A program made the position numbers and the translations under genes. Below, piece after piece: positions 1 through 64,000 of a stretch of DNA of 64,000 bases; the first letter of the stretch is position 1; each line of letters starts with the position of its first letter. The notes beneath the pieces were generated by a model that was not told where the DNA came from, did no database searches, and saw nothing but the letters and a program-made list of their open reading frames with translations. Source of the DNA: the human T2T-CHM13v2.0 reference genome, Homo sapiens; the NCBI RefSeq assembly GCF_009914755.1, contig NC_060925.1. One strand, 5' to 3'.

Positions 1-149
1 ACCCCATTTTATAGGTGAGATTGCTAGCTCCCACTTCCCCAGTAGTGCCTCTGTCTTCTGTGACCCTTAGACTTCCTCCAAAAGCCAGAAACCACCTGCA
101 TAGGGCCATCAGGCCCTTCACAGCTGTGGCAGACATGCAGGTGTGCACA

Positions 150-153
<4 letters not shown>

Positions 154-191
<38 letters not shown>
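154..191. repeat. (GT)n microsatellite
   Basis: About 19 GT units. Confidence 0.95.
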
Positions 192-194
<3 letters not shown>

Positions 195-1740
195 GGGGGT
201 GCTTTGGAAACCAGCATGGGTCTGTAGACCTTCTCTGCTCTTGAAGTAAATCTCTAGACATGGTTAACAGAGGGAGGGCTGTGCTTGGCAGCTTGAAAGA
301 AAATAATTACTAATTCCCACCACTCAGTCTGGTGTGGTGGTGCACACCTGTAATCCCAGCACTTTGGAAGGCCCAGGTGGGAGGATTGCTTGAACCCAGA
401 AGTTGAAAGCCAGCCTGGGCAACATCGTGAGACCCTGCCTCTACAAAAAAAAAAAAAAGAAAGAAAGAAATTAATTAAATAAAATAAAAAATAGCCGGGT
501 ATGGTGGTGTCACCTATAGTCCTAGCTACTTGGAAGGCTGAAACGGGAGGATCACCTGAGCCCAGGAGCCCAGGATCACCCCACTACACTCCAGCCTGGG
601 CGACAGAGTGAGACCTTGTCTTCAACAATAACAACAATAACAACAATAACAAAACCAAAAACTTCCAACCCTCCATGTCCAGCCTCACCAGCAATTTCTG
701 AGCATAGAAATTACTGTGTGTTGCCAGGTAATATTCTCTCTCTCTCTCTCTGTCTCCCCCGCCCCCCACTTCCTCCCTCCCTCCCTCCCCTTGCTTAGGA
801 ACAAGGGACTCTGAAAGGGTCACCTTATCCTTCCTACCACCTCCAGAAAGAACTGTGCTTCACCCATATTTTCCCCATCGCTGGCATTCTGGTGACAGCA
901 TTCAAGTCCCTGGATCCAGCAATGCCTGATGTCAATCTACTTTGGACTTTGCAGTTATGTGAGCCAATAAATCTGCCCCTTCGACCTCTTTTTCCCCAAA
1001 GCAACTTAATTAGATTTCTGTCACTTCCATTCTAAAGATTCTTAACTGACAGTCTCCAAAAGAAACTGCCTGCCTTTTTCTTAGAAATGTTTGAAAACAA
1101 GATATTTCAGCCCTCGATAACAGCCGGAGTCTCAGAGTCTTTGCAGACAAATGTCCTGAACATTGTCTGATTTAACTCTCTCCTTTTGTAATGTGAGTTA
1201 GTCCCCTTTGGTCAGACAAAAAGCAGAAAATGTGTTCAACAACCTTAAGGAGCTGGAGAGAAAAATCAGAAGCCTGGCTTTCTTCATGTCTCTCAACAGC
1301 AGGGGCATGGCTCAGCAGGTGTGAGGCTGCCGGAGAAAGGATAAGAGGTCCGTCCCAGAATCTCGCCCTATCACCCAGGCTGGAGTGCAGTGGTGCAATC
1401 TCGGCTCACTGCAACAAACCTCCACCTCCCGGGTTCAACAGAGTCTCATCCTCAGCCTCCTGAGTAGCTGGGATTACAGGCGTGTGCCACCACACCCAGC
1501 TAATTTTTGTATTTTTAGTAGAGACAGGGTTTTGCCATATTGGCGAGGCTGGTCTCAAACTCCCGGCCTCAAGTGATCCGCCTGCCTCAGCCTCCCAAAG
1601 TGCTGGGATTACAGGTGTGAGCCACTGCACCCAGCTGAAAGCATGGTCTTAAAATGAATGATGATGATGGGGAGTATTGGAGGAAAGGGGTGGGGGCATC
1701 TTCTTCCTCGTTAGTTTCTACAGGATCCATAATTTCCTCC

Positions 1741-2790
<1,050 letters not shown>

Positions 2791-3382
2791 TGGTTCATTA
2801 CACCCCCTTACTCCCTCATTTCTGTTCATTGCCACATCTCCAAGGGCCACCACCACTCTCTATTGTTCTGATGATTTTCAATGTCCAACAAACCGCCCCA
2901 AACTTAGTGGCTTAAAAGAACAATCACTTGATTGTATCTCGTGGTCCTAGGGGTGGATGAGGCTCAGCTGCATGACTGTCACTTGGGGTCTTTCATGTGG
3001 TTGTAGTCAGATGGCGGCTGAGTCAGGAGTCACCTGAAGATTTCATCCATGCCTCTTACCTGGGCTGCAATGGCGAGGACAGATGGAGGCTGGTCCATTG
3101 TGTCTCTCTCCATGCAGCCTCCTTGTGTGGCCAGCCTGAATTCCTCAGTGGTGATGGCCTTCCCCACAGCAAGTGGTCCAAAGTGGAAGCTGCCAGTCCT
3201 CTTCTAGGAACTGGCCCGGTGTCTCCTTCATCATTTTCTATTGGTTAAAACAGTCACAGGTGGCCAGACGCGGTGGCTCATGCCTGTAATCCCAGCACTT
3301 TGGGAGGCTGAGATGGCCAGATCACCTGAGGTCGGGAGTTCAAGACCAGCCTGAACAACATAGAGAAACCCCATCTCTACTA

Positions 3383-3541
<159 letters not shown>

Positions 3542-4526
3542 TCAAAAAAACCAAACCAAACCAAAAAAAAAAAAAAAACAGTCCCGGGGGCCGGGCACCA
3601 TGGCTCATACCTATAGTCCCAGCACTTTGGGAAACCAAGGCAGGAGGATTGCTTGAGCCCAGGAGTTTGAGATCACCCTGGCCAGCATAGCCAGACACGA
3701 TCTCCACTAAAAATAAAAACAAAAATATTAGCTGGTCATGGTGACCTGCGCCTGTAATCCCAGCTACTTGCAAGGCTGAGGTGGGAGGATCACCGGCACT
3801 CCAGCCTGGGCGACAGAGTGAGATCCCATAACAAAACAAAACAAAAATAGTCACAGGGAAACCCATACATAAGAGAGTAGAGGAATGGATTCTGCCTCTC
3901 AGTGGGGAACTACATGCATCTATAGGAAAGGAGAGAATTGGTGGCCACCATCCTGAAGATGAACGACCTCATCCATTAATCAGATTCTCTCCCAGAGGCA
4001 ATGCGTTATTGAGGCTGCTGGCTTTGAGCCATTCACTTCCAAGCTTCTTTCTTGTAGCTGGCGCTGTGAGCCACTGAGTCCCAAACCTGTGTTTGGTATC
4101 TGGACGCTCAGTGCTGGCCTTTCTCTTTCTGAAGATGACTCTGTGTGTACTTTGTTTATTAACTCTGCTCCCTTCTCCCTCCTCTTGATACTGTGCCTTT
4201 TTTTTTCTCTCTTTCTTTCTTTTTTTTTTTTTTTTTTTTTTGACACAGGGTCTTGCTGTGTCCCCCAGGCTGGAGGGCAGTGGATCAATCATCTGCACAC
4301 TGCAGCCTCCACTTCTTGGCCTCAAGTGATTCTCCCACCTCAGCCTCCCAAGTAGCTGGGACCACAGGCCTGTGCCACCACACCCAGCTAATTTTTTGGT
4401 ATTTTTTGTAGTGACAGGGTTTCACCAGGTTGCCCAGGCTGGTCTCGAACTCCTGAACTCAAGCGATCCTCCCATCTCAGCCTCCCAAACTGCTGGGATT
4501 ACAGGCGTAAGCCCCCACACCCGGCC

Positions 4527-5049
4527 TGCGTTGAGTCTTCTAAGCCTCCCTTGCCCTGTTGACCCTGCTCAATACCTACAGTGGCAGCAGGAGGTCTGCT
4601 GGAATTTGGTGGCTTTTTTCTACTTGCGGGTTATCTGAAGTTTATTGTGTTCTGTCTCCTAGTAATGTTGAAGGATTGAGTCATGGCTTCATTTGCATTC
4701 TTTGTTGACCTTATACATTTAGGTGAGGATGCATTCAAAGATTTTAACTCAGATGGCCACCATTAACCTTGCTAGTACACTTTAGCTGTATTAGCTCAGC
4801 CTTCAAAGCATCCCTAGGATAAATTATTACCCCCATTAAATGGATGAATATCCTTGATAGATGGTGGTTGCCTTTCGTGCTGGGAATCTTTAGTCGCCCG
4901 TGCAGACCCCTCTCCATCCTTCCCTCCCCTGTTCAACGCTCATGAGGCTGACTTTTATGGCTTATGTTGGATTCAATGAATGGTGGTGAGCGGCAGAATA
5001 TCAGCAGGAGAAAGAGAAGAGAGGGAGTCCAGGGTGTTTTTTTCTGCCA
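4527..5049 (+). repeat. Copy 1 of a local ~520-bp duplication
   Basis: Collinear with 9622-10143. Confidence 0.9.
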
Positions 5050-6870
5050 GCTCTGACTTGCCGTGCCACCTAGCGTTGGCACCTACCACTTCCCCAGCTC
5101 TCTCTGTGTCAGGATCCTGCAGACTTAAGGGTGGCAATCTGGCTGCTGCTGTTTTCCCTGGGCACAATTTCTAGTGGTTTCTGTATCTATCTGCATTTAT
5201 TTATTTTTATTTTTCATATTTTTTTAGACAGGGTCTCACTCTGTCACCCAGCTTGGAATGCAGTGGTGTGATCATGGCTCATTGCAGCCTCCAACTTCCT
5301 GGGCTCAGGTGATCCTCCTGCCTCAGCCTCTCAAGTAGTTGAATCCACAGGCATGCACCACCATACCTCACTGATTTTTTATTTTTTTTAGAGATGGGGT
5401 CTCACTGTGTTGCCCAGGCTGGTCTCAAACTCCCGGACTCAAGGGATCCTCCCATCTCAGCCTCCCAAAGTGCTAGGATAGCAGGCATGAGCTACTTCAC
5501 CTGGCCTCTGAATGCCTTTATACACTATGCCTATATCTTTGTAAAGTCTTTATTAACGTTTCTTGAATTGTCCTAATGTGAGTGTGCTATTGGTTTTCGG
5601 CTAGGACCCTCACTGATACCTTTATCATCATCACCATCATCATGGCCATCAACATGACCTCCACCACATGTTTTCGAGCTTGAGCTTGGTGGCTGTTCCT
5701 CCCAGTTACACCTGCTGTGCCTGCCGTTTGGACAATTCTCATAGTTTGTCGGGGCAGGGCTGGTTGAGCTAAGCCCTCTCTTTGGGTTGGGGAGAAGGGA
5801 GCATCCCAGGCCTGAAAATGGGGCAGGAGGAAGCCAGGGTGGTAACAGGATGGCTCTGCTAGGGACTTATTTTAAGGTAGCTCTTGGGGGCCTGTCAACC
5901 ACCCACAGCCGCTATCTCCCACAAGGCTCCCAGGACATACAGTCTGGGGGAGTGAGGGTGCCTCACACATACCTTTCCACTGAGCTCTCCTTCCCAGCCT
6001 GGCTGCTCTGGCCTGCAGCACTGGAGCTGGGCCATCAGGCGCTCACATCTTCTTCCTGCTGGAGGGGCCGGAGTGGGCTCAGAGGCTCTAGATGGCTCTA
6101 GATGGCTCTAGATGGCCATGGATCAGGGAGCAGCTGGCCAGCCTCCAGTTCTCCCCAGGACAGAACAGCACCTGTGACCTGTGTCCTGACAGGGAAAGGG
6201 AGGGCAGGCAGGGCCACTCAGAGGTGGCACCCAACAAGCTCTCTTTCCCTAGTCGCTGCATTTATCCTTGGAAAGGCCCTAATTCACTCATTCATTCCAC
6301 CAAGATTTACTGAATGCCTACTCTGCTCTAGATACTGAGGATACAGTAACGAACAAAAGAGATAACATCCCTGTCTTGGGGGAGCTTCTGTTCTAGTGGA
6401 GGGGAGATGAACAATAACCCAAATCACTAGAGTATTTTGTGTCTTAGAAGGTGACCATGCTGGCCAGGTGCAGTGGCTCACACCTGTAATCCTAGCACTT
6501 TGGGAGACCGAGGCAGTTGGGTCACCTAAAGTCAGGAGTTCGAGACCAGCCTGGCCAACATGGCAAAGCCCCGTCTCTACTAAAAATACAAAAATTAGCT
6601 GGGCGTGGTGGTGGGTGCCTGTAATCCCAGCTACTAGGGAGGCTGAGGCAGGAGAATCCTTGAACCTGGGAGGCGGAGGTTGCAGTGAGCCAAGATGGCA
6701 CCACTGCACTCCAGCCTGGGGGACAGAGTAAGACAAAAAAAGGAGAAGGTGTCCATGCTTGCTAAGGAGGAAAACGAAGCAGAGTGAAGGGAGGGGCTGC
6801 TGGGAGTTGGGCTTTTAGCAGGAAGGTCAGGGAAGAGCTCACTATGGAGGTGTGTTGGAACAAAGACTTA

Positions 6871-7044
<174 letters not shown>

Positions 7045-7171
7045 CTATAGTCCCAGCTACTTGGAAGGCTGAGACAGAAAAATCGCTTGAGCCCGAGAGA
7101 TAGAGGTGGCAGCAGTGAGCCAAGATTGCACCCTTGCACTCCAACCTGGGTGACAAGAGTGAAACCCTGCC

Positions 7172-7203
<32 letters not shown>

Positions 7204-7528
7204 TATTTAAGGACACAGGCCAGGCACGGTGTCTCATGCCTGTAATCCCAGCACTTTGGGAAGCTAAGGCGGGAGGATCACTTGAGCCCAGCCTGGGTAA
7301 CATAGCAGTGAGACCCTTATGTCTATAAAAATAAAAGAGAATTTAGAAGATATTTAATGGAACAGTGTTCCAGGGAGGAGGAACAGCCAGTGCAAAGGCC
7401 CTGCGTGTGTCTGAAACATACAAGAACCAGAAGGCAGTGTTGGGGAGTGAAGTGAGTGAGGAGAGACACGTAGGAAATGGCTCAGAGAAGCCGTCAGCGT
7501 GCGACAAAGCACAGCCTTCCAGGTATGA

Positions 7529-7822
<294 letters not shown>

Positions 7823-8282
7823 TGATCTGCCCACCTCAGCCCCGCAAAGTCCTGGGATTATAAGCATGAGCCACCGTGCCCGACCAGCCATGGAGTGTAT
7901 TGAGCCAAGGAGAAATATGATCTGACTTTGATTAAGTGTGGCCATGCCTGTCTGGAGAGCTGGCCCCAATATCTGGCTTCTTCTGATTCTTTCCATCCCC
8001 TTCAGAGGTCTGCGTCCCAGCCCCAAGGGACTCCTCCTCCAAGCTTCTAAGTTTTAACAACTTCAGCCTCTTTCCTTCGTTGCCCTTGTCCAAGGACGGT
8101 AGCTACTTCCTGCAGTTTCTCTGTCCGTGACACTTAGTGTTTTCTCTTTGCCTTTTCAAGTTTTCAATATCTAGTTAACACTTTTATATACTAAGTTCTC
8201 TCTGTTAGAATAACTGGCATGGTTCCTGTCTCCAAGTGGACCCTGGCTGCACTCTCAATGGTAGACATCCAACTGTGAATAA

Positions 8283-8414
<132 letters not shown>

Positions 8415-8417
8415 TAG

Positions 8418-8606
<189 letters not shown>

Positions 8607-8639
8607 TGATCTTGAAGTTGGTTGCAAGGAAAATGCCTT

Positions 8640-10143
<1,504 letters not shown>

Positions 10144-10750
10144 CACTGCAGTCCCCGAGGAGGGCCACACAGCGCACGTCCCAGCCGGGCATTGTTAACT
10201 TAAACTATGGTGTGAACGCCGCTGCCTCTCACTCATGGGTCACTGTGAACAGCAAACACATGGCACCTTGGATCCTGCAGACACGCTGGCAGTGGAGAAA
10301 GGGAGGGAGCCAGCCACGCCTGGGGGTCACTCTCATGAATGGCGTAGAGTGGGGGCCACACGTGAGGACAGGAAGCATGAATGGCCGTCCCAGAACATCC
10401 ACATGAGGGTTATTAATAGAGCCGTCCCAGGAGAGGACGCACTGTGCTTGGGAGGGACAACCGAGGAACAGAGCCGGCTGGACCGTAAGAAGTCCTGTGA
10501 CATGTGGGAAATGAGGGAGGCGCTGGCAGGCTACCAAAGGCCCTCTGGCTGCCTCTCCTCCCTGACCTTACTCCCCAGTGAAGGTGGCCACTGCCACTCG
10601 GGCTCTGCGTTCTAGGCCCTCTGAGGCTGGCTGCATCCTCCTGGGTGTGCTTGATGACCCAGGAGCCATGTCCCTCCATTTAAAGGGCTGTGCGGAGCTT
10701 GAGGGGCTGGGAACATAGGCAGGCCATGACTGGGAAATCAGACAGGGCCA

Positions 10751-11178
10751 TTGTGAGTTGAATCATGTCCCCAAAATTCATGTCCACCCAGAACCTCAGT
10801 GTGTGACCTTGTTTGGAAAAGAGATCTGTGCAGATGTCATTTGTTAGGATGAGATCATACTGGATTAGGGTAGGTCCTGGTCCAATACGGCTGATGTCCT
10901 TGTAAGAAGAGGAGAGATGCAGACACAGACAGGCAGGGGGGAGGCTGAGTAAAAGCCGAGGCAGAGGCTGCAGTGATGCATGTACAAGCCAAGGAACACC
11001 CCTGATTCCCAGCAACCCTGGAGGCTGGGAGAGGCAAGGACGGCCCCTCCCTAGAGTCCTCAGAGAAGGCATGGCCCGGTCCACGGTCACAGCCTGTTGG
11101 CCTCTGGAACCGTAAGGAGACCATTTCTGTTGTTTGAAGCCACCCACTTTGCGGTGCTTTCTTAGGACAGCCACAGTA
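10751..11178. mobile_element. MLT1 (MaLR) LTR
   Basis: GTCCCCAAAATTCATGTCCACCCAGAACCTCAGTGTGTGACCTTGTTTGGAAA...TTGTTTGAAGCCACCC. Confidence 0.7.
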
Positions 11179-12865
11179 AACGAACCCAGGCATCTTGTAT
11201 TTGCAAAGGGTGTTTGCTGTGGGCCTCACTGCATCCTTAGTTTTGCTTTAGGTCTTTGGGAGACTTGGCCTGTCCTGGGGCAGCCCCATGCAGCGGTGAT
11301 GCAGAAGTCAGGACCTGCATTCGGCCTGCCTGGGTTCGAATGTCAGTCCGGCCTCCTCCTAGTGGCGGCAGATTGAATCTCCAAAGATGGCCACGAGCTG
11401 CCCCACCCCATGTGCTCCCACCATGGGACACCGACACTCCTCCCATCGGAAGCAGAGTCCACGTTCCCTCCTCTTGAATCTGGACAGGCCTGGGCCTGTG
11501 GCAGAAGTGACGCTCTGTGACTTCTCAGACTAGGTTATAGCATTGAAGTAGCTTCCACTTTCCTCACCAGAGCACTTGCCTGGGAGCCCTGGGGCAACCA
11601 TGGTGTGAGGAAGCCCAAAGCCACCGCTGGAGAAGCCCTGAGACTCCATGAAGAGAAATGCCTGGCCAGTCCCCTCCTGTTCCGACTCCAGCCACTGTCT
11701 GACTGCAGTAGCATGAAAGACCCTGAGACAGAGCCACACAAAATCCCAAATTCTGGCCAGTCGCAGCAGCTCACGCTTGTAATCCCAGCACTTTGGGAGG
11801 CCAAGCGGGCATATCACTTGAGGTCAGGAGTTTGAGACCAGCCTGGTCAACATGGCAAAACCCCATCTCTACTAAAAATACAAAAAATTAGCCGAGTATG
11901 GTGGTGGGCACCTGTAGTCCCAGCTACTGGGGAGGCTGAGGCAGGAGAATTGTTTGATCCTGGGGAGGCAGAGGTTGCAGTGACCCGAGATCGCGCCACT
12001 GCACTCCAGCCTGGGTGATAGGACAAAACTCCGTCTTTAAAAAAAAAAAAAAAATCCCAAATTCCTGATCCATGGAAATCAAGAGCGGGAATAAAATGAT
12101 TGTTGTTTTAAGCCACCAAGTAATTTGGGGCTAATTTGTTACATAGCAACAGAAAGTGAATACAGGGGAGTACCATGATTTCTGTTGTATAAATGAGGAA
12201 AGTGAGGCATCCGTTCATCCATTCAACTATTTATTGAGTGCTTGCTATATGCCAAGCACTGTCTGAGCACTGGGATCACAGCAGAAACAAGGAAAACAGG
12301 ACCCCTCATTTATGGAGCACAAGATACAGACAGGCTTAGTAATGGCTGAACTTTAATCTAATCTAATCTAATCTTCAATTCTGTGATCCTAACGCCCAGG
12401 GCTTTCTCACCCTACAAAGAAAGTCCTCTGAGGTTGAATTCTTGTCTCTCACCCCAGCTTCTTCCTCCAGTGGAGGTGAGAGAGAGAACTGAACCCTTCC
12501 CGTTGGAAGTTCAGCTCCATTCCCGGGGTGAAGAAGGCAGACAGTGTTTTCTGCCCCACGTTACCCTATTGTTGGGGGTAGCATCAGGCACTTGGGCTCC
12601 CAGAGGAAGCTTTGAGGAGGGAGGAGAGTGGCGGGAATGTCCCAGGGTGTGAGCACTTGGGGAATAAAGCCAACCAAGAGCTTTTGCCTCGCTCCCCAGC
12701 ACCTACTGTGCTTATCTTAATGGGATCACTTTTCTAGCATGATGTGAAGTAGCTTCGGGCAGAACTCCAAACCTTAGAGAGATCATTTGAAAATACCATT
12801 TGGGCTGGGCGCAGTGGCTCATGCCCATGATGTCAGCACCTTGGGAGGCCGAGGCAGGTAGATCA

Positions 12866-13227
<362 letters not shown>

Positions 13228-13871
13228 AAATTGTTCATCATAAGTGACAGATGACTCCTGTTCTCGGGAGCCCATCAGCCATCAGTCTGTTTTTTTGTCT
13301 CTGACTGTGGGGTGAGGGTCATATTCAAGCCATTTATTCAAGAACCACGCGACTCCCTGCTTGACTTAGATCCCAGTTCCAGCAGAGCTGTCTGCTGTGC
13401 TCTGAGAGCGAGCAGTTCCTTCTGTCTGGGTGAGTTTTTAAGTTCATGCTCACAGGCTGGTCCCCGTCACCAAGACAGGTCCGCTGTTCTCAGCCTCAAA
13501 AACAAACAAATGAACAAACAAGAATGAAGAGGACTATTTATTTATTTATTTATTTCAGAGACAGCATTTTGCTCTGTCACCCAGGCTAGAGGGCAGTGGC
13601 ATGATCACAGCTCACTGCAGCCTCAAACTCCTGGGCTCAAGTGATCCTCCCACCTCAGCCTCCTGAGTTGCCAGGACTACAGGCGTGCAACACCACAGCC
13701 CAGCTAACTTTTTTTTTTTTTGTAGAAGTGGGGGTCTCCCTATGTTGCCCAGGCTGGTCTTGACCTCCCGGGCTCAAGGGATCCTCCTGCCTCAGCCTCC
13801 CAATGTGCTGGGATAACAGGCATGAGCCACTGCACCCGGCCAAAGGGAGCTTTAAAAAGCATCCAGAGCAA

Positions 13872-16800
13872 CTTCCGCAGGCAGCTGCATAAGCTGCGGT
13901 ACCGCCGGACGTCAGAGCCACCTTGGCGTTCACCCTGGGCTCTGCCTATACACTTGGCTGGCCACCCCGAGTCACCAAGGACAAGGGTCCTTCCCTCAGA
14001 ACCCTGTCCCACAACCTGGTCAAAAACTCCAAGAAGACCATCAGGCACCAGCATGTCACTCTTAAGAAGTACAACCCCCCCAAGCTGGCAGCACCGGGGC
14101 CAGCTGCCCCCTGAAGACCAAGGGGACGAGATCTCAGTGTCAGAGGAGCTGGAGCCCAGCACGCTGACCCCGGCCTCAGCTCTGAAGCCCTCAGACGGCA
14201 TGACCATCAGCAGCCTGGTGGAAGAGGCTTGCTGCCGCAACTAGCAGTACCTCGGGCTGGGCACCCTGAGCAGCAGCCTGAGCTGGGCCAAAGCTCTTCC
14301 GCATTTCTCTGGACAACCGCATGTTGACCACCAACTGCTGCAGCTACCCGGGGCTGCTGATCGTGCCCCAGGGTGTCCAGGACAATGCCCTGCAGTGGGT
14401 GTCCCACTGCTACTACCAGAACTGCTTCCCCGTAATCTGCTGGTGCAGCGGGTGGTCCAAGGCAGTGCTGCTGCGCTCTGGGGCCTGCAGGGCAGAGGTG
14501 TCCTCGGCCTCTTCAAGGCCCAGAACGCACCTTCTCCAGGCCAGTCCCAGGTGGACTCGAGTAGCCTGGAGCAGGAGAAGTACCTGCAGGCTGTGGTCAG
14601 TTCCATGCCCCACTATGCCGACGCGTCGGGACGCAACATGCTTACCGGCTTCTCCTCAGCCCACATGGGCAGTCACATTCCCAGCCCCAGAGCCAGGGTC
14701 ATCACACTGTCCAACCCCATGGCGCCCTTGCCCTCCAGATGGACTGCACCCCGAAGTAAGTGGGGCAGTGTCCAGACCAGCGGGCGCAGCAGTGGGCTTG
14801 GTGCCAATATGGGCTCCTGGTTAGTTGGCAGAGACGTGCTGGCCCCACCCCAGGCAACAGGGCCCCCTCGCCCACCCGGGCTTCCTGCGGCTGCAGCGAG
14901 TAGCCCTCTACGTCCTCGGGAACAAAGCCCAGCTCAAGGGTGTGCGGCCAGACTCCCTGCAGCAGTGGGAGCTGGTGCCCATTGAGGTATTCGAGGAACA
15001 GCAGGTGAAGGCCAACTTCAAGAAGCTGCTGAAGGCATGTGTCCCGGGCTGCCCCGCTGCTGAGCCCAGCCCAGCCTCCTTCCTGTGCTTGCTGGAGGAC
15101 TCGGAGCGGCTGACCCCAATCCACAAGCTGCTGCAGGTGCCAGTGCTGGTGGTGGAGCCCCTGGATTCAGACTCCTCTGTGCTGGTGGGCCTGGAGGATG
15201 GCTGGGACATCACCTCCCAGGTGGTATCCTTGGTGCAGCTGCTCTCAGACCCCTTCTATTGCACGCTGGAGAGCTTCCGCCTGCCAGTGGAGAAGAAGTG
15301 GTTGTCCTTCAGTCATCCCTTCAGCCACCGTGGAGCCCACACCCTGGCTGGGCAGAGCAGCGGCTTCACACCTGCCTTCCTGTAGTTCCTGGACTGTGTA
15401 ACACCAGGTCCATCTGCAGTTCTCCATGGAGTTTGAGTTCAGCCAGTTCTACCTCAGGTTCCTCGGCTGCCACCATATGTCCCGCCGTTCCGGACCTTCC
15501 TACTTGACTCTGACCCTGAGAGCATTGAGCTGGGGCTGCTGTATGAGGAGAAGGGGGAACGCAGGGGCCAGCTGCTGTGCAGGTCTTTGTGGGAGTGTGT
15601 GGACCGGCTGAGCAAGAGGACGCCCATGTTCTACAATTACATGCATGCACCCGAGGACACAGAGCTCCCGCAGCCCTACAGCAACGTGTCCAACCTGAAG
15701 GTGTGGGATTTCTACACTGAGGAGATACTGGCCAAGGGCCCTCCCTATGACTGGGAACTGGCCCAGGGGCCCCCTGGGCCCCTGGAGGAAGAACGGTCTG
15801 ACGGAGGTGCTCCCCAGTGCAGGCACCGCGTGGCGTGGCCCTGCTACGACAGCTGCCCCTGACCCCAGCCTGATGCTATCTCACTTCTGCTGGAGGAGCT
15901 GCAGAGGCTGGAGACAGAGCTGGGCTAATGCCCTCAGTGATGGAAGGACACCTGGGACCAGGTGAAGGCTGCACAGCGCCTGGAAGGCTGGCCAGACGGA
16001 AGTGGCACCCCTAGCTCCCTTCTAGTGTCCACTGCACCCCACCACCACCGTTCCTGGGTGTGTGACTGCCGGAGGGGCCCGTGGGCTCCACCCTGAGCCT
16101 CAGCCTGGACAGCGACCAGAGTAGTGGCTCGACCGCTTCTGGCTCCTGCCAGGCTGCCCGCCACAGCACCAGCACCCTGTGCAGCCAGTTCCAGAGAGCT
16201 GAGAGTGAGAACGGGTCCAACGAGGGCACTCTGTAGAAGAAGGAGGCCTTCATGAAGCCTTGGAAGGCCCGCTGGTTCATGTTGGACAAGACCAGCACCA
16301 GCTGTGCTACTGCAACCACTGTGTGGACACAGAGTGCAAGGGTGTCATCGACTGGCGGAGGTGGAGGCTGTGGCAGGGGCACGCCCTAAGACCATGGATG
16401 AGAAGGCTTTCTTTGACGTGAAGACAACACTTTGCGTTTACAACATCTGTGCCCAGGATATGCCCTTGGCCCAGCAGTGGGTGGACGGGATCCAGAGCTG
16501 CCTGTCAGACACCTGAGCCTCCCGGCCCCGCCCAGCTGCTCTGCTTCCGGTCGTTACTGACCACTAGGGGTGGGCAGGGCTGCCCCAGCCATCTTTACTG
16601 CCCCAGCCCTCAACAATATTGAGGCCCTGAGCCCCCAGCACATGGTGCATACAGCCCCTGCCCCATCCCGCCCCGCCCCACCCAGCTGGCCCTAACTTAT
16701 TTTGGGGTCACAGCTGAGCACTGTCCCTGGAGGTGACCAAGGTACAGCCCGCAATGGGCCTGTAAATAGCCCAGCCCTGTCAGCGTGTGCTGGTCCAGCC

Positions 16801-16885
16801 AGCCGGCTGCAGGCGAGTTGTTTCTAGAACCAGAGTCTATATAAACAGAGAGCTAATGCCAAAAAAAAATAATAAATACATAAAG
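13872..16885 (+). pseudogene. SBF1P2: 5'-truncated processed pseudogene of SBF1/MTMR5 (inactive myotubularin phosphatase domain, coiled coil, PH domain, 3' UTR)
   Basis: Intronless, frame-broken peptides match SBF1: [73 protein letters not shown]...IQSCLSD* (stop 16514-16516). Several stops and frameshifts; TATAAA at 16840, A-tail from 16861; degenerate TSD AAAGCATCCAGAGCAA (13856-13871) / AAATCATACAGAGCAA (16886-16901). Confidence 0.93.
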
Positions 16886-17974
16886 AAATCATACAGAGCA
16901 AGACAAATCATCCAGAAATCACCTCCAGGGAACTGAAGCACTTATTCCAGGACATTTGACCCTGCAGCCTGGTCCCTCTCTCCCTCCCTCCCGCCTCCAT
17001 CTTTCCCCCCTTCCATCTTCTGTGTTCAGATAAACACCAAGAGCCTTCAAAGAGCCCCCGGGAAATAACTCAGTTTCTTGGGCACATATCAGCTGCCATG
17101 AATGGTTCTACACACTGAAGTCCATTATCTCAGTGACTGCGAGGACTGAATGAGCACAGCCTGGAGCTGAGTCAGTGTTCCATAAAAGTTGGCTCTTATT
17201 TTTATTATACTGGACACAGAAAGGCCAGATGCCTTCCCCAAAGCCCCTCCCTGTGGGTGGCAGTGGCCCAGGAAGTCTGGCACTAATGTCAGTGCTGTCA
17301 CCTGCCACTCTGTCCTCAAGGGCCTCTGGGACATGCTGGGAAGGCAGGCCGTGAGCCAGATGTTGCAGAGCTGGGCCCTGAGACGCTGTCCCTTCAGTGA
17401 CCTTTCCTGTCCAGGGCCCACAGCGGAAGCTGACATGTGTGCTGCCCCTCCCCTCCGCTCCCCTCCCCTCCCCACCCCATTCTACTCTATGGGCTTTGGT
17501 GGGAAAAAAACCAGGGCCCCATCCCCTGAGGCCTAGGCCAGTGCAGACATAGACCTCGAACTCTGCCCAACATGGATGGCCTCTGCCCAGGTGTGGGAGA
17601 ACAAAGGCAAGGAAAGGCTCAAGGAACGTTCCAGGCATCAGGAAGCCAGGCTTCCCCTTCAGGGCTGTCGAGTGCTCAGGTTTCTATGCCTGTCAGTCAC
17701 CAACACTTTTGCAGTGGGCAGCTACTATGTGCCAGGCACAAAGGGTAACTGGGCACACCTCTTTTCTTGGAATGGGTCAGAGGTTGTCATCAAGGAGGTG
17801 ATGTTTAAACTGAGCTCAGGGGAATAAGGAGGAGCCAGGGTTCGGGGAAGAGCATCCCAGCAGAGGACAGAGCCAAAGCCAGCGCTTGAGGAGGCAGGGG
17901 TGGAAGGAATGTAGTGGTTTGAGGAGCCCTGGCAGGCTGGTGGGGCTGGAGAGGGAGGGTAGGTGGGCTAATTA

Positions 17975-18468
17975 ATGCCCTCGCAAAGACGTCCACTCCC
18001 TAATCCCTGCAACCTGGGAATCTCACCTTATATGGCAATAAACAGACTTTGCAGAGGTGACTAAACTTTTGCAGTGGTGACTAAATTAAGGCTCCGGAGA
18101 TGGGAAGACCATCCTGGATTATGCAATGGACCCTAAATATGATCACAAGTGTTCTTATTATACAAGAGGGAGGCAGAGGGCGACACCACCACACACAGAA
18201 GCAGGGAAGGCAGTGTGACCACGGAGGCAGAGACTGGGGTGATGCGGCCACAAGCCAAGGAACACCTGGAGCCACCAGAGGCCGGCAGAGGCCAGGAAGT
18301 ATTCCCCTGACAGCCTCCAGAGAGGGCGGCCCTGCCACACCTCGACTTCAGCCCAGGGATACTGATTTTAGACTTCTGGCCTCCGGAGCTATAAGATAAT
18401 ACATCTGTCTTGTTTTACGCCACCGAGTTGTTGGCAATTTGACACAGCAGCCGCAGGAAACTCATACA
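17975..18468. mobile_element. MLT1 (MaLR) LTR
   Basis: AAAGACGTCCACTCCCTAATCCC...ACAAGCCAAGGAACACCTGGAGCCACCAGA...AGACTTCTGGCCTCC...GGAAACTCATACA. Confidence 0.7.
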
Positions 18469-20127
18469 GACGCAGGAGGAGAGCTTCGAGACGGTTTAGG
18501 AAACTCACATGGAGGGCAGCTCGAGGAGAGCTCTGAGACAGCTTAGGAGGCAGCTGGGGAAAGGGGGAAGGGGCTGGATTTTGTTCTTAGTGCTTCTCCA
18601 TCCCCCTCTCATTCACCTCCTCCTTTCTCCCCTCAAAGCTCCTCAGCCCTTTTAAAATAATTTCACTTGTTGCAGTAAGCAGGTGTCAGTTTTTGTGAAG
18701 GTATGAACACGTTTTAAAACCTTGCGGAAGGTCGAGGCTGCAGTGAGCTGTGATCGCACTACTGCACTCCAGCCTAGGCAACAGAGCAAGACCCTGTCTT
18801 TAAAAACAAAACAAAACAAACAAAAAGACAAATATATATATATATAAAACTCAGAGACATTTCCTTTAAAAATAAAATAAATAAAATCTCTGGAGGAGAA
18901 ACAAGCTTCTGGGCCCATCTCCTCCTCCCTCTCCTCCCTGCCATCTCTCCTCTCCTCAAATGTCCCTGCAGTGTGAACCCCGGCCTTGAGGCTGGGAGCA
19001 GGGAGGCCAAGAGAGGAAGCTGTACTCCGCCTAGCTCCTGGCTGTCAGCACCCATGGCTGGCAGGATTGCCACAAACTCTGGCGCTCTAAAGGCTGATAA
19101 AGCCCCACAGCCTGCACGTCTGGAGCCTGGGCCTCCAGCCCTGATAAGCTGGACCTGTCAGCACCATGGCCACACCTGCTGTAGGCAGTGAGCGCCACCC
19201 GCCTCCCCTGGCCACTCCCACTCACGGCTTCCTGTTCCCTGTGCACAGCCAAGCCCTGGCCACCATGCCTAGGCCACCCCTCCCTGGATGAAGAACAAAG
19301 TGGAGTGGCCATGGGCAAGCAGATTTGCCCATTACATTTCATCTCTGCATCCCCCCAACCCCATCCCGCTCTTAAGCACCAGCGCTGGGGATCAGAAGAC
19401 CTGGGAGATTCAGGATAGGGGTGCTGGAGCCCACCAGGCACACAGTTCCCTGAGGAAGTCACATGGGCCGATCACACGCAGAGCATGAAGTGCTGTCAGC
19501 AGCTCCAACACATTCCTGGGATTCTCCAGCCCACCCCATGTGGCCCTGAGGGGAGTGTGCAAGTGCATGGGGGCTGAGAGCCTGGGTCATTGTCACGGCC
19601 AAGCAGGAAGCAAACTATGAGAGTCTTTGCTCCAGCCGGGATCACCTGTGCCCGCACGTGAGTGGGTACAATGTTCTCCATCCCTCGCCCGGGAAGTCAT
19701 CGTTCATCAAGCCTGGGCTACTTCCCGTGGTGTGGAAAACCTCCACTCACCACAGCCCACCAAGCGGGCTCCAGGATGGACCCAGTCTGCCGGCTCTGGT
19801 AGGAGAGTTAGAAAGGCCTCTTGGAAAAGGTGGGCAGGCAGCCAGGGACAGGCACCCCTAAGAGATCCTCCAGGGCTCTTGCTGGTGAGGGACCCGCTCG
19901 CCCTTCTCACCGTCCTGGGCTTAGTTTAGCAAACACCTGTTCACACCTACCATGAACTCACCACTGTTGGACGAAGGCGACCCCCAAATGTCCCTGCCCT
20001 CGAGGAATGTGTAGTCAAAACAGAGAAAGACCAAACATGTTTTGTCGGGTTTTTTGCTTTGTATTTTATTAATTACAAAGCCCAGATGTCACCAAGTTTC
20101 CCACCAAACCTCAGAAATCAGTGGTAG

Positions 20128-20430
<303 letters not shown>

Positions 20431-20534
20431 TAGCCAGGATGGTCTCGATCTCCTGACCTTGTGATCCACCTGCCTCAGCCTCCCAAAGCACTGGGATTAC
20501 AGGCGTGAGCCACTGCGCCGGGCCCTTTATTTTA

Positions 20535-20729
<195 letters not shown>

Positions 20730-23700
20730 TTAGCCGGACATGGTGGTGTGCACTTGTGGTCCCAGCTATTAGGAGACTGAGGCATGAGAATCGCTTAAAC
20801 CGGGAGGCAGATGTTGTAGTGAGCTGAGATCATGCCACTGCATTCCAGTCTGGGTGACAGAGTGAGACTCTGTCTCAAAAAAAAAAAAAACAAAAACAAA
20901 AAACAAAAAACAAGAAAAACACACCCATATATGTATATACATATGATTCTATATATCCTGTATATATAGAAGAGGACGCACAATTAAAGGTAACTCCCTC
21001 CCATCGAACTCCCAGTCCCTCAGCTCCCACCTACTCCCCTCCCAGGCATCGCTGATCAATTTCTTATGCCTCCTTCATGAATTTTCCTCTACAGCACAAG
21101 CACATGCAATTTTTTTGCATATTTGTACTACTTAAATTATTAAGTTATTTAATTACTAAATTGTCTTAGAGATAATTCCATATGAACATATTTAGACCTA
21201 ATAGCATAACCATGTAACATAAATTCCAAACCAGGATGCGTTGGTATGACATGGGTTGTGTTAAAAAGCCCCCCAATGGATGGATGTAAACCAGAACTGC
21301 CCCAGACAAATGTGTCTTAGCAGGAGCTGGGAGAGAGCCAGCCAAGCAAAGCTGATGCAGCCCCATTCAACTCAACACAGCTTTTCTGGGTGTGTTTTAT
21401 TTTTATTTTTAATTTTTAATTTTTTAATTTAAAAAAATAGAAACGGAGTCTTGCCATGCTGCCCAGGCTGATCTCAAACTCCTGGACTCAAGCGATCCTC
21501 CCGCCTCGGCCTCCCAAAGTGCTGGGATTACAGGCATGAGCCACCGCACCCGTCTGAGTGTTTAACAAGCCTAAGCATGTGACAGTGGGACCTGGGGTAG
21601 GGAGGGTCAGGCTCTGAGCCCCCACAGGCACTGAGCCATCTCTACTCATATCCAGGAGACAGTATGGGGGTTCTGAGGGGAACAACTATGCCAGTTTTTG
21701 GGGAAACATGTTCATCATTTTCCTGAGCACTTCCCTCTACCTTTGCTACGGAAACCCCAGCTCACCCTCCGAGCCTGATTCAAGGCCCATCTGCTTGTCG
21801 GCTTTGGTCTCGGAGAGGTGCCACGGAGTCAGGCTAAAGAGCAGGGCAGGACAGGGGACCTGCTGGGGCTGACCGCTGAGCCACGGACAGCCCTGTGGGT
21901 GAGACCGGTGGACATTGTCCCCAAGCCCCATTCCAGCAGTGCACCCTCCCATGGTGTCATCCTTCTGGCCTCCTTTGGTAGACCAAGTCTCCTTTGCCCA
22001 GGTAGCCTGTCTGTGACAGCCACCTCCCTGCATTTCTAGGCCCCCATTGTCCAAGAGTGACCAGGGCACTTCCCTCTTGGTTTCCACCTCAACGAGGGCA
22101 ACGTGTATCTCTGAGCCCCGGCTTTGTGCCAAGCACTGGAGTTACAACAGCAGGCAGATTCCATGGAGCTGATGTTCTGATGGGGAGCACCAGCACACAG
22201 CAAAAACGGTCCTACAAGAACAGATGGCAATAAGCCTGAGCCTAATGTCCTGGCCTGGGCAGGCCTCTCTAGGGAAGGGACATTTCCATTGTCTCACATT
22301 ACATTGAGTAAGTGGGACTCAGCTGGGCGAGGAGGAGAGGGTGTGAACTTGGTGTGTTGGAAAACAGGAGAGATGGTCACGGGTCTAGGGCTTGGAGTGA
22401 GAGCTGGGCAGGGCTGGAATTTGTGGGGCCTTCTGGACGGTGATAAATTCAGACCCCATCCCAGGGCCATGAGCAGTCGCTAAGGGAATTTAAACAGGAG
22501 TGTGGGGACAGGATCAAATTTGCCACCCTCCCTCTCCAGGGAAAACACCTTGGGCTAAGAGGAAAGGCAAATGATGAAGCCTTGGACTCCAGGCCGGGGC
22601 CCTGAGAGGAGGGAGAGGGGTCGCCTCCATCTCCGAGCAGCGGGACTAAGAGCCCTTTGGCGCCTCACCCCAGGAAGTCGGCTCTGTAAGGACTTCCCCA
22701 GCTTCCTCTGAGGCCAGAGGAGGAGACAAAGAAAGAAAGTCTTGGGCTGGGCACAGTGGCTCACACCTGTAATCCCAGTACTTTGGGAGGCCAAGGCAGG
22801 CAGATCACTTGGGGTCAGGAGTTCGAGACCAGTCTGGCCAACATGGCGAAACCCCATCTCTACTAAAAAATCCAAAAAATTAGTGGGGTGTGGTGGCGCA
22901 TGCCTATAATACCAACTACTCAGGAGGCTGAGGCAGAGAATCGCTTGAACCTGGGAGATGGGGGTTACAGTGAGCTGAGATCGTGCCACTGCACTCCAGC
23001 CTGGGAGACACAGCAAGACTCTGCCTAAAAAAAAAGAAAAAAAGAAAGTCTTGAGCTTCTCTGTCCCTGGGGGACAGCAGCCTAGGCCCATCTGGGCTGG
23101 GGATACCAGGCCCTTTCCTGGTTCATATTTCCCCCCATCCCGCCCTCAGCCTCCGGGAACACCAGCCTCCAAGCTGGCTGCTGCTTCTGCATCCCACCCC
23201 ATGACGCACATCCAGAATGGAGCCAAAAGCATAAGAAGCCAAAAGGACAGTCAAAAAAGGAAGGCAGCCTGGAAGGGCAGCAGCACCGGGAACATGAGGC
23301 TCTGTCCGCTCGCCCTTGCGCTGGCTCAGTGCAGACGGGAAGCGGTTGGAGCCAGTTCCAGCATTCTGCAGGTGGGGCTGGCGGGGGGAGAGGTGCCCAT
23401 GCCCACCGGCCATTGGGCGGTCCCATGCGCCCTGCAGGCTGACCTCATTGTCCAGAATTGTGAGCGTGCTTCCTGGGGTCACATTCCGTGCTGAAGAGCC
23501 CCTCTTCAAGGCCTCGGTTGGCGCCAATGTCTTTTTAGGAACCAAGCCTCTAATTTTAGTGTCCCAGCCTTGACACCTTCTCAAAATAGCTCCCTGTTTT
23601 CTCTTGTGTCCCTGGCCCTTCCTTGGAGAAGGTGAACCCCCTGCATCCCCGTGATCTGAGTTGGTGAGCACAGGTCCAAGGCCTTGTATGGGTTTGGGTG

Positions 23701-25968
23701 TAGGGATCCACGCCCCTGCCATGTGTTTTGTGTGGCAGGACCCAGAGAACTCACCTCTGGGAGGGCAGCTCACAGCACCCACCATGGCAGGGGTCCTGCG
23801 AGAGCCCACTCCCAACTCCTCCCTGGGGGTCTGCCATGCTCAGGCGTGGCACAAACGAAAGTGACTCAAATCCAGGTCCCCAACCCCTGGAAATCAAGGC
23901 TTCATAGCCGCAGCTCCACCTGTAGGAATCGTGGGTGAGCTGACACCTGCGCCCCGGGAGCTCCTCTCTTCCTTTGGCAGGTTCCATGCTGTTCAGGTAC
24001 CAATCCTAACAATGGCCTTTCCTGAACATTTCAATGGTGCCAAGTGCATCTCTTGCATAATTTTGTTTAATCCTCTCAGCCATCCTATGCAGTAGGTGCT
24101 ATAATTGTCCCCAAGGTCATGGAGCTGCCAAGCGATGGAACCGGAATTTGGTGGGTTTTTTGTTTTTGTTTGTTTGTTTTTTGAGATGGGGTCTTGCTCT
24201 GTCACCCAGGATGCAGTACAGTGGCACGATCTCTGCTCACTGCAACCTCCGCCTCCCGGGTTCAAGAGATTGATTCTCCTGCCTCAGCCTCCCAAGTAGC
24301 TGGGATTACAGGCATGCACCAACACACCTGGCTAATTTTTATATTTTCAGTAGAGATGGAGTTTCACCGCGTTGGCCAGGTTGGTCTCAAACTCCTGACC
24401 TCAGGTGATCCATCCGCCTCGGCCTACCAAAGTACTGGGATTACAGGTGTGAGCCACCGTGCCCAGCCTAGAACTGGAAGTCGAACACAGGAAATCGGGC
24501 TCCCAGCCCTCGGCCTCATGCTACTCATGGTGCTGCCACATAAACATTCTCCTTGCACCAGCCCTTTCTCCACTGCCTCTGTCACAGTCCCTTCCAGAGT
24601 GCTCTGCTCAGATTCTTCTAGGCATCCTAAGCGAGTAGAGCAGAGAGGTTGTGCCGCTTGCCTGAAGTCACACAGCAAACTAGGGGCAGATGAAGACACA
24701 CAACTCCAGAGGGCTGAGATCCAGGAAGCATTCCTGGAAGGAGGCTAAAGCTTAGCCAAGAGGTGAGCAAAGACTGTGGTCCCAGGCAACAGCCAGGCAG
24801 TGTGTCGGGACCTGGCAGGGCTCATCTAGCAGTCTTTTCCCCAACAGATTCGTGTTCTCAGCGGCAGGAAAAGCCCTCTAAAGGTGCCACCAGCTGGCCG
24901 AGTGGCAGGTATCCAGGAAGCTTGATTCGACAGCTCCCAGGGACACTGGCCACTAGGACCCATATTTTTCTGGGAAAGAGACACACTGGAAAGGAGAAAA
25001 GCCAGGGTGGGTCCTTCCTGGGCCTCCTCCTGCTGCAGTCAGAGCCCAAACCCCACACCCAGGGGCTCCCTGGAGGGACTGTGAGTGGCCAGAGCTCCCT
25101 TCAGGGCCCGAGGTCTGGCTCCTCCCTCAGGTTCATGCCCTGCAACCTGAGGGCCTGTCCCATTGATCACGATGGGGTGGGGAGGGGGAAGACAGAGACC
25201 GGCTGGTGCAGGTGATGGTGGGGAGACCAGGGCACTGGGCCCCATGGGGCTGGCTCACTCCACTCAGCCAGGGAAGAACACATTAGGGGCTTGGGAAACT
25301 CCTTCAAATCCCTAAATTGTCTAGGCTCATCCAAGCAGTTTTCGACTATCAGGACAGGAAAATGCAGTTTTTGTCTAAGTGAGTCACAGCCACTCTTCTG
25401 AAAGTGCCAGGTGGGTGGGTACACATGCAGGGCCAGAGGGCGCACCAAGAAGAAGAGAGGGGTCAAGACTCAGCCAGAAGCAGGTGCCCAGCCTTGGAAT
25501 GACCGGAGACAGTCATCATAACACTGGGCTTCCCACTTAAATTATGCCGAGGGCCGGGCACAGCGGTTCACACCTGTAATCCCAGCACTTTGGGAGGCTG
25601 AAGTGGGCAGATCACTTGAGGTCAGGAGTCCAAGACCAGCCTGGCCAACATGGTGAAACCCTATCTCTACTAAAAAAAAAAAAAACGAAAATTAGCCGGG
25701 TATGGTGGCACACGACTGTAATCCCAGCTACACGGAAGGCTGAGGCATGAGAATCGCTTGAACCCAGGGGACGGAGGTTGCAATGAGCCGAGATCATGTC
25801 ATTGCACTCCAGCCTGGGTGACAGAGCTAGACTCTGTCTCAAAGAAAAATAAATAAATAAAGAAAGAAAGAAAGAAAGAAAGAAAGCTGGGGTTGCCAAC
25901 CCAAACACCTACAGGGGCCGGGTGGTTGGTGTAATGAAATAATGAATGAAGCCAGCCAGGTGACAAAT

Positions 25969-27261
<1,293 letters not shown>

Positions 27262-28931
27262 ACAAATAACACCTGACCCTTGGCCTAGGTGTTGAGGACA
27301 TACTGGGCATTTGGGAGGCTATGGGAACTGGAGAAGGGAGCAGCTCAGTGCGCTTGAGTACTGCCTTGTGGGAATGCACCTGTACTGTCAGAGACAGAGG
27401 GATATCTTTAAAATCTTAGGTAAGTATCTGTTTTTTTAATGTTGGCAAAAATTTTAGAATTTTTTTTACTGTTGAGAGTTTCAAATAAAATGTGTCTGCA
27501 ACCTGTATTCAGCTGTGGAGAGAGATGGAGAGGTAGCATGTGCTGTGAGATGATGCTTTTCTTGTTTGCAAAACACAGCGTCTTGTATAATTGTCACTCT
27601 AACTCTGTGAGGCAGACTGGGCAGGTCGGCCGTGCCCATCTGATAGATTAGGAAAACTGAGACCCAGATGAGTGAAGCACTTTGCAGGTGTCACACAGCA
27701 GTGGCAGAGCATGGATTTAAACTCAGTGCTGCCAGACAGGGGGGCTCATGCCTGTAATCCCAGCAAGGCCAAGGTGGGAGGATTGCTTGAGGCCAGGAAT
27801 TCAAAACCAGCTTGGGCAACATAGCAAGATCCCATCTGTAAAAAAATAAGAAAAAATTTGCCAAGCTATGGTGGTGTGTAACTGTAGTCCCAGCTGTTGG
27901 AGAGGCTGAGGTGGGAGGATCGCTTGAGCCCAGGAGATGGAGGCTGCAGCAAGCTATAATTGAGCCACTGCACTTCCAGCCTGGGCAACGGAACAAGACC
28001 CTGTCTCAAAAAAAAAAAAAGAAAAATAAATAAATAAACTCAGGTGTCTCTGATTCCAAAGGTTGCCCTTTCTGCTCTGCTATGTCAAGGCTGTGTAGTG
28101 AGTGAGGGAAGGGGTGGGCAGCTCGTGGGACTGGGAGCCACTCTCTGCACTTTTCACCAGGAGAGCTGACCCAAGCCCTGTCACCTGAACTCTCAGCATC
28201 TAGAGAAAAGCAAATGGTGGAGATAAAGTTGCTGAGGTGCTGGTGGAGCATGTGACATGAAGATTTCTGTAGGTCCAAAGATGGCCCCCACCTCTCTGGG
28301 GCTGGCCAGTGGAATGCAGAAAAGGAGAGTCCACCGGGCGTCGGTGATGAACGGATTCCAGTGTCACTCCCAGGAGCTCCAGACTGAGACCTGCCCCACC
28401 TCAGAGGCCCCCTTCCCCATCCATGGGCTTCCTGTGTCTCACTCAATCTGATTCCTCACCCTGCAAAGGGTCCTCATGTCCCTGGAGCTTGCCTGCTTCT
28501 TGGAGTCCCATAGCTCTGAGATCTCAAACCTCCAGTGGGGGAAGCACAGCCCAGGTGCCTCCCATCCTACCCATCCCATCCACAGGACAGGAGCAAACCA
28601 GTTTGCTGTGGACCCTGCCTTCGAGACCACCTGGCATTCCTGGTCCCCTAAAAGAAGCCTAGGAGAAGCTATTTGGGACCAAAGACAAACCTCCCCAGCT
28701 CATCTCCAGCTTCTGAACACCCAGGACACAAACACACATTGGAAACACCTGTTTAGTGTCTCCCCTGGCACAGGACTCCCAGCTTTACCGCCAACCCACT
28801 CCGGGGCTTAATCACTCACTGCCCAGATACAGGTGCTCTAAGCACCAGTTTGTGGGGACAGACTCAGCCTTTCCAAGGGAAGTAAACAGAAATCGCCCAC
28901 CTGTAGGACTGAGTTCTTGTTGTTTTTTTAA

Positions 28932-29327
<396 letters not shown>

Positions 29328-30218
29328 TAGCTAAGCTTACAGATGTGTGTCACTGTGCCTGGCTTTGTTGTTTTGTTTTTTTAATCCCTGATGCATGGTA
29401 ACATGATGAGGTTTTACCTGCCAGGCTTTTCCTAGCAAAGCAATTATTTTTTAGGTAGAATTATCCCTCCAGCCTATTGTGAAAGAAGCAGAAGTTACTG
29501 GAAAGTTGGAGTGATTGCCCAAGTCCCCAGAAGGAGGGGGCAGCTATTAGTGCAGCTGTCTGTGGGCTTGAGAAGCAGTTTCTGGAACTTTCCTCACCCC
29601 ACCCTTCAGTCCTGTCTTATTAGAAGCCCAATTCTGTCCTTGTTCAGGAACAGTGTAGCCATGAATACAGCCCCATGCTGGGCTCTGACAGCTGACAGGA
29701 CCACCAACATGAGGCCCGTGGATGGTGGAGGGAACCTGCACTCACTGACCACCTATCATGATTTGGTGCCGACCCGTTTAACCCTTATGTTGACCTGACA
29801 ATAGGCATTATTACCACATTTTACTGGTAAGCAACCTGAGGCCCAGAGAGACAGAGCAACTTGGCCAAGATCACACAGCCTTTAAGAGGCAGAGCTGAGA
29901 TTTGAACTGAGGTCTGTGTATTTGCAAAGTCTATGCCTGGGCAAAAATCTCAGGAGAGATGGAGTGAGTTGACTCAAACCACCGCGTACTGGTCCCAGAC
30001 CAAATGGGGGACAGGCCTCCTGCACAGCCAGGAGCACCCACCCAAGGACCAAGATCTCATCTGAGAGTTCTGTGTCTCACCTACCACCTGGGGTGTGGAG
30101 TGGGGAAGAACCCAGCCTGGCCTTGGGCTGGGCCACCACCCTGTCTTCCCACACCTGGTCAGCCTGCTCCTTCCCAAATCAAGCATGCAGTGTCGCCCAG
30201 GTAAGGAGAGAGCCTCCA

Positions 30219-30232
30219 GCGCCACCTGCTGG
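30219..30232 (-). promoter_or_regulatory. CTCF motif
   Basis: Minus strand CCAGCAGGTGGCGC(TG), a full match to CCASYAGRKGGCRS. Confidence 0.75.
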
Positions 30233-30445
30233 AGATGCAGTAGCAGCGCCCTCCAGGGGACCCTGCATCCCCAGAGTGTCTGGGGAGAGTGGGGTGAGAT
30301 ATAATGGGGGAAAGGGAGGGGGTCAGTGCGTCTCGCAGGCAATTATCTCCTATACTTGACCCCATGAACAGGGGTGAGTATTCCTCCTTCTAGAACCTCA
30401 GAAAGTTGCAGCTGGAAGGCTCAAAGCAGGGAACTGATCTTGCAA

Positions 30446-30900
30446 GGATGGATGGGTGGATGGGTGGGTGGGTGGGTGGATGGATGAATGGGTGGGTGAG
30501 TGGATGGATGGATGGATGAATGGATGGATGGATGGATGGATGGATGGATGGATGGATGGGTGGGTGGGTGGATGGATGGGTGGGTGGATGGATGGGTGGA
30601 TGGGTGGATGGATGGGTGGGTGGATGGGTGGGTAGGTGGATGGATGAATGGGTGGGTGAGAGGATGAATGGATGGATGGGTGGATGGATGGATGGGTGGA
30701 TGGGTGGGTGGATGGATGGATGGGTGGATGGGTGGTTGGATGGGTGGGTAGGTGGATGGATGAATGGGTGGGTGGGTGGATGAATGGATGGATGGATGGG
30801 TGGATGGGTGGGTGGATGGATGGATGGATGGATGGGTGGGTAGGTGGATGGATGAATGGGTGGGTGAGCGGATGAATGGATGGCTGGATGAAAGCATGGA
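30446..30900. repeat. (TGGA/TGGG)n simple repeat, about 450 bp
   Basis: Direct inspection; source of the HPSI/MDGW ORFs. Confidence 0.95.
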
Positions 30901-32049
30901 TAAAGTCATGTCTTCTGCCAAGGGCCAGACCAGGAGAAAGGCTAGCTAGTTTCTGTGCATGGAAACAAGGCAGTTTTCTGCACAATGTCCTGGCTGTTTG
31001 AATTCAGAGAGGAAGAACAGAGGAGCCATCTGGGGCCTCATGTCATCCCTATTTTCCATCAGCCTGAAATTTTCATACCAATCATTATCATTAGCAAGCG
31101 TTGCAACTATAAACCTCCCCATCTTCCTTCTCCCAGCCTTGCTGCTGGCACAGCCTCCAGTGATGGGGAGACAGGGACAGGGCTCACCCTGACCCCAGGA
31201 ACCTGGCAGGGGCAGGCAGTTCATCTCTGGGGAGGAAAAGAGGCAATCCAGGGCTGTCCCCACAGCTCACATAGATCAAGTGTGTGCTATGTGTCAAATC
31301 CTCTGCCCAGCACACTGAAGGCATGGTCTCATTGACCCTGGCCGTGACCTATGAGGGAGGAAGGGAGGGAAGTTTATACCCAGAGTGAGGCATCAGTGTC
31401 CCCCAGTCCTCTGTCTGCATAGAAGTCCCCAGGACCCAGTCCTGCTGACACCTTCTCCTGTGTAGGCCACGAAGGGAGAAGCATCAGGGACGGATGAAGC
31501 AAGCCACTTCCAGAGCCAGACTGCCTTATCTGGTGATCACTGATCAGCAGTGTGATCTCGAGCAAGTTACTCACCTTCTCTGAGCCTCAGTTTCCCCCGG
31601 GCACAGGCAGAATAACAGCATGTGTTAATTCTGATTGGTGGCTGGGACATATGCTTATTACACTAAAAAATATATATATAATATATATAATTGAAAATTA
31701 AAAATATAAAATTAAAAATTTATATAAAATTAAAAATTTCAGGCCCTGTGCAGTGGCTCATGCCTGTAATCCTAGCACTTTGGGAGGCTGAGGCCAGAGG
31801 CTTGCTTGAGGACAGGAGGTGGAGAGCAGCCTGGGCAACACAGCAAAACCCAAGACGTAATCTCTAAAAAAAAATTTTAAGCCGGGCACGGTGGCTCATG
31901 CCTGTAATTTCAGAACTTTGGGAGGCCGAGGCGGGCAGATCATGAGGTCAGGAGTTCAAGACCAGCCTGACCAACATGGTAAAACCCCATCTCTACTAAA
32001 AATACAAAAATTAGCCGGGCGTAGTGGTGCGTGCCTGTAATCCCAGCTA

Positions 32050-32620
<571 letters not shown>

Positions 32621-33081
32621 TCACCACTGGCATAACTGACCAAGTGACAGTAGCAATGCCGGGCGTGGTGGCACATGCCTGCGGTCCCAGCTACTCAGGA
32701 GGCTGAGGAGGGAGGATCGCTTGAGCCCAGGAGTTCGAGAGTTTGAGGCCAACCTGGGCAACATAGTGCAACCCTATCTCAAGAAAAAAAAGCAAGGTGC
32801 TAGGCCAGGTACGGTGGCTAACACCTGTAATCCCAGCACTTCGGGAGGCTGAGGCGGGTAGATCATGAGGTCAGGAGATCGAGACCATCCTGGCTAACAC
32901 AGTGAAACCCCATCTCTACTAAAAATACACAAAATTAGCTGGGTGTCGTGGCGGGAGCTTGTAGTCCCAGCTACTTGGAAGGCTGAGGCAGGAGAATGGC
33001 ATGAACCCGGAGGTGGAGCTTGCAGTGAGCCAAGATCGTGCCACTGCATTCCAGCCTGGGTGACAGAGCAAGACTCCATCT

Positions 33082-33120
<39 letters not shown>

Positions 33121-33971
33121 CCAGGTGCTGAGAAATGCTTCATGATCATCTAATGCTTTGCTAGCCCTATAAGGTAGATGAAGGGCTGTTGTTTGAGATA
33201 TTTAATGTCAAACAAATAAAATTAAAAAATGACAAATGGAATCTAATCAGGGTTGCCGATCTGACATCTAGTTTAAAGGAAGTTCAGAGGGCATAGGAAG
33301 AAATTAAATTTGCAGGAAGAAATTCTGCAAATCAGATCAAATTCAGGATGAGGGATATTCCATAGGATAGGTAACTGATCCAGTCCTTCAAAAGTCTTCA
33401 GTGCCCCCCCTCCCCCCGACACACACACACACAAGGTGATGGGGAATAAGAGTCGTTCAGATTAAAGAAGGCTGAAATGATATAATTACCAAATGCACTG
33501 TGAGGATCGTTTTAGGACGCTGATTTGAATTAATCAATTCTAACAGGTCGTTTCATAAACAAGTAGGGAAATTTGAATATAGACTGATGTCTAACTTTAT
33601 CAGAAATAACAGAGACAAGAAGATAATTGAATATATCCACTTACTTTAAACTGCCAAAAGAATAAAAACCCTGTGAATGCAGAATTCCATATCCAGCTAA
33701 AATTTCCTTTAAATATAGGTAAAATAGATGATTTTAGACCAAAAACAGCAAGAGCTTTTCTTTCAATCACAAGCAGTTGCAGATTTCTTTGTTCCCTCTC
33801 CATTCCCTGCTTTCCTTCACTAGCCTTAAAAAAAAAAAAAAAATTGTCTCAAGGCCGGGCGCGGTGGCTCATGCCTGTAATCCCAGCACTTTGGGAGGCC
33901 GAGGCGGGTGGATCACGAGGTCAGGAGATCGAGACCATCCTGGCTAACACGGTGAAACCCCGTCTCTACTA

Positions 33972-35230
<1,259 letters not shown>

Positions 35231-36118
35231 CGTAGCAATCCCCTATGTAGGATTTGTTTCAAGGGCTCAGACCGGCACAGAGCCCCCCAGCTCTTCCTTG
35301 CCTCAGATTCTGTCCTTGGGTGATCAAATCCTGCTTTCTGTCTCCTAAAATTGTCTCTAGCGCTTTCTCTGGGACCACTCTAGTGCCTCTGAGCAGGCAT
35401 CACAGGCTGGCCCATCGGATCATTATTTGTACTTTGGTCTTATGCTTTATCCCCTCCAAACCAACGGGCTCCCACTCTCAGCTGGGCTGCAGAATTTCCC
35501 ATCCCCCTGCCTCTAACATTCCTAGGGGACTCTGTTCCTTTCCTCCCTCCTATCCCTTGCTTTCAAGTTAGTTAAAGCTAGACAATGAGGTCGGTGCAAT
35601 GCGTCTGCATCTGGCAGGGGCAGCCACCTTCCTTGGAAATGGGGAGAGATGGTGCAAGAGAGAAGAGAGCCGGGAGAATAGGGGTGGGGCCCCAGGGCTG
35701 AGGCATGCCCTCCTGAGCTACTGCAAACTGCAGCCCCCAAGGGCCCAGGTGACATCATGTAATGGGCCTTAGCAAGACCCCCTTCCACTTCTGGGCCCTT
35801 ATCTTCCCCTCTCAGCTCCTGACCCCTCCCCAGTCAGATGCCCTTGTTTGTAAGCTCTGCATCTCTCCCCTTCCCTCTCTCTCTTTCCCTCTCTTTTCAA
35901 TATCATTGTTCTTTTATTCTTCTGATTATAAAAATTACTGTTGGCCAGGCCCTGTGGCTCACGCCTGTAATTCCAGCACTTTGGGAGGCTGAGGTGGGTG
36001 GATCACGGGGTCAGGAGATCAAGACCATCCTGGCTAACACGGTGAAACCCTGTCTCTACTAAAAATACAAAAAAATGAGCCGGGCATGGTGGCTGGTGCC
36101 TGTAATCCTAGCTACTCA

Positions 36119-36274
<156 letters not shown>

Positions 36275-58489: not shown

Positions 58490-58751
58490 TGAGATTTATG
58501 ATGCGGGAGGAGGGGAGGGCTGCCCTGGAAAGCCAGAAGACCATCAATTCACACCTGGATTTCCAGCTTTCCCTTCCTCGTCGTCTCCTCTCAAAACACT
58601 TGTGCGCGCTCTCTGGTGTCAAGGGCTGAGGGCATCAGGACACCCATTCCTGCCCAGGCCTCACCCCCCCTCGCCAGGCTAGCCCCTTCCGAGACACAGG
58701 GCTGAGAGCAAGGCCAAGGCCTCGGGTTTCGACCAGATGGCGGCTTCCTAC

Positions 58752-59605
58752 CTTACTCCTGAAGAGGGGCTTGGCTCCAGGCCCACAGTACTCGTTGTAG
58801 ATGAGCTTGAAGAGGAAGAGGTGGAAGAGGGTGATTAGGGAGGCCACGCTGAACCAGAAGAGGAAGGGCAGCCCGGGGTCCTGCTGGGCCATGTGCTCAT
58901 CATGGGCCAGGATGGCCTTGAGGTGCAGCGTGTGCCGCAGGTCCTGCAGGTGTGTGAGGTCGGTGGAGATGTAGAGCAGTGGCGTGATGGGCTGTGTCAC
59001 CATGACCGAGAAGGTGTGGCCCGTGGGCGCCGAGGTCAGCTCCACTGGCTCGTCCAGGCAGCCTGCCTTGCAGGCATAGATCTTGACAGGCTGGCCACGG
59101 GACTCCACGGACACGTGTAGGTAGGGCTTGCCCTCGGCATCCGCCAGCACGGCCAGGTTGATATGGTCGTTCTTGTAGCGGATGCCATGCAATGCATAGC
59201 TGTTGTGCAGCACGTCGGGGTCGGCCTGGAACTGGAGGTGGTTCTCTGTGAACTGCAGCCCCCCAAAGCTGAGCACCATCCCCTGCAGGATGCCTGGGGC
59301 ACCCACCTTCACCAGCCCCTTGCAGCCACGCTTCTGGAGGGTCAGCCTCCACAGGTCAGAGAGCTGCAGGATCTGCTGGACGGAGGACAGCCGCCCCGGC
59401 CACAGGTTCTCGGCGTGCATGGTGGCGTGCCCGCTGAAGCAGTGATCTTCATAGTTGAGCGTCGACTCCATCTGGTCTCGCTCCCTGTGGCTCAGGGAGG
59501 GGCTGAGCAGTGGGGCTGGCGAGCAGGAGAGCATGTAATAGAGCGTCAGGTTCACGGTGAGGCCAGACGGCGTGTGGGTGTCAGTGATCTTCTTCATTTC
59601 CACTC
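58752..59605 (-). CDS. KIAA2013: KIAA2013 coding exon 2
   Basis: Acceptor TTGCAG|GA at 59605 is phase-compatible with exon 1 (G+GA=Gly, ...SPGVEMKKITD...); encodes C-terminal TM segment LPFLFWFSVASLITLFHLFLFKLIY; donor AAG|GTAGGA after 58752. 1033+854 nt = 629 codons. Confidence 0.95.
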
Positions 59606-61321
59606 CTGCAACACCATGAAAGCGGCATGTTAAGGGGGAAGGACAGCTGGGAGGCAGAGCATACGAAATAAAGACCAAGGGCAGCAGAAGAGTGAGGTGT
59701 TGTGCCTTAATGATAAAGACAGTGGTGCCCATCTCCCTAAAGTATAGAAGAAAGTCAGCCTGTCTTGTTTACACGACCAACTTGAGCCTGTGGGCCTGAA
59801 ATCTAGAATCCTGTTAAAAAGCAGCGGGGCCTGGTGCCAGAGCCCAGAGGAACACAGACTTAGCCAGGACTTGGCACCAACCCTATGGTCAGACATCCTG
59901 CGCCAGATCAGTCACCAGTGCTGAGGCCAGTCTCAGGCCACTTCTCCTCTCTGTCCTTTCTCTCTCCAGTCTTGTAGCTTTATGTATGTATGTATTTATT
60001 TGTTTATTGAGACAGAGTCTCACTGTGTTGCCCAGGCTTGAGTGCAGTGGAACGATCTCAGGTTACTACAGCCTCCGCCTCCCGGGTTCAAGTGATTCTC
60101 CCGTCTCAGCCTTTGAGTAGCTGGGACTACAGGTGCAGGCCACCACCCATGCCTAAAACAGCCCTGGCAGAAGCATTCAATAGACACTTGCTGAATAAAC
60201 ACGTGCTGGGCCCCTTTGCTACTGATGGATTCAACAGCCCTAAGATTTAAAAACATACACACACACAACTTTGTTTCTGTGAAGATGACCATCCTCTCGC
60301 CGGGCGCGGTGGCTCACGCCTGTAATCCCAGCACTTTGGGAGGCCAAGGTGGACGGATCATGAGGTCAGGTTAAGTTTTGTATTTTTAGTAGAGACAAGG
60401 TTTCGCCACGTTGGCCAGGTTGGCTTGAACTCCTGACCTCAGGTGATCCACCTGCCTCAGCCTCCCAAAGTGCTGGGATTACAGGCGTGAGCCACCGCGC
60501 CCAGCCAGCACATTCTAGCCTAAAAAGATGCCTTATTTTAATTTTAATTTTCACTTTTCTAATGTCTGTCTTCCTCCCAACCAGAATTTAAGCAAGCACC
60601 ATGAGAACAGGAACTCTGGTTCCCATCTGCACCCCCCCATGCATAGAACAGCCCTGGCAGAAGCATTCAATAGATACTTGCTGAATGAACTCAACTCTCT
60701 GAGCAACCAAACACAAAGGTTCAGACAATTGGAACCCTGGAAACCAAAACCCCTCTCTCATCCAGAACAGGATTTTCTTTTCTTTAACAGTCAACGAGAG
60801 GAGAGTTTTCATCGGGCGGGAGCATCTCAACCTGCTAAAAGGGATTCTCCAACCTCCCTGTGAACCAGTTGCAGCCACAACTGCCAGGACGCACCTCAGC
60901 CTAGCAGGGGTTATGTCAAGAAGCCCACGTCTGTCACCAGGCCGACTGCGGTGCTGAGCAAAGAATCAGGGGATCCACCTGCTGGTTTCACCTCTGCAAA
61001 CTGACTCTAAAACACTTCACTCTGCTCACATCAGGCCCCATCTACCAAAACAAGTAACAGAAAGAATTGACCTTTACACTCAATTGTCCACTACAGTCTC
61101 ATAAAAACCTTCTGAGGTAGGCGTTATTGTTATTAAATACAGGCCCAGAGAGATTAGGCGACGAATCCAAAGGTCGCACAGACACTAAGCAGTTGAGCAG
61201 ATTCAACCACTGGTGAAACGCCAAGCCCAAGTTTCAACCACCCCACCATCACCTTCAGTGTCACCTCTGCAGACTTGGGAGGGACATATCTAGGGTGGAC
61301 CAAGCGCTGGCCAGGACTCAC

Positions 61322-62354
61322 CTGGGCTGAAGAGCTGAGCCCAGAGGAGCTGGTGGTCTTGAAGCAGCTCCGCCGCTGGCATGTCCAAGAGCTCCAGCAT
61401 TTCCTTCCGTGCCAAGTCCTGCAGCGCCTTGAGCTCCTTGGCTGCTTTGCTTTTGAGCACCTGGGGGTTAATGGGGCCAGAGACGTGCACCACCCACAGC
61501 ACCGTCTCATCCAGCTGCGTCTTGGGAGCCACTTGGAGGCGGTTCACCAGCTTCTTGGCGGCCACCACCACCAGGTGCACCAACCCAGTGGGCGTAGGCG
61601 GGGACCGGCCTGAGTAGAGGAGGAACTGATGGTCTCCGACCTTCTCCAGGGTACTGGTGAAGGCCTTGGGGGCTGGGCCGGCAGTGGGCCCCACAGTCTG
61701 CAGCGCGGCCACGCGCTCCGTGGGGTTGTTGAGCTGGATGCGCTGCAGGTAGACGTGGGGTCGGCCCCTGTGCGCCAGAAAGTCCTCTTGCAGCAGCACG
61801 CAGTCGCGGCCGGACCCCGCGGCAAGGCCAGAGACGGAGGCGGGCCCGGGGCCGGCGGCCACGGGGCCAGGACCTGGGGACCCCAGCTGCAGGCAACGCA
61901 CGCGGCGCAGAAGCCCCTCCCGCAGCAGCAGCACCGCCTCTCCAGCTTCAGCCAGCGCGCTCAGCGGGCGCAGCTGCACGAAGGGCACAAAGTCCGGCGC
62001 CACGGCGGGCTCCCGCTCCCCGGGAGTCACCCACAGCCGATTGGCAGCCACGTCCAGGGCCAGGAAGCCGTTGGCCACCAGGGCCGGCACTCCAGGACCC
62101 AGCGGTACCACCTCACCGCGCTCCCGCAGGCCGCGCCAGGCGCGGGTGGCCGCCTCCAGGCAGGCAGACGGCTCGGCGGCGCCCGGCTCACCGCGGGACC
62201 AGGGCAGCAGGTGCAGGCCGCCCGCCGCCCGCCGCGCGCCGGACCCCCCAAACCACAGAAGCAGCAGCAGGAGGCCAAGCAGGCAGAGGAGGCGGCGGGC
62301 CCAGCTGCTCGACAGCAGTCCCGGCAGCCCCTTGAGCCGCTGCTGCAGCCACAT
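61322..62354 (-). CDS. KIAA2013: KIAA2013 coding exon 1 (codons 1-344 plus 1 nt)
   Basis: ATG at 62354 starts MWLQQRLKGLPGLLSSSWARRLLCLLGLLLLLLWF (hydrophobic N-terminal segment); open frame to donor CAG|GTGAGT after 61322; lies in a CpG island. Confidence 0.95.
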
Positions 62355-62720
62355 CGGGCCGCCAGGCGCGGGCAAGGGTGCGAGGGCGGCCGCCGGGCCC
62401 GCCGCCCAGCCCACCGGCCCGGCCGCCCGCGCCTCACTGCCCGGCCCGGACCGCGGCGCCCACCCCGGCCCCCGCCGCAACCGCCGCAGCAGCCGCCACC
62501 CCTGCTTCCTCCTTCTTCTCGGTGGCCTCCAGCCGTCAAACGACGCCGGCGGTCAAGCGTCGCCGTGTCTTTTACGACAGATGGAAAACGGGAGGGCGGA
62601 GGGAGGAGAGAGAGGCAGGCCGGAGAGAAGGGGGCGGAGCCACGGCGAGGGCGGGACAAAAGCTGCCGGGGGCGGGACCACTCGTTCCCAGGCCGGAAGA
62701 GTGAAGTCCAGTGGAGTTAA
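61640..62720. promoter_or_regulatory. CpG island / KIAA2013 promoter and exon 1
   Basis: Very high GC and CpG density; several GGGCGG boxes at about 62630-62680; ETS-type CCGGAAG near 62693. Confidence 0.9.
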
Positions 62721-62900
62721 GTGCAGGGGTCTGGGGAGGACTGGAAGCATCCAATTCACTCGTGAAAAAAACATCGAGCCAGCCAAACCGAACACGTGTT
62801 GGGCCCCTTTGCTACTGATGGATTCAACAGCCCCAAAATTTAAAAACATACACACACACACACACAACAACTTTGTTTCTGTAAAAATGACCATCCTCTC

Positions 62901-63989
<1,089 letters not shown>

Positions 63990-64000
63990 CTAGACTTCCC

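What the first reader, a model, noticed from the sequence alone, without database searches (positions are those of the whole stretch)
58752..62354. KIAA2013 looks like a barrel-deleted GH65/PGGHG-like pseudo-glycosidase, next to the collagen lysyl hydroxylase gene PLOD1
Seen: in order, the protein has ALVANGFL (NGFL at 62061-62072), AHRGRPHV (61752-61775), HQLLWAQLF (61329-61355), LYYMLS (59526-59543), CFSGH (59427-59441) and GAPGILQGMVLSFGGLQFT..F..DP...GIRY (from about 59303), between an N-terminal hydrophobic segment and a C-terminal TM helix. Knowledge (recalled, not searched): glycoside hydrolase family 65, including human PGGHG that removes glucose from Glc-Gal-hydroxylysine, has the same collinear motifs: N-terminal NGYLG-like, AHRxxPHV, HxxxWxxLW linker, LYYLLS, YxGHxFWD, and GxGGxLQ...G before the C-terminal beta domain. 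Here only 41 residues separate the GH and G..LQ motifs, versus roughly 300 in GH65 enzymes. FWD is lost, so most of the (alpha/alpha)6 barrel and the catalytic Glu would be missing. Inference: a luminal, membrane-tethered non-catalytic GH65 relative (lectin, adaptor or partner subunit). Its divergent neighbour PLOD1 (outside the window) makes hydroxylysine, hinting at a collagen-glycosylation link.
Basis: partly seen in the sequence, partly recalled or inferred. Interest (0 to 1): 0.85.

Follow-up and report, generated by a model that had tools for sequence, protein, structure and literature searches.

The report
Barrel-less GH65 glucosidase relic in Golgi
KIAA2013, a conserved Golgi membrane protein of unknown function, looks like a dead relative of the collagen-sugar-trimming enzyme PGGHG that has lost most of its catalytic barrel, which gives a first structural handle on an uncharacterised human gene.

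Summary
All 8 motifs sit at the stated coordinates. Human PGGHG, spliced in a script from chr11, carries matching collinear motifs.

An AlphaFold2 model of a 91%-identical rodent orthologue (pLDDT 83) hits the six human PGGHG crystal-structure chains first in the PDB (Foldseek E 2e-14 to 8e-13, prob 1.00). Other GH65 enzymes follow, then GH95, GH94 and GH63.

Profile-profile alignment gives two collinear matches, with P from 3e-6 to 1e-3 depending on the alignment. None of 26 reversed or shuffled controls comes near. Plain profile-to-sequence searches (Pfam, PDB sequences) fail.

Between the GH and G..LQ motifs there are 41 residues, against 289 in PGGHG. The acid Glu430 lies in the missing part, and the base Glu574 aligns to Leu432. 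So it is GH65-derived but fails GH65 membership as an enzyme.

Two papers place it in the Golgi. The membrane helix and the first 21 residues are nearly invariant, which points to a non-catalytic partner or scaffold role.

The PLOD1 neighbourhood is real (8.3 kb), but a collagen function is untested. No searched paper links KIAA2013 to GH65.

The parts
62292..62354 (-). Codons 1-21, the nearly invariant N-terminal tail that precedes the first hydrophobic segment
   Evidence: On average 0.98 of 89 vertebrate rows are identical to human. The tail is identical in 13 of 13 rows of A1.
62244..62291 (-). Codons 22-37, the first hydrophobic segment (either a signal peptide or a signal anchor)
   Evidence: Kyte-Doolittle 19-residue windows above 1.6 start at aa 17-23. 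The sequence itself is variable (0.40 identity), as expected for a purely hydrophobic requirement.
61485..62099 (-). Codons 86-290, the N-terminal beta-sandwich homologous to the GH65 N domain. It holds the NGFL and AHRGRPHV motifs.
   Evidence: The model shows strands over P0004 residues 26-235, which are human 82-291. hhalign aligns human 86-408 with PGGHG 19-301. Bacterial GH65 Foldseek hits align about 340 columns. 1 of 13 orthologues gives a weak Pfam Glyco_hydro_65N hit at E 0.044.
61326..61484 (-). Codons 291-343, the helical linker ending in HQLLWAQLF
   Evidence: Helices at P0004 241-267 and 271-286. This stretch aligns to PGGHG HAQAWAQLW in the best hhalign and tblastn matches.
59427..59605 (-). 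Codons 345-404, the remnant of the start of the barrel (LYYMLS helix to CFSGH). It carries the only N-glycosylation sequon, at N363.
   Evidence: Aligns to PGGHG 240-297, LYYLLS to CYWGH. The sequon is kept in 89 of 89 rows and Cys400 in 89 of 89.
59361..59426 (-). Codons 405-426, a short stand-in for about 267 residues of the GH65 barrel (PGGHG 302-568). This is the deletion point.
   Evidence: The two hhalign matches end at human 408 / PGGHG 301 and restart at human 427 / PGGHG 569. The motif gap is 41 against 289 residues. PGGHG Glu430 lies in the missing part.
59259..59360 (-). Codons 427-460, the remnant of the end of the barrel. W430-R431-L432 aligns with W572-T573-E574 of PGGHG, followed by the GAPGILQGMVLSF helix.
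   Evidence: hhalign aligns human 427-497 with PGGHG 569-638, P 9.6e-4. Helix at P0004 391-402.
58965..59258 (-). Codons 461-558, the C-terminal beta-sandwich (GLQFT..DP..GIRY)
   Evidence: Strands at P0004 405-502. Its start is covered by the second hhalign match. A model of the exon-2 piece alone gives PGGHG as the top Foldseek hit, but only at E 0.011.
58875..58964 (-). Codons 559-588, the juxtamembrane helix
   Evidence: Helix at P0004 505-530. 0.84 identity over 89 rows.
58797..58874 (-). Codons 589-614, the nearly invariant membrane helix
   Evidence: Kyte-Doolittle windows above 1.6 start at aa 589-596, and 0.99 of 89 rows are identical to human. Helix at P0004 533-561.
58752..58796 (-). 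Codons 615-629, the short C-terminal tail (with Cys618). It continues in exon 3.
   Evidence: 0.82 identity. Cys618 is kept in 88 of 89 rows.
56431..56448 (-). Codons 630-634 plus the stop codon (exon 3)
   Evidence: the frame closes here to give 634 aa.

Best explanation
KIAA2013 (Pfam DUF2152) descends from a GH65 alpha-glucosidase of the PGGHG type and can no longer be an enzyme of that kind.

It keeps the N-terminal beta-sandwich, the helical linker, the first and last pieces of the (alpha/alpha)6 barrel and the C-terminal beta-sandwich. About 250-270 residues of the barrel have been replaced by roughly 22. The lost part includes the general-acid Glu and the W and D of the GHxFWD motif (a sugar-binding role for it is recalled, not checked). 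The general-base Glu is replaced by Leu. All of this is shown here.

The GH65-like body carries one conserved N-glycan sequon and seven conserved cysteines. It is held on a Golgi membrane by a nearly invariant C-terminal helix. It may also be held by the N-terminal hydrophobic segment, whose 21-residue leader is likewise invariant (conservation shown here; Golgi location from papers).

My inference is that it works without catalysis. I think it is a membrane-anchored partner or scaffold subunit whose membrane helix, short tails and membrane-proximal half bind other Golgi or endolysosomal membrane proteins. This would resemble other dead glycosidase ectodomains that serve as ancillary subunits. 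The truncation is old: an amphioxus fragment has the same short spacing, and arthropod family clusters are 563-609 aa long.
For: Structure:
- An AF2 model of P0004 (equivalent to human 57-634, 91% identical) has pLDDT 83.1 and pTM 0.81.
- In Foldseek against the PDB, ranks 1-6 are human PGGHG crystal-structure chains of entries 9sd4-9sd8 (E 2.3e-14 to 7.6e-13, prob 1.00, TMq 0.48-0.49, about 750 columns). Other GH65 follow (1h54 at 8.1e-10, 3wiq, 7fe3, 6w0p, 4ktp, 9lb6), then GH95, GH94 and GH63. 63 matches have E <= 0.001. The PGGHG entries were released in 2026.

Sequence:
- Collinear motifs are present in both proteins.
- hhalign of the family against a GH65 alignment gave P 3.2e-6 (prob 88%) in one version. 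The corrected version gave P 1.2e-4 (human 86-408 against PGGHG 19-301) plus P 9.6e-4 (427-497 against 569-638).
- 0 of 26 controls scored above 22.5.
- With the protein's own family left out, the protein-language-model neighbours that carry a Pfam family are all GH65, but scores are 0.81-0.83, so this is a lead only.

Loss of catalysis: the motif gap is 41 against 289 residues. E430 and E574 were placed in the spliced 737-aa PGGHG and match the PDB mutant names. The roles of the acid and base Glu come from passages of PMC8626586.

Location: 21-fold Golgi-IP enrichment with co-localisation with GCC185 (PMC10193996, passages), and endogenous staining with GBF1 (bioRxiv 10.64898/2026.03.28.714993, passages).

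Conservation: membrane helix 0.99 and N-tail 0.98, against 0.37 for the N domain, over 89 rows.

Age: the amphioxus fragment P0153 has the same short spacing, about 40 residues by my hand count of the printed sequence. DUF2152 clusters occur in Arthropoda (563 and 609 aa) and Nematoda.
Against: - Profile-to-sequence methods see nothing. Pfam gives only DUF2152 for both human pieces. 0 of 13 orthologues hit Glyco_hydro_65m or 65C, and 1 of 13 hits 65N at a non-significant E of 0.044. A family profile against PDB sequences finds only SOS2, at E about 1.
- hhalign probabilities are moderate (55-88%) and change with the alignment. Against PGGHG alone the best P is 0.0018.
- The C-terminal half on its own gives no Foldseek hit at E <= 0.001. 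PGGHG is top there at E 0.011.
- The Glu574-to-Leu432 pairing rests on the weaker hhalign match.
- I had no model coordinates, so I could not count the retained helices by superposition.
- The scaffold or partner mechanism is inference. No binding partner was tested. The only interaction hints are second-hand: AP-MS with CB2 and BioGRID names quoted in a preprint.

Confidence: 0.8

Rival explanations
1. It is a luminal lectin or cargo receptor for Glc-Gal-hydroxylysine on collagens and collagen-like proteins, functionally tied to its neighbour PLOD1.
For: - PGGHG, whose substrate is Glc-Gal-Hyl, is the nearest structure (substrate from PMC8626586 passages).
- PLOD1 starts 8.3 kb from the KIAA2013 start, in divergent orientation.
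- A fathead-minnow gene model joins the start of a PLOD GT domain to the KIAA2013 exon-2 part. This suggests the two genes also lie close together in a teleost.
Against: - The part of the fold that binds the sugar in GH65 is the part that is missing or changed: the barrel, the W and D of GHxFWD, and both Glu residues.
- KIAA2013 is reported in the Golgi, whereas hydroxylysine formation and glycosylation take place in the ER (recalled).
- 8.3 kb is too far for a shared bidirectional promoter of the usual kind.
- A single chimeric model may be an annotation or assembly error.
- No searched paper links the two. For KIAA2013 plus PGGHG there were 2 papers: one I opened and found to be a gene list, and the other I saw only as a listing.
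Confidence: 0.08
2. It is an accessory or assembly subunit of a specific Golgi or endolysosomal membrane machine, such as the a2-containing V-ATPase or gamma-secretase. In this view the dead GH65 body acts as a luminal cap and the invariant helix is buried in the complex.
For: - The membrane helix is 0.99 identical over 89 vertebrate rows, far more than a simple anchor needs.
- A preprint quotes BioGRID interactions with ATP6V0A2, NCSTN and ATP1B3, presence in a lysosomal proteome, and a fitness effect of knockout in leukaemia cells (10.1101/2023.02.28.530540, passages).
- The protein is depleted by ionophores that disturb Golgi pH (PMC13769034, one table passage).
Against: The interaction data are second-hand and come from high-throughput screens. 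I saw no primary data. A search for KIAA2013 plus V-ATPase returned only the Golgi-IP paper. Nothing in the sequence points to a particular complex.
Confidence: 0.12
3. The resemblance is only at the level of a common fold (a generic beta-supersandwich plus helices) and is not due to descent from GH65.
For: - GH95, GH94 and GH63 structures also match at E 1e-7 to 1e-4.
- HMMER-level searches are negative.
- TM-scores are below 0.5.
Against: - GH65 fills the first 18 ranks shown, and PGGHG leads by four orders of magnitude.
- Six short motifs recur in the same order.
- The hhalign matches are collinear and beat 26 of 26 controls.
- The low TM-score is expected when a 250-residue domain is missing.
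Confidence: 0.05

Closest known systems
Human PGGHG (ATHL1), a GH65 protein-glucosylgalactosylhydroxylysine glucosidase; PDB 9sd4-9sd8
   Same: It is the best structural match. Both proteins share the N-terminal beta-sandwich, the helical linker, the first and last barrel segments and the start of the C-terminal beta domain. The motifs are collinear: NAYLG/NGFLA, AHRTLPHV/AHRGRPHV, HAQAWAQLW/HQLLWAQLF, LYYLLS/LYYMLS, CYWGH/CFSGH and GMGGFLQ/GAPGILQ.
   Different: PGGHG has the full barrel, with 289 residues between the GH and G..LQ motifs against 41. It has Glu430 and Glu574 and the complete GHVFWD motif. Its translation shows no N-terminal hydrophobic stretch by eye and ends without one; no hydropathy scan was run on it. 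KIAA2013 has two hydrophobic segments and is a Golgi membrane protein. Identity in the Foldseek alignments is only 12-14%.
Bacterial GH65 phosphorylases and hydrolases (maltose phosphorylase 1h54, kojibiose phosphorylase 3wiq, alpha-1,2-glucosidase 7fe3)
   Same: The four-region GH65 architecture is the template (PMC8626586 passages). The N domain plus linker match at Foldseek E 8e-10 to 1e-8. My GH65 alignment consensus (PGGHG plus eight bacterial rows) reads NGY.G, close to the NGFLA of KIAA2013.
   Different: These are soluble enzymes with a complete barrel, a catalytic acid, and either a phosphate site or a base Glu. Only about 340 columns align.
Dead glycosidase ectodomains used as ancillary subunits or lectins: 4F2hc/SLC3A2 (GH13-like), chitinase-like proteins (GH18-like) and EDEMs (GH47-like). 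All recalled, not searched.
   Same: A glycosidase fold that has lost catalysis and is reused for protein-protein or glycan binding. 4F2hc is also a single-pass membrane protein that partners multi-pass membrane proteins.
   Different: Those proteins keep the whole catalytic-domain fold and mostly keep the pocket. KIAA2013 has lost most of the catalytic domain itself and keeps the two flanking beta domains.
Pfam DUF2152 (PF10222)
   Same: Human exon 1 and exon 2 pieces match at E 1.6e-127 and 1.8e-170, covering profile positions 1-308 and 310-593 of 593.
   Different: The family description as printed by the tool is 'Uncharacterized conserved protein'. It names no fold or relationship.

Membership tests
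GH65 (CAZy glycoside hydrolase family 65) | N-terminal beta-sandwich domain (Pfam Glyco_hydro_65N) | tested here: met
   Foldseek matches to GH65 structures. hhalign aligns human 86-408 with PGGHG 19-301. The Pfam HMM itself is not reached: 1 of 13 orthologues at E 0.044.
GH65 (CAZy glycoside hydrolase family 65) | Helical linker between the N domain and the barrel | tested here: met
   Two long helices in the model. HQLLWAQLF aligns to HAQAWAQLW in every hhalign run and in the top tblastn match.
GH65 (CAZy glycoside hydrolase family 65) | [quoted passage not shown] | tested here: not met
   41 against 289 residues between the flanking motifs. The model has five helices of four or more residues between the linker and the C-terminal sandwich. 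0 of 13 orthologues hit PF03632.
GH65 (CAZy glycoside hydrolase family 65) | General-acid glutamate (Glu430 of PGGHG, Glu472 of FjGH65A) | tested here: not met
   Glu430 lies within PGGHG 302-568, which has no counterpart in KIAA2013. Its role is described in PMC8626586 passages.
GH65 (CAZy glycoside hydrolase family 65) | General-base glutamate (hydrolases) or Ser-Ser phosphate site (phosphorylases) | tested here: not met
   W572-T573-E574 of PGGHG aligns to W430-R431-L432. This comes from the weaker match (P 9.6e-4), so the exact pairing is tentative.
GH65 (CAZy glycoside hydrolase family 65) | C-terminal beta-sheet domain (Pfam Glyco_hydro_65C) | tested here: inconclusive
   A beta-sandwich is predicted. 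hhalign covers its start. The full-length Foldseek alignment to PGGHG spans about 750 columns. The C half alone reaches only E 0.011 with prob 0.99, and there is no Pfam hit.
GH65 (CAZy glycoside hydrolase family 65) | Hydrolysis or phosphorolysis of alpha-glucosides | not testable with these tools
   Needs an enzyme assay. No activity is predicted from the missing residues.
Pfam DUF2152 (PF10222) | Match to the family HMM above the gathering score (29.4 bits) | tested here: met
   426.8 and 568.6 bits for the two human pieces. 13 of 13 orthologues match.
Glycosidase-derived lectins (chitinase-like, EDEM-like; recalled) | Retained sugar-binding pocket of the parent fold | tested here: not met
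   The pocket-forming barrel is missing, and FWD is replaced by TMH.

The most novel reading that the evidence does not exclude
A membrane-tethered, barrel-less GH65 relic still recognises hydroxylysine-linked Glc-Gal (or the collagenous peptide around it). It would do so through its surviving N and C beta domains and would act in the Golgi as a sorting or quality-control receptor for collagens and collagen-like secreted proteins. Its chromosomal link to PLOD1 would then date back at least to bony fish. This would be a new type of lectin built from the flanking domains of a glycosidase rather than from its pocket.
Probability: 0.07. Interest if true: 0.9.

Novelty: new variant of a known kind. 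Interest (0 to 1): 0.62.

Why it matters
KIAA2013 is conserved from arthropods and nematodes to humans. It is a confirmed Golgi resident and a fitness gene in some blood-cancer cells. A September 2026 preprint still calls it 'very poorly characterized'.

Placing it as a second human GH65-derived protein, the nearest structural relative of PGGHG, gives a concrete fold and clear domain boundaries. It also gives a firm prediction of no glucosidase activity, and a set of testable surfaces: the invariant membrane helix, the N-tail and the conserved membrane-proximal half.

It also shows an unusual route of pseudoenzyme evolution. The catalytic domain is largely excised, while both flanking beta domains and the first and last barrel segments are kept.

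In the library I searched, no paper connects KIAA2013 with GH65 or PGGHG. One mollusc survey lists a DUF2152 domain among the auxiliary domains of glycoside hydrolase genes, without saying in the text which family.

Tried and rejected
Steps that gave nothing:
- Pfam hmmscan of the human pieces and of 13 orthologues found only DUF2152, plus one sub-threshold 65N hit.
- A family profile against PDB sequences found only SOS2, at E about 1.
- tblastn of KIAA2013 against the PGGHG locus gave a best match at E 0.30. It is the right region but is not significant by itself.
- Searching the human genome with Pfam Glyco_hydro_65m found only two weak PGGHG exons and nothing in the window.
- A scan of viral contigs with a PGGHG exon found no relative.

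Invertebrate orthologues. My third and last protein search used the C-terminal 338 residues so that the length filter would leave out full-length vertebrate proteins. It returned 33 proteins: 32 from vertebrates and one amphioxus fragment. The arthropod and nematode members are therefore known to me only as Atlas cluster rows. One search listed the best 120 of 227 hits, all vertebrate. I did not see the other 107.

GH65 sampling. Only 6 of 201 sampled genomes of one bacterial phylum carried GH65. My GH65 profile therefore rests on PGGHG plus 8 bacterial sequences. In one search I had picked the longest open frame per locus. For L009 and L012 that was the wrong strand, and I corrected this. The better P value (3.2e-6) comes from the uncorrected alignment.

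Heterodimer with PGGHG. I considered this and rejected it. PGGHG shows no N-terminal hydrophobic stretch by eye, so the two should sit on opposite sides of the membrane (inference).

Supplements are closed. The Golgi-IP datasets, the tables of the persister preprint, and Figure 1b and the supplements of the mollusc paper (which would say which GH family carries DUF2152) could bear on the claims. I did not see them.

The PGGHG crystal-structure paper was not found in the library.

Full report
**What is in the window.** The three annotated coding parts on the minus strand (61322-62354, 58752-59605, 56431-56448) were translated separately and joined in a script. They give a 634-aa protein. Hydropathy shows two hydrophobic stretches, around aa 17-41 and 589-614. 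Both human pieces match only Pfam DUF2152: exon 1 at E 1.6e-127 over profile positions 1-308, and exon 2 at E 1.8e-170 over 310-593.

**The family.** Word-indexed protein searches returned vertebrate orthologues named 'KIAA2013 homolog'. One search found 227 hits, of which I saw the best 120. The human 634-aa protein itself was not among the stored proteins. As a proxy I used P0004 from Octodon degus, a 578-aa partial protein that aligns without gaps to human 57-634 at 91% identity.

Conservation is very uneven. Over 89 rows the fraction identical to human is as follows:

| Region | Fraction identical |
|---|---|
| First 21 residues | 0.98 |
| Hydrophobic segment | 0.40 |
| N-terminal beta domain | 0.37 |
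| Barrel remnant | 0.71-0.74 |
| C-terminal sandwich | 0.79 |
| Juxtamembrane helix | 0.84 |
| Membrane helix | 0.99 |

One N-glycan sequon (N363) is kept in 89 of 89 rows. Cysteines 65, 154, 185, 400, 439, 523, 527 and 618 are kept in 86-89 of 89 rows.

**Structure test.** An AlphaFold2 model of P0004 with an 88-row alignment has mean pLDDT 83.1 and pTM 0.81. In order it shows:
- a beta-sandwich (residues 26-235);
- two long linker helices (241-286);
- a few helices (303-402);
- a second beta-sandwich (405-502);
- a juxtamembrane helix and a membrane helix.

In Foldseek against the PDB, the six human PGGHG crystal-structure chains (entries 9sd4-9sd8, released February 2026) take ranks 1-6. 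Their values are E 2.3e-14 to 7.6e-13, probability 1.00, TM-score 0.48-0.49 on the query, and about 750 alignment columns. Next come other GH65 enzymes: maltose phosphorylase 1h54 at 8.1e-10, kojibiose phosphorylases, the alpha-1,2-glucosidase 7fe3, and others. After these come GH95, GH139, GH94 and GH63. 63 matches have E <= 0.001.

A separate model of the human exon-2 piece alone (aa 346-629, pLDDT 72.3) again has PGGHG on top. There it reaches only E 0.011 (probability 0.99, 157 columns), and no match reaches E <= 0.001. Most of the statistical weight therefore comes from the N domain and linker. The C-terminal half is consistent with the homology but is not decisive alone.

**Sequence test.** I fetched the PGGHG locus from the reference genome and read its open pieces. 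I chose GT-AG splice sites and obtained a 737-aa protein. Glu430 and Glu574 in it sit in the contexts expected from the PDB mutant names E430Q and E574Q.

The locus holds AHRTLPH, HAQAWAQLW, LYYLLS, GHVFWD and GMGGFLQ in that order. The N-terminal motif reads NAYLG in PGGHG and NGY.G in my GH65 alignment consensus (PGGHG plus eight bacterial rows).

The hhalign results were:

| Comparison | Result |
|---|---|
| Family alignment against PGGHG alone | Three collinear matches, P 0.0018, 0.066 and 0.23 |
| Against PGGHG plus bacterial GH65 from genome loci, first version (two wrongly chosen frames) | P 3.2e-6, probability 88% |
| Same, corrected version | Human 86-408 with PGGHG 19-301 (P 1.2e-4, probability 55%); human 427-497 with PGGHG 569-638 (P 9.6e-4) |
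| Control, reversed alignment | Score 18.7 |
| Control, 25 column shuffles | Score at most 22.5 |
| Real score in the same control setting (only the second match reported) | 38.8 |

By contrast, profile-to-sequence searches are blind to the relationship. Protein-language-model neighbours outside the family that carry a Pfam name are all GH65, but their scores are only 0.81-0.83, which the tool rates as a lead only.

**What is missing.** The two hhalign matches leave human 409-426 facing PGGHG 302-568. The motif-to-motif distance is 41 residues in KIAA2013 and 289 in PGGHG.

Passages of PMC8626586 define GH65 by four regions: N-terminal beta-sandwich, helical linker, (alpha/alpha)6 barrel and C-terminal beta-sheet domain. 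They also describe a general-acid Glu in all members and a general-base Glu in the hydrolases. In KIAA2013:
- the acid falls in the missing stretch;
- the base aligns to Leu432, on the weaker match;
- GHVFWD has become GHATMH.

The protein is therefore GH65-derived, but it fails the family's catalytic criteria.

The truncation is old. An amphioxus fragment has the same short spacing, about 40 residues by my hand count of the printed sequence. Atlas clusters of the family in Arthropoda are 563 and 609 aa long. A nematode cluster of 858 aa adds a DnaJ domain.

**Where it is and what is known.** I read the following passages.

| Source | What it reports |
|---|---|
| PMC10193996 | 21-fold enrichment in Golgi immunoprecipitates; co-localisation of tagged KIAA2013 with GCC185, also after nocodazole |
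| bioRxiv 10.64898/2026.03.28.714993 | Endogenous staining with the Golgi marker GBF1, some puncta; calls the protein very poorly characterised |
| PMC13769034 (table entry) | Listed among Golgi proteins depleted by Golgi-disrupting stressors |
| PMC6763791 | Found only in CB2 pull-downs |
| bioRxiv 10.1101/2023.02.28.530540 | A fitness effect of knockout in leukaemia cells; quotes DepMap, a lysosomal proteome and BioGRID partners (ATP6V0A2, ATP1B3, NCSTN) |

Searches for KIAA2013 with 'glycoside hydrolase' found 0 papers. With PGGHG they found 2. One is a methylation gene list that I opened, and the other I saw only as a listing. A search for DUF2152 found one paper, a mollusc GH survey. It names a DUF2152 domain among auxiliary domains of GH genes in a figure legend, without saying which family.

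**How it most likely works.**

Shown here:
- the GH65-derived fold;
- the loss of the barrel and of the catalytic residues;
- a conserved sequon and conserved cysteines, which fit a luminal body;
- a near-invariant membrane helix and N-terminal tail.

Taken from papers: Golgi residence.

Inferred: the protein acts without catalysis as a membrane-anchored partner or scaffold, and its most constrained parts (helix, tails, membrane-proximal half) are the working surfaces.

A classical lectin role is disfavoured because the pocket-forming part is gone.

The invariant 21-residue leader before the first hydrophobic segment suggests a cytosolic tail plus a signal anchor. That would mean a two-anchor topology, rather than the cleaved signal peptide quoted from UniProt. 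This is my inference and needs a topology assay.

**The PLOD1 question.** PLOD1 starts 8,293 bases beyond the KIAA2013 start on the opposite strand, outside the window. A database protein from fathead minnow joins residues 29-99 of a PLOD GT domain to the KIAA2013 exon-2 part. This hints that the genes are also close together in a teleost, though it may be a model error. I could not examine other genomes. No data here tie KIAA2013 to collagen.

**Verdict.** The functional link to collagen remains open. I rate this a new variant of a known kind, a GH65 relic without its catalytic domain, and of moderate to high interest.

Noticed in passing
G000 chr16:14989052-14991369 (locus L013:3053-5370), outside the window: An intronless retrocopy of KIAA2013, annotated LOC728138 'KIAA2013 pseudogene', lies inside PDXDC1. 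It is 98.2% identical to the parent mRNA over 2321 nt and has a T-run (poly-A) at its 3' end. Its reading frame is still open: 633 codons, with 18 substitutions and one codon deletion relative to the parent (11 synonymous and 18 non-synonymous codon changes). The changes include the invariant Cys400 and Arg6. It is the only extra copy found in this genome. A preprint lists KIAA2013 among the parent genes whose retrocopies appear in both inserted and deleted structural variants.
   Followed up: partly
window 62292-62354 (-) and 58797-58874 (-): The first 21 codons and the membrane helix are 0.98 and 0.99 identical over 89 vertebrate rows, against 0.37 for the N-terminal luminal domain. A long invariant leader is odd for a cleaved signal peptide. 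It suggests a cytosolic N-tail with a signal anchor.
   Followed up: partly
protein P0152 (Pimephales promelas), not in the window: A database gene model named procollagen-lysine dioxygenase joins the start of a PLOD GT domain (aa 29-99) to the KIAA2013 exon-2 part (aa 98-366). This is either evidence that the two genes are neighbours in a teleost or an annotation error.
   Followed up: partly
Atlas cluster rows, not in the window: A nematode cluster of 858 aa combines a DnaJ (J) domain with DUF2152 in all of its members. This hints at a link to Hsp70-type chaperones. I could not fetch any of the sequences.
   Followed up: no
window 61815-61889 (-), about codons 156-180: A Gly/Pro/Ala-rich loop in the N domain is modelled at pLDDT below 50 (P0004 residues 107-125). 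It is largely absent from the fish and reptile rows. The database isoform P0002 (596 aa) differs from the 634-aa protein in this stretch.
   Followed up: no
L003:14-800 (upstream of PGGHG on chr11): A tandem repeat of about 122 bp stays open in all three forward frames and gives near-identical 85-aa pieces.
   Followed up: no
PMC7560691 (figure legend): A mollusc glycoside-hydrolase survey names a 'DUF2152 domain' among the auxiliary domains of GH genes that were picked by Pfam GH hits. Some mollusc DUF2152 proteins may therefore still match a GH Pfam model, but the text does not say which family.
   Followed up: partly
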